DNA from: Promethearchaeia archaeon
GTDB lineage: Archaea; Asgardarchaeota; Lokiarchaeia; Sigyniarchaeales; SOKP01
NCBI GenBank assembly: GCA_029856045.1
Contig: JAHQWG010000028.1
Coordinates: 25,972 to 49,971, forward strand
DNA length: 24,000 nucleotides
Reading direction: 5' to 3'
Shown: piece by piece, positions 1 through 24,000 of the stretch
Position numbering within the stretch: the stretch's first letter is position 1
How the letters are laid out: every line of letters begins with the position of its first letter
Notes under the pieces: generated by a model
Seen by the model: the letters and a program-made list of their open reading frames with translations, nothing else
Databases searched by the model: none
Told to the model about the DNA's origin: nothing
Made by a program: the position numbers and the translations under genes

Positions 1-244
1 AATTTAAATAGAGAAACTTTCACTTTAAATTTAATTAATACCAAAATGTTTTTAAGTGATAAATGGCTGAGCGGGTATTTTAATAAAATTTAAAAATGCG
101 AATGCCTAATAAAATTTGATTAAAAAAAATTTTTATAATATTCAAATAATTACAATTAAAGAAAATAATCAATAAACACATTGAAAAATTAGAAAAATTA
201 AATTTTTTCATTGAGAGAAACATATTAAGCGAAGGAGAATTGTA

Positions 245-1066
245 GTGATTTACAAAATATTAATTGATATTTCTCATAATGAACAAGTAGAGAGCTTCCC
301 AGACGCTTTTAATGAAGATGATTTTATCATTGAGTTTATAAATAAGAATGAGGGACCGCTAACTTATGATATGTTAGAGGATTTTGATCTCTTAATTTTA
401 GGGAATATTCAACACAGTAAGAACAATAAAGATGATAAATTTACTCCTGAAGAATTAAAAGCCATAAAAGAATTTGTTGGAAAGGGAGGAAGTTTATTAG
501 TAACAACCGGAGCTGGAGGAGATAAAGATATGTCAATCAAACAGGGATCTATTAGAGTTCTTTATAAACTAACTGGTGTGAAAAAATACTGGAATGGAGT
601 GATACGATATCCTAAAAGAAATTCTATTATTGATAATGTCAATTTAAAAATTGATACTATATTTCAACATCCCATTACAGACGGTGTTAGTCGATTAATA
701 TTAGGTAATTGTACATTCTTTTCCATTACGGAAGATGCCGAAGATATAATAACAACATCTGAAAATGCATCATTTGAGTATTTTGATCTAAAAGAAATTG
801 ATGAGATTGGACAAGTTCCCATTTGTGTTATTTCTGAATTTTACAATGGACGAGTGGTAACTTTAGGATCATCATCAATTTTCTTCGAAGATGATGAAAT
901 CGGGATAGATATAGCGGATAATCATAAATTTCTGGAAAATACCATTAGATGGCTCTGTTTTGACAAAGAAGAAATAATTGTTGAAGAAGAGGATAAGGAG
1001 GAAGAAGAAGATGAAGATGATGAAGAAGAAGAAGAAGAGGATTTTGAGGAAGATTCTTTTTTTTAA
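245..1066 (+). CDS. Hypothetical protein, possibly DUF4350 / class-I glutamine-amidotransferase-like fold, with poly-acidic C-terminal tail
   Basis: 273-aa ORF with a GTG start ~8 nt after a GGAGA motif. 'ILIDISHNE' and 'FDLLILGN...EELKAIKEFVGKGGSLLV' resemble DUF4350/GATase1-like proteins (weak, from memory). The last ~30 residues are almost all E/D and end in DSFF. Confidence 0.4.
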   Translation: MIYKILIDISHNEQVESFPDAFNEDDFIIEFINKNEGPLTYDMLEDFDLLILGNIQHSKNNKDDKFTPEELKAIKEFVGKGGSLLVTTGAGGDKDMSIKQGSIRVLYKLTGVKKYWNGVIRYPKRNSIIDNVNLKIDTIFQHPITDGVSRLILGNCTFFSITEDAEDIITTSENASFEYFDLKEIDEIGQVPICVISEFYNGRVVTLGSSSIFFEDDEIGIDIADNHKFLENTIRWLCFDKEEIIVEEEDKEEEEDEDDEEEEEEDFEEDSFF

Positions 1067-1139
1067 ATTAAATTTATTTTAAGAATATTTTATTATTTTT
1101 ATAAAATACTTAACAAAATTATATTTTATTTTTTTTAAA

Positions 1140-2252
1140 ATGATATTTAAATTAAGACGACCTGACGCCGATATAGCTTGGAAAAATCCAGAAATATTTA
1201 AGAGATTCTCAAGATATCATGGAATTATTGATAATACGCAAACTGCAAGATATATTATAGCAAAAACTGTAGAATGTGATTTTAATTCAGATGATTCAAT
1301 AGAAAATCTCGAAAAACTATTAAAACAAAAATCTAAAGAATTTAAAAAAATTTTAAATGAAGATATTAATTCACAAAGGAATCGCAAAATTCAGGAGAAA
1401 TCTTACATACACTTATCTGAAACGATTGCTTATAAATATCTTGAAGATTGTAAATTTTGTGAGAGAAGATGCGGTGTTAATAGAATTCAAGGCGAAAAAG
1501 GATTTTGTCAGCTAGATAAGGATATATTTGTTTCTTCTGCTTTTTTACATTGGGGAGAAGAATCGGTATTAGTGCCGAGTGGAACTATTTTTTTTACTGG
1601 ATGCAATTTTGGATGCGTCTTTTGCCAGAATTATGATATATCTAACGCTTGGAAAGGTCGAAGAAAAATTGAAGATATCGCCCAAAAAGTTGATGGGAAA
1701 AGTTTAGCTGCAATTGCACAAAAATTGGTAGAAAATGGTGGAATTAATGTGAATTGGGTTGGAAGTGATCCTATCCCGTGCCTACATCTCATTCTTGAAT
1801 CACTGCTATATCAGAATATAAACATAACGCAATTATGGAATTCTAATTTTTATTTAACGGAAGAATCTTTGGATTTAATCATAGATTTTATGGATTTTTG
1901 GCTACCTGATTTAAAATATGGAAATAATAAATGTGCAGAAAAATATTCTGGGATAAAGAACTATTGGGAGGTTTTAACAAGGAATCTCAAAAAAATTCAC
2001 GAAGATGGCAGTGGAGAGATTATAATTCGCCATTTGGTTATGCCTAACCATGTTGAATGTTGTTCCAAACCAATTTTAGATTTTATTGCTAAAGAAGTTC
2101 CAAAATCAGTCGTGAATATCATGGGGCAGTTTAGACCAGAATATAAATCTAATCAATATCCCGAAATCAATCGAAGACCAACTTCAAGTGAAATACAACA
2201 AGTTAAAAAATATGCAGATAAGTTAGATATTCTTTATGAACCAGTATCCTAA
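1140..2252 (+). CDS. Radical SAM protein, PflX / pyruvate formate-lyase-activase-like family
   Basis: Canonical CX3CX2C cluster 'TGCNFGCVFCQN'. An upstream Cys-rich 'CKFCERRCGVNRIQGEKGFCQ' is typical of PflX-like (COG1313) proteins. 370-aa ORF with no competing frame. Confidence 0.75.
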   Translation: MIFKLRRPDADIAWKNPEIFKRFSRYHGIIDNTQTARYIIAKTVECDFNSDDSIENLEKLLKQKSKEFKKILNEDINSQRNRKIQEKSYIHLSETIAYKYLEDCKFCERRCGVNRIQGEKGFCQLDKDIFVSSAFLHWGEESVLVPSGTIFFTGCNFGCVFCQNYDISNAWKGRRKIEDIAQKVDGKSLAAIAQKLVENGGINVNWVGSDPIPCLHLILESLLYQNINITQLWNSNFYLTEESLDLIIDFMDFWLPDLKYGNNKCAEKYSGIKNYWEVLTRNLKKIHEDGSGEIIIRHLVMPNHVECCSKPILDFIAKEVPKSVVNIMGQFRPEYKSNQYPEINRRPTSSEIQQVKKYADKLDILYEPVS

Positions 2253-2443
2253 ATTTTAGTTGAAGAGAATTCAAAAAATTTTAATAATATTTATCAAATG
2301 TGTTTAATCTATTATCTCTTTCGGGATAAATATAACTTAAACCCAAAATTTAAAAAATAATGGAAAATTTTTCTTAGTAACACGTATTTATTTCTTAAAA
2401 CATAGAAAATATTTAAGACATATGTTAATTTGGAGAGATTCCT

Positions 2444-3580
2444 ATGAGCTTTGAATTGAAAGATATTAAAGGGTTAGGTATAAAAAGTGTCGAAAAACTG
2501 AAAGCAGGTGGTATTGAATCTGTTGAAAAATTGGCTCAATTAAGCGTTGAAGAGTTATCTAAAGTCGAAGGAATTGGAAAGAGTAGTGCAAAAAAATATA
2601 TTGAAGGTGCAAAAATTTTATTAAACTCCAGCAAAGAAAAATCTATAAGTGAAACTGAAGAAAAGAATAAAATAGATGAAGAACAAGAATTAATTGCTGA
2701 GAAAGAGAAGGATGCTCAAGAAGAACTAAAAAAATTGGAAAAAAAAAGAGAAAAGCTGAAAGAACAATCTGTTAAAAAAGGTGATTTTGTTCTTGTAAAA
2801 ATGACCGGTCGTACAGATAAGGGACATATATTTCAAGTTAGTAGCCCTGAAGATGCAAAAAAAGCAGGAATTTATGATGAAAAGAAAGATAAACAAGGAT
2901 TTTATACACCAGAATTTGTAATAGTTGGAAAACCTGGATTTGTAATTGATGGTATAAATGAAACTTTAGAAACTATGAAGTTTTTTGAAAAAAGGTCCAT
3001 TAGAATACCTCCAACTAAAGCATTTGGAAAGCGAGAATCTCAAAAAATTGATCGTATGGCAATTCAAAGATTTAAAAAATTAAATGAAGGAAAACCTCCA
3101 GAGCTTGGACAAACGTTTGTGAATAAAAAAGGACAAAGAGGTACTGTCACACGTATTGTTCAAGGACGTGTAATTATTGACTACAACCACCCTCTTGCAG
3201 GTCAGACTCTTGAATATAATTTAGAAGTCATTGATAAAATAGAAGAATTTGATAAAAAATTAGCACGTTTTATTGAATTAAGAATGCCGGGAGCAAAAGC
3301 TGATCAATTCAAAATAAAATTTGAGCCTAAGAAAAAGTCAATTGAAATTGAAATACCTCAAATGCATCAGTTTAGTCAAGGTCTTTTAATGTTTAAATTT
3401 GGATTGTCAATGGATCTACAAAATAACTTAGATGGAATGATTGATATTGTTAAATTTATAGAGGTTTTTGAAAAGCCAAAAATTCCAGAAACCCCTACAC
3501 CTGAGCCAGAACATGATCATAACCATGAACACAACCATGATGACAATAAAAGTGAAGAATCAAATAAAGAAAAGAAATAG
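2444..3580 (+). CDS. FKBP-type peptidyl-prolyl cis-trans isomerase (SlyD-like) with N-terminal helix-hairpin-helix domain and His-rich tail
   Basis: N-terminal HhH repeats 'GLGIKSVEKLKAGGIESVEKL...VEGIGKSSAKKYIEGA', followed by a K/E-rich linker. FKBP core 'GDFVLVKMTGRT..GHIF' and 'IDYNHPLAGQTLEYNLEVIDK'. C-terminal 'EPEHDHNHEHNHDD' resembles the SlyD metal-binding tail. GGAGAG lies before the ATG. Confidence 0.8.
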   Translation: MSFELKDIKGLGIKSVEKLKAGGIESVEKLAQLSVEELSKVEGIGKSSAKKYIEGAKILLNSSKEKSISETEEKNKIDEEQELIAEKEKDAQEELKKLEKKREKLKEQSVKKGDFVLVKMTGRTDKGHIFQVSSPEDAKKAGIYDEKKDKQGFYTPEFVIVGKPGFVIDGINETLETMKFFEKRSIRIPPTKAFGKRESQKIDRMAIQRFKKLNEGKPPELGQTFVNKKGQRGTVTRIVQGRVIIDYNHPLAGQTLEYNLEVIDKIEEFDKKLARFIELRMPGAKADQFKIKFEPKKKSIEIEIPQMHQFSQGLLMFKFGLSMDLQNNLDGMIDIVKFIEVFEKPKIPETPTPEPEHDHNHEHNHDDNKSEESNKEKK

Positions 3581-3676
3581 ATTTATTTGGTCATTTAAAC
3601 AATTATTAATAACCTAATTTGTTTTATAAACTCAAAAGATTATATTTATTTTAGAATTATTTTAAGGATATCAGTA

Positions 3677-4528
3677 ATGGGCAAAAGAATAACCTCTTTT
3701 TACTCGAAACATAAAGGAGTTTCAGATACTGCAAAAAAAATCAATCGGATTTGGGAAAAACATATACGAAAGGCATCAAAAGAGATAAGGAGATTATATA
3801 AATCAGCACCGATCAAAGAGGAACGCCAAGAAATTATCGAGGATGTTCACAAGAAGGGTTATAAGGTATTTGATCTTCATATCCATACATATATTAGCGA
3901 TGGTAATGAGAGTCCGCAATCAGTCGTAGATTATGCAATAGATATCGGACTTGATGGAATAGCAATAACAGATCATAATGCAATAAGAGGTGGAAAATTA
4001 GCTCAGCAATACGTAAAAGAGAAAGAGTATAATTTTATGGTGTTTCCTGCAGAAGAGATATCTTCGCGCGAAGGGCACATTGTTGCATATTGGGAGGAAT
4101 TTCCTGAAAAAAAGATTAAAGCGGGTCTTTCTGCTGTCGAAACTTGTAAAAAGATTCATGATATGGGCGGAATAGCAGTAGCTGCTCATCCCTTTGGACC
4201 CCATGGTGTTTCAGACCCGGAATTATTAACCACTCTTTTTGATGCATTGGAGATAAATTCTCGTTCTACAGCAGGTTCAGATTCTTTAGCAAAAGACTTT
4301 GCAGAGGCACAAAAAATTGCCTACACAGGTGGAAGTGATGCACATTTAATTCAATCAATTGGTTGTGGATGCACAATTACTAAAGAACCAGTGATTAAAA
4401 CTTCAGATTTATATGAGTTAATTGTGAAGAATAAAACAGATGTTTTAGTTACACCAATGTGGGTGGAAATAATTACATATCTTGAAGAATTGGCAGAAGA
4501 TTATGAAGAAGGATTAATTCAAGATTAA
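3677..4528 (+). CDS. PHP-domain metal-dependent phosphoesterase
   Basis: PHP signature 'DLHIHTYISDGNESPQSVVDYAIDIGLDGIAITDHNAI'. Later metal-ligand motifs 'VAAHPFG' and 'GGSDAH'. Confidence 0.8.
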   Translation: MGKRITSFYSKHKGVSDTAKKINRIWEKHIRKASKEIRRLYKSAPIKEERQEIIEDVHKKGYKVFDLHIHTYISDGNESPQSVVDYAIDIGLDGIAITDHNAIRGGKLAQQYVKEKEYNFMVFPAEEISSREGHIVAYWEEFPEKKIKAGLSAVETCKKIHDMGGIAVAAHPFGPHGVSDPELLTTLFDALEINSRSTAGSDSLAKDFAEAQKIAYTGGSDAHLIQSIGCGCTITKEPVIKTSDLYELIVKNKTDVLVTPMWVEIITYLEELAEDYEEGLIQD

Positions 4529-4670
4529 ATTTTTTATTCATTTTAAAAAAATCATTTTATCATTTATCTGGTAGAAATAAAATCGAATATTTAATAAATG
4601 TTAAATAACTGTTTCAATCTTTAAATAAATGATAAATTTAAATAAAGATTTTATCTTATAACTTCATAGA

Positions 4671-5558
4671 ATGCAACAAAAAAGGGTTATACTTAGCGCA
4701 GAGACATCTCATGAAGTTATTAAAATATTCATTGAGCATTTACAAAAACTTGATATTGACTTACAAATTTATAATCCGATTAGTAGCCCCCAAGATTTGG
4801 AAAATAATCAAATTTTCAATTATAAATGCGATTTATTACTAGTTAAAGTTCATAATGATACCTCGATTGACTTTTTACATTATGCAAAACTTCACAATAT
4901 TCCTACATTAAATAATATCGATGCAGTTCTTAATGTTAAAAATAAAGTTTCTTTAGATTATAGCTTGCGTGCTATTTTTAATAAATATAATTTTGAAAAC
5001 ATTCGTTTACCTAAGTCTTGGACATACTACTTTTATAAGATAAAACCCTTTAAAAAATGGATTCAGGAAAAACTTCCTATTGTCATAAAATCTCATTATC
5101 AGCACGAAAAAATGCTACGATTTAATTATTTAATTAGAGATATTAGCGAGATCAAAATGCTTGTTCGAAAGCATATGCTATTTCTTAATTATGATGTCTA
5201 TATACAAGAATTTATAGACTCTGATGGAATTGATAATAAAATTTACGTAATTGGAGATAAAGTATTTGGAATAAAAAGACCGAGCCCAATTTTTATTTAT
5301 AAAAAATACTCAGCTCAATATATTGATACAAAAAAATTAGAACGAGAACAATATGATCCTCCACCAGAATTAATTGAATTAACTCAGATCTTAAGAAAAG
5401 AACTTAAAATGGATTTTTTTGGATTTGATTTACTAAAATCAAATCGAGATGGCAATTATTATATTGTTGATGTAAATGATTTTCCAGGTTATAGAGGTAT
5501 TAAAGGAGCCGGGAAAATAATGGCAGATTATGTAAAAAATTACTTGGAAATTGATTGA
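4671..5558 (+). CDS. ATP-grasp kinase, inositol-1,3,4-trisphosphate 5/6-kinase (ITPK1)-like
   Basis: 'YIQEFIDSDGIDNKIYVIGDKVFGIKRPS' and 'FFGFDLLKSNRDGNYYIVDVNDFPGYRGI' track the ITPK1 motifs 'VVQEFINH..YKVFVVG....QRPS' and 'LFGIDII.....AVIDINAFPGYEGV' (recalled from memory). Confidence 0.6.
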   Translation: MQQKRVILSAETSHEVIKIFIEHLQKLDIDLQIYNPISSPQDLENNQIFNYKCDLLLVKVHNDTSIDFLHYAKLHNIPTLNNIDAVLNVKNKVSLDYSLRAIFNKYNFENIRLPKSWTYYFYKIKPFKKWIQEKLPIVIKSHYQHEKMLRFNYLIRDISEIKMLVRKHMLFLNYDVYIQEFIDSDGIDNKIYVIGDKVFGIKRPSPIFIYKKYSAQYIDTKKLEREQYDPPPELIELTQILRKELKMDFFGFDLLKSNRDGNYYIVDVNDFPGYRGIKGAGKIMADYVKNYLEID

Positions 5559-5606
5559 ATTCTCTAAAGAAATAGAATATATTCAGCATTATACTTGTTT
5601 GGAAAA

Positions 5607-5918
5607 TTATTCTGACTTTTTCTTTAAGTCAATATATTCTCCATCCATAATGCGGGCTATATAGCGCCGCCCTTTGATAATCCACATAATTTTATGGCCT
5701 TCTCTTGCTTTTTGCCCCCATTGCGATTTCTTTCTGCGATTTTGTTCAATATATCGATAACCAAAAATATCCACATATTTTACGCCGCTACTTGAAAATT
5801 TCTTTATTGGATATTCAATATTTTCGATCTCAACACTCTTTTCTCCTTCAAATATTGCGTTAAATATTTTAAACCCATTTACTTCCAAATTTTTCATTAT
5901 ACCTAAACTCAACTTCAA
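5607..5918 (-). CDS. Hypothetical small basic protein
   Basis: 103-aa ORF, co-directional with and 61 nt downstream of the SBBP-repeat gene. I recognise no motif. The true start may be the internal Met of 'MKNLEVNG'. Confidence 0.35.
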   Translation of the reverse strand: MKLSLGIMKNLEVNGFKIFNAIFEGEKSVEIENIEYPIKKFSSSGVKYVDIFGYRYIEQNRRKKSQWGQKAREGHKIMWIIKGRRYIARIMDGEYIDLKKKSE

Positions 5919-5979
5919 GTAGATAATATTATTGGATCAAATTTATTTCATATCTTATTGATTTCAAGAATTGTTTTTT

Positions 5980-6287
5980 TCAAATTTTTCCTTTATCTTG
6001 TTTTTCCCAATCAGCATAAGTATCTAATAATGTATCTATTACGCTATCGATATCACTAGTAGCAGAAAATATGAATTTATTTCCTTCCATTTTTCCATCT
6101 AACGAGCTGCTTCCAACTAAATCATAAACAAACAATCTTAATTTTTCAATATCTTTATTCATCTGTTTAGAAAGATATTTCAAATCTATTTCTCCATTTG
6201 TTTTTGCCATTCCTCTTAGAATGTTTTTTAAATCTACCTTTCCCTCTGTTTCTCTAATTGAAGTATAATACTTCTCATCTTTAACTC
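5980..6287. repeat. Copy A of a ~310-nt dispersed direct repeat (3' coding end of the SBBP gene)
   Basis: Aligns by eye, base for base, with 7802-8110 with scattered substitutions and a 1-codon indel. Both copies start at the stop codon ('tcaaatttttcctttatcttgtttttcccaatcagcata'). Confidence 0.85.
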
Positions 6288-7656
6288 TTTTCTTCTTAGA
6301 AACCTTCACTACTACATAACCAATCCCAATAACTATACCAAAGATTACCATAACTGTTATGATAAATATGAGTTCTGAAGGAATTCCATCCGAATCAATT
6401 TCACCCCCACCGTCATCCGTACCAATACTAAATTTCAAAAGAAATAAATAACTCCATTCATCATCCTGATCCTGTGTTGTTCCTACGACATAAATGTTAT
6501 CAGAAGAATCAATTGCTACTCCATATCCAGTATCTTTATCACTTTCACCCCATGTTTTATACCACTCTTGATCTCCTGAACTATTATATTTAATTAAAAC
6601 CATGTTATTACCTGGACCAACACCGAAACTACATGATAATCCCACGACATAAACATTGTCAAGAGAATCAACTTTTACTCCATATCCTTCATCGTAATGA
6701 ATTCCGCCCCATGTCTTATTCCATTCATGATTACCTGCATTGTTATATTTTACAAGCAAGATATAATAATCGCCCGTACCAGGAACTCCAGTTGATTCTA
6801 CGACATAAATATTATCAGAAGAATCAACTGCTACTCCGTATCCATATTCATCATTACTTCCGCCCCATGTTTTATTCCACTCTTGTACTCCTAAACTGTT
6901 ATATTTCACAAAAACTACATCACGCTGTTCCTCACCTGTACTCTGGGTATATCCAACAATATAAATGTTATCAGAAGAGTCAATCGCTATTCCCTCCCCT
7001 ATATAAGTATTTACTCCACCACACGTTCTATTCCACTCTTGTATTCCTAAACTATTGTATTTTACAAGAACTATATCAAAACCTCCCACACTGAAACTAC
7101 TTGTAATTCCCACGATATAAATATTATCGGAAGAGTCAACTGCTATTCCGCCACCATACTCATATCCACTTCCACCCCACGTTCTATTCCATTCTTGTAT
7201 TCCTAAACTATTGTATTTTACAAGAACTATATCATAACCTCCCACACCGAAACTACTTGTTCTTCCTACGATATAAATATTATCAGAAGAATCAATTACC
7301 AATTCACATCCCGAATCGTGTTGATTTCCGCCCCATGTACTATTCCACTCTTGTGTTCCTGAACTGTTATATTTCGCAAGAACCATATCCCAATCTCCCA
7401 GCGTCTCGGTTCTTCCAACAACGTAAATATTATCAAAAGAATCAATTGCTACTCCATATCCATAGTCATCGTTACCTCCGTTCCAGGTTTCTTCCCATTC
7501 TAAAACCATTGAATTACTTATAGATGGAATAATTAATGTAGTTATATTACTTGTTTGTAAATAAAAACCAAAATATAAGCTTGGAAATATAATAAAAATC
7601 AAAAATAATGAAAGAGATATGCTCATTATTAAATTCGTAATTTTCTTCTTTAGCAA
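5980..7656 (-). CDS. Surface-exposed SBBP-type beta-propeller repeat protein with C-terminal TM helix and cytosolic winged-helix-like tail
   Basis: N-terminal signal/anchor 'MLKKKITNLIMSISLSLFLIFIIF'. Seven ~52-aa repeats 'EWN.TWGG....G.G.A.DSSDNIYVVG.T......D..LVKYNS.G.Q'. TM helix 'LIFIITVMVIFGIVIGIGYVVV' is followed by 'KVSKKKRVK' (positive-inside). A ~100-aa tail is shared with the neighbouring gene. Confidence 0.75.
   Translation of the reverse strand: MLKKKITNLIMSISLSLFLIFIIFPSLYFGFYLQTSNITTLIIPSISNSMVLEWEETWNGGNDDYGYGVAIDSFDNIYVVGRTETLGDWDMVLAKYNSSGTQEWNSTWGGNQHDSGCELVIDSSDNIYIVGRTSSFGVGGYDIVLVKYNSLGIQEWNRTWGGSGYEYGGGIAVDSSDNIYIVGITSSFSVGGFDIVLVKYNSLGIQEWNRTCGGVNTYIGEGIAIDSSDNIYIVGYTQSTGEEQRDVVFVKYNSLGVQEWNKTWGGSNDEYGYGVAVDSSDNIYVVESTGVPGTGDYYILLVKYNNAGNHEWNKTWGGIHYDEGYGVKVDSLDNVYVVGLSCSFGVGPGNNMVLIKYNSSGDQEWYKTWGESDKDTGYGVAIDSSDNIYVVGTTQDQDDEWSYLFLLKFSIGTDDGGGEIDSDGIPSELIFIITVMVIFGIVIGIGYVVVKVSKKKRVKDEKYYTSIRETEGKVDLKNILRGMAKTNGEIDLKYLSKQMNKDIEKLRLFVYDLVGSSSLDGKMEGNKFIFSATSDIDSVIDTLLDTYADWEKQDKGKI
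6426..7509. repeat. Seven tandem ~156-nt coding repeats (SBBP beta-propeller blades)
   Basis: The period is 52 codons. Adjacent units at ~7024-7105 and ~7180-7261 are nearly identical at DNA level ('acgttctattcca.tcttgtattcctaaactattgtattttacaagaactatatca.aacctcccaca'). Confidence 0.85.
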
Positions 7657-7801
7657 ATCTCTACCCTTTTACTAACTAATTTAAATATATAAAATATAAT
7701 TTTTAATGTATTTAAGTTTATTACCATCAAATCTACATCTTTACATTTAAGTATAAAAAAAATTATATACATGCAAATAATTGAAAGGAAAATCAATCTA
7801 T

Positions 7802-8110
7802 TCAAATTTTTCCTTTATCTTGTTTTTCCCAATCAGCATAACTGTCTAATAGAGTATCTATTGCGTTTTCGATATCAATAGAATCGGATAATATGAATTT
7901 ATTTCCCTCCATTTTTCCATCTAATGAACTACTTCCAACCAAATCATAAACAAACAACCGTAATTTTTCAATATCTTTATTCATTTGTTTAGAAAGATAT
8001 TTCAAATCGATTTCTCCAGTTGTTTTTACCATTCCTCTTAAGATGTTTTTTAAATCGACCTTTCCCTCAGTGTCTCTAATTGAGGTATAATATTCCTCCT
8101 TTCTAACTCG
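7802..8110. repeat. Copy B of the ~310-nt dispersed direct repeat (3' coding end of the two-TM gene)
   Basis: See copy A. The encoded tails are identical at roughly nine in ten residues by eye. Confidence 0.85.
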
Positions 8111-8335
8111 TACATTTTTTTGGAGCTTACGTTCAATCAGTTCAAATGGTATCATAATTATCAGCAAAAGGATTATATAAGCTATTATGTATGTATACAT
8201 TTGCTGGATAATACTCAAAATTATACAAATAATAAATGTTACACAAATAATTCCCCCTATAGACTCATAAATAACTCTTACAGCTTTCTCCTTTGGGGTA
8301 TAATCCCTAAATTTTACTTTGAAGTCTTTAGACAT
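7802..8335 (-). CDS. Small two-TM membrane protein with cytosolic PCI/DDRGK-type winged-helix-like domain
   Basis: Two hydrophobic helices, 'IGGIICVTFIICIILSIIQQ' and 'YIIAYIILLLIIMIPFELI'. The rest is 'EEYYTSIRDTEGKVDLKNILRGM...GEIDLKYLSKQMNKDIEKLRLFVYDLVGSSSLDGKMEGNKFIL...ADWEKQDKGKI', near-identical to the tail of the 5980-7656 protein. Confidence 0.7.
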   Translation of the reverse strand: MSKDFKVKFRDYTPKEKAVRVIYESIGGIICVTFIICIILSIIQQMYTYIIAYIILLLIIMIPFELIERKLQKNVRVRKEEYYTSIRDTEGKVDLKNILRGMVKTTGEIDLKYLSKQMNKDIEKLRLFVYDLVGSSSLDGKMEGNKFILSDSIDIENAIDTLLDSYADWEKQDKGKI

Positions 8336-8723
8336 GATTTTACCATAGAATTTAATTTATTAAATCTATTAATAATTAATAATGATTTCTCTGTTTTACT
8401 ATATATATTTTGATAGTGTCATGCAAAAATTTTTTTAAGTTCCAATGAGCGAAGATAAGTTAGGAACATTCACATTTAATTGAATATATAATCTCCTTGT
8501 CCTTTTTTCATAAATGTAAAAATAATTTAAATCATAAAAACTCTTAAATTTATCAAATTTAAGATAACTTTTACATTACTAAATAATATTTAATTTTATG
8601 ATTATTATTACTCAATGAGATCATATATTTAAAGAAAAAAGGTGCATGTATTTATTAGATTTGTTTTATTAAATTTATATTGAATTTAATGTAATTTTCA
8701 AAAACATTTACAAACGAGTTCCA

Positions 8724-9311
8724 ATGAGTGAAAATTTAAAATGTAATGTATGTGGTGGAGAAATTTCTGAAGATGATCTTGCATTATTAAAAATTCAGAA
8801 AAAAATTGAATGTAGATATTGTAAAAATCTGATAGTTTTAGATGAAAAGACCGCTAAGATTAAAGAAGATTTATGTTGTGTAATATGTGGGGGTGCTTTA
8901 GCGGTTGAAGATCTATCGGAAAAGGCTCTAGCCTGTAAGTATTGTCAAAATGATTTAGAAGAAATATCTTATAGCGAAGCTAATTATCCAGAAATTTTTA
9001 ACAGATTAAAAGCCATACCCGAAGAAAAAATTATTGAGATTTATAAGACTTTAATGAGAGAGGAGAATTTTGAACAGTTAAATAAAGATGACCAAATTAA
9101 ATTAAAAAAATTTGGTGAATCTTTTATACCAAAAATGAAAGAAATTTATAAAGCGAATAAATGGGATATGGCTACAAAAGCTATTGGATGGTTAGGTCAT
9201 AGTTTGGGAACCTTATTAGGATTAACAATACTAGGTGGTACAATTGGAGGAGCAGTGGGAGTATTGTTATCAGTATTAGGAGTTGCATTCGTTAGAGGCA
9301 AGGCAAAATAA
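8724..9311 (+). CDS. Tail-anchored double zinc-ribbon protein
   Basis: Two CxxC...CxxC ribbons: 'CNVCGGEI..(19)..CRYCKNLI' and 'CVICGGAL..(15)..CKYCQNDL'. A helical middle is followed by a Gly-rich hydrophobic C-terminus 'LGTLLGLTILGGTIGGAVGVLLSVLGVAFV'. First gene of the + strand array. Confidence 0.65.
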   Translation: MSENLKCNVCGGEISEDDLALLKIQKKIECRYCKNLIVLDEKTAKIKEDLCCVICGGALAVEDLSEKALACKYCQNDLEEISYSEANYPEIFNRLKAIPEEKIIEIYKTLMREENFEQLNKDDQIKLKKFGESFIPKMKEIYKANKWDMATKAIGWLGHSLGTLLGLTILGGTIGGAVGVLLSVLGVAFVRGKAK

Positions 9312-9350
9312 ATTGAATAATTTGAAAATTTAAGAATTAGATTTAAAATT

Positions 9351-10448
9351 ATGTTAGAATTTAGATTAGTTCCACAATTTCGCAATAATTGTGTGATTCA
9401 GGGTAAAAAAGAGTTAGTTAGCAGTTTTAAAGAAGGAGATACAGTATTTTTATTATCAAAAATTCCAACAAAAACATTTTCTATCTTAACAAAAGTTGAA
9501 GGGATTATAGATTCTGATGAGAATCTTATCTACATCGATCAAAGGATACTTGGTAAATTAGCAGAAAATGATATGGTGACGATTTTAAAACATAATCCAG
9601 CCGAAGCATTAACAATATATTTAGCAATATCGGAATCTTTTTCCAGAGTTTTCAGCGGTGATTGGACATCTTTTGCCAAAAAACCATTAGAAAATAAAGT
9701 TTTTGATTTTGGACAAGAAGTATCATTTATAATTCCCTGGGAAGATGAACATGGAAACCAACTTCCTCCAATTGCTATTTCAGGATTTGTATATTCAACT
9801 GTTCCTACACCACCTATAAAAGTTGGATTACAAACGAAAATATATTTGAAAAAATTTCCTGAACTACAGCTACAAAAAATAAAACAAACTGGTTTTGAAA
9901 AACAAGAAGCACGTGTAAATATATTGGATAATGAAATCCAACAAAACATTTTGCACCTTATGCAAACGATTAAACAAAATAATTATCCAACTAAGGCAAA
10001 TAAATATAAATTTAAAAATGTTAATGCAAAACAATTATTTGCCTCTATAAACGAGGTTTTTAAAGGATTTCGAGTTGTTGAAGGGCCAACTGAAAAGACA
10101 TTTGATAGTGAAAATCAATCATTTTTAGGTTCCATTGTTTATCTTGCTGAAGAAACTACAGATTCTCTGGCAGTTATTGATCTTCAGGTATTAGCAAAAA
10201 ATCAAAATGGAGAAGTAATACTAATGGTCACTGCTAAAGATAATGATGTTGTTTATAATCTGTTAAATAAATATGATTTATTAATTCGCAAAATTAAAAT
10301 TGGGTTAGAAGAAAAAGCAGAGCTAAAGGTTGAGATTTGTCCTAGCTGTGGGGCAGATTTACCTCTTGATGATGTGGACTCAGATGGATCTATTGAATGT
10401 TTATATTGCCACAGAACCTCAATTATTCCAAAATCATATAGATACTAG
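9351..10448 (+). CDS. Cdc48-N/VAT-N/Ufd1-like N-domain protein with C-terminal zinc ribbon
   Basis: 'LIYIDQRILGKLAENDMVTILKHNPAEALTIYLA' followed by 'KPLENKVFDFGQEVSFII....ISGFVYSTVPTPPIKVGLQTKIYLK' fits the double-psi barrel + beta-clam pattern of Cdc48_N/Cdc48_2 (by eye). The C-terminal 'CPSCGADL..(14)..CLYCHRTSII' is the same ribbon type as in the upstream gene. Confidence 0.5.
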   Translation: MLEFRLVPQFRNNCVIQGKKELVSSFKEGDTVFLLSKIPTKTFSILTKVEGIIDSDENLIYIDQRILGKLAENDMVTILKHNPAEALTIYLAISESFSRVFSGDWTSFAKKPLENKVFDFGQEVSFIIPWEDEHGNQLPPIAISGFVYSTVPTPPIKVGLQTKIYLKKFPELQLQKIKQTGFEKQEARVNILDNEIQQNILHLMQTIKQNNYPTKANKYKFKNVNAKQLFASINEVFKGFRVVEGPTEKTFDSENQSFLGSIVYLAEETTDSLAVIDLQVLAKNQNGEVILMVTAKDNDVVYNLLNKYDLLIRKIKIGLEEKAELKVEICPSCGADLPLDDVDSDGSIECLYCHRTSIIPKSYRY

Positions 10449-10468
10449 ATTTTATTCTTATTAAAATT

Positions 10469-10473
10469 GAGGA
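10469..10473 (+). promoter_or_regulatory. Shine-Dalgarno-like motif (GAGGA) for the E1 gene
   Basis: GAGGA lies 6 nt upstream of the ATG at 10480, in a 31-nt intergenic gap. Confidence 0.4.
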
Positions 10474-10479
10474 TATTGA

Positions 10480-11259
10480 ATGGATTCCGATAGATATACA
10501 CGTTTAAAAGCAATAAAAGAATTTGGTTATGATATAAATTGGGATGATCTTAAAAAATACCATGTTGGCATAGTTGGAGTTGGTGGGTTAGGTGCAGTTT
10601 CAGCCGAAATGGCTACAAGGTGTGGAATTGGCAAGATTTCATTGTTTGATTTTGATATTGTAGAAGAAGTTAATCTCAATAGATTATTTTTTAAACCTCA
10701 ACATGTGGGTTTATTAAAAGTTGAAGCGGCAAAAAAGATTCTGAAAGAAATAAATCCTGATGTGGAGTTTTTTACTTATCCTAAAGACATTATGGATATG
10801 GATTTTGAACCCATATTTGATAAAAAGATTCAAGAAATAGATATTATTCTTAATGGAGTTGATAATCTAGCTGCTCGTGAGTATTTGAATATAAAATGCA
10901 TTAGATTCAAAATACCTTATATAAATGCTGGTGCATCTAGAAGTGGTCTATCAGGTTATGTCCATCCAATAATCCCTTATAAAACAGCTTGTTCTGCATG
11001 CATAAAGCGGATTAATATTGAAAAATCTAATGACCGTGGAGAGCCATGCACCGCATCTCTGCCATCAACTATGGCGATATTAGCTAGTATTCAAATTCAA
11101 GAACTGCTGAAGTATTTATTGAAATTTGGGACGATGATCGATTATGTCATGTACAATATGCTTTCTGGAGAATTTTCATATTATAAGACAATCAGAGATA
11201 ATAAGTGTTCAATTTGTGGAGACTTTAATGTTCTAAAGGAAAATGAAAAACATTTATAG
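10480..11259 (+). CDS. UBA5-like E1 (UFM1-activating-enzyme-like adenylation domain, ThiF/MoeB superfamily)
   Basis: 'VGIVGVGGLGAVSAEMATRCGIGKISLFDFDIVEEVNLNRLFFKPQHVGLLKVEAAKKILKEINPDV' tracks human UBA5 '[67 protein letters not shown]' closely. 'RGEPCTASLPSTMAILASIQIQELLKYLLKFG' tracks '[32 protein letters not shown]', which holds the catalytic Cys (here codon 11047-11049). Zn pairs are 'CSAC' and 'CSIC'. Human sequence recalled from memory. Confidence 0.85.
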   Translation: MDSDRYTRLKAIKEFGYDINWDDLKKYHVGIVGVGGLGAVSAEMATRCGIGKISLFDFDIVEEVNLNRLFFKPQHVGLLKVEAAKKILKEINPDVEFFTYPKDIMDMDFEPIFDKKIQEIDIILNGVDNLAAREYLNIKCIRFKIPYINAGASRSGLSGYVHPIIPYKTACSACIKRINIEKSNDRGEPCTASLPSTMAILASIQIQELLKYLLKFGTMIDYVMYNMLSGEFSYYKTIRDNKCSICGDFNVLKENEKHL

Positions 11260-11298
11260 TATTATGAAAAAAATCTCTGATAATTTAATTAAAAAACT

Positions 11299-11303
11299 GG
11301 AGG
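11299..11303 (+). promoter_or_regulatory. Shine-Dalgarno-like motif (GGAGG) for the JAMM gene
   Basis: GGAGG lies 7 nt upstream of the ATG at 11311. Confidence 0.45.
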
Positions 11304-11310
11304 AATAAAA

Positions 11311-12537
11311 ATGGATTTTGTAAAAATTACAGAGGATATTTTAAATTTTATTAAAAAGCAGGCCATATTAAGCACTGATGAGATATATGGATGGTTAATT
11401 GGATATCAAATGAATAATATTCCATACATAATTACCGCTCTCGATTGTCAAAATTATCTACAGCAGTCATACATCAACGCCATCCCTGATCCCCTAGAGA
11501 TTCAAAAAATTGGTGGCTTAATGCCTCACGGGATTGGCATTATTGGTATATATCATTCTCATCCCTTTAAAAGTGAAGTTTTTCATTCTCATACAGACGA
11601 TGAAACTCTAATAAGCTTAAGTAAACAACTTCCAAATTGTGTGTCAATTGTAACAAATGGAAAAGATATTAATTATTATCAAATGGATAAGTCATTTAAA
11701 TTAGTGGATATTGATCCAAAAATCTGGAAACCTGAAATACCAGAATTCTTACCCATTTTTTTTAATAATTCATTTATTATTAATTTAGAGAAAAATCTAC
11801 TCAATAATGAGAGCCTACATGTAAAAATATTTAATAAATTTAAAGATTATTTAGAAGAGAATTGGGATGATTTTAAATTATTCAAAAATAATATAGAAAT
11901 TTCTTATAATGAAAAAATAAATCAATATTTTAAATCTTCTCTGGATGGAAATTATCTGGAATTGAAGTTTAAAAATAAAAAGAATATTAATGAATTAATT
12001 AAAATTAATGTATTCAATGAAGAAATAGGCGTTAAAGTTGCAGACCAAGCTGATATGGTTTCTTTGCAATTAAATCTTAAATCCTTAGATCTTTTTTATA
12101 TTACCGATAAAAATAGTATTAATGAACTCAGAAATTCAATTAAAATTGAAATAATAAATAATAGTATAATGCCAAAAATCTTTCGATGCTTAATTGATAT
12201 TGATAATTCTGAATTACGAATACCAAATGAGCTTTTTCTTAATTTATATGGATTTTTCATAAAAGTTAATTATTATAATCAAGAGATTATTCAAAAATTA
12301 AATGATACTTATCCAATCAACAATAATTATGAAAATCTTTCGATAAAAAATTGGGAATTTTTAGGTAGGATGTTAAAAATAGTGGATTTATATTTATCTT
12401 TAAAAATTGATAAATCTTCAAAAAGGCTTCTCATCGAATTAGTTGAAAATTTAATTAAATTATCCAAAAATCACAAATGGTATGATAAGATAAAAAAAGT
12501 TTTAGATAAACAAAAAGAATCTTTATTACGATCATAA
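11311..12537 (+). CDS. JAB1/MPN+/JAMM metalloprotease with ~270-aa N/K/I-rich C-terminal extension
   Basis: Catalytic Glu context 'DEIYGWLIGY'. JAMM motif 'GIYHSHPFKSEVFHSHTDDE' (HxH...SxxD, nt 11554-11598). The core covers roughly the first 135 residues and the rest has no motif I recognise. Confidence 0.8.
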   Translation: MDFVKITEDILNFIKKQAILSTDEIYGWLIGYQMNNIPYIITALDCQNYLQQSYINAIPDPLEIQKIGGLMPHGIGIIGIYHSHPFKSEVFHSHTDDETLISLSKQLPNCVSIVTNGKDINYYQMDKSFKLVDIDPKIWKPEIPEFLPIFFNNSFIINLEKNLLNNESLHVKIFNKFKDYLEENWDDFKLFKNNIEISYNEKINQYFKSSLDGNYLELKFKNKKNINELIKINVFNEEIGVKVADQADMVSLQLNLKSLDLFYITDKNSINELRNSIKIEIINNSIMPKIFRCLIDIDNSELRIPNELFLNLYGFFIKVNYYNQEIIQKLNDTYPINNNYENLSIKNWEFLGRMLKIVDLYLSLKIDKSSKRLLIELVENLIKLSKNHKWYDKIKKVLDKQKESLLRS

Positions 12538-12611
12538 TGAATAATTAAATAGATTAAAAAAATTGATTATTATATAATATAAAAATTTAAAAAAATTGAG
12601 GGTAGTAGTTA

Positions 12612-12878
12612 ATGGCAAATATTGGCATCACTACAGTTTATTTTGTTAATAAGTTTGCTCCAGAAAAAAAACATATTCCATTTCCAGTTTCTCCTTCAAT
12701 GACAATGGCAGATCTTTTACCAGAGTTATCTAAAAAGTTTAATATACATTTACAAAATATTTCAATTGCGGTGCAGGATTCACAAGTTTTAACGATAGAA
12801 GAATATTCTTTATCACTAAAGAATTTAATTGATAAATTTGGTAAAACATTTGATATTATTGATAGAAATATAGTAGGC
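12612..12878 (+). other. UFM1-like beta-grasp domain ending at Gly89 (candidate processing site after 12878)
   Basis: Domain-level call within the fusion ORF. The 'DRNIVG' Gly codon ggc lies at 12876-12878 and is followed by the ~10-aa linker 'TEKSDAQYSES'. Confidence 0.6.
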
Positions 12879-13430
12879 ACTGAGAAATCTGATGCACAAT
12901 ATTCAGAAAGTCTGGTGGATGAATTAATTCCTGAGTTTGGAGCCGAATGGGCTAAGATAGGTCCCAAACATCCACGTTGGCAAGAAAGAATAAAAAAAGA
13001 AATAGAAAATATCTTAAGATACGTACATTATCTAAAAAAACTTTCAAATGAGCCATGGTTTAGATTGGTTCCTTCGAAAAATCCTAGACATAATTACCTC
13101 ATTTGGAATGGACATATCCTTGTTCCAAAACGACCAGAAATAAAATTTGATATCGCAATATTATTAACTTCAGAGTATCCTAAAAATTGCCCACGTTGTT
13201 TTGCAGATGACAAAATAATGGATTATTGTGGAAAACTATATTTTGGTAATGTATGGGAGCAAGAAGGGCATAAATACGTGATGATATGCCATGACCATAT
13301 GAGTGAAACCACCGCCTGGAAAGAATCACTGGGGATTGTTCATTTCTTCATAAGAGAGATTTGGATTTGGTGGATGGCTCAACAAAATTTCATCATTCAA
13401 AATTGGGATGAAAAGCATGGTAAAAAGTAA
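12612..13430 (+). CDS. Fusion protein: UFM1-like ubiquitin-fold domain + UFC1-like E2
   Basis: Residues 1-89 end 'FDIIDRNIVG' (human UFM1 mature C-terminus is 'RIIPRDRVG'), and 'IPFPVSPSMTMADLLPELSKKFNI' tracks '[24 protein letters not shown]'. Residues ~100-272: 'LVDELIPEFGAEWAKIGPKHPRWQERIKKEIENILRYVHYLKKLSNEPWFRLVPSKN' tracks UFC1 '[53 protein letters not shown]'. 'KFDIAILLTSEYP' tracks 'EFDIEFDIPITYP', and 'VMICHDHM' tracks 'GKICLTDHF' (catalytic Cys, codon 13287-13289). No HPN motif, as in UFC1. GAGG lies upstream of the ATG. Confidence 0.75.
   Translation: MANIGITTVYFVNKFAPEKKHIPFPVSPSMTMADLLPELSKKFNIHLQNISIAVQDSQVLTIEEYSLSLKNLIDKFGKTFDIIDRNIVGTEKSDAQYSESLVDELIPEFGAEWAKIGPKHPRWQERIKKEIENILRYVHYLKKLSNEPWFRLVPSKNPRHNYLIWNGHILVPKRPEIKFDIAILLTSEYPKNCPRCFADDKIMDYCGKLYFGNVWEQEGHKYVMICHDHMSETTAWKESLGIVHFFIREIWIWWMAQQNFIIQNWDEKHGKK
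12909..13427 (+). other. UFC1-like E2 core domain
   Basis: Domain-level call within the fusion ORF. See the motif comparison under the CDS entry. Confidence 0.65.
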
Positions 13431-13601
13431 TTACATATAAAATTTTTTAATTTTTTCAATTTATAAAGTTATTTTTTAAATAACAAATGAAGGCGAAATA
13501 TTATTAAAAGTAAGGTAAAAAAACCTGAAGAATTAAAAGCATTTACTTACGGAATAAAAAATAGAATATTATCAAATATTAAAAGCATTGAAGCAAAATT
13601 A

Positions 13602-14654
13602 ATGAAAATTATTCAATATTATATAAAATTGGATAATATGGAGATTAATAATGAATTAGAAAAACTTAGAAGGAATCTATTGAAGTTAAAAGATACTTTA
13701 AACGCATATAGAATCCCTCCATCATTAACAAAGATTGATAAAATAAAGAAGAACGTTATTAATAAAATAAAAATGGTAATTTTCTATTTAGAATTGATAC
13801 TGATTGAAACGGAAAAAACTATTTATGATTTTGAAGAAAGTACCCTTGATTTCAAGGATAATGATAATATTGAAGAGGTTCTCAATATTTTCTCAGAATG
13901 TGATAAAAAGATAAATAATTTATTATTACAATTGGATAATTTTGGAGATCTAACTCAATTTAAAAATATTTTCGATTTGATTGAACCTGAAATTGAAAAA
14001 CTATATCCTAAATCTAAAGATATCGAGAAAATTTTGAAGCTAAGTAAAAAAGCCAATTTATTAAAAATCGAGAGAGAGAAATTACCAACAATTCTGAAAA
14101 TTGAAAGGGAAGAAAAGAAAGAAGTAAAAGAAAAAAAAATTATTCAACCTTTAGAAACTGCAGAAGAAAATAATGAAGTTCTACGTAATATTTTCGAAAG
14201 ATTCTCCTTAAAGGTTCCAAATAAGAGTCAATTAATTGATAGTATCGTATCGATTGGGGATTCTAAAATAACAAACGAATTAGGGGGAGTCGTAAAAATA
14301 ACAGCATTATATAACTTTATAAAAGATGAGAATAAGGATTTAGATTTTACATTAGACGATTTAAACAAAGTTTTAAAATATATGAGAAAGAAAGGATATA
14401 TTTCAGATATTGAAGAGATTGAAAATCTAAAGTTAGTAAAATTTATTCCACTTGAACTATCATCAGATCCAAAATTATTATTAGAATCCGTAGGATTCGA
14501 AGGCGTGGAGACTAAAGAAAATTTAATGAAAAAACTTAATTGGCCAGAATCAAGAGTGGATGAGGTTTTAAGGTTTTTAATTGACAAGGGAATATGCAAA
14601 TCAGAAAATAATTCTTTAATAAGTGAAAGATTTTACTTTCCAGGATTAGTATAG
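13602..14654 (+). CDS. EAP30-domain protein (ESCRT-II Vps22/Vps36-like) with N-terminal coiled-coil region
   Basis: The C-terminal ~150 aa 'LGGVVKITALYNFIK...FTLDDLNKVLKYMRKKGY...LVKFIPLELSSDPKLLLESVG...ENLMKKLNWPESRVDEVLRFLIDKGICK....ERFYFPGLV' aligns by eye with human SNF8/EAP30 'NGGLITLEELHQQVL...VSQDDLIRAIKKLKALG...LIQSVPAELNMDHTVVLQLAE...EIKASLKWETERARQVLEHLLKEGLAW...HYWLPALF' (tandem winged helices). The N-terminal ~200 aa is K/E/I-rich and helical. Confidence 0.7.
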   Translation: MKIIQYYIKLDNMEINNELEKLRRNLLKLKDTLNAYRIPPSLTKIDKIKKNVINKIKMVIFYLELILIETEKTIYDFEESTLDFKDNDNIEEVLNIFSECDKKINNLLLQLDNFGDLTQFKNIFDLIEPEIEKLYPKSKDIEKILKLSKKANLLKIEREKLPTILKIEREEKKEVKEKKIIQPLETAEENNEVLRNIFERFSLKVPNKSQLIDSIVSIGDSKITNELGGVVKITALYNFIKDENKDLDFTLDDLNKVLKYMRKKGYISDIEEIENLKLVKFIPLELSSDPKLLLESVGFEGVETKENLMKKLNWPESRVDEVLRFLIDKGICKSENNSLISERFYFPGLV

Positions 14655-14734
14655 AAATTATTTAAAAACATTAATATAGAATAAAGTTTAACAAATAAAT
14701 TAAAAATAAAATATTTAATAAACGGGTGTAAAGA

Positions 14735-15940
14735 ATGGTAGGAGAGATTCCTAGAGGAATTAGTCGAAGTTTAAAAGATAAAGTCTTAGGTAAGAAGTTA
14801 AAAATTGTAGAGATGATGCATGAGACTTCAGCAGATCTAAGTGAAAAAAGAGTGGTTTATCGTTTAGCTCTAACTGGAAAAAAAGAGGCAGGAAAAAGGG
14901 AAGAAAAGGTTTCTGCTTTTATAGTTAAAGCATATGAAAGTGCGATTTTGCTTCAATTAGGAAAGTTTATTGGAATTATTCCAGAAGGCGTTTGGGAAAT
15001 TGAAAAAGAATTTCAATACACAGGGACTGAAATTATCTGGGTTGATAAAACAGAGTTTAAAACTAGATGGGGTTTAGCAGATATTTACTTAAATGATAAT
15101 ATTAAAGTAGGGGCTCATGGTTCACTTGTAGTAAAAATTTCAGAACCGAAAAATTTTGTGTTAAATGTTGTCTCAAATAAGCAGATTGTTGACAGAGGAC
15201 AAGTCGATAAATTCATTTTTGAGCACGTAGGTCAAAGTTATAAAGATATACTTGGTGGTTTTTCGATCAATGATGTTATTAGAAGTCGAGATATGATTAA
15301 ACAAAAAGTAAATGCAAAATTATATGATCTTCTAACTCATTGGGGTATTGAATTAATAAATATGGAAATAGAAGGCTTCAAGCTTCCTGAAGAATTTGAG
15401 GAAATTGGTCAAGTATCCATGGAAACCTCACTTGAAAAACAGAAAGCAATCTCAGATAGGGAACGCATAAAAGAGGAAATTGAAACTGTAAAGATACAAT
15501 CAGAATTAGAAGCCCAAAAAAGAGAAATAGAGGCAAATAGAAAAGGTTTTGAACGTGAACAAGCCGTTATAGACTCTCAAATTGGTTATGAAAAAGCTAA
15601 ATATGATGCTAAAGCAAAAGAAATTGAAGGAACTGTGAGTGTTGAATTACTGGAAAAACAGCAAAAAGCTAAAGCAGCAGGAGATGTAGCAAAAATTGAA
15701 GTTACTGGTGATAAAATGGCCAAAATTGTTGAAGCTCAAGCCGGAGTAGATAAGAGTCAAGAGGACTTAAAACGAGAACGACAACAAAAGATTAAGCAAG
15801 AAATTTCCGAATTAAAAGAGAAATTAAATAAATTTGATGATTTATTGGCTGAAGGAAAACTTTCTGAAGATATATATAAAGTGCGAGTTTCTCGAATTGA
15901 GAAAGAGTTGAAAGATCTTGAAACAAAACTTCTAGATTAA
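14735..15940 (+). CDS. SPFH/band-7 (Band_7_1, B. subtilis YdjI-like) protein with long C-terminal coiled coil
   Basis: 'IIWVDKTEFKTRWGLADIYLND.NIKVGAHGSLVVKISEPKNFVLNVVS' tracks YdjI 'VLFVNTKEFTVRWGTKQAINI...IRANGTFTFKVQDYVSLIDKIAG' (from memory). 'GIELINMEIEGFKLPEE' tracks 'GLTVTGFQIMSFNYPQE'. The last ~170 aa is E/K/Q-rich coiled coil. GGGTG lies 6 nt before the ATG. Confidence 0.7.
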   Translation: MVGEIPRGISRSLKDKVLGKKLKIVEMMHETSADLSEKRVVYRLALTGKKEAGKREEKVSAFIVKAYESAILLQLGKFIGIIPEGVWEIEKEFQYTGTEIIWVDKTEFKTRWGLADIYLNDNIKVGAHGSLVVKISEPKNFVLNVVSNKQIVDRGQVDKFIFEHVGQSYKDILGGFSINDVIRSRDMIKQKVNAKLYDLLTHWGIELINMEIEGFKLPEEFEEIGQVSMETSLEKQKAISDRERIKEEIETVKIQSELEAQKREIEANRKGFEREQAVIDSQIGYEKAKYDAKAKEIEGTVSVELLEKQQKAKAAGDVAKIEVTGDKMAKIVEAQAGVDKSQEDLKRERQQKIKQEISELKEKLNKFDDLLAEGKLSEDIYKVRVSRIEKELKDLETKLLD

Positions 15941-15947
15941 ATTAATT

Positions 15948-15980
15948 TCCTTATTTTTTTATATATTATCCTGATTTTTT
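15948..15980 (+). terminator. Candidate oligo-T archaeal terminator after the + strand array
   Basis: T7 run at 15954-15960 and T6 run at 15975-15980, in the 48-nt gap before a convergent gene. T-runs are common in this AT-rich DNA, so support is weak. Confidence 0.25.
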
Positions 15981-15988
15981 AATATCAA

Positions 15989-17107
15989 CTATAAAAAGGA
16001 ATCTATAGTTTTTTTAGATTTCAAATAAGGCTTAATAAATTCAATAATTTTATTATTAAAATTCTTTAAAGTTAATAAGTCTCCTCTTGCATTCACATCT
16101 AATATAGATTCTTTTAAATTTTGAAGATAGAGACCTGCCCATTGCATTCTTTTCCACGCTTTACCAGATATAGAGTTATAATATGCCTGATCCAGTAATT
16201 TCTTAGCAATAATATAGTTGTATTTTCGGTAATCATTAGGAATAAACCGTTTCGCTCGACAAGGTAGTTTATATTTCTTGTATAGAGTAATTAATTTTTT
16301 ATGAATTTTTTTTAAATAATTTCCATCAACATACATATTCCCTTTATATAAATTTAAAAAATCGGCAAGAATGTCTTTATATTTACTATTTTTTAGTTTA
16401 TTTATAAAAAATTGGGCTTGGGAATCCCGCATTGTCATTCCAGGTGAAAATAATATGAAATCACAATTTGCCTTTTTAGTTTTTGAAATTATTTCTTCTA
16501 AATTCTCATCGGAGTCCTCAATATAAGGGACAATTGGCATCAAATTAACACCGGTTTGGATTTTTGGAAATTCTTTTTTAATTTTCATTAATGCTTCAAT
16601 TCTTCTCAATGGAGGTGATGCAAGTGGTTCCAGAAACTTTACAATCTCATCATCGAAGGTTGTAATTGTAAAGGATACAGTGCAATATGTATCAGCTGCG
16701 ATTTTAGATAAAATATCTAAATCACGTAAAACTAAATCAGAATTAGTAGAAAGACAGACAGGATATTTATATTTCAATAACACTTCTAAAATTTGACGGG
16801 TATTTTGATATTTTATTTCAGCTGGTTGATAAGCATCACATACACCACCAGTTGCTACTACATCAGGTAATAATGTTCTAGCATTTTTTAATCGTTTATC
16901 TAATTTTTCTTTAACATCTTTCTTTACTATAATTTCATTGTCCAAATCGGGATGCAAGTAATACTTTTCAGAGCGAGCATCACAATAAATACAAGCATGT
17001 TCACAGCCGTTATATGGATTAAGAGTATATCGACACCAAAACCAACTATCAATATATTTTAACTTATTTATGATAGTTTTGAACTCTTTCTCGATATATT
17101 TAACCAT
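15989..17107 (-). CDS. Radical SAM protein, SplB / 'DNA repair photolyase' (COG1533)-like
   Basis: 'NPYNGCEHACIYCDARS' CX3CX2C motif near the N-terminus, typical of this family. 372-aa ORF. Confidence 0.75.
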   Translation of the reverse strand: MVKYIEKEFKTIINKLKYIDSWFWCRYTLNPYNGCEHACIYCDARSEKYYLHPDLDNEIIVKKDVKEKLDKRLKNARTLLPDVVATGGVCDAYQPAEIKYQNTRQILEVLLKYKYPVCLSTNSDLVLRDLDILSKIAADTYCTVSFTITTFDDEIVKFLEPLASPPLRRIEALMKIKKEFPKIQTGVNLMPIVPYIEDSDENLEEIISKTKKANCDFILFSPGMTMRDSQAQFFINKLKNSKYKDILADFLNLYKGNMYVDGNYLKKIHKKLITLYKKYKLPCRAKRFIPNDYRKYNYIIAKKLLDQAYYNSISGKAWKRMQWAGLYLQNLKESILDVNARGDLLTLKNFNNKIIEFIKPYLKSKKTIDSFL

Positions 17108-17143
17108 AAAACCAAAATTTTCTTTAAAATATATATTATAAAT

Positions 17144-17986
17144 TTAGAAATTTATCAATTTATTTCTAACATAATTTATTCCATTAATAAGAGCTCTTTT
17201 AGAATTTAACTCAACAATTAGCGCCCCCTCATATTTATAGGTTTTTATCAATGAAAAAATCAAATCAAAATTTATTTTTCCCTTCCCAAGAGCGATATGC
17301 GGATCGCTATCTTTTGTATTATTATCAACTAAATGAACATTTTTAATTTTATTATGAAAGGACTGCCAAAATAAAGTGGGGTCTTCAACGTTTGTCCAAT
17401 AATGGGCTGTATCATAAGTTATATAAAGATCATCACCATTAAAATGCGAGAAAAAATTGTTGAAATCTTCAGTTTTCAATAAAATATTAATACTTTTTGG
17501 CATATTTTCAATGCAAATTTTTACTCCTAAATCCTCAGTGGCTTTTAAAATCTCTTTCACAGCCCCAATTAATCGTCTCATATTAAATTGATTAATGGAA
17601 TTAACAACAAGATTCGCTAAACCGGGGTGAATTGTTAATATTTTAGCACCAATCTCTTTACAAATTATAGCAGACTCAATATAAGAATCAATGGATGCTT
17701 TAGAGATTTTATCATTGTGGCTACATAAACTCACGTCTATAAAAGGTCCATGAATTTGTTTTTCAATCGAATATAATTCACATAATTCAATAAAATTGTT
17801 CTTATTTTCCTCAGAAGAAAGAATAGGATAATCTAGAATAATCTCACAAACTTTTAATCTTTCATTTTCAGCCAATTTTAAAGATTCTTCAGTAGAATTT
17901 AAAAATAGGTCAAGAAGTTTTTTGGGTTTTTCTGACCATATAGGATCTAGAATTAAACCTAATGAGCTAATCCCTAACTTTAACAT
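17144..17986 (-). CDS. Sugar phosphate isomerase/epimerase (xylose-isomerase-like TIM barrel, AP_endonuc_2 family)
   Basis: Family-typical motifs 'ILTIHPG', 'ICIENM', 'ITYDTAHY' and 'VHLVDN'. Confidence 0.7.
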   Translation of the reverse strand: MLKLGISSLGLILDPIWSEKPKKLLDLFLNSTEESLKLAENERLKVCEIILDYPILSSEENKNNFIELCELYSIEKQIHGPFIDVSLCSHNDKISKASIDSYIESAIICKEIGAKILTIHPGLANLVVNSINQFNMRRLIGAVKEILKATEDLGVKICIENMPKSINILLKTEDFNNFFSHFNGDDLYITYDTAHYWTNVEDPTLFWQSFHNKIKNVHLVDNNTKDSDPHIALGKGKINFDLIFSLIKTYKYEGALIVELNSKRALINGINYVRNKLINF

Positions 17987-18120
17987 TTCTTATTTATTTT
18001 TGTTAAATATAATGATATTATTAATAATTAAAAAGAGTATTAATGATTTATCTAAGAATTTGAAAATAGAAGAATTTGAGTTCTTTATCATAAAAATTAA
18101 TTTAATTTAATTTTTTCTTA

Positions 18121-19302
18121 TTAATCAGATACATCTATTGGATAAGTCCCGTACTTTCTCTTGATGTTTTGCATAGCTTCAAATCGATCTACAGTAACTG
18201 CTGGATTAATAGAATGCCCACTACTGAAAATATACCCACCACCAGGAGCCAGCTCCCGTATTAATCGTTTTGCATAAGTTTCAATTTCAGTTATTTCTCC
18301 AATTGCCAACATAATAGGGCTTAAATTACCGCAAAAAGTTATTTTATCTCCGTATTTTTCATTCAATTTGAAAATATCATAGTCTGGGTTGGCCGTAGTG
18401 CTTTCTATTGGATTTAATACATCAACACCACTTTCGATTATATCTTCAAAGATTTCTTTTAGGTCTCCATCGGAATGCAATAATATTTTACAGTCTTGTT
18501 TGTGAGCTGCATCACATATCTGTTTAATCCATGGAAAGACATATTTTCTGTAATTTATTGGGCTCATAAATAATCCATTTTTAAAACCATAATCATCCCA
18601 TAGAATTATCATCTGAGCATCATTCTCAGCTAAAATCTTAACGAGTTCAAGCGTAAATTTACCCCTATCATCAAATACTTTTTTTGCTTGCTTATGTCTT
18701 CCCAGAATTCTTGAGAAGGCTTCAAGTCCAAATCCTTCCCAAGTGCATTCCATCAAAGCTCCCGTAGATGGAACGGAGAATATTTCATTGTTCATTTCTT
18801 CTTGAACTTCTCTTCCTGCTAAAAAACCATTTAAACGAGCTTCCCAAGCAGGATCTAGTTGCTCCCAACTCTCATAATCCTCAAAACTTTTAAAATGACC
18901 TCCATAATATCCCAATATTGTTGTGCCATCCTTCTCATAGTACTCAAACTTCATAATTCGTCCATATTCGTCAATAAATCCACTTGCATCTTCAAGAATT
19001 TCCCGCGGGAAAAGACTGGAGATACTTGTTCCTATATCTAATCCAATTTTACGATAAAATTCATATGAAAATTTATATCCTGCTTTTAATAGATTTTTTT
19101 GTTTCAGAAATTTTTGTAGGAGTTCATTTTTATTAGGGACGGTTTTTAATAATGAAATGCCATAGTCTCCTTTACCAGGTTTCATACCGTAATGTTCCAT
19201 AATTGTATTATTCGTAAATGCACTTTCCCAAGCGGGAACTCTATCGGGTTCTTCATGGTTTACTGTTTTTAATACCCGTTCTGGAGCTGTTAATTTGTTC
19301 AT
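18121..19302 (-). CDS. Uroporphyrinogen decarboxylase (URO-D) family protein, MtaA/CmuA-like methyltransferase type
   Basis: N-terminal 'EEPDRVPAWE', 'ILLHSDGDLKEIFEDIIESGVDVLNPIE' and 'GGGYIFSSGHSI' match the URO-D family pattern. The substrate cannot be assigned. Confidence 0.7.
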   Translation of the reverse strand: MNKLTAPERVLKTVNHEEPDRVPAWESAFTNNTIMEHYGMKPGKGDYGISLLKTVPNKNELLQKFLKQKNLLKAGYKFSYEFYRKIGLDIGTSISSLFPREILEDASGFIDEYGRIMKFEYYEKDGTTILGYYGGHFKSFEDYESWEQLDPAWEARLNGFLAGREVQEEMNNEIFSVPSTGALMECTWEGFGLEAFSRILGRHKQAKKVFDDRGKFTLELVKILAENDAQMIILWDDYGFKNGLFMSPINYRKYVFPWIKQICDAAHKQDCKILLHSDGDLKEIFEDIIESGVDVLNPIESTTANPDYDIFKLNEKYGDKITFCGNLSPIMLAIGEITEIETYAKRLIRELAPGGGYIFSSGHSINPAVTVDRFEAMQNIKRKYGTYPIDVSD

Positions 19303-19367
19303 TCTTATAATCTCTAAATTTTAATTTAAGATGTCTATAAATATAAATTAAATCTAATTCTTTAAGA

Positions 19368-20531
19368 TCAAAAAAAGTCAAGCAAACCTCCAATTCCTCT
19401 CATTTTAGCATCTATAGCATGTTGAGGGCACATTTCCATACAACATAAACAAGAAATGCATTTTTTTCTCAAAAAAATTGGATATTGTTGTTCTTTAAAG
19501 TTAATCGCTTCAGCGGGGCATATTTGAGCACAATCACCGCATTTTTTACATAACTTCTGCTTTAAAACTGGTATTTTTTTAAAGATTTTATATACTACAT
19601 GACCTGTAACATAACTCGCAATATTTGTCATAAATGCTCCAGGAACTTTAAATTTAGGAACTTGTTTTTTAGCATCATCTAAGGATAAACCTAATATTTC
19701 AATTTCATCAAAATTTCCCAGACCTAATCCCCTTTTAAACGCATTTTTTAAATGAGGTACTAATTTTAATCCATTTAATTTACCTATCTCTAATGCTACC
19801 AAATCTAGTGCCAATTCATCAGTTCCAACAAGAATTAGGTCCCATTTAACCATTTCTCCTGCATTAGGACCCCTCGGACCCTGCATAATTGTGTGTAAAT
19901 CGTAAATTGTTAATCTATTCGGTTTATTTTTCACAATCCATGAAAAATTATCTGCAAGAACCATTCCAAAATTCTGTGCGTTTTTACCTAATAGATGATA
20001 TTTTGCTTTTAATCCTCCTGGAATGATACCCCAATAATTTTTTATAGCTCCTGTCATCGTAGCCTCCACATGAGTTTTTAACCTTGGAAGATTTATTATA
20101 ATATCGCAATCTTTTACCGGTTTTGATACAAAGAATTCTTTCATAATCAAACCTTCTTCAATTATTTCTTTTTCCGGAATTTCACTTTCAAAATTTACGA
20201 ATTTTAGACCTTCTCTCTCGCAAATACCAAAAAGTCCAATTTTCTTGGCAACAGAAGAAGCATTTTTTTTTAATTGACCGGGAGAATCACCAATTCTTAC
20301 ATTTTCCATAGAAATACCAATACTTTTTAGGTAAGCAACAACTCCTTCAACAAAAATTGGTTGAGTACACGCATCTCTGTTAGTAGAAAGCAAGTTTGGC
20401 TTTAATAAAATATATTTTGAATCTTTAAAGCTAAATGGTAAATCTTTCTCAACCAATTTGATAGCATTACTTATTGCATCAACAATGCTATCAAAATCTC
20501 TTACATTTACAATACCTATTTTTGTTGTCAT
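19368..20531 (-). CDS. DUF362-domain protein fused to a 2x[4Fe-4S] ferredoxin domain
   Basis: DUF362-like 'ILLKPNL', plus two ferredoxin motifs at the C-terminus: 'CKKCGDCAQICPAEAI' and 'CISCLCCMEMCPQHAI'. Confidence 0.8.
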   Translation of the reverse strand: MTTKIGIVNVRDFDSIVDAISNAIKLVEKDLPFSFKDSKYILLKPNLLSTNRDACTQPIFVEGVVAYLKSIGISMENVRIGDSPGQLKKNASSVAKKIGLFGICEREGLKFVNFESEIPEKEIIEEGLIMKEFFVSKPVKDCDIIINLPRLKTHVEATMTGAIKNYWGIIPGGLKAKYHLLGKNAQNFGMVLADNFSWIVKNKPNRLTIYDLHTIMQGPRGPNAGEMVKWDLILVGTDELALDLVALEIGKLNGLKLVPHLKNAFKRGLGLGNFDEIEILGLSLDDAKKQVPKFKVPGAFMTNIASYVTGHVVYKIFKKIPVLKQKLCKKCGDCAQICPAEAINFKEQQYPIFLRKKCISCLCCMEMCPQHAIDAKMRGIGGLLDFF

Positions 20532-21051
20532 TGTTAACAGTTAAGGTTTAAATATTAAAAAAATATCTAATGAATTCCATTTTCTAAACAAAACTTATAA
20601 TTTACTATATAGATATTAATTTTATCCTAGATATAATTTAATAAGTGGATTTGAAACTTTTTCTTTATTTAAATGCATTTTTCTTTATAGAGTATAATCT
20701 TTTATTTTAATTCTTCTTCTAAATTTTAGATCGAATTTTTTCCTTCTTATACTTTCACAATTAAATCCATATCTTTAAAAGCGGAACACCCATATATAAA
20801 GTAGTGCATGAAAAATGATTAGTGGAAAATTCTATTCTTATTTAAAATCGAAAATCAGTTTTGATTTTACTTTTCATATTTTGCACTACAACCCGCATCA
20901 TCATAAACAACATAGCTAATGATGCTAAAATGCAACATGGTTTTTGAATTCTATTCTATATTTTTATTCTTTCTGCGAATAAAATAGTTTTATAATAGAA
21001 AACATAACAAAACAAAATTAAAAATAGAGGTAATAAAAATAAAACTGAAAG

Positions 21052-22239
21052 GTGAATATAATCATCAATAAAAAGATGAAAAAATTGAAATCAAGTCTTG
21101 AAAAAGAAATTCAAGCAAAATCTAACATTCAAAATATGATAAAATATGATCCCCCAGTAGAACAAAGACAGGGAAAAATTCGTTTAGATTTTAATGAGAA
21201 TACATTTGGATGTTCTCCTAAAGTATTGGAAAGATTCAAAGAAATATTAATTGAAGATTTTTCTATATATCCAGAGAATAATACTTTTCGACTAAAATTG
21301 GCAAAATATCTTAATCTTTTTCCCTCAGAAGTGCTGCCATCAAATGGTACTGATGAAGCAATAAAAATAATTATGGATGCTTATCTCGATACTGACCAAG
21401 AATTAATTTTATTAACACCATCGTTTACAATGTACGAGATTTATGCTTTAATTGCTGGAGCAAAAATTCAACCCATCCTTTATAAAACAGATCTTTCCTT
21501 TCCTTTGGAGGATATTTTAGCTGCAATTTCAAAAACTACAAGAATGATAATTATTGGTAATCCAAACAACCCAACTGGCACTATTGTTAAACAAACAGAT
21601 ATTGAGAGAATTTTAAAAAAAGCAAAAAATGCACTTGTTATTATTGACGAAGCATATTTTCACTACTATGGAAAATCTTCAAAGGGATTAATTCGATCTT
21701 ACTCGAATTTAGTTGTCCTCCAGACTTTTTCAAAAGCTTTTGGATTAGCAGGATTGAGAATAGGGTACATTATGGCAAATTCAGCAATAATTGAAACGCT
21801 TCAGAAAGTTATTTCCCCTTATAGTGTTAACAAATTTGCACAAATTGCAGCAATAGCATCAATAGAAGATATAGATTTTCTCAATCAAAAAGTTGAAGAA
21901 ATTCGGAAGAATCGTCAGTTCTTAATAAATCAATTACAATATTTGGGTGTAGAAGTAATTCCATCAGAAGCAAATTTCATAATTGCATATTTTGGAGAAA
22001 AAATGCAAAAAGTTTACACTCTTCTGAATAATTTTGGAATTCTTGTACGAGATCAAAGTAAAAAACCACTATTAAAAAATTATCTACGTATTACTATTGG
22101 TACAAAAGAAGAATGCATTTTGCTAGTAAAAGCAATACAAAAAATTTATTCGGAAATTAAACAAGATTCAGCAAAAAAAATACCATATTTGAAAAATTTG
22201 AGCAAAAATGGCAATCAAAATTATGGAGAGAGACAATAA
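21052..22239 (+). CDS. hisC: Histidinol-phosphate aminotransferase
   Basis: 'IIGNPNNPTG', 'IIDEAY' and the PLP-lysine motif 'QTFSKAFGLAGLRIGY'. Operon context with hisB/H/F. GTG start at 21052 (alternative ATG at 21076). Confidence 0.85.
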   Translation: MNIIINKKMKKLKSSLEKEIQAKSNIQNMIKYDPPVEQRQGKIRLDFNENTFGCSPKVLERFKEILIEDFSIYPENNTFRLKLAKYLNLFPSEVLPSNGTDEAIKIIMDAYLDTDQELILLTPSFTMYEIYALIAGAKIQPILYKTDLSFPLEDILAAISKTTRMIIIGNPNNPTGTIVKQTDIERILKKAKNALVIIDEAYFHYYGKSSKGLIRSYSNLVVLQTFSKAFGLAGLRIGYIMANSAIIETLQKVISPYSVNKFAQIAAIASIEDIDFLNQKVEEIRKNRQFLINQLQYLGVEVIPSEANFIIAYFGEKMQKVYTLLNNFGILVRDQSKKPLLKNYLRITIGTKEECILLVKAIQKIYSEIKQDSAKKIPYLKNLSKNGNQNYGERQ

Positions 22240-22240
22240 A

Positions 22241-22828
22241 ATGAGGAAAGCATCCGTAAATCGTCAAACAAAAGAAACAAAAATTGATATCAGATTAAAT
22301 GTAGATGGAAAAGGTGAATATAATATTTCATCACCAATTGCATTTCTATCTCATATGTTAGAATCATTCGCTAAACATGGACTATTTGATATTTCTCTAA
22401 AAGCAGAGGGAGATATGCAAGTAGATCAGCACCATACAGTTGAAGATTGTGGAATTGTCCTTGGAATGGTATTCAATAAAGCATTGGGCTCAAAAAAGGG
22501 GATTAATAGAGCAGGATATTTTGTTTTTCCTATGGATGATGCATTGGCTTCAGTTTCAGTTGATCTTAGTGGAAGGCCGTTCTTAATTTATAATGTTCAG
22601 TTTAAAAGACAATTTTGCGGTGATTTTGATACAGATTTGCTTAAAGATTTCTTTCAAGGTTTTGCAGTTAATTTAAAAGCAAATATCGCAATTCAGCTTT
22701 TATATGGAAAAAATGATCACCACAAGATAGAAGCAATATTCAAGGCACTTGGGAAAGCCATGAAAATGGCCTGTTCAATTGAACCAAGATTAGGAGAAAA
22801 TATTTTAAGTACAAAAGGGGGTTTATAA
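22241..22828 (+). CDS. hisB: Imidazoleglycerol-phosphate dehydratase
   Basis: 'MRKASVNRQTKETKIDIRLNVDG', 'DQHHTVEDCGIVLG' and 'NDHHKIEAIFKALG'. I prefer the ATG at 22241, just after the hisC stop, over the ORF-track start at 22208, because IGPD proteins typically begin MR.A...R.T.ET. Confidence 0.9.
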   Translation: MRKASVNRQTKETKIDIRLNVDGKGEYNISSPIAFLSHMLESFAKHGLFDISLKAEGDMQVDQHHTVEDCGIVLGMVFNKALGSKKGINRAGYFVFPMDDALASVSVDLSGRPFLIYNVQFKRQFCGDFDTDLLKDFFQGFAVNLKANIAIQLLYGKNDHHKIEAIFKALGKAMKMACSIEPRLGENILSTKGGL

Positions 22829-23409
22829 TGATCACAGTAATTGATTATGGAGTAGGAAATATTAAAAGTGTACAAAAAGCATTTACAAAGATGGGAATAA
22901 AATCCATTATTTCAACAGAATCCCAAAAAATTGAGGAAGCAACTAAGCTTGTTCTTCCCGGGGTAGGAAATTTTGGCGATGTTATGCAAGAACTTCGAAA
23001 ACTAGGGTTTGATAAGATTCTTATTACTAAAATACAAGAAGAAACCCCATTTTTAGGAATTTGTGTTGGTATGCAAATATTATTTGAAACAAGCAGTGAA
23101 GCTGAAGGAATTAATGGATTAGGAATTTTTCGAGGACGCGTACAAAAATTTACACAAGGAAAGATACCTCATATTGGTTGGAATGAAATTATTCCAAGAA
23201 AATCAAGAGTTCTTAAAAAGGGATATGTATATTTTGCTAACTCATTTTATGTTGTACCAAAAGATGATTCAATCATTTCCGCAGAAACAGATTATTTTGT
23301 ACGATTTCCCAGTGCAATTGAAAAGGATAAAATTACAGCATTTCAATTTCATCCAGAAAAAAGTGGAATATTTGGTCTAAATATATTAAAGAGGTGGGCA
23401 AAATGTTAG
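22828..23409 (+). CDS. hisH: Imidazole glycerol phosphate synthase, glutamine amidotransferase subunit
   Basis: 'MITVIDYGVGNIKSV', catalytic 'GICVGMQ' and 'FQFHPEKSG'. The start overlaps the hisB stop (TAATG). Confidence 0.9.
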   Translation: MITVIDYGVGNIKSVQKAFTKMGIKSIISTESQKIEEATKLVLPGVGNFGDVMQELRKLGFDKILITKIQEETPFLGICVGMQILFETSSEAEGINGLGIFRGRVQKFTQGKIPHIGWNEIIPRKSRVLKKGYVYFANSFYVVPKDDSIISAETDYFVRFPSAIEKDKITAFQFHPEKSGIFGLNILKRWAKC

Positions 23410-24000
23410 CAAAACGGATAATTCCTTGTTTGGATATCAATAAAGAACGCGTAGTAAAAGGAATAAATTTCAAAAATCTAAAAGATATTGGAAATCCACT
23501 TGAACTAGCAAGATATTATTCGAACTCTGGAGCAGATGAGATAAGTTTTCTAGATATTACAGCATCTTATGAAAATCGTAAAATAATTCTTGAATTCGTA
23601 AAATCAGTAGCAAATGAAGTTTTTATTCCATTATCTGTTGGAGGTGGAATTCGAACAATAGAAGAAATTCAATCTATTTTAGCTGCTGGTGCAGAAAAAG
23701 TAAGTATTGGTACCAGCGCCGTTCAAAATCCACAGTTAATTGCAAAGGCTGCAAATAAGTTTGGAAAACAAGCAATTGTTCTTTCATTAGACGTTCAGCG
23801 TTCTTCTTCAATGAAAAATGGCTGGGAAATTTATATCAACGGTGGAAGAAAACCAACTGGGTTAGATGCATTAGAATTTGCGCAAAAAATAGAAAACCTA
23901 GGATCAGGTGAAATTTTATTAAATTCAATTGATCGTGATGGGACAAAACTAGGCTATGATCTTGAATTAATTAAATTATTTAATGAAAATTTGAAGATTC
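23403..24000 (+). CDS. hisF: Imidazole glycerol phosphate synthase, cyclase subunit (3'-truncated by window end)
   Basis: The ATG at 23403 overlaps the hisH end by 7 nt. It translates '[55 protein letters not shown]...[10 protein letters not shown]', a classic HisF N-terminus. The frame stays open to the window end, which explains its absence from the closed-ORF track. Confidence 0.9.

Follow-up and report, generated by a model that had tools for sequence, protein, structure and literature searches.

Organization of the locus

The window, i.e., the whole stretch of 24,000 nucleotides that was analysed, originates from contig JAHQWG010000028.1 of a Promethearchaeia archaeon and has housekeeping genes on either side of the array described here (his genes, FKBP, radical SAM). 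The ORF listing contained seven open reading frames on the plus strand (8724-9311, 9351-10448, 10480-11259, 11311-12537, 12612-13430, 13602-14654 and 14735-15940), separated by gaps of 39, 31, 51, 74, 171 and 80 nt. These coordinates and gaps had been given by an earlier, sequence-only reading and held exactly. Its Shine-Dalgarno-like motifs ahead of the internal genes were confirmed in part: inspection of the array revealed tGAGGAt before gene 3, ctGGAGGaa before gene 4, tGAGGGt before gene 5 and cGGGTGt before gene 7, and no such motif upstream of gene 2 or gene 6. As it had claimed, T-runs and a convergent gene follow the last frame; the latter is the radical-SAM gene (15989-17107, minus strand), which begins 48 nt past gene 7. 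Scans for sigma-70 promoters and terminators, which are not designed for archaea, gave the same result as shuffled sequence and were uninformative; the proposed one or two transcription units are an inference from the layout.

The predicted conjugation enzymes and modifier

Gene 3 (10480..11259, +) codes for a UBA5-like E1 that consists of the adenylation domain only (Pfam ThiF, 5.5e-50). The match to human UBA5 (2e-54, 188 bits) was far stronger than that to MoeB (6e-25, 91 bits), and NCBIfam MoeB/ThiF matches fell under their cut-offs. An alignment with UBA5 showed that the catalytic cysteine and the CxxC...CxxC zinc site are kept, whereas the C-terminal extension of UBA5 for binding of UFM1 or UFC1 is absent. 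Gene 4 (11311..12537, +) encodes a JAMM/MPN+ metalloprotease with the JAMM domain in residues 1-125 (Pfam Prok-JAB, 27.5 bits, cut-off 25), extended at the C-terminus by about 280 residues whose fold is unknown. The metal-binding motif is intact, and E...HSHP...FHSxTD is kept in nearly all of the approximately 30 homologues aligned through it; a role in modifier processing and deconjugation is predicted, the activity being inferred from sequence.

In gene 5, a ubiquitin-like modifier (Ubl; 12612..12878, +) ending in ...IIDRNIVG (Gly89) is joined by a linker of 10-20 residues to an E2 (12912..13430, +) with the catalytic Cys226 in the motif MICHDH. The E2 part is UFC1-like (Pfam UFC1, 27.2 bits, cut-off 25): phmmer against the PDB matched UFC1 only (4e-7), a profile search found UFC1 alone significant with canonical UBCs at E ~1, and hhalign aligned it to human UFC1 with a probability of 93.9%, placing Cys116 opposite C226. 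The catalytic cysteine column is invariant across the homologue alignment. Support for the UFM1-like nature of the modifier is moderate and comes from sequence alone. No PDB match was obtained by HMMER; hhalign gave a probability of 57-65% (P ~1e-4) against human UFM1, with an alignment running to the C-terminal VG, and at most 6% against ubiquitin, NEDD8, SUMO1 and GABARAP. The invariant VG is shared with UFM1. Over 32 loci the modifier ended at VG in 18, carried a short tail in seven and was fused to the E2 in another seven.

A sulfur carrier of the ThiS/MoaD/SAMP/Urm1 type, acting in cofactor or tRNA thiolation and not in protein tagging, would offer another explanation for these genes. In its favour stand the affiliation of the E1 to the ThiF/MoeB superfamily and the sub-threshold MoeB/ThiF matches. 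Against it, the E1 scores twice as high with UBA5 as with MoeB and lacks a rhodanese domain, a JAMM protease and a dedicated E2 whose catalytic cysteine is invariant always accompany it, and sulfur-transfer genes were not found in the loci. This possibility can practically be dismissed.

Zinc-ribbon proteins and gene 2 as a proposed hub

Gene 1 (8724..9311, +) contains two Zn-ribbons (CxxC...CxxC twice) and a Gly-rich hydrophobic segment at the C-terminus (residues 163-192), without a Pfam match. It was present in only one of 19 full loci, and homologues occurred only in near-identical contigs and in locus L018; gene 1 is a lineage-specific accessory outside the conserved set.

Gene 2 (9351..10448, +) is specific to the system: only 97 relatives were found among 1.84 billion representative proteins. 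In an AF2 model (pLDDT 72) a Cdc48/VAT-N-like domain (~1-170) is followed by a long helix, a helix-grip/TBP-like alpha/beta domain (~210-295) and a LysW-type Zn-ribbon (330-355), the resemblance to LysW being weak (0.023). Foldseek ranked the p97/Cdc48 N domain first (5e-6), then START, Bet v1 and adaptin-appendage folds. Sequence searches gave no support for a Cdc48-N identity, which remains a prediction from Foldseek with a single medium-confidence model and a high rmsd. In Ca. Lokiarchaeum ossiferum one protein of 464 aa (locus L021) combines gene 2 (residues 3-317) with the EAP30 winged-helix pair (331-461), and two further gene 2-EAP30 fusions were detected (P0128, P0136). Gene fusion of this kind connects the cassette with the ESCRT-II-like protein. 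Some cassettes that are otherwise standard have, in the gene 2 slot, a TIR-gene 2 fusion or a NACHT-like protein with the gene 2 N-domain at its C-terminus. Sequence and comparison, without interaction data, lead us to infer that gene 2 is the hub of a modular system.

The EAP30-like and SPFH proteins

Gene 6 (13491..14654, +; annotated ATG at 13602) encodes a Vps22/EAP30-like protein that is helical/coiled-coil in its N-terminal region and has a tandem winged helix at the C-terminus. The Pfam EAP30 match (26.1 bits) lay slightly below the cut-off of 26.8; the profile retrieved human SNF8/Vps22 (1.2e-6) and yeast Vps22 (2.6e-5) from the PDB, and Foldseek with a poor model (pLDDT 58) ranked Vps22, Vps36 and Vps25 in this order. 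The length of the 171-nt gap ahead of this gene was confirmed, with the correction that conserved codons of gene 6 fill most of it: the 37 that lie in frame at 13491-13601 correspond to the N-terminal ends of homologous proteins. The extension from 13491 has no in-frame ATG, GTG or TTG; an ATG at 13487 misses the frame by 1 nt.

Gene 7 (14735..15940, +) is an SPFH/Band 7 protein (Pfam Band_7 4.7e-16, Band_7_1 3.4e-9) whose C-terminal part is a long coiled coil and which lacks a hydrophobic anchor. A hydrophobic segment was found in none of 27 SPFH homologues, nor in the EAP30-like protein, so that the description of both as membrane-associated is only inferred. YdjI of B. subtilis reaches the membrane only with YdjG/H (PMC8581546), and by analogy a separate anchor is proposed for the anchorless, YdjI-like gene 7 product. 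Adjacent EAP30-SPFH pairs on the same strand were counted 24 times, with the SPFH gene nearly always directly 3' of the EAP30-like gene. Gene context has already connected ESCRT-type winged helices of archaea with SPFH, helix-grip and Zn-ribbon proteins (PMC10936438).

The functional calls of the sequence-only reading were upheld for all seven genes. The tail-anchored double Zn-ribbon protein held for the two CxxC...CxxC pairs and the one C-terminal hydrophobic segment, the Cdc48-N/Ufd1-like protein with Zn-ribbon held with its Cdc48-N part on fold search only, the UBA5-like E1 on its score well above MoeB, and the JAMM protease on the Prok-JAB match and the intact motif. Of the UFM1-UFC1 fusion, the UFM1 half held with moderate support (hhalign and C-terminal VG) and the UFC1 half on profile and PDB matches and the invariant cysteine; the EAP30 (Vps22/36-like) protein proved Vps22-like by profile and fold, and the YdjI-like SPFH protein held as anchorless. 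The reading would have been refuted by profile searches overturning the UFM1-pathway, EAP30 or SPFH calls, or by a neighbourhood not conserved in related genomes; neither was the case.

Conservation in Asgard archaea

The gene neighbourhood was compared across Asgard genomes with the E2 as anchor. Nineteen non-redundant full loci of Loki-, Heimdall-, Hod- and Sigynarchaeal lineages, each with at least 6 kb flank on both sides, were examined. All 19 have E1, JAMM and Ubl along with the E2, and 18 have gene 2; EAP30 and SPFH occurred in 15 each, both in 14 and neither in three (EAP30 absence and the pair being scored within 10 kb). The same gene set recurred in 36 non-redundant Asgard loci in rearranged order and orientation, differing between phyla; this recurrence places the cluster beyond chance. 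With the exception of gene 1, Asgard phyla have kept this neighbourhood, and no further gene family was common to more than five of the 39 clustered loci. The arrangement had been presumed uncharacterised, and no description of the cluster was found in the literature searched. Sequence and comparison show that UBA5-like E1, UFC1-like E2, Val-Gly UFM1-like modifier, JAMM protease and gene 2 travel together in nearly every locus. We favour, by a modest margin, the interpretation of the cluster as an Asgard UFM1-type conjugation system with a core cassette and exchangeable partner modules.

A Ubl cassette (genes 2-5) could also lie beside an independent EAP30-SPFH operon (genes 6-7) by chance. 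The largest annotated gap, 171 nt, separates genes 5 and 6, the complete pair is missing in five of 19 full loci, and in several loci it is on the strand opposite to the core genes or apart from them. On the other side, in 14 of the 19 the pair is no more than 10 kb away from the E2, in several Asgard phyla and despite rearrangements, gene 2-EAP30 fusion proteins exist, and most of the gap is coding sequence of gene 6. Chance neighbourhood is accordingly very improbable.

The WH-tail family

As a new finding, a large family (the WH-tail proteins), united by a PCI/DDRGK1-like winged helix at the C-terminus, clusters around the cassettes, including both genes upstream of the array in the window. 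The first (5980..7656, -) encodes a membrane protein with an N-terminal hydrophobic segment, SBBP beta-propeller repeats (Pfam SBBP, 4e-32), a second hydrophobic segment (422-455) and a C-terminal PCI/DDRGK1-like winged helix that closes in ...DWEKQDKGKI and matches the WH-tail profile. Over the 3' 300 nt the two genes share 89% identity; the second (7802..8335, -) codes for a small membrane protein with a hydrophobic stretch (18-71) and a C-terminal PCI/DDRGK1-like WH-tail; membrane anchor and cytosolic PCI-like winged helix resemble the architecture of DDRGK1/UFBP1. Both products belong to the family, and a client or adaptor role is proposed.

The top PDB match of the WH-tail profile was a DDRGK1-UFL1 chimera (1.8e-5), followed by PCI subunits; the chimera score is the sum of four weak repeat matches, and the PCI subunits are about equal. 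Pfam PCI matched nine of 21 family members. Cassette loci contained 46 WH-tail domain matches, interleaved with core genes in L024, L025, L051 and L076. In the reverse test, nine of 44 metagenome contigs chosen by one WH-tail subfamily carried cassette genes (three of ten among contigs of at least 8 kb). WH-tail genes were missing from 11 of 19 full loci and were also found apart from cassettes. The tail is Lys-rich, the N-terminal modules vary (membrane segments, beta-propellers, LRR, TPR, WD40), and hydrophobic segments were present in 21 of 40 members.

Membrane sorting or conflict response as possible roles

A constitutive sorting or quality control of membrane proteins, parallel to the Asgard ubiquitin-ESCRT system, would have the UFM1-like tag on cytosolic tails of membrane proteins, read by the Vps22-like protein as a true ESCRT-II that nucleates ESCRT-III. 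Gene 6 is nearest to Vps22 by profile and fold, one WH-tail protein in two has membrane segments and, by prediction, its tail at the cytosolic end, Asgard ubiquitin and ESCRT genes are linked (PMC9192718), and gene context associates SPFH with archaeal ESCRT systems (PMC10936438). However, a link to a true ESCRT pathway is not shown, because Vps25, ESCRT-III/Snf7 and Vps4 were absent from all 39 loci. A separate canonical Vps22 lies within the Asgard ESCRT cluster (PMC9192718), and TIR can substitute for EAP30/SPFH. We consider this sorting explanation unlikely.

The finding of rare variants with TIR or NACHT-like domains in place of EAP30 and SPFH is also new and suggests a second reading that the sequence-only reading did not contain: the same biochemical core put to use in conflict or antiviral defence. 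The part of sensor or target receptor would then fall to WH-tail proteins that carry LRR, TPR, WD40 or propeller modules, conjugation would mark sensor or invader proteins, and gene 2 would relay to an effector, here the EAP30 and SPFH membrane module, in variants a TIR NADase or STAND NTPase, with JAMM as reset. Those bacterial E1/E2/JAB operons that have been characterised (CBASS Cap2/Cap3, Bil) have an antiviral function. TIR_2-gene 2 fusions occupy the gene 2 slot in two cassettes, without EAP30/SPFH in the DNA available there; the NACHT-like protein sits between the JAMM and Ubl genes; and a SIR2-TPR protein bears an E2 inactivated by a Cys-to-Ser change together with a Ubl that lacks the VG. 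Paralogous WH-tail arrays have sensor-type repeats, some loci adjoin BrxC/BrxD-like, HEPN/nucleotidyltransferase, RelA/SpoT-TPR or PIN genes, and one MAG carries two cassettes with different accessory sets (L024, L026). Against a defence role, PADLOC recognised the E1 and JAB by generic similarity alone and returned no match for gene 2, EAP30 or SPFH, the genes flanking the array in the window are housekeeping genes, immune-type fusions are rare (~4 of ~100 gene 2 relatives), LRR, TPR and WD40 are also ordinary scaffold modules, and Asgard genomes show rampant shuffling of domains (bioRxiv 10.1101/2020.10.19.343400). E2 relatives were not found on viral contigs, which is neutral as to defence. 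The antiviral reading has to be kept as a possibility, to which we give clearly less than even credence; if true, UFMylation in eukaryotes would derive from an immune module of archaea. The physiological role, membrane sorting versus conflict response, remains unsettled between the readings.

Proposed UFM1-type conjugation

For the favoured modular conjugation system, cleavage of the fusion, transfer via a thioester and the identity of targets are inferences without biochemical data. The complete UFM1-type kit is conserved across Asgard lineages, therefore the pathway would have been already present in the closest archaeal relatives of eukaryotes; UFM1-type tagging, thought to be largely a eukaryotic invention, would occur in Asgard archaea as a compact, testable gene cluster. 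JAMM would cut the Ubl-E2 fusion after Gly89, elsewhere trim short tails or stay idle where the gene ends at VG, and also reverse conjugation. The E1 would adenylate the freed glycine and, via a thioester, the modifier would be handed to Cys226 of the E2. Gene 2, with a Cdc48-N-like domain that we take to be of the kind binding beta-grasp folds, may couple the charged E2 or the tag to the output module, in the window presumably the Vps22-like tandem winged-helix protein and its SPFH partner. By analogy with YdjI, the latter may assemble a membrane scaffold via the separate anchor. Targeting would be supplied by the WH-tail proteins as interchangeable adaptors, substrates or both; a protein fusing the E2 to a WH-tail exists (P0042).

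Conservation of the cluster in Asgard archaea

Seven open reading frames on the + strand, separated by 39, 31, 51, 74, 171 and 80 nt, had been proposed in the sequence-only reading to form one co-directional array, and their coordinates and spacing were confirmed. SD-like motifs, claimed for the internal genes, were present ahead of genes 3, 4, 5 and 7, and the T-runs and the convergent gene described 3' of gene 7 were found as well, the latter being a radical-SAM gene. The array was present as identical copies in four independent metagenome assemblies. The G+C content of the window is about 29 %; promoter and terminator scans, which are not built for archaea, gave results indistinguishable from shuffled sequence, and tRNA or Rfam matches were not found in the window.

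Loci were collected around the E2 by exact-protein look-ups and by scanning a set of genomes with a single representative for each GTDB species, yielding 36 non-redundant E2 loci, 19 of them with at least 6 kb on both sides (full loci). All open reading frames of these loci were searched with profiles iterated from the window proteins. E1, JAMM protease and ubiquitin-like modifier (Ubl) genes were present in 19 of the 19 full loci, gene 2 in 18, the EAP30 gene and the SPFH gene in 15 each, and the latter two jointly in 14. EAP30 and SPFH genes formed 24 same-strand pairs of direct neighbours; order and orientation of the genes varied among lineages. Clustering of 39 loci revealed no further gene family common to more than five of them. 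The homologues carry NCBI names of Promethearchaeota (Lokiarchaeia), Odin-, Hod- and Heimdallarchaeota. The cassette was also found in closed genomes, among them Ca. Lokiarchaeum ossiferum, Ca. Heimdallarchaeum endolithica and Ca. H. aukensis; Prometheoarchaeum syntrophicum MK-D1 was not among the genomes returned by the pattern scan. The proposed linkage of all seven genes held for genes 2 to 7, which form one conserved functional neighbourhood, and failed for gene 1 (8724-9311), coding for a tail-anchored protein with two Zn-ribbons and one C-terminal hydrophobic segment: present in one of the 19 full loci, it is a local addition outside the conserved set. What sequence and comparison establish is which parts the cluster has, that the catalytic residues are in place and that the linkage is conserved. 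The cluster is genuine and conserved, belongs to the known type of Ubl conjugation operons, and bears on how UFMylation and the handling of tags by winged-helix proteins arose.

Two observations concern the assignment of loci to genomes. The metagenome-assembled genome 33X4 (JAHLWS01) contains two cassettes with different partners (loci L024 and L026), one with eight winged-helix tail genes and no EAP30 or SPFH gene, the other with EAP30, SPFH and two winged-helix tail genes. An Asgard-type UFC1-like E2 fragment together with winged-helix tail genes was encountered in a bacterial bin (loci L041 and L049; JANBVM01, Patescibacteria group bacterium AMOR_Bin_1762); this label is probably a binning error.

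The predicted conjugation core

A UBA5-type E1 is characterised by a ThiF-fold adenylation domain, a catalytic cysteine in the crossover loop and a four-cysteine Zn site. Gene 3 (10480-11259) aligned with human UBA5 over residues 1-257 (2e-54, 188 bits, compared to 91 bits for MoeB), and ACxAC, the catalytic cysteine in GxxC(T/A)ASLP and the C-terminal CxxC were all kept, hence the UBA5-type features are met. The protein stops at residue 259, just past the adenylation domain, and lacks the C-terminal UFM1-interacting and UFC1-binding sequences of UBA5; its homologues are 251-311 aa long. The assignment as UBA5-type E1 is an inference from sequence alone, but a very well supported one.

Gene 5 (12612-13430) codes for a fusion of modifier and E2. 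For an E2 of the UFC1 type, as opposed to a canonical UBC protein, a UBC core, an extra N-terminal helix and a catalytic cysteine in a context like ...KIC(L)TDH are expected. The C-terminal part of gene 5 matched Pfam UFC1 with 27.2 bits (cut-off 25) and UQ_con with 13.7 bits, and in PDB searches with the E2, both as single sequence and as profile, the only significant chains were those of UFC1. An hhalign comparison with human UFC1 reached a probability of 93.9 % over 146 columns and aligned Cys116 to the invariant C226; residues 19-115 of the UFC1 sequence used here were verified against the PDB match. The UFC1 features are met, and we infer with high confidence that this part is a UFC1-type E2.

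The evidence for the modifier, the N-terminal 89 residues of gene 5, is of moderate strength. UFM1 is a beta-grasp protein of about 85 aa with a mature C-terminus of Val-Gly. A profile of 32 Ubl sequences was aligned by hhalign to human UFM1 up to the terminal Val-Gly with a probability of 64.5 % (range 57-65 %), compared to at most 6 % each for ubiquitin, NEDD8, SUMO1 and GABARAP. Searches with HMMER and a six-sequence Ubl profile did not detect UFM1 in PDB or Pfam, so that the signal comes from hhalign alone. All 32 homologues have VG at the end of the profile: in 18 the gene stops there, in 7 a tail of 1-9 residues follows and in 7 a fusion to the E2, as expected for a modifier activated at a C-terminal glycine. 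The N-terminal part of gene 5 is a putative UFM1-like Ubl, predicted from sequence. Asgard homologues of Ufm1 have been found by structure (PMC12962969).

The protease of the core, gene 4 (11311-12537), is a JAMM protease with the Glu and the HSHP...FHSxTD motif, both retained with few exceptions in the alignment of about 30 homologues that cover the motif, and a C-terminal extension of about 280 residues without an assigned fold. A cysteine protease of the UFSP type was not found, the JAMM/Prok-JAB protein being the sole protease of the conserved set.

The proposed hub protein and the EAP30-SPFH module

Gene 2 (9351-10448), the proposed hub protein, had no match in Pfam and belongs to a small family (97 matches among 1.84 billion representative proteins). 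Its AF2 model (pLDDT 72) was matched by Foldseek to the N domains of p97/Cdc48 (5e-6) and in the middle to helix-grip folds (START, Bet v1, adaptin appendage). The C-terminus of the protein is, by a weak match, a LysW-type Zn-ribbon. N domains of Cdc48/VAT consist of two subdomains, a double-psi barrel and a beta-clam. A sequence signal for Cdc48-N was not found in gene 2 by Pfam or by hhalign against a verified CDC48_N domain, and the Cdc48-N-like domain, predicted from the model and resting on the fold search only, remains a possibility. The helix-grip and Zn-ribbon half of gene 2 was also observed alone, at the C-terminus of two large surface-type proteins with FG-GAP/PQQ beta-propellers (P0149 and P0156), mirroring the arrangement of winged-helix tails appended to such propeller proteins.

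Gene 6 (13602-14654) is a Vps22/EAP30-like protein. Its profile matched human SNF8 over both winged helices (1.2e-6) and yeast Vps22 (2.6e-5) in the PDB. With a low-confidence model, Foldseek returned Vps22, then Vps36, then Vps25, the top three matches being Vps22 chains. Pfam EAP30 gave 26.1 bits, below the cut-off of 26.8, which several homologues exceed. The tandem winged helix characteristic of the family is present and gene 6 is almost certainly an EAP30 family member. A role as an E3 related to UFL1 and DDRGK1 was considered and rejected: profile and fold searches were both headed by Vps22, Vps36 and Vps25, and in Foldseek a UFL1-DDRGK1 chimera came 12th with an E-value of 0.03. The DDRGK1/PCI-like signal was assigned to the winged-helix tail family encoded upstream, not to gene 6.

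The start of gene 6 is uncertain. The N-termini of homologues align with 37 codons read in frame at 13491-13601, a stretch without any in-frame ATG, GTG or TTG; an ATG at 13487 is one base off frame. The true start almost certainly lies upstream of 13602, as inferred from sequence alone; the missing codon may be due to a start codon outside the canonical set, to a genuine frameshift or to truncation. Gene calls of other assemblies for this protein also have 350 aa, a few 338 or 190.

Gene 7 (14735-15940) is an SPFH protein, with 59.8 bits to Band_7 (cut-off 23.6) and 37.1 bits to Band_7_1 (cut-off 24). E, K, A and Q abound in its C-terminal region, giving the expected combination of SPFH domain and coiled coil. 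A hydrophobic window was absent from gene 7 and from 27 of 27 homologues, hence the protein lacks an anchor of the kind found in flotillins, stomatins and HflK/C. YdjI of B. subtilis has no anchor either and gains access to the membrane via YdjG/H (PMC8581546).

Could the module represent a true ESCRT-II sorting pathway? The C-terminal tandem winged helix of gene 6, with human and yeast Vps22 as best matches, resembles ESCRT-II (Vps22/EAP30, Vps36, Vps25). Gene 6 differs, however, by a long N-terminal coiled-coil region, by its pairing with an SPFH protein and by its separation from Vps25, ESCRT-III and Vps4, none of which was found among the neighbours checked in 39 loci, a test of gene context only. 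The canonical Vps22 of Asgard archaea (PMC9192718) is a different gene, to which gene 6 is paralogous. There is no evidence that gene 6 takes part in the ESCRT pathway, and we regard sorting by a true ESCRT-II pathway as unlikely. In the Ca. Lokiarchaeum ossiferum locus (L021, CP104013), one 464-aa protein (6108-7502, - strand) combines gene 2 (residues 3-317) with the EAP30 winged-helix pair (331-461); the fusion lacks the gene 2 Zn-ribbon, and neither EAP30 nor SPFH is encoded separately within 10 kb. More fusions of gene 2 and EAP30 were found by exhaustive search. As Ca. Lokiarchaeum ossiferum is cultured, its fusion is open to experiment.

A likeness is also seen to PspA-YdjGHI of B. subtilis and the archaeal ESCRT loci of Makarova et al. 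2024, where anchor-less SPFH proteins occur beside small Zn-ribbon or membrane proteins and components of the ESCRT family, and helix-grip/TBP-like and Zn-ribbon domains are shared with the Asgard loci. That study, anchored on Vps4, tied archaeal ESCRT-type winged helices by gene context to SPFH, helix-grip, Zn-ribbon and PCI-like domains and did not mention UFM1 or UFC1 (PMC10936438). In contrast to these systems, the Asgard cassette loci lack PspA/ESCRT-III and Vps4 and have a Ubl conjugation cassette as partner.

The winged-helix tail family

Both - strand genes upstream of the array (5980..7656 and 7802..8335) end in a module of about 85 residues, the WH-tail, consisting of a winged helix, a helix and a Lys-rich end (...DWEKQDKGKI). 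The 3' ends coding for it (5979-6278 and 7801-8100) share 89 % DNA identity over 300 nt, a sign that two genes unrelated in the rest of their length have probably acquired a common tail module recently, by duplication or gene conversion. In the first of these genes, coding for 558 aa, positions 6476-7533 contain about seven tandem units of about 156 nt (52 aa) with 66-83 % identity to the reference unit, recognised as SBBP beta-propeller repeats.

In cassette loci the module was counted 46 times. It almost always forms the very end of the protein, and in some loci the genes that carry it are interspersed among those of the core. In the reverse test, cassette genes were present on 9 of 44 metagenome contigs picked by one WH-tail subfamily, two of them with 8-9 WH-tail genes; a single subfamily was used because the alignment of the full family is too divergent. 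The N-terminal parts are diverse: membrane bundles, SBBP/FG-GAP propellers, LRR, TPR, WD40, CBM96 and Cdc48-N with AAA. The last combination was observed within a cassette locus (L076, 12582-14615), where a 677-aa WH-tail protein has CDC48_N, verified by Pfam, at its N-terminus and next to it an AAA/Cdc6-lid ATPase. One fusion of E2 and WH-tail is known (P0042), but its gene is located at a contig edge and the context is uninformative.

Among 21 WH-tail members, nine matched Pfam PCI and one E3_UFM1_ligase. In the PDB, the WH-tail profile matched CSN2, CSN4, Rpn5 and Rpn6 at about 3e-4; the best match was a DDRGK1-UFL1 chimera (1.8e-5), yet this value is the sum of four weak repeats, and DDRGK1 alone (0.012) and UFL1 (0.086) scored lower. 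A CDK5RAP3-like protein was not seen. We regard the module as PCI-like. As in PCI-MPN complexes (proteasome lid, COP9 signalosome, eIF3), a PCI-type winged helix is followed by a C-terminal helix, and the genes lie together with one for a JAMM/MPN+ protease having a long C-terminal extension. PCI subunits typically begin with a solenoid of helical repeats; the N-terminal modules of the WH-tail proteins are highly varied. This likeness comes from sequence and gene context; complex formation has not been shown.

Variant cassettes and the role of the cluster

In three loci the position of gene 2 is occupied by variants adjoining E1, JAMM, Ubl and E2: two TIR_2-gene 2 fusions and one NACHT-like protein whose C-terminus is the gene 2 N-domain (L094, 6990-8657; L096, 6859-8532; L097, 2138-4711). 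No EAP30 or SPFH gene was present in the available sequence of these loci. The gene 2 position is likely a swap point of the cassette. A further protein of at least 897 aa (L035, 3-2696) has the order SIR2_2, TPR, UFC1-like E2 and Ubl; its E2 has serine in place of the cysteine (YVMISHDH), and VG is missing at the end of its Ubl. Tentatively, this protein may represent a derivative without catalytic activity that was taken up into an architecture of the conflict type.

The enzymatic steps are inferred. On balance we favour a mechanism that is neutral with respect to the role, without strong confidence: E1 and E2 would charge the modifier, and the JAMM protease would release it and strip it from targets. 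Gene 2 would be the hub joining the cassette to the output module, in this window the Vps22-like protein and the SPFH scaffold, which like YdjI would need another protein for membrane access. The WH-tail proteins would act as exchangeable adaptors, substrates, or both.

A role in conflict or stress response has to be considered for the cluster. In its favour are the TIR, NACHT and SIR2 variants, the arrays of sensor-like adaptors and the defence genes beside some loci. Bacterial precedents exist: the antiviral E1/E2/JAB operons (CBASS Cap2-Cap3, Bil/Bub) also encode E1, E2 and JAB in an operon, in Bil also a Ubl, and carry modular effector domains, comparable to the TIR and NACHT variants in Asgard loci. 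Against this role, the window is flanked by genes of ordinary metabolism (his genes, FKBP, PHP, radical SAM enzymes), the eukaryotic descendant points to a constitutive membrane pathway, and specific PADLOC matches are lacking. The PADLOC defence classification gave generic matches only: at most 63.9 bits for E1-E2 models on the E1, compared to 188 for UBA5, 21 bits for JAB and nothing for Ubl, gene 2, EAP30 and SPFH. The NCBIfam model 6A-MBL cap2_3 reached 47.6 bits on the cluster with a cut-off of 320, and the known antiviral Ubl-conjugation models (CBASS type II, Bil, 6A-MBL) were not met. Relatives of the E2 were not found in IMG/VR viral contigs, a result neutral with regard to defence. 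Unlike in the bacterial operons, the Asgard E1 and E2 are of the UBA5 and UFC1 type and separate proteins, the partner genes are others, and no defence role has been shown. The balance tips slightly against a conflict or stress role. The ratings for this role and for ESCRT-II sorting are independent and need not add up to one.

Relation to eukaryotic UFMylation

With eukaryotic UFMylation the cluster shares a UBA5-like E1 with catalytic cysteine and Zn site, a UFC1-like E2 with its cysteine at the position of Cys116, a modifier ending in VG with UFM1 as best alignment, and winged-helix proteins beside the cassette, some of them membrane-anchored with a PCI-like winged helix as DDRGK1. It differs in the protease, a JAMM metalloprotease instead of a UFSP cysteine protease, in the E1 without the C-terminal tail binding UFM1 and UFC1, in the lack of a clear UFL1 or CDK5RAP3 orthologue, in the fusion of modifier and E2 in the window lineage and in the additional putative Cdc48-N-like hub, Vps22-like and SPFH proteins. 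As the E1 and E2 features were met, but the UFSP protease, the UBA5 tail and a clear UFL1 or CDK5RAP3 were not, the cluster has to be seen as a UFM1-type system rather than the eukaryotic pathway.

The origin of UFMylation is unsettled. Phylogenomics in 2023 considered UFM1 and UFC1 as eukaryote-only and UBA5 as derived from bacteria, and concluded that the UFL1/DDRGK1-like proteins of Asgard archaea must predate UFM1 and act without it (PMC10183829); in the literature searched, this is the sole paper naming both UFC1 and Asgard. A structural survey of 2026 reported Ufm1-like proteins in Asgard archaea without discussing neighbours or partners (PMC12962969). A description of the cluster was not found in the literature searched, which excluded subscription-only papers and supplementary tables, so an earlier mention is possible. 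At this locus, the genes for the modifier, the UBA5-like E1, the UFC1-like E2, the protease and the winged-helix proteins all lie in one cluster. Its occurrence across Asgard lineages, among them Ca. Lokiarchaeum ossiferum as a cultured organism, opens three questions to direct testing: what UFM1 did ancestrally, where winged-helix E3 components came from, and whether there is a second connection of Ubl and ESCRT-II-type proteins. The TIR and NACHT variants suggest that another eukaryotic housekeeping pathway may stem from a prokaryotic conflict system.

A bolder reading derives eukaryotic UFMylation from a modular Asgard system: a large family of PCI-type winged-helix adaptors, exchangeable for one another and ancestral to DDRGK1 and UFL1, would have steered a single UFM1/UBA5/UFC1 core; JAMM, in policing this core, would anticipate PCI-MPN assemblies like proteasome lid and signalosome; and through the Cdc48-N-like hub the core would have been connected either with a membrane module of Vps22-like and SPFH proteins or with immune effectors (TIR, STAND). 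If this were true, UFM1 would originally have served in responding to stress or conflict close to the membrane rather than in releasing ribosomes at the ER. That all these elements hold jointly is improbable.

Outside the array, two regions of the window had eukaryote-flavoured Pfam matches: an ATP-grasp domain of the inositol 1,3,4-trisphosphate 5/6-kinase type at 4671-5558 (60.5 bits) and a ThuA/IFT52-GIFT-like domain with an acidic tail at 245-1066 (32.5-33.6 bits).

Follow-up and report, generated by a model that had tools for sequence, protein, structure and literature searches.

The UFM1-type conjugation pathway has been reported to be largely restricted to eukaryotes, and three consecutive genes in a Promethearchaeia archaeon raise the question of whether it has relatives in archaea. 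In the window (the whole 24,000-nucleotide stretch of DNA analysed here), the first-pass annotation had described these genes as an E1, protease and Ubl-E2 cassette of the UFM1 type rather than the ubiquitin type. Our analysis confirms three consecutive open reading frames on the plus strand at exactly the coordinates given for them (10480-13430), encoding an E1, a JAMM (JAB) metalloprotease and a fusion of a ubiquitin-like modifier (Ubl) to an E2. Three outcomes that would speak against the UFM1-type reading (an E1 closer to MoeB, ThiF or the SAMP-activating enzymes, an E2 region closer to UBC or other folds, and an N-terminal domain that does not model as a UFM1-like β-grasp) were all tested for, and none was found. 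We consider it likely that the locus encodes the core of a ubiquitin-like conjugation system of Asgard archaea, and that no known prokaryotic proteins are closer to eukaryotic UBA5, UFC1 and UFM1 than its E1, E2 and modifier. An archaeal conjugation system of this type is real and largely undescribed, and it has more conserved parts than the first-pass annotation saw. Core genes are separated by gaps of 31-74 nt, which fits an operon organisation.

A UBA5-like E1

The first gene of the cassette (10480-11259, + strand) encodes a 259-residue protein that matches Pfam ThiF (E = 5.5e-50) and human UBA5 (188 bits, E = 2e-54), with 38.9% identity to the latter over 270 residues of the adenylation domain. 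It contains a Gly-rich nucleotide-binding loop, GVGGLG (within 10573-10590, + strand), and a zinc site made up of CxxC motifs at residues 171-174 and 243-246. The zinc-site columns align with those of UBA5, and the candidate catalytic residue, Cys190 (11047-11049, + strand), aligns with the Cys of the UBA5 catalytic block. The two blocks on which the likeness had been proposed, 'NRLFF.P...G..KV.AA...L..INPDV' and 'C.ASLP.TM......Q..LK.LL.FG', match human UBA5 column for column. By score, too, the E1 is nearer to UBA5 than to other E1s, as had been claimed: the corresponding PDB values are 91 bits for MoeB and 64 bits for ThiF, and UbaA, the SAMP-activating E1, scores 77 bits. The NCBIfam models gave 115 bits for MoeB and 110 bits for ThiF, and all scores fall far under the NCBIfam cutoffs for MoeB, ThiF and UbaA (450 for UbaA). 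UBA5 differs in having a UFM1-interacting sequence and a long linker, both of which are absent from the Asgard E1.

Human UBA5 ends in a UFC1-binding sequence (UBS) with the pattern L394/L397/M398/K400/M401/K402/M404-COOH (PMC8481289). This residue pattern is matched by the C-terminal helix of most Asgard E1s (consensus L-D-x-L-I-x-K-L-K-E-COOH), and the pocket positions with which UFC1 binds the tail are similar in character in the Asgard E2. The UBS-like tail found no significant match in the PDB, being too short. In relatives such as P0045 (...NDLNNLIKKLEE) the tail is in frame. In the window it survives as an out-of-frame remnant, MKNIYSIMKKISDNLIKKLEE followed by a stop (11243-11308, + strand, +1 frame), which overlaps the E1 stop codon (11257-11259) and is displaced by a one-nucleotide insertion in the A-run at 11246-11250. 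The E1 in the window thus lacks the putative E2-binding tail because of a frameshift. The truncated 259-residue form recurs in several protein variants and in independent assemblies, and an in-frame tail is also missing in several lineages, including Ca. Lokiarchaeum ossiferum.

A UFM1-like modifier fused to a UFC1-like E2

The third gene (12612-13430, + strand) encodes the 272-residue Ubl-E2 fusion. Its residues 1-89 (12612-12878, + strand) are modelled by AF2 as a β-grasp (pLDDT 89.8), for which UFM1 chains are the best Foldseek matches (TM 0.82-0.89, rmsd about 1.5 Å), in agreement with the proposal that the N-terminal domain is a UFM1-like β-grasp. The domain ends in IIDRNIVG, and its comparison with mature UFM1 is borne out by the verified human terminus, IIPRDRVG. 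The last residue, Gly89 (12876-12878, + strand), is the predicted conjugation and cleavage site. Both Gly89 and the terminal VG are invariant in homologues; orthologues encoded on their own either end precisely at VG or extend 1-9 residues past it, and in a paralogue fused to a Hint domain the Hint nucleophile Cys immediately follows VG. The Pfam Ufm1 model does not match the Ubl, nor does a profile HMM detect its likeness to UFM1. An hhalign comparison with human UFM1, aligned through the terminal VG, has a probability of 30% (11% for ubiquitin), and identity to the eukaryotic counterpart is about 15%. The link to UFM1 is therefore one of predicted structure and C-terminal motif only, with no significant sequence match.

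The rest of the protein (12879-13430, + strand) comprises a linker and a UFC1-like E2 domain (residues about 95-272). Pfam UFC1 matches it at 27.2 bits, just over the cutoff of 25, and also finds 42 of the 43 members of the family; UFC1 scores lie at 27-39 bits, as against 14-17 bits or less for UQ_con. In a phmmer search of the PDB, UFC1 was found at E = 4e-7 and the matched chains were of the UFC1 type only. Profile alignment with hhalign gave a probability of 97.5% for UFC1 (5.4e-12, 147 columns including the Cys) and 16% for UBE2D2, and in Foldseek the first five ranks are UFC1, the first UBC E2 appearing at rank 34. An exhaustive profile search of 1.84 billion proteins recovered, outside Asgard archaea, only true UFC1s, with no UBC-type E2 among the 76 profile hits checked. 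In the reverse direction, a true UFC1 recovers most members of the E2 family, whereas UBE2D2 recovers none even at E <= 10. Pfam, hhalign, Foldseek and the exhaustive search therefore agree with the first-pass assignment to UFC1 over UBC, and the block 'GP..W..R.K.E..YV...WFRL' on which it drew does align with human UFC1, at an overall identity of 22-24%. The predicted active site is likewise UFC1-like and without an HPN motif, as described; its sequence had been written 'IC..DH' and in fact reads ICHDH, one residue shorter. The catalytic Cys226 lies in MICHDH (13281-13298, + strand), and a CGKLY block (13227-13241, + strand) is equivalent to the TAK-MY block of UFC1. C226, H227 and H229 are invariant in 43 homologues and K208 is present in 41 of them.

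The JAMM protease and a proposed pathway

Between the E1 and the Ubl-E2 lies a gene for a 408-residue JAMM/MPN+ metalloprotease (11311-12537, + strand; Pfam Prok-JAB, 3e-6), with a catalytic domain at residues 1-130 and a C-terminal region of about 280 residues. The protease reported in the cassette has an intact active site, consisting of Glu24 (11380-11382, + strand) and H82-S-H84...S93..D96 (11554-11598, + strand), and a set of 14 diverse homologues shows no variation at E24, H82, H84, S93 or D96. In the PDB its profile best matches the Rpn11-like ubiquitin-processing DUB of Caldiarchaeum (CsRpn11, 4e-12), followed by BRCC36, AMSH, Rpn11 and CSN5.

What this analysis establishes is the homology of the parts and the conservation of their catalytic residues; the enzymatic steps, targets and accessory-protein roles are those we infer. 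The JAMM protease would cut the fusion after Gly89 (...DRNIVG|TEKS...), so that the E2 is set free from a UFM1-like modifier ending in Val-Gly. Three observations point to cleavage at this position: the JAMM site is intact, the Rpn11-like enzyme of Caldiarchaeum provides a precedent, and Ubl orthologues encoded as separate genes end there. The E1, presumably a homodimer, would then adenylate Gly89 and take up the Ubl as a thioester on Cys190, from which it would pass to Cys226 of the E2 and on to lysines of target proteins. In most relatives the E2 would be recruited by the short amphipathic C-terminal helix of the E1. The protease may also reverse the modification.

Accessory genes and distribution

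A fifth conserved core gene, X365 (9351-10448, + strand; 365 residues), precedes the E1, and homologues of about 360 residues adjoin the E1 in Loki, Hermod, Hod and Heimdall loci. The protein has no family match in Pfam or NCBIfam. It consists of an N-terminal Cdc48/p97-N-like domain, a helical or α-β middle part and a C-terminal CxxC...CxxC zinc ribbon, whose four cysteines (Cys330/333/350/353) are all invariant, and its C-terminus reads P..RY. Its AF2 model has a pLDDT of 72, and the top five Foldseek matches in the PDB are p97/Cdc48 N-domains (E = 5e-6 to 1.4e-4). X365 is a candidate Ubl-binding adaptor or scaffold E3.

Downstream of the cassette is a 350-residue Vps22/EAP30-like protein (13602-14654, + strand) with an N-terminal coiled-coil region and a C-terminal tandem winged helix. 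It matches Pfam EAP30 at 8e-6 (26.1 bits, slightly under the cutoff of 26.8, which Heimdall orthologues pass with 30.4) and human SNF8 at 3.8e-4, and is a paralogue of ESCRT-II Vps22. It is followed by a 401-residue SPFH/Band-7 protein with a C-terminal coiled coil (14735-15940, + strand; Pfam Band_7 4.7e-16, Band_7_1 3.4e-9). Of about 25 informative loci, about 19 have this pair beside the cassette, and synteny of the SPFH gene, the Vps22-like gene and the cassette is seen in Loki, Hermod and Heimdall loci. The Cdc48-N-like/zinc-ribbon and Vps22-like proteins would probably act as an adaptor or scaffold, possibly at membrane sites organised by SPFH proteins. In Ca. L. ossiferum, a cultured organism that carries the cassette, X365 is fused to a Vps22-like tandem winged-helix module.

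A gene 39 nt upstream of X365 (8724-9311, + strand) encodes a small protein of 195 residues that combines a double zinc ribbon with a Gly-rich transmembrane segment at its C-terminus. The protein has no Pfam or NCBIfam match and was found in the same strain only (L001-L003), apart from a partial opposite-strand copy in L012. We regard it as a lineage-restricted neighbour of uncertain membership in the system.

Loci from Loki/Prometh-, Hermod-, Odin-, Hod-, Heimdall- and Sigyn-archaea share a conserved X365-E1-JAB-Ubl-E2 cassette, and its synteny extends to at least seven Asgard lineages.

Relation to known systems

Structure-based searches have found Ufm1 homologues in nine Asgard clades but nowhere else among prokaryotes (bioRxiv 2024.07.03.601958; Nat Microbiol 2026, PMC12962969), some of the matches being parts of larger proteins (PMC12962969). 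The Ubl described here very probably belongs to that same family. That work deals with the modifier alone, and its main text does not mention UBA5, UFC1, JAMM, an operon, the Ubl-E2 fusion or accessory genes. UBA5 homologues were reported in diverse bacteria and archaea in 2023, with a bacterial origin favoured (PMC10183829), and the sole paper we found naming both UFC1 and Asgard archaea terms UFC1 eukaryote-only. The suggestion that a complete minimal operon would be new stands in that we found no description of one in the literature, but not for the Asgard Ufm1 and prokaryotic UBA5 homologues, which were already published. Since relatives of the three core parts occur with a metalloprotease in one archaeal cluster, the pathway probably existed in archaeal relatives of eukaryotes, where it can now be tested.

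Compared with the eukaryotic core (human structures 6H77, 7NVK and 8BZR), the Asgard system shares the E1 adenylation domain with its catalytic Cys and zinc site, an E2 that likewise lacks HPN and conserves the TAK-motif Lys and the aligned Cys, a β-grasp modifier ending in ..R..VG, and, in most of its E1s, the UBS pattern with the matching E2 pocket. It differs in its operon organisation, in using a JAMM protease where eukaryotes use the UFSP cysteine protease, in the frequent fusion of Ubl to E2, which makes the E2 the precursor 'tail', and in an extra β-hairpin before the Cys of ICHDH (IC..DH in UFC1). Homologues of UFL1, DDRGK1 and CDK5RAP3 are absent from the window, and the Cdc48-N/zinc-ribbon, Vps22-like and SPFH proteins stand in their place; among known proteins the winged-helix neighbour is nearest to Vps22. 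Ubl-system genes in Asgard ubiquitin-ESCRT clusters are likewise linked to an EAP30/Vps22-family winged-helix protein (PMC9192718), a study in which E1, E2 and DUB genes were identified by generic InterPro domains only. The canonical Asgard Vps22, however, is about 28 kDa and accompanied by Vps25, ESCRT-III and Vps4 (PMC9192718), whereas the cassette adjoins a paralogue of greater length (350-460 residues) that is paired with SPFH and has neither Vps25 nor ESCRT-III close by.

Alternative explanations

Could this be a generic archaeal ubiquitin-like operon, its likeness to UBA5, UFC1 and UFM1 reflecting common E1/E2/Ubl ancestry or convergence? The Caldiarchaeum subterraneum operon (PMC6043591) also combines Ubl, E1 and E2 with a JAMM that processes the precursor of the Ubl, and among solved structures this JAMM is the nearest relative of ours. 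Caldiarchaeum ubiquitin turns up in the Foldseek list for the Asgard Ubl domain (ranks 18 and 27), whose sequence does not significantly match UFM1. In Caldiarchaeum, however, the E2 is of the UBC type, the Ubl ends in GG and the operon includes a RING E3; the Asgard cassette has no RING E3, its Ubl ends in VG and has its best TM-scores with UFM1 chains, and its E1 reaches double the bit score with UBA5 that it reaches with any other E1. Together with the UFC1-specific results for the E2, this makes a generic operon unlikely. It is quite unlikely that Asgard archaea gained UFM1-pathway genes from eukaryotes by horizontal transfer and added archaeal parts later, in which case the locus would be uninformative on the origin of UFMylation. 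UFM1 and UFC1 have been reported missing from prokaryotic reference proteomes (PMC10183829), but synteny over at least seven lineages, the low identity to eukaryotic proteins (39% even for the E1), a non-eukaryotic build (operon, JAMM, Ubl-E2 fusions, short E1, AT-rich native composition) and a published Ufm1 phylogeny favouring Asgard provenance (PMC12962969) argue against transfer.

The UFM1-type reading also has to be weighed against other functions. Bacterial Bil/Bub and CBASS Cap2/Cap3 operons of equal gene content (E1, E2, JAB, Ubl) are known defence systems, and a conflict or antiviral system of this kind would tag invader or self proteins in infection. Such a role is suggested by HEPN/nucleotidyltransferase, helicase and BrxC/BrxD-like genes beside the cassette in L007 and L008, by TIR, SIR2-TPR, LRR and Hint fusions of divergent Ubl and E2 paralogues, and by weak Cap2-type matches to the E1. 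The PADLOC matches are well below those to UBA5 (64 versus 188 bits) and marginal for the E2 (E about 0.003-0.005), BilC (E = 2e-3) and Cap-type JABs are farther from the JAMM than Rpn11-type enzymes are, and the cassette is a wide, stable chromosomal presence that in most lineages keeps its Vps22-like/SPFH neighbours, set in the window among housekeeping genes and of native composition; we therefore hold an antiviral role to be very unlikely. Least probable by far is that the E1 and Ubl serve sulfur transfer by thiocarboxylate chemistry (as in MoaD, ThiS, SAMP or Urm1) and not protein conjugation. The E1 has the ThiF/MoeB fold and secondary matches to MoeB and ThiF models, and archaeal sampylation (SAMP, UbaA, HvJAMM1) likewise pairs a ThiF-type E1 with a β-grasp modifier and a JAMM protease. 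Sampylation, however, has no E2, and the desampylase model, like that of UbaA, scores far under its cutoff on the Asgard proteins (16 bits; cutoff 130). No rhodanese domain or cofactor-biosynthesis genes lie nearby, and the same operon encodes a dedicated E2 with an invariant Cys, a JAMM protease and a modifier ending in VG instead of the GG typical of sulfur carriers.

Gene organization of the cassette

The window is AT-rich (~28% G+C), and the cassette lies in a tight run of plus strand genes whose core intergenic gaps are 31-74 nt. This run encodes X365, a 365-residue protein of no known family that is a conserved member of the cassette (9351-10448, + strand); an E1 of 259 residues with the Pfam ThiF fold (10480-11259, +); a JAB protein carrying a JAMM motif (11311-12537, +); and a two-domain Ubl-E2 fusion of 272 residues, whose E2 half is recognized by Pfam UFC1 and whose Ubl half is modeled as a β-grasp (12612-13430, +). 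ORF calling returned the last three genes at exactly the coordinates that the first-pass annotation had assigned to them. The core genes are followed by an EAP30/Vps22-like protein of 350 residues with a near-cutoff EAP30 match (13602-14654, +) and by an adjoining SPFH/Band-7 protein (14735-15940, +). The remaining genes in the window are housekeeping and include radical SAM enzymes, FKBP, PHP, ATP-grasp and aminotransferase proteins, among others.

Two further genes deserve mention. A small zinc-ribbon/transmembrane protein of 195 residues is encoded 39 nt upstream of X365 (8724-9311, +); it contains a pair of zinc ribbons of the CxxC...CxxC type and a carboxy-terminal transmembrane segment rich in glycine, has no family match, and was seen solely among close kin. 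The ThuA/GATase1-like protein at 245-1066 has a short stretch that clears the Pfam cutoff for the IFT52 GIFT domain (32.5 bits; cutoff 27.2), a match of uncertain meaning.

The E1 is most similar to UBA5

The E1 matches Pfam ThiF with an E-value of 5.5e-50. Five human UBA5 constructs head its matches among all PDB sequences (full length, 188 bits, 2e-54), ahead of Escherichia coli MoeB (91 bits), UBA1 (67 bits) and ThiF (64 bits), and it is 38.9% identical to the UBA5 adenylation domain over 270 residues. Against NCBIfam, the E1 reaches 115 bits with the MoeB model, 110 with ThiF and 77 with UbaA, the SAMP-activating E1, in each case far under the cutoff. These scores bear out the earlier proposal that the E1 tracks UBA5 and not generic MoeB/ThiF, and the two motif blocks on which that proposal was built align with UBA5 column for column. 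The best 120 E1 homologues in a collection of 5.8 billion proteins are, without exception, from Asgard archaea.

The functional positions of UBA5 can be located in the alignment. Cys190, in 'GEPCTASLPSTM', falls on the UBA5 catalytic cysteine (C250 position) and is the candidate catalytic residue. The zinc site consists of a CxxC at residues 171-174, where 'TACSAC' aligns with 'SACFAC' of UBA5, and a second CxxC at residues 243-246. The UFM1-interacting sequence (UIS), which in human UBA5 lies carboxy-terminal to the adenylation domain, is absent from the window E1, as the protein stops 13 residues past the last zinc-site CxxC (tail 'GDFNVLKENEKHL'). It is not seen in relatives either, in which the ~29 residues past the zinc site comprise a linker and a terminal helix.

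The E2 is most similar to UFC1

For the E2 half of the fusion, UFC1 (PF08694) is the best Pfam model, although by a slim margin over its cutoff (27.2 bits versus 25); UEV and UQ_con score 14.6 and 13.7 bits. Across 43 E2 homologues, UFC1 is matched by 42, UEV by 20 and UQ_con by 10, with UFC1 giving the best E-value. At E <= 10 the PDB gave 27 matches, 25 of them UFC1 chains; an uncharacterised protein and a Leishmania entry named 'probable Ubiquitin fold modifier conjugating enzyme' account for the rest. An exhaustive HMMER search of 1.84 billion representatives retrieved 76 proteins in all; the non-Asgard E2 matches checked among them reach 150-216 bits with the Pfam UFC1 model and are true UFC1s. 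A UBE2D2 query, on the other hand, found none of 115 family proteins even at E <= 10.

Profile and structure comparisons agree with these searches. The profile of 29 standalone Asgard E2s aligns by hhalign with the UFC1 profile at 97.5% (E = 5.4e-12, 147 columns including the catalytic cysteine), versus 16% for UBE2D2 (sequence verified). In a Foldseek search of the PDB with the model of the fusion, ranks 1-5 are UFC1 entries matching the E2 domain (E = 5e-7 to 9e-5, TM 0.67-0.71) and the first UBC E2 appears only at rank 34 (TM 0.50). The possibility, raised with the first-pass annotation, that the region would score better to UBC or other folds is thus answered in favor of UFC1 by Pfam, hhalign and Foldseek alike.

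Cys226, His227 and His229 are invariant in the 43 homologues, and Cys226 aligns with C116 of UFC1. The lysine equivalent to K108 of the UFC1 TAK motif is kept in 41 of the 43, with 'CGKLY' aligned with 'TAKMY'. The active site had been read as an 'IC..DH' motif lacking HPN. The UFC1-type character, the aligned cysteine and the absence of an HPN motif all hold, but the motif itself is one residue shorter and reads ICHDH; the Asgard E2 differs here from eukaryotic UFC1, and it also has an extra β-hairpin before this motif.

The Ubl domain resembles UFM1 in predicted structure

The Ubl-E2 family occurs either as a fusion of ~270 residues or as a ~90-residue Ubl gene followed by a ~180-residue E2 gene. 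In profile HMM searches of the PDB and Pfam, residues 1-89 of the fusion gave weak, generic ubiquitin-like matches. UFM1 was not found by the Ubl profile in the PDB, and Pfam Ufm1 (PF03671) was not matched at E <= 10 by any of the 15 Ubl members tested; the UFM1 assignment therefore cannot rest on sequence. A direct hhalign comparison with human UFM1 (sequence verified) gave 30% over 60 columns reaching the terminal VG, and ubiquitin gave 11%. The AlphaFold2 model of the whole fusion has a pLDDT of 89.8 and a pTM of 0.87, and UFM1 chains are the best Foldseek matches of its Ubl domain in the PDB (TM 0.82-0.89, rmsd 1.4-2.6 Å), with ubiquitin, Caldiarchaeum ubiquitin and other Ubls lower (TM 0.6-0.78). 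The predicted fold is accordingly the UFM1-like β-grasp that had been anticipated for the amino-terminal domain, and the link between the Ubl and UFM1, as judged from the model, is structural rather than sequence-based.

The carboxy-terminal motif of the Ubl is (I/V)I(D/N)R..VG, in which Gly89 never varies and at least 90% of members have Val88. Its resemblance to the end of mature UFM1, noticed on first inspection, is evident from the human sequence IIPRDRVG. Standalone Ubls end exactly at VG (in the Loki-type locus L007, for instance, '...IIDRGIVG' is followed by the stop codon) or carry tails of 1-9 residues. In P0233, an 874-residue homologue, a divergent Ubl (residues ~197-410, with the domain that follows) is directly followed by a Hint/Vint autoprocessing domain and then by LRRs, and its VG ('...FIDHRVVG') abuts the Hint/intein-type nucleophile cysteine that begins 'CFSGNT'. 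The standalone ends and this junction are evidence for Gly89 as the predicted reactive end of the Ubl. The Hint domain of P0233 would form an acyl intermediate on the terminal glycine, a layout that could activate the Ubl without an E1.

The JAMM protein

The amino-terminal 130 residues of the JAMM protein contain the constellation E24...H82-x-H84...S93..D96, which is invariant in 14 diverse homologues. The closest profile match of this domain is the Rpn11-like enzyme of Caldiarchaeum (CsRpn11, 4e-12), which matures the archaeal ubiquitin precursor (PMC6043591), followed by BRCC36, AMSH, Rpn11 and CSN5, with BilC and PfJAMM1 more distant. The remaining 280 residues gave no match.

A putative E2-binding helix at the E1 carboxy terminus

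A typical Asgard E1 is ~275 residues long and ends in a Lys-rich linker and a terminal helix with the consensus ...ELDxLIDKLKE-COOH; the L-D-x-L-I-x-K-L-K-E pattern is found at most Asgard E1 carboxy termini, Hod and Heimdall forms included. In human UBA5, the UFC1-binding sequence (UBS) is a carboxy-terminal helix that uses L394, L397, M398, M401, M404, K400, K402 and the terminal carboxylate (PMC8481289). The Asgard tail has the same pattern as this eukaryotic helix, with hydrophobic residues at i, i+3, i+4 and i+7 and lysines at i+6 and i+8. On the E2 side, the positions equivalent to the UFC1 pocket (L32, L39, I40, V43, F54, L56, K47 and R55) are conserved in character across the 43 Asgard E2s. 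The residue pattern and the pocket conservation together suggest that the tail may be a UBS-like E2-binding helix; the parallel stays at the level of a motif because so short a sequence cannot reach significance in a database search, and the tail profile had no significant match in the PDB.

The window E1 stops at 11257-11259, and the tail 'MKNIYSIMKKISDNLIKKLEE', ending in a stop codon, continues in the +1 frame (window 11243-11308, '...ISDNLIKKLEE'). The E1 of this strain therefore lacks the putative E2-binding helix. A 1-nt insertion in the A-run at 11246-11250 could account for this shift of frame. Several protein variants and independent assemblies carry the truncated E1, so it is not an assembly error. 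The out-of-frame remnant is an intact ORF that starts with ATG, and it could stem from a recent mutation or be made separately as a micropeptide, or slippage or frameshifting could restore the tail. The cassettes of loci L001-L003 are >99.9% identical and, because they come from the same strain, say nothing about whether the tail ORF is under selection. Some other lineages, Candidatus Lokiarchaeum ossiferum among them, naturally lack the tail as well, and no correlation was found between tail loss and Ubl-E2 fusion.

Distribution and accessory proteins

Examining genomic context and scanning the GTDB species representatives yielded 33 loci. These span Promethearchaeota (Loki), Hermod-, Odin-, Heimdall- and Hodarchaeota and Sigynarchaeum, and one of them lies in the complete genome of the cultured Ca. 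L. ossiferum. Local HMM searches recovered the order X365-E1-JAB-Ubl-E2 in nearly all loci, and the Vps22-like and SPFH pair adjoins the cassette in ~19 of ~25 informative loci.

X365 homologues from Loki, Hod and Heimdall lineages align lengthwise and share four invariant cysteines, which form a zinc ribbon, and a terminal P..RY. The X365 model is moderate (pLDDT 72); the top five Foldseek matches of its amino-terminal domain are p97/Cdc48 N-domains (E = 5e-6 to 1.4e-4). An SRPBCC/TBP-like assignment of the middle domain was judged unreliable, its fold matches being at E ~1e-2.

The Vps22-like protein scores 26.1 bits to EAP30 (cutoff 26.8) and 3.8e-4 to SNF8; its Heimdall orthologues pass the EAP30 cutoff with 30.4 bits. 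It exceeds the canonical Asgard Vps22 in length, and Vps25, ESCRT-III and Vps4 are not encoded in the window or in the flanks examined. The protein is best treated as a paralogue of ESCRT-II Vps22. A role as a UFL1/DDRGK1 winged-helix E3 subunit was considered and rejected at the sequence level, as SNF8/Vps22 and EAP30 give the strongest matches and no cassette protein matches the UFL1 or DDRGK Pfam models.

Of particular interest is the L. ossiferum locus (CP104013.1, ~1.04 Mb), where a 464-residue protein (locus positions 3108-4502, - strand) fuses the X365 body (E = 6e-25) to a Vps22-like double winged-helix (37% identity, E = 2e-20) that replaces the zinc ribbon. The joining of the two proteins in one chain speaks for their acting together. 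The cassette of this organism has a tail-less E1 of 258 residues and a split Ubl and E2.

Some loci depart from this arrangement. In a Heimdallarchaeota contig (WJIK01000029.1), a second UFC1-like E2 (192 aa) and a second JAB protein (461 aa) are found beside the main cassette (locus positions 12547-14566), together with two Vps22-like paralogues in tandem. Asgard-type E2 fragments (65-71% identity) also occur on two contigs of AMOR_Bin_1762, a bin labeled Patescibacteria (L033 and L041), and these are most likely misbinned Asgard contigs.

Relation to UFMylation and alternative explanations

UFMylation is an essential and poorly understood eukaryotic modification that is tied to ER-bound ribosomes, ER-phagy and DNA repair. 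A phylogenomic study in 2023 described UFM1, UFC1 and UFSP2 as eukaryote-only and UBA5, which has prokaryotic homologues, as derived from bacteria, and assigned an Asgard origin to UFL1 and DDRGK1 (PMC10183829). Ufm1-like proteins have since been reported in Asgard archaea without their enzymes (bioRxiv 2024.07.03.601958; PMC12962969), and work on the Asgard ubiquitin-ESCRT system gives generic 'E1/E2/DUB' counts (PMC9192718). In the searchable literature, the one paper naming UFC1 and Asgard together is that calling UFC1 eukaryote-only (PMC10183829), and an archaeal UFC1 was not found there under other names, papers outside this literature being possible. In the locus described here, one conserved operon encodes the Asgard modifier together with an E1 of the UBA5 type and an E2 of the UFC1 type, which would shift the origin of the whole E1-E2-Ubl core to the archaeal lineage nearest eukaryotes.

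Homology and the conservation of catalytic residues, from which we infer the reaction steps and the accessory roles, suggest the following scheme. The JAMM enzyme would free the Ubl, ending at Gly89, and the E2 from the fusion; the UBA5-like E1 would adenylate the Ubl and then hold it as a thioester on Cys190; and the Ubl would pass to Cys226 of the UFC1-like E2. Conjugation to target lysines would follow, probably aided by X365 and the Vps22-like protein, and membrane sites marked by SPFH are a possible location. Removing the Ubl from its targets may be a further role of the JAMM enzyme. The system differs from eukaryotic UFMylation in its protease, which is a JAMM enzyme and not a UFSP-type cysteine protease, and in its Ubl-E2 fusion, short E1 and accessory proteins.

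A generic archaeal ubiquitin operon, of which that of Caldiarchaeum is an example, is disfavored since the specificity for UFC1 and UBA5 is consistent; none of the three core proteins of the Asgard cassette is of the same type as in the Caldiarchaeum operon, and the cassette has no RING E3. Sulfur transfer is very unlikely given the scores against MoeB, ThiF and UbaA and the presence of an E2. The UFM1-type genes might instead have been acquired from eukaryotes, but the breadth, synteny and divergence of the family within Asgard archaea tend to disfavor such a transfer. A role in defence is suggested only by one island-like context and by immune-type fusions: in the Loki-type contigs L007 (8739-15129) and L008 the cassette is flanked by a HEPN/nucleotidyltransferase, a DEAD/Cas3-like helicase and two BrxC/BrxD-like genes, and among divergent paralogues the Ubl is fused to a TIR domain in P0196, an E2-like domain to SIR2-TPR in P0177 and to LRRs in P0184, and an E2 to a zinc ribbon in P0042. 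Against this role, a PADLOC scan returned nothing specific, and the context of the window cassette is stable and housekeeping, unlike the L007 and L008 flanks, which resemble a defence island.

A bolder reading, possible rather than probable, is that Asgard archaea carry an ancestral and complete UFM1-type pathway, its UBA5-type E1 recruiting the UFC1-type E2 by a UBS-like tail, that works with the Vps22-like protein, with X365 as an adaptor and with SPFH as a membrane scaffold; that UFMylation and its reliance on non-catalytic winged-helix scaffolds at membranes predate eukaryotes and descend from this operon; and that UFSP and UFL1/DDRGK1/CDK5RAP3 replaced the archaeal accessories later. The system is minimal, being made of small proteins with no large eukaryotic E3, and is present in the cultured Ca. 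L. ossiferum. It offers a way to study the activation of UFC1, an E2 devoid of the customary catalytic motifs, and to seek ancestral targets, and the Vps22-like/SPFH link makes an early membrane-associated role testable.

Divergent UFC1-like proteins

The searches also brought up homologues with other architectures. Five UFC1-like paralogues (P0194, P0195, P0207, P0206 and P0209) lack the catalytic cysteine, with 'VMIDYDTH' or 'VNIDHGH' at the site, for instance, and in this they parallel UEV domains; in P0206 and P0209 a Ubl, the Cys-less E2-like domain and a long carboxy-terminal extension occur in one protein. In the SIR2-TPR-E2-like fusion P0177, serine replaces the catalytic cysteine. Human UFC1 (167 aa) has no hydrophobic amino-terminal extension; P0246 and P0223, which are bona fide eukaryote-type UFC1s from metagenomes, carry such extensions, and these resemble membrane anchors.

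Follow-up and report, generated by a model that had tools for sequence, protein, structure and literature searches.

The precursor of eukaryotic UFM1 is processed by UFSP1/2, and adenylation by an E1 requires a free C-terminal carboxylate. The E1 of this pathway, UBA5, carries a C-terminal UFM1-interacting sequence and a UFC1-binding sequence, and in its E2, UFC1, a TAK motif (T106-A107-K108) replaces the canonical E2 HPN motif. UFM1 and UFC1 have been described as confined to eukaryotes (Picchianti et al. 2023, PMC10183829). Later, Kostlbacher et al. (bioRxiv 2024; Nat Microbiol 2026, PMC12962969) detected homologues of Ufm1 on structural grounds in nine Asgard clades, some of the matches described in the relevant passages being either not full-length proteins or proteins with several match regions. 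In the main text of that paper UFC1 and UBA5 each occur zero times, and its passages on Ufm1 mention neither an operon, nor a JAMM protease, nor a fusion of a ubiquitin-like protein (Ubl) to an E2. No report of an Asgard UFC1 partner, operon or fusion was found in the literature.

Precursor fusions and archaeal Ubl cascades have been described in other pathways. In UBA52, RPS27A and polyubiquitin the N-terminal ubiquitin is cleaved after its terminal Gly, with stoichiometric co-production of the partner (PMC11354881), but what is joined to it there is a further ubiquitin or a ribosomal protein and not a cascade enzyme, and the cut is made by cysteine DUBs. Ubl-MoaE and MoaD-MoaE fusions (the HvJAMM1 and DRJAMM systems) join an N-terminal β-grasp Ubl via its terminal Gly to a functional partner, and the published accounts place this Gly out of the reach of the E1 until a JAMM protease has cut after it (as outlined in PMC4443979 and PMC8832034). 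In vitro, HvJAMM1 cuts a linear fusion of SAMP1 with MoaE exactly after the terminal Gly, and in vivo this cleavage is jamm1-dependent and needed for activity (PMC4443979); here the partner is a sulfur-transfer enzyme subunit and not an E2, and the pathways served are cofactor biosynthesis and sampylation. A eukaryote-type archaeal cascade with a JAMM protease is encoded by the Caldiarchaeum subterraneum operon (pro-ubiquitin, E1, E2, RING and Rpn11), whose Rpn11 matures pro-ubiquitin by a cut exactly behind its terminal Gly and is a deconjugating enzyme as well (PMC6043591). Finally, bacterial E1-E2 systems (CBASS Cap2; PADLOC 'E1-E2') are prokaryotic Ubl cascades with domain fusions and a JAB protease, although in these the E2 is joined to the E1.

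The locus described here lies in a 24,000-nucleotide stretch of an Asgard archaeal contig (the window), and the proteins it encodes as E1, E2 and modifier have UBA5, UFC1 and UFM1 as their best matches. In contrast to the eukaryotic pathway, modifier and E2 form a single polypeptide, and in contrast to the bacterial systems it is the Ubl, not the E1, that is joined to the E2. The fused gene occupies positions 12612..13430 of the + strand and runs from an ATG through 272 codons to a stop, exactly as described in the initial annotation. A Shine-Dalgarno-like GAGGGT (12598..12603, + strand), 8 nt 5′ of the ATG, is the sole ribosome-binding signal and serves both domains. Codons 81–130 contain no ATG, and the only GTG in this range, Val102, lacks an SD-like sequence 5′ of it, in line with the annotation's remarks on the linker, and separate translation of the E2 from an internal start was rejected on these grounds; split orthologues, by contrast, have strong SDs or a start codon overlapping the preceding stop. 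Orthologues in which the fusion is kept form 18 clusters, with 44–85% identity to the window ORF, and the fused gene also occurs in seven GTDB species (Promethearchaeota, Hermodarchaeota and Heimdallarchaeota MAGs). The Ubl and E2 domains each show a pairwise identity of ~0.6 among fused orthologues, and the conservation of the fusion is well beyond chance. The window protein itself is found in identical form on at least four contigs (samples SRR3095939, SRR3095933 and ERZ27232714). A 384-kb contig is also on record in the collection for the identical protein.

The N-terminal domain (residues 1–89; 12612..12878, + strand) is a UFM1-like β-grasp domain, as the annotation had supposed, according to its AF2 fold, Foldseek and hhalign. 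The AF2 model of the whole fusion has a pLDDT of 88, with ~90 in the core of the N-domain and 74–79 in residues 90–100. A Foldseek search of the PDB returned as best solved matches the UFM1 structures 5hkh, 6h77_Q and 5l95_C (target TM 0.81–0.86), and UFM1 chains superimpose with an rmsd of 1.4–1.9 Å over 78–82 columns, whereas ubiquitin chains fit less well (TM 0.75–0.78, rmsd 2.5–2.9 Å). Sequence profiles were less specific: the Pfam Ufm1 model (PF03671) matched none of 13 Ubl sequences at E values up to 10, and UFM1 was not among the PDB matches of a HMMER profile of the Ubl, so that the UFM1 assignment draws on fold, context and hhalign, which aligned the domain with human UFM1 (E 3.6e-4, probability 37%) and placed Gly89 on Gly83. 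The domain ends in IIDRNIVG, and the proposed resemblance to the UFM1 tail IIPRDRVG holds, residues 82–89 being aligned to it by hhalign; the two-residue removal stated for UFM1 is likewise borne out by an 85-residue precursor ending in RVGSC and mature chains that finish at Gly83. The reference sequences used here for human UFM1 and UFC1 match PDB chain 8ohd_D and PDB chain 7ovc_A, respectively, with 100% identity. In sharing the single-Gly R-x-x-V-G tail the window Ubl resembles UFM1, and it probably belongs to the same family as the Asgard Ufm1 homologues of Kostlbacher et al.

Gly89 (codon ggc, 12876..12878, + strand), predicted to form the C-terminus of the mature modifier and to mark where the precursor is cut, does not vary across the 18 fused orthologues, and Val88 hardly does. 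Beyond it conservation collapses: residues 90–96 have a pairwise identity of 0.08–0.23 against ~0.6 in the domain cores, and are the least conserved of the protein. They belong to a variable segment, TEKSDAQYSES (residues 90–100; 12879..12911, + strand), which the annotation had taken for a linker of about ten residues. This view did not survive comparison, since stand-alone E2 orthologues begin 7–8 residues before a conserved W/Y97; the segment is the equivalent of their N-terminal end, and the E2 N-terminus directly abuts Gly89 with no extra spacer. The junction, G89|T90, resembles that of Ubl-MoaE fusions, with an N-terminal Ubl, a partner following directly after Gly and the gene of an intact-motif JAMM close by, and is unlike that of Caldiarchaeum pro-ubiquitin, with its ubiquitin-type Gly-Gly, nine-residue tail, separate E2 gene and RING E3.

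The remainder of the protein (residues 101–272; 12912..13427, + strand) is a UFC1-like E2, an assignment made in the annotation and now extended over the full length of the domain by Pfam, a PDB profile search, Foldseek and hhalign. The Pfam UFC1 model (PF08694) matches residues 114–195 with 27.2 bits (cut-off 25), and precomputed PF08694 matches exist for many orthologues. UFC1 alone was matched in the PDB profile search, and in the Foldseek search of the PDB it took all of ranks 1–19 (E 2e-6 to 2e-4, target TM ~0.7), the first E2 of another type appearing at rank 32. Whole-length hhalign alignment to UFC1 (probability 93.6%, E 2e-7) pairs the window motif IC-HDH with UFC1 ICLTDH and Cys226 (codon tgc, 13287..13289, + strand; ICHDH motif), the predicted catalytic residue, with UFC1 Cys116; I225, C226, H227 and H229 are invariant across 30 sequences. 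In the AF2 model short helices at 101–105 and 111–114 precede a long helix (123–143), in the manner of the N-terminal helical elements of UFC1-type E2s. The HPN motif is absent from the window E2, and at the position of UFC1 TAK, whose T106 and K108 mutants feature in PDB titles, it has C206-G207-K208, where conservation is confined to the Lys (K208, present in at least 90% of sequences). Together with an insertion of ~9 residues before the Cys, this CGK distinguishes the window E2 from UFC1.

The fused gene is the last element of a conserved module comprising a Cdc48-N-like protein, a UBA5-like E1, a JAMM protease, the Ubl and the E2, and this prokaryotic operon with its Cdc48-N-like partner is in itself a departure from the eukaryotic pathway. 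The E1 (10480..11259, + strand) consists of 259 residues forming an adenylation domain only (Pfam ThiF, 5.5e-50). It matches UBA5 (PDB 6h78) at E 2.1e-54 and 188 bits, compared with 6e-25 and 91 bits for MoeB, and its Cys190, within the adenylation domain, aligns with the catalytic Cys of UBA5 ('gepCtaSLPsTM' / 'gvCaaSLPtTM'). As the alignment to the UBA5 construct runs to residue 257 of 259, a C-terminal extension is absent, and with it the UFM1- and UFC1-binding tails of UBA5. Between E1 and fusion lies the gene of a JAMM/MPN+ metalloprotease of 408 residues (11311..12537, + strand; Pfam Prok-JAB 27.5 bits, cut-off 25), where the eukaryotic pathway employs the cysteine protease UFSP. Its closest PDB match by sequence is the Caldiarchaeum Rpn11-like protein 6fjv, a weak one (E 0.043), but aligned to CsRpn11 the JAMM motif is intact (E24, H82-x-H84, S93, D96); some 270 residues at its C-terminus form an uncharacterised region. 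The JAMM gene, to which the annotation had already drawn attention, is adjacent in essentially all related loci that extend far enough, including every fused one, and the protein is a candidate processing and deconjugating enzyme. The first gene of the module encodes a 365-residue protein (9351..10448, + strand; AF2 pLDDT 72) in which a fold like the p97/Cdc48 N-domain (Foldseek E 5e-6) is followed by an α/β domain and a C-terminal Zn ribbon. In almost every related locus it is the neighbour of the E1, and it is possibly a Ubl reader, an adaptor or an E3-like factor. Domains with the type of fold seen in the Cdc48/p97 N-domain are known binders of ubiquitin-like folds. Searches by sequence detected no UFL1, DDRGK1 or CDK5RAP3.

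Whether orthologues are split or fused had been proposed as a check on the fusion, and both arrangements exist. About 19 other Asgard (GTDB) species have adjacent split genes for Ubl and E2, and in 16 of the 19 the Ubl gene ends exactly at the equivalent Gly. Short post-Gly tails are found in the other three (GN in the cultured Lokiarchaeum ossiferum, WYE and ART) and, outside this set, in a Heimdall (LL) and a Hodarchaeales (QNKCGARYD) sequence, so that overall the split Ubl stops at Gly or 2–9 residues past it; the short tails, some of two residues, resemble the SC tail of UFM1. Split Ubl genes ending at or near Gly are what is predicted if the E2 is the C-terminal propeptide of the fused form. 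A candidate E2 start codon overlaps the TGA stop of the Ubl as NTGA in 10 of the 19 species, and the junctions of fused and split genes differ in length by 1 nucleotide; either arrangement thus couples the production of one and the same pair of proteins. In E2 trees (NJ topology) fused and split forms are interleaved, suggesting that evolution treats them as equivalent, and fused and split genes are interchangeable. Since the same two proteins are encoded separately in related species, the fusion most likely must be cut after the conserved Gly.

How the precursor is cut, by which protease, in what order the steps follow and to what targets they lead we infer as follows. Ubl (1–89) and E2 (90–272) would be translated from one start codon as a two-in-one precursor of a UFM1-type pathway, and the peptide bond after Gly89 would be cut, most likely by the JAMM encoded immediately 5′; we regard this cleavage, probably by JAMM and yielding modifier and E2 at 1:1, as somewhat more likely than not. 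This would release the mature UFM1-like modifier, its C-terminal Gly now free, together with a UFC1-like E2 that starts as its stand-alone orthologues do. The UBA5-like E1 would then adenylate Gly89 and form a thioester on Cys190, from which the modifier would be handed to Cys226 of the E2 and on to targets, and JAMM would also reverse conjugation. Such a fusion would enforce strict 1:1 co-production, and its halves may stay latent until cut. The resemblance to eukaryotic ubiquitin fusions lies in the N-terminal position of the modifier and, as predicted for the window, in cleavage after Gly.

Somewhat unlikely, though the strongest of the other explanations, is a permanent fusion in which the Ubl is never released and stays on the E2 as an integral part for docking or regulation, a possibility already raised in the annotation and now weakened. 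The Ubl might in this case recruit the E2 to the tail-less E1 or to the Cdc48-N-like partner, with a modifier supplied from elsewhere, or the protein might have a non-conjugating role. The two-domain AF2 model (pTM 0.86) suggests that both domains pack in a defined way, as they might in a stable two-domain protein, the E1 ends with its adenylation domain so that E2 recruitment needs another route, and the N-domain fold of the partner would suit the binding of a Ubl. Moreover, there are fused relatives in which the Gly is gone (P0054), or the Gly together with the Cys (P0062 and the 400–540-residue P0084/P0089 group), and these must function uncleaved, showing that a Ubl-E2-like architecture can persist in this state. 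However, P0062 and the P0084 group, in losing the Cys, also lack the canonical VG, so that tail and active site tend to go together, P0054 being the exception. A mere linker would not explain an R-x-x-V-G tail that is (near-)invariant in Cys-containing fused orthologues and is followed by an abrupt loss of conservation, and split orthologues end at the same Gly. In addition, a search of the window and of the 6 kb around fused loci turned up no second Ubl gene that could supply the modifier.

If the precursor is indeed cut after Gly89, the cut could be made by another JAMM or by some peptidase of the host, with the operon JAMM only stripping the modifier from targets, an arrangement we consider quite improbable. 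JAMM is no less conserved where the Ubl gene itself stops at Gly and its product needs no processing, so the presence of JAMM alone is no sign of a processing role; the Heimdall locus L006 contains two JAMM genes, and some archaeal JAMMs have high substrate specificity (PMC6043591). Yet JAMMs are the sole Ubl-processing proteases found so far in archaea (PMC6043591), a scan of 17 window proteins found neither a UFSP-type (C78) domain nor any other DUB domain, and the JAMM gene is adjacent to the fusion and apparently co-transcribed with it. Barely credible, finally, is an artefact or pseudogene in which a frameshift or mis-assembly merged neighbouring genes or the E2 starts internally, for although the 1-nucleotide difference between fused and split forms is such as a sequencing error might produce, the recurrence of the ORF on at least four contigs from three samples, in 18 fused clusters diverged down to 44% identity and in seven fused GTDB species, with no internal ATG or SD and with both domains conserved, effectively refutes the junction artefact that the annotation had listed among its refuting conditions.

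What is new at this locus is an Asgard modifier physically joined to a UFC1-type E2, alongside a UBA5-type E1, where earlier reports of Asgard Ufm1 were without partners. A Ubl-E2 fusion with an E1 neighbour is the strongest kind of genomic evidence for a working cognate cascade in archaea. Tentatively, and with a shade less than even confidence, we read the Asgard operon as the complete ancestor of the UFMylation core, with JAMM in place of UFSP and the Cdc48-N-like protein in place of the UFL1 complex, some lineages having a cleavage-activated precursor; the archaeal pair, repeatedly fused and split, would have entered eukaryotes together. If this is true, UFM1 and UFC1 are not eukaryotic inventions. 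The five-gene module makes the origin of UFMylation directly testable, and a relative of it in split form is present in the cultured L. ossiferum. The fusion is also a natural experiment on what ties Ubl precursors, E2 stoichiometry and JAMM processing together, and may be a rare example of a conjugation enzyme acting as the propeptide of its own modifier.

The wider surroundings include frequent accessory genes. Downstream, a coiled-coil protein with tandem winged helices (13602..14654, + strand) resembles EAP30/Vps22 (Pfam EAP30 8.3e-6, just under the cut-off; PDB SNF8 3.8e-4), and its gene recurs near the module; identification of this protein as UFL1 or DDRGK1 is unsupported by sequence, as its best matches are EAP30 and SNF8/Vps22. 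None of five proteins (fusion, E1, JAMM, 365-residue partner and winged-helix protein) reached a family cut-off in NCBIfam, where no prokaryotic model does so for the E1. A known anti-phage defence system was likewise considered and rejected, since the window proteins match the PADLOC models no more specifically than at the level of ThiF or JAB and the window context is housekeeping. Another of these genes (14735..15940, + strand) encodes an SPFH/Band 7 protein (Pfam Band_7 4.7e-16), and in roughly half of the related loci such a gene lies no more than 6 kb from the module. Among the split loci, L001 adjoins HEPN/NTase and BrxC/D-like genes.

The ORF at 12612..13430 (+) opens with an ATG preceded by a Shine-Dalgarno-like motif (GAGGGT) and encodes 272 residues, of which residues 82–89 read IIDRNIVG and residues 90–100 TEKSDAQYSES. 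A codon scan found no ATG in codons 81–130 and a single GTG, at Val102, without an SD motif, so that the reading frame, the IIDRNIVG end and the absence of an obvious internal start are as the initial annotation had them. The supposed linker also has the sequence given there, but it is not a spacer: stand-alone E2s begin 7–8 residues ahead of a conserved W/Y97, so that this stretch belongs to the E2 as its variable N-terminus.

Several lines of evidence bear out the proposal that the C-terminal half is a UFC1-like E2. With the Pfam UFC1 model it scores 27.2 bits, clearing the cut-off of 25, hhalign matches residues 104–264 to human UFC1 (the human sequence used being 100% identical to PDB 7ovc_A) with a probability of 93.6% and E 2e-7, and in a Foldseek comparison of the confident AF2 model of the whole fusion (pLDDT 88.3, pTM 0.86) with the PDB the best 19 matches are all UFC1. 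When all PDB sequences were searched with a 30-member family profile, UFC1 chains alone scored below E 1e-3, and the PF08694 label is already carried by these proteins in public databases through automatic annotation. In the hhalign alignment the invariant Cys226 (ICHDH) falls on the UFC1 catalytic Cys116 (ICLTDH), and C206-G207-K208 on the TAK motif (T106-A107-K108), which is only partly conserved; this motif excepted, the domain fits UFC1 in every respect tested. The N-terminal half, unrecognised as UFM1 by Pfam or HMMER, fails the Pfam sequence model and fits UFM1 by structure, C-terminus and context. It is modelled as the beta-grasp fold anticipated from the sequence, and among solved structures UFM1 chains fit it best (target TM 0.81–0.86, rmsd 1.4–1.9 Å), with ubiquitin ranking lower (TM 0.75–0.78; Foldseek against the PDB). 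The alignment of a 13-sequence Ubl profile with human UFM1 (hhalign, E 3.6e-4; human sequence verified against PDB 8ohd_D) reaches the very end, placing Gly89 on Gly83, the mature UFM1 C-terminus.

Immediately upstream of the fusion lies the JAMM/MPN+ gene mentioned in the initial annotation (11311–12537, 408 aa), its E...HxH...S..D motif intact. Its best solved sequence relative, at a weak E 0.043, is the Rpn11-like protease of Caldiarchaeum subterraneum, which matures archaeal pro-ubiquitin (PMC6043591). Two genes upstream of the fusion, a 259-residue E1 (10480–11259) scores 188 bits against human UBA5 and 91 bits against MoeB, with MoeB and ThiF both far poorer matches; the alignment sets its Cys190 opposite the catalytic cysteine of UBA5, but unlike UBA5 it has no C-terminal extension able to hold the UFM1- and UFC1-binding peptides. 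Upstream of the E1, and adjoining it in nearly all related loci, is the gene for a conserved 365-residue partner (9351–10448, +) matching nothing in Pfam, NCBIfam or the PDB by sequence. By prediction this protein has an N-terminal half similar to the N-domain of Cdc48/p97 (Foldseek E 5e-6) and a zinc ribbon at its C-terminus. Its near-constant place beside the E1 makes it a candidate for reading the Ubl or for an adaptor or E3-like role. No UFSP-type protease was detected among the 17 window proteins scanned, nor any UFL1 complex by sequence. In some 40 related loci the 365-aa protein, E1, JAMM, Ubl and E2 almost always occur as a block, with SPFH and winged-helix genes as frequent accessories. 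Here the latter follow the fusion as an EAP30/Vps22-like tandem winged-helix protein (13602–14654, +) and an SPFH/Band-7 protein (14735–15940, +); Loki-type and Heimdall loci likewise have this pair close to the module, hinting at a link of the Ubl system to membrane or ESCRT-II-like factors.

Orthologues, whose state the initial annotation had singled out for checking, occur both fused (18 clusters, 266–293 aa, down to 44% identity) and split, the latter in 19 GTDB species and several metagenomic loci as an 88–94-aa Ubl gene followed directly by a ~180-aa E2 gene. The split Ubl stops exactly at the Gly89 equivalent (...IIDRGIVG-stop) in 16 of the 19 species, and for 10 of these species a candidate start codon of the E2 shares bases with the TGA that ends the Ubl gene (ATGA, GTGA, TTGA). 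The remaining three carry the post-Gly tails GN (cultured Lokiarchaeum ossiferum, CP104013), WYE and ART, and two loci from outside the GTDB species add LL (Heimdall) and QNKCGARYD (Hodarchaeales); such tails are reminiscent of the two residues, SC, that follow the Gly in eukaryotic pro-UFM1. At the DNA level fused and split junctions differ by one nucleotide in length and the loss of the stop codon, and evolution appears to move freely between the Ubl-E2 fusion and a pair in which the Ubl stops at Gly and the E2 is coupled to it in translation. Because neighbour-joining trees built on the E2 domain (read without support values) interleave the two forms, the fusion state would have switched several times. 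Gly89 and the catalytic Cys are strictly kept in fused orthologues, with Val88 nearly invariant, whereas pairwise identity at fused positions 90–96 is 0.08–0.23, against about 0.6 in both domain cores, and pLDDT falls to 74–79 over the post-Gly89 stretch. In four split loci (L028:2232-2234, L035 around 6267, L038/L039 around 6264) the E2 frame contains none of ATG, GTG and TTG upstream of its conserved N-terminal Trp, and a strong GGAGG/GGGGGT Shine-Dalgarno lies 6–8 nt before an ATT or ATA codon, a sequence pattern suggesting that translation in these Asgard genomes can begin at non-canonical codons.

Adenylation by an E1 enzyme requires a free C-terminal carboxylate, so that a Ubl whose Gly is peptide-linked cannot be activated. 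Since split and fused forms exchange, Gly89 and the Cys are kept, no internal start exists and a JAMM gene always lies next door, we favour, with moderate confidence, a precursor: translation would give a Ubl-E2 polypeptide, a protease, probably the operon JAMM, would cut it after Gly89, and Ubl and E2 would be freed in a 1:1 ratio, the JAMM perhaps also serving as deconjugase. Cleavage, protease identity and targets are what we infer. Precedents are CsRpn11, which cuts pro-CsUb precisely after the terminal Gly-Gly (PMC6043591), and HvJAMM1, which in vitro cuts a linear SAMP1-MoaE fusion exactly after the terminal Gly, in vivo cleavage requiring jamm1, without which the fusion is inactive (PMC4443979).

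A permanent fusion, in which the Ubl acts as a docking or regulatory domain, would suit the high pTM of the AF2 model, an E1 devoid of UBA5 recruiting tails, and fused relatives that must work uncleaved (P0054, with no Gly, P0062, with neither Gly nor Cys, and a 400–540-aa family with a Cys-less, UEV-like E2 domain), but it is rendered unlikely by the conservation cliff at Gly89, the existence of split orthologues and the failure to find a second Ubl gene near fused loci. Precursor cleavage by a protease other than the operon JAMM, which is equally conserved where the Ubl needs no processing, is less probable still. That the fusion is an artefact, a concern of the initial annotation, is effectively excluded by its recurrence in the 18 fused clusters and as an identical protein on at least four contigs, three of which come from samples SRR3095939, SRR3095933 and ERZ27232714; a contig of 384 kb is recorded as well.

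The fused gene occurs in seven GTDB species representatives, in MAGs labelled Promethearchaeota, Hermodarchaeota and Heimdallarchaeota, and a search of 1.84 billion representative proteins at E up to 0.001 puts the whole family at just 79 clusters. Homologues with a taxon name are all from Asgard archaea (Promethearchaeota/Lokiarchaeia, Hermod-, Odin-, Hod-, Heimdall- and Sigynarchaeota), save one truncated match on a Patescibacteria-binned contig. Paralogues of 397–539 aa (P0084, P0089, P0093, P0095, P0107, P0109) begin with a Ubl-like domain, continue with a UEV-like E2 domain that lacks the Cys and end in a helical region; uncleaved Ubl-E2-like fusions therefore also exist. In L034:3-2693 and P0055 (866–897 aa) the order is reversed, a large N-terminal region (repeat-rich by eye) preceding an E2-like domain and a C-terminal Ubl; Ser replaces the catalytic Cys and the Ubl has no VG tail. 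These sequences are probably a non-catalytic derivative. In the metagenomic P0072 (285 aa) a TIR-like sequence (by eye) is fused to the N-terminus of this same UFM1-like Ubl, ending IVG|GSKI, whose C-terminus, unlike that of the Ubl-E2 fusion, stays nearly free.

According to Picchianti et al. 2023 (PMC10183829), only eukaryotes have UFM1 and UFC1, whereas prokaryotes possess UBA5-like proteins and UFL1/DDRGK1 go back to Asgard archaea. Passages of Kostlbacher et al. (bioRxiv 2024; Nat Microbiol 2026, PMC12962969) report Ufm1 homologues, found by structure, in nine Asgard clades, some matches not being full-length or having several match regions; these passages mention no conjugating enzyme, operon or fusion, and the term UFC1 is absent from the main text of both papers. 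The full-text literature, in which subscription journals are thinly covered, yielded no description of an archaeal UBA5/UFC1 operon or fusion. Thus Ubl precursor fusions and UFM1-type cascades are known, while the fusion of the modifier to its E2 and the UBA5/UFC1/UFM1/JAMM operon in archaea appear to be new. The system probably works like the UFM1 core cascade and is probably its homologue, but it cannot simply be counted as part of the eukaryotic pathway in its current definition.

Some loci differ in their surroundings. A Heimdallarchaeota module (L006, WJIK01000029.1) is locally duplicated or elaborated, with two UFC1-like E2 and two JAMM genes to one each of Ubl, E1 and 367-aa partner, and adjoins two EAP30-like genes and an SPFH gene. 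Beside the split-gene module of a Promethearchaeota locus (L001:6739-12546), HEPN/nucleotidyltransferase, Cas3-like DEAD helicase and BrxC/BrxD-like ATPase genes look like a defence island; the window has no such genes. Its G+C is 29%, and the module is flanked by ordinary chromosomal genes (radical SAM, FKBP, PHP, ITPK-like ATP-grasp, URO-D, ferredoxin-type). Directly upstream of the module, a 195-aa protein (8724–9311, +) with a homologue in one other locus only (L018) carries a pair of zinc-ribbon-like CxxC...CxxC motifs and, at its C-terminus, a Gly-rich transmembrane segment. The ATP-grasp protein (4671–5558, +) matches Pfam Ins134_P3_kin (2.2e-16), the eukaryote-typical inositol 1,3,4-trisphosphate 5/6-kinase family.

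Follow-up and report, generated by a model that had tools for sequence, protein, structure and literature searches.

The window, meaning the whole 24,000 nt stretch of the Promethearchaeia archaeon contig JAHQWG010000028.1 analysed here, contains a compact run of seven forward-strand genes, the sixth of which codes for a protein with a predicted C-terminal tandem winged helix (WH) of the EAP30/Vps22 type. The genes, and the segments of the EAP30/Vps22-like gene, are as follows.

8724-9311, + strand: 195-aa protein carrying two zinc ribbons and, at its C-terminus, a glycine-rich transmembrane (TM) anchor (CxxC pairs in the sequence)
9351-10448, + strand: conserved 365-aa protein of unrecognised fold with a C-terminal zinc ribbon (synteny in all family loci)
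10480-11259, + strand: UBA5-type E1, ThiF fold (Pfam ThiF, 5.5e-50; PDB)
11311-12537, + strand: JAB/JAMM metalloprotease with a C-terminal extension of ~280 aa (Pfam Prok-JAB)
12612-13430, + strand: fusion of a ubiquitin-like (Ubl) domain to an E2 (Pfam UFC1, PDB profile, hhalign)
13503-14654, + strand: EAP30/Vps22-like gene (ORF listing and comparison with orthologues)
13602-14051, + strand: helical domain at the N-terminus, residues 1-150 counted from the ATG, together with the upstream extension (helix prediction, profile)
14052-14219, + strand: K/E-rich linker, residues 151-206, with both LKIERE copies (pLDDT, composition)
14220-14651, + strand: Vps22-like tandem WH (EAP30) module (Pfam, PDB profile matches, model, Foldseek)
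14735-15940, + strand: SPFH/Band_7 protein (Band_7 and Band_7_1), directly 3' of the EAP30 gene (Pfam)

The annotated start of the EAP30 gene is the ATG at 13602, which gives a protein of 350 aa from an ORF spanning exactly 13602-14654 on the + strand; residue numbers below refer to this form. The true start is probably the ATT at 13503, 99 nt 5' of this ATG, giving 383 aa, since the in-frame stretch upstream of the ATG is conserved. Orthologues have N-termini homologous to this extension, IKSKVKKPEELKAFTYGIKNRILSNIKSIEAKL, and comparison of IKSKVKKPEELKAFTYGIKNRILSNIKSIEAKL with the L013 locus reveals 7 synonymous and 5 conservative codon changes. Stops are abundant in both other frames of this region. 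The ATT start candidate is shared by the window, L013 and L018, with an SD-like AGGCG 5-8 nt 5' of it.

The C-terminal module had been described from the sequence as an EAP30/SNF8-like WH tandem, and profile and structure comparisons bear this out. Residues 218-332 match positions 99-215 of the 219 positions in the Pfam EAP30/Vps36 model (PF04157; E 8.3e-6). The Pfam assignment is clear for the family, as 8 of 8 members match (best E 6.3e-9), but falls narrowly short for the window protein itself, whose 26.1 bits lie 0.7 bit under the gathering cut-off (26.8). A phmmer search of the PDB returns human SNF8 (3cuq_A) as the top match (E 3.8e-4), and the family profile matches SNF8 (1.2e-6) and yeast Vps22 (2.6e-5) in an alignment that extends through the terminal YyFPGL / YWLPAL motif, the ending noted earlier as 'Y.FP.L'. 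All 10 sampled matches of a full-library profile search, 9 of them from outside the family, carry Pfam EAP30, 7 of the 10 above the gathering cut-off; about 30 representative clusters of 330-460 aa relatives are among the matches listed. The usable structure model covers residues 200-350 (44-sequence alignment, pLDDT 84). In Foldseek comparisons its superposition on human SNF8 (2zme_A; E 2.4e-9) spans 145 columns at an rmsd of 2.1 Å, with a TMq of 0.83; for yeast Vps22 the TMq is 0.78. All other folds, among them Vps25, UFL1 and transcription-factor WH pairs, reach TMq 0.45 at most; Vps36 is next best at 0.45, which places the module on the Vps22 side of the Vps22/Vps36 pair named at the outset, and transcription-factor pairs, which had been raised as a possible better model, stay at or below 0.41. 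Sequence and model together indicate that the tandem WH is homologous to EAP30/Vps22, including a Vps22-like relative orientation of its two WH domains.

The remainder of the protein departs from Vps22. The Pfam match begins at model position 99, and the N-terminal helical region of Vps22/Vps36 (model positions 1-98, the Vps22-Vps36 stalk) is undetected. The protein has no known Ubl-binding module: Pfam finds no GLUE, NZF, PH or UEV match, in keeping with the earlier statement that the first two are missing. The preliminary description had viewed the N-terminal region as coiled-coil-like with an LKIERE duplication. Two copies of the hexamer are indeed present (residues 154 and 165), but orthologues lack the second one and the duplication is not significant as a DNA tandem repeat; the region, rather than generic coiled coil, is a conserved helical domain. 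Helices are predicted at low confidence at residues 12-35, 44-80, 87-112 and 124-150, and its profile matches colinearly the N-termini of seven distant EAP30 proteins of 330-460 aa (P0017, P0021, P0022, P0026, P0032, P0023 and P0020), with no match to the 240-aa Vps22-like proteins. By profile comparison, this N-terminal helical domain of ~190 aa defines a wider Asgard EAP30 subfamily. Since the domain is modelled at low confidence (pLDDT 40-70), it may still be a structural analogue of the Vps22 N-terminus; the full-length AlphaFold model, from 8 sequences, is poor (pLDDT 58). The linker that follows has a pLDDT of 26-37, contains 9 K and 12 E among 56 residues, and is weakly conserved across the family alignment. 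A rough NJ tree places the family in its own clade, apart from both the eukaryotic SNF8 clade and the clade of 240-aa Asgard Vps22-like proteins.

The cassette upstream of the EAP30 gene had been proposed to be UFM1- rather than ubiquitin-type, and its E1 and E2 sequences identify it as such. Human UBA5 is the best PDB match of the E1 (2.1e-54, 188 bits, residues 1-257), and the next family, MoeB, scores 91 bits. The fusion protein comprises a beta-grasp-like Ubl domain (residues 1-89, ending ...DRNIVG) and a UFC1-like E2 (residues ~113-272) with Cys226; the Gly at the junction of the two is invariant. The E2 part scores 27.2 bits with Pfam UFC1 (cut-off 25) against 13.7 with UQ_con, and its profile matches UFC1 chains alone in the PDB (1e-5). 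Alignment by hhalign with human UFC1 pairs residues 113-271 with 17-163 (Prob 95%, E 3.6e-8) and the invariant Cys226 with Cys116. The Ubl part has no Pfam or PDB sequence match; its hhalign match to human UFM1 is weak (E 0.016, Prob 2.8%), although colinear, with the VG aligned to V82-G83. The Ubl-E2 alignment finds just two loci among genome contigs, and in these a membrane protein is the fusion partner of the Ubl domain. Neither a UFSP cysteine protease nor a UFL1/DDRGK1 E3 is detected in the window, and the cassette has, instead of a UFSP protease, the JAB metalloprotease (Pfam Prok-JAB 27.5 bits, cut-off 25; PADLOC JAB 6e-5), the gene for which is syntenic across all family loci.

The two genes at the 5' end of the module code for separate zinc-ribbon proteins. 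Apart from its zinc ribbon the 365-aa protein has no detectable domain, and a Cdc48-N-like domain considered for it lacks Pfam or PDB support. In L019 a homologue (tblastn 2e-20) immediately precedes P0022, one of the distant EAP30 proteins. The 195-aa protein has the sole TM segment of the module (KD 2.09 at residue 172); its homologues occur in L003, L015 and L018, and in L005 after the SPFH gene. A DDRGK1/PCI-like WH suspected in the TM protein at 7802-8335 or in the C-terminus of the product of 5980-7656 has no Pfam match, and the sole PDB match of these candidates is a weak one to Pcc1 (E 0.0065). The surrounding genes, among them PHP, Ins134_P3_kin and radical SAM, have housekeeping or metabolic roles, with partial synteny from locus to locus. 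Counts from a scan for sigma-70 promoters and terminators equal those expected by chance, the models being uninformative for an archaeon.

No partner of the EAP30 gene is better conserved than the SPFH gene that follows it. The SPFH product matches Pfam Band_7 (4.7e-16) and Band_7_1 (3.4e-9) and has no TM segment; a SHOCT-like C-terminal motif, suspected by eye, is not matched by Pfam. The long helical region at its C-terminus is a tail typical of basket-forming SPFH proteins. In 8 of the 9 independent loci with downstream DNA, SPFH follows EAP30 in the same orientation at a distance of 10-80 nt. The loci in which it stands directly after EAP30, on the same strand, are the window (L001), L013, L003, L015, L006, L005, L008, L009 and L011. 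L009 and L011 encode distant relatives (~30% identity in the WH tandem), and the window SPFH gene is orthologous to their copies (1.6e-45 and 2e-38, respectively); no SPFH gene lies downstream of P0022 in L019. The full order of 365-aa protein, E1, JAB, Ubl-E2, EAP30 and SPFH is retained in five diverged family loci with EAP30 identities of 42-72%. Relative to the window, L018 is 96% identical in EAP30 and 92% in SPFH but 72-84% in the four upstream genes, so the two genes appear to move together. The L011 pair has a ubiquitin-type set no more than 6 kb away, comprising a GG-ending Ub-like protein, an E1, a UQ_con E2 and a JAB protein, so that the association is with Ubl cassettes generally and not with UFM1 specifically. 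L011 also codes for a protein of 585 aa that combines a PCI domain and RING-like zinc fingers with a weak match to UFL1. These arrangements come from MAG contigs and are evidence of linkage rather than of mechanism.

Comparison with known systems delimits what is shared and what is particular to this locus. Vps22/SNF8 and the ~240-aa Asgard orthologues have the same C-terminal tandem WH and terminal aromatic-x-F/L-P motif, and Asgard ESCRT genes are likewise linked to Ubl-conjugation systems. Unlike those proteins, the one described here belongs to a separate clade, carries an unrelated ~190-aa helical domain and a K/E-rich linker on its N-terminal side, and has SPFH as its constant neighbour, with no adjoining Vps25, Vps23, Vps28, ESCRT-III or Vps4 gene. 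The paralogues reported by Makarova et al. 2024 are similar: they too are EAP30 proteins confined to Asgards, have additional helical modules at the N-terminus and are patchily distributed, chiefly among Lokiarchaeia-like genomes. Compared by description, those variants lie inside ESCRT loci, co-directed with vps23 and vps28, and their Vps22# (asCOG cog.002769) is a wH tandem fused to a steadiness box. UFL1-DDRGK1 also combines WH repeats with a long charged helical segment and works with UBA5 and UFC1 at a membrane, but has no detectable sequence similarity and a TMq of 0.31-0.40. A Band_7_1/YdjI-type SPFH gene likewise adjoins an ESCRT-superfamily component in B. subtilis YdjI-PspA and in the 'Meth_adaptin' archaeal ESCRT loci; in contrast, the partner here is ESCRT-II-like rather than ESCRT-III/PspA, and a complete E1-E2-Ubl-JAB set is present. 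No mention of an EAP30-SPFH pair in a UBA5/UFC1-type operon was found in the searchable literature texts.

The reading we tentatively favour, while holding it to be somewhat short of probable, is that the protein acts as an ESCRT-II-like (Vps22-type) adaptor of a non-canonical kind, joining Ubl conjugation to an SPFH basket at the membrane. Such an adaptor, belonging to an Asgard-specific EAP30 subfamily, would consist of the N-terminal helical domain, the flexible K/E-rich linker and the Vps22-like tandem WH, and the SPFH/Band_7 protein encoded directly downstream would be its probable direct partner. The JAB protease may cleave the Ubl-UFC1 precursor after the invariant Gly, and the UBA5-like E1 would then activate the released UFM1-like Ubl and transfer it to the UFC1-like E2. 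The conjugating enzymes, or the targets they have tagged, would be linked to the SPFH assembly at the membrane by the Vps22-like protein, which probably dimerises through its helical N-domain. The zinc-ribbon/TM protein at 8724-9311 may supply a membrane anchor. Asgard Vps22 is known to homodimerise and to act with ubiquitin systems (PMC9192718), ESCRT-SPFH contextual links occur in other archaea and bacterial YdjI recruits PspA (PMC10936438), and SPFH-like baskets have been observed on an Asgard plasma membrane (bioRxiv 10.1101/2025.11.06.686947). Physical contacts between these proteins, the conjugation target and any hand-over to ESCRT-III are what we infer from the observed fold, homology and gene order. 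Vps25, ESCRT-III and Vps4 domains are absent from every other ORF of the window, as first described, and genes for Vps25, Vps28, Vps23, ESCRT-III and Vps4 are absent from ~10 related loci with flanks of up to ±10 kb, which leaves an ESCRT-like output unsupported.

The same absence bears on whether the protein is instead a bona fide ESCRT-II subunit, acting with Vps25 and then with ESCRT-III and Vps4 encoded elsewhere in the genome. The operon context would then reflect only co-regulation with a Ubl system, like that of the known Asgard ubiquitin-ESCRT clusters. The Vps22-like fold (TM 0.83), the presence of several patchily distributed ESCRT-II paralogues in Asgard genomes, especially Lokiarchaeia (PMC10936438), and the frequent linkage of ubiquitin and ESCRT genes in these genomes (PMC9192718) fit this explanation. 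We consider it distinctly unlikely, given the separate position in the rough NJ tree, the unrelated helical domain in place of the Vps22 N-terminal region and the lack of ESCRT genes at the related loci. The tandem WH could also belong to a transcription regulator of its own operon, to which a weak Pfam TrmB match (E 1.8e-4), other wHTH matches over the second WH and the label 'predicted transcriptional regulator' on one family member in one source point. This is highly improbable, as Vps22/SNF8 are the best folds by a wide margin, orthologues differ so widely in the pI of their WH tandem (5.1 to 9.4) that no basic surface is conserved, and the SPFH pairing persists through differing operon contexts.

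Two further explanations start from the cassette. The eukaryotic UFM1 E3 is a WH scaffold, and although E1, E2, Ubl and protease are all encoded in the operon, it lacks any RING, HECT or UFL1 homologue; the protein might thus be a scaffold-type E3 or substrate adaptor, analogous to UFL1-DDRGK1, which would bind the UFC1-like E2 and orient it towards a target, perhaps the SPFH protein. An Asgard archaeal origin has been proposed for UFL1 and DDRGK1 (PMC10183829), and their structures are among the fold matches (8ohd_A, E 0.02; 8b9x_B, E 0.04). However, these matches are poor beside that to Vps22, and E3_UFM1_ligase and DDRGK Pfam matches are absent up to E 1. The conserved 365-aa zinc-ribbon protein is no worse a candidate for E3 or adaptor, and in L011 the EAP30-SPFH pair adjoins a further candidate E3, the 585-aa protein, which suggests that the EAP30 protein is not the ligase; on balance the E3 role is unlikely, if worth keeping in view. 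As E1, JAB and a Ubl-E2 fusion resemble bacterial Ubl-conjugation defence operons, the locus might alternatively serve in antiviral defence or conflict, in the manner of Bil/CBASS-Cap2/Cap3, with EAP30 and SPFH as membrane-acting effectors or sensors. PADLOC matches (E1-E2, 3.5e-18, and JAB), the rare and patchy family and the mosaic identity of L018, suggestive of exchange, are compatible with such a role. Yet what PADLOC recognises is generic ThiF/JAB similarity (64 bits, compared with 188 to UBA5), the EAP30, SPFH, 365-aa and 195-aa proteins match no defence family, and the flanks are not those of a typical defence island, making defence very unlikely.

A bolder form of the favoured adaptor reading is that the operon represents a survivor of a primordial, complete Asgard UFM1-type pathway, its Ubl processed by JAB, with a dedicated ESCRT-II-like WH reader or scaffold docked on an SPFH basket, which we regard as unlikely though not negligible. 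UFC1 and UFM1 were reported to be eukaryote-only in 2023 (PMC10183829), and Ufm1 alone has since been reported in Asgards (PMC12962969). If the bolder form were true, both UFC1 and UFM1 would be older than eukaryotes, against the 2023 view, and WH scaffolds would have tied Ubl tagging to membrane microdomains before the functions of ESCRT-II and UFL1/DDRGK1 diverged. The pairing of a UBA5-like E1 with a UFC1-like E2 fused to its own Ubl thus bears on the origin of UFMylation. ESCRT-II and Ubl systems are central 'eukaryotic signature' machineries, and a Vps22-type module away from an ESCRT cluster, tied to an SPFH scaffold and a Ubl cassette, hints at a link between tagging and membrane organisation. 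It also suggests what may dock onto the Asgard SPFH 'baskets', and the seven-gene system is compact enough to open an archaeal ESCRT-II-like protein, its partner and its role to biochemistry.

The family is rare, comprising ~9 clusters among 5.8 billion proteins in word-indexed protein searches, which did not extend to the distant EAP30 proteins. Scanning genome contigs with the family alignment found no locus, and a metagenome scan found one that is near-identical. In line with an Asgard source, Arf and Roadblock genes are present in related gene contexts.

The gene at 13602-14654 (+) lies in an AT-rich window (25–34% G+C) and encodes a 350-aa ORF whose coordinates are exactly those of the preliminary description. 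Residues 218-332 align with positions 99-215 of the 219-position Pfam model PF04157 (EAP30/Vps36) at E 8.3e-6 and 26.1 bits, slightly below the curated cut-off of 26.8 bits, and all eight aligned family members match EAP30 (best E 6.3e-9). The family is rare: a word-indexed protein search of 5.8 billion sequences returns only eight homologue clusters (42–72% identity, 347–382 aa), and a profile search brings the total to nine. Against PDB sequences, the window protein by itself matches human SNF8 (E 3.8e-4) and yeast Vps22, which the family profile matches at 1.2e-6 and 2.6e-5, respectively. The SNF8 alignment reaches the C-terminus, where 'kyyFPGL' lies opposite SNF8 'hYWLPAL', in agreement with the terminal 'Y.FP.L' reported earlier. 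Searching 1.84 billion representative proteins by profile gives 189 matches at E ≤ 1e-3; among those listed, all but full-length members and fragments of the family cover only the last ~160 profile positions. Pfam finds EAP30 in all ten matches sampled, nine of them outside the family, including a Vps22-like protein of 241 aa and a GLUE-bearing Vps36.

A full-length model built from eight sequences is poor (pLDDT 58), and its best PDB matches are still SNF8 and Vps22. The C-terminal WH model, built from 151 residues aligned with 43 domain sequences from the representative search, has a mean pLDDT of 84 and gives the following matches.

Foldseek matches of the C-terminal model
Human SNF8 (2zme_A): TMq 0.83, rmsd 2.1 Å over 145 columns, E 2.4e-9
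Yeast Vps22 (1u5t_A): TMq 0.78
Vps36: TMq 0.45
UFL1 (8ohd_A): TMq 0.40, E 0.02
Vps25: TMq 0.35
Transcription-factor WH proteins: TMq ≤ 0.41

Because TMq reaches 0.83 and 0.78 for SNF8 and Vps22 and is at most 0.45 elsewhere, both winged helices and their mutual orientation are specifically Vps22-like. The modelled fold confirms the first observation, that the C-terminal tandem is SNF8/EAP30-like, and points to the Vps22 type. An unrelated transcription-factor WH pair, the competing identity named in the preliminary description, is rejected on the same comparison.

Numbered from the ATG, the protein is divided as follows.

Residues 1-150 plus an N-terminal extension: N-terminal region, predicted helical at low confidence
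Residues 151-206: linker, low confidence, K/E-rich (9 K and 12 E in 56 residues)
Residues ~207-350: WH tandem

The N-terminal ~200 residues had been described as a coiled-coil-like, K/E/I-rich region with an LKIERE duplication. Both copies exist, at residues 154 and 165 within the linker, but the second is not conserved among aligned orthologues, the duplication corresponds to no significant DNA tandem repeat, and residues 1-150 belong instead to a helical domain of the subfamily. In a set of 158 sequences, a profile restricted to the N-domain matches, over its full length, the N-termini of seven more distant EAP30 proteins of 330–460 aa (P0017, P0021, P0022, P0026, P0032, P0023 and P0020; E 1e-8 to 9e-5) and none of the 240-aa Vps22-like proteins. 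These matches define a wider subfamily consisting of a helical N-domain, a linker and a Vps22-like WH tandem. The narrow family is a clade of its own in a rough NJ tree built on WH tandems, apart from both the human SNF8 clade and a 240-aa Asgard clade that includes one protein labelled 'Promethearchaeota archaeon' (Promethearchaeota is the current NCBI phylum name for Asgard archaea).

Aligned orthologues have N-termini ~30 residues longer than the ATG form. Upstream of ATG 13602 the first in-frame stop is a TGA at 13488, and the extension in this frame, ...IIKSKVKKPEELKAFTYGIKNRILSNIKSIEAKL-M, is clearly homologous to orthologue N-termini such as 'VIKNKLKKPEELKSFIYGIKLR' of the diverged family locus L003. 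Locus L013 (72% identical) carries the same extension, with a TAA directly preceding its ATT codon; 7 of the 12 codon differences from the window are synonymous, and the remaining two frames are full of stops. The ATT at 13503 is kept in the window, L013 and L018, an SD-like AGGCG lies 5–8 nt upstream, and the conserved extension spans 33 codons. Since the extension is homologous, the ATT conserved, the changes mostly synonymous and AGGCG present, the protein most likely has 383 aa and starts at this non-canonical ATT rather than at the ATG, in which case the 172-nt 'intergenic' gap upstream would shrink to ~70 nt. In the window as in L013 and L014, gene callers have shortened the protein.

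The gene is the sixth of seven on the same strand.

8724-9311 (+): 195-aa protein, two Zn ribbons and a TM anchor
9351-10448 (+): 365-aa protein, unknown fold, C-terminal Zn ribbon
10480-11259 (+): ThiF-fold E1
11311-12537 (+): JAB protease, long C-terminal extension
12612-13430 (+): 272-aa Ubl-E2 fusion
13503/13602-14654 (+): EAP30-like protein
14735-15940 (+): SPFH/Band_7 protein, long helical tail, no TM segment (Band_7 4.7e-16, Band_7_1 3.4e-9)

The preliminary description called this a UFM1-type cassette, which stands for its enzymes. The whole-length E1 matches human UBA5 in the PDB at 2.1e-54 and 188 bits, against 91 bits for MoeB and at most 67 bits for the Ub, SUMO and NEDD8 E1s. The E2 half scores 27.2 bits with Pfam UFC1 (cut-off 25) and 13.7 with UQ_con, and its profile has no PDB matches other than UFC1 chains (1e-5). 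In hhalign, residues 113-271 align with residues 17-163 of human UFC1 (Prob 95%, E 3.6e-8), a sequence that agrees with the PDB alignments in its N-terminal part; invariant Cys226 falls opposite the catalytic Cys116. Given the UBA5 score, the above-threshold UFC1 score and the UFC1-only PDB matches, the enzymes are, as judged from sequence, of UFM1-pathway types. The modifier itself, the N-terminal 89 residues, has no Pfam or PDB sequence match. Its terminal Gly is invariant ('DRNIVG', 'IVGGGG', 'GEAG'), and a weak hhalign match (E 0.016, Prob 2.8%) is colinear with UFM1, placing VG on V82-G83; we infer a UFM1-like modifier. UFSP, UFL1 and DDRGK1 are absent from the window, and the JAB metalloprotease presumably fills the protease role, cutting after Gly89; with a Ubl-E2 fusion, it would have to process the precursor before Ubl activation.

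One polypeptide (12612-13430) joins the UFM1-like Ubl (...IVG) to a UFC1-like E2 with conserved Cys226, near a UBA5-like E1. UFC1 and UFM1 have been described as eukaryote-only, and UFL1/DDRGK1 as Asgard-derived (PMC10183829, 2023), the only paper in the searched open-access literature to name 'UFC1' and 'Asgard' together; a later paper reports, from structural modelling, Ufm1 homologues in nine Asgard clades, without mention of UFC1 (PMC12962969). In two Promethearchaeota MAGs (L016 99-1544, L017 8001-8246) the same Ubl domain, at 49% identity and ending ...FAGGG, is fused not to an E2 but to a long disordered linker followed by a membrane domain at the C-terminus, so the modifier-like domain is present in more than one architecture.

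The order 365-aa protein, E1, JAB, Ubl-E2, EAP30, SPFH recurs in L013/L014, L015, L006/L007 and L018, and in L003/L004 it is kept except for an inverted E1-JAB pair. The EAP30-SPFH pair is kept in L005, where a homologue of the 195-aa protein follows, and in L008, and also occurs in distant relatives only ~30% identical in the WH tandem. In L009 (P0020) the pair precedes a TM-PCI-Zn-ribbon protein. In L011/L012 (P0018) Arf-like GTPase and Roadblock genes lie nearby, and within 6 kb are a 585-aa PCI protein, a 413-aa E1, a UQ_con E2, a JAB and a 109-aa ubiquitin/Rad60-type Ubl ending in GG. Such Arf and Roadblock neighbours, together with the low G+C, would suit Lokiarchaeia-like genomes. The subfamily is linked to two kinds of Ubl cassette. 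The SPFH proteins are orthologues of one another (1.6e-45 and 2e-38), and their genes lie 3' of EAP30 on the same strand, at gaps of 10–80 nt, in 8 of the 9 independent loci having downstream DNA. The linkage is obligate-looking; the exception is L019 (P0022), where no SPFH gene follows. The gene at L019 1-687, 10 nt ahead of that for the 454-aa P0022, is homologous to the window gene for the 365-aa Zn-ribbon protein (tblastn 2e-20), which ties this protein to the subfamily independently of SPFH.

The module of L018 (1523-8700) is a mosaic when compared with window 8724-15940: its EAP30 and SPFH genes share 96% and 92% identity with those of the window, whereas the 195-aa, 365-aa, E1, JAB and Ubl-E2 genes are only 72–84% identical. 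This pattern suggests that EAP30 and SPFH are exchanged together, recombination having broken the module between Ubl-E2 and EAP30. Upstream of the module, window 3677-5558 encodes a PHP-domain protein and an Ins134_P3_kin (inositol-1,3,4-trisphosphate 5/6-kinase-like) ATP-grasp protein (2.2e-16); L003 (1-3697) has genes of these Pfam families upstream as well, and some flanking synteny may therefore be retained.

From fold and gene order, on which all functional statements about the EAP30 family draw, the best, if tentative, reading is an ESCRT-II-like adaptor that would connect an SPFH membrane assembly with Ubl conjugation or with targets carrying the Ubl. Vps22 of Heimdall forms homodimers, and in Asgard archaea ESCRT genes go together with ubiquitin systems (PMC9192718). 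Context connects SPFH proteins with ESCRT systems in other archaea and with PspA in Bacillus (PMC10936438), and SPFH-like baskets have been seen on the inner side of an Asgard plasma membrane (bioRxiv 10.1101/2025.11.06.686947). A scaffold E3 of the UFL1/DDRGK1 kind is unlikely, given its poor fold match and the presence of other E3 candidates. A genuine ESCRT-II subunit, with Vps25 and ESCRT-III encoded at a distance, is less likely still: the family is a separate clade, the stalk region is missing and no ESCRT neighbours occur in the roughly ten loci examined. It is improbable that the locus is a Bil/CBASS-like defence module, for which PADLOC returns generic matches only, and a WH transcription regulator is the least probable, as the fold prefers Vps22/SNF8 and the pI of the tandem varies from 5.1 to 9.4. 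In L011, the 585-aa protein (11908-13665, -), with a PCI WH (1.7e-5), a weak UFL1 match (0.022) and several RING-like/zinc-ribbon Cys clusters, is a candidate E3 of the ubiquitin-type cassette.

Patchy ESCRT-II paralogues are numerous in Asgard genomes, Lokiarchaeia above all (PMC10936438), and since Asgard EAP30 paralogues are well known, the protein is not of a new kind. The searched open-access literature contains neither the N-domain subfamily, nor its constant SPFH partner, nor its position inside a UBA5/UFC1-type operon that carries a Ubl-E2 fusion. The locus offers a compact, testable system for the role of archaeal ESCRT-II-like proteins and the origin of UFMylation.

Elsewhere in the window, adjacent genes at 5980-7656 (-) and 7802-8335 (-), encoding a 558-aa SBBP beta-propeller protein and a 177-aa membrane protein, share a near-identical ~100-aa C-terminal domain after TM segments (…YYTSIR[DE]TEGKVDLKNILRGM…DGKMEGNKFI…YADWEKQDKGKI); it has no Pfam match, and its sole PDB match is weak and Pcc1-like (E 0.0065). 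The 273-aa protein at 245-1066 (+) matches a ThuA/GATase1-like fold and the IFT52 GIFT domain (5.9e-8, above cut-off) and carries a long poly-acidic tail at its C-terminus, EEEDKEEEEDEDDEEEEEEDFEED.
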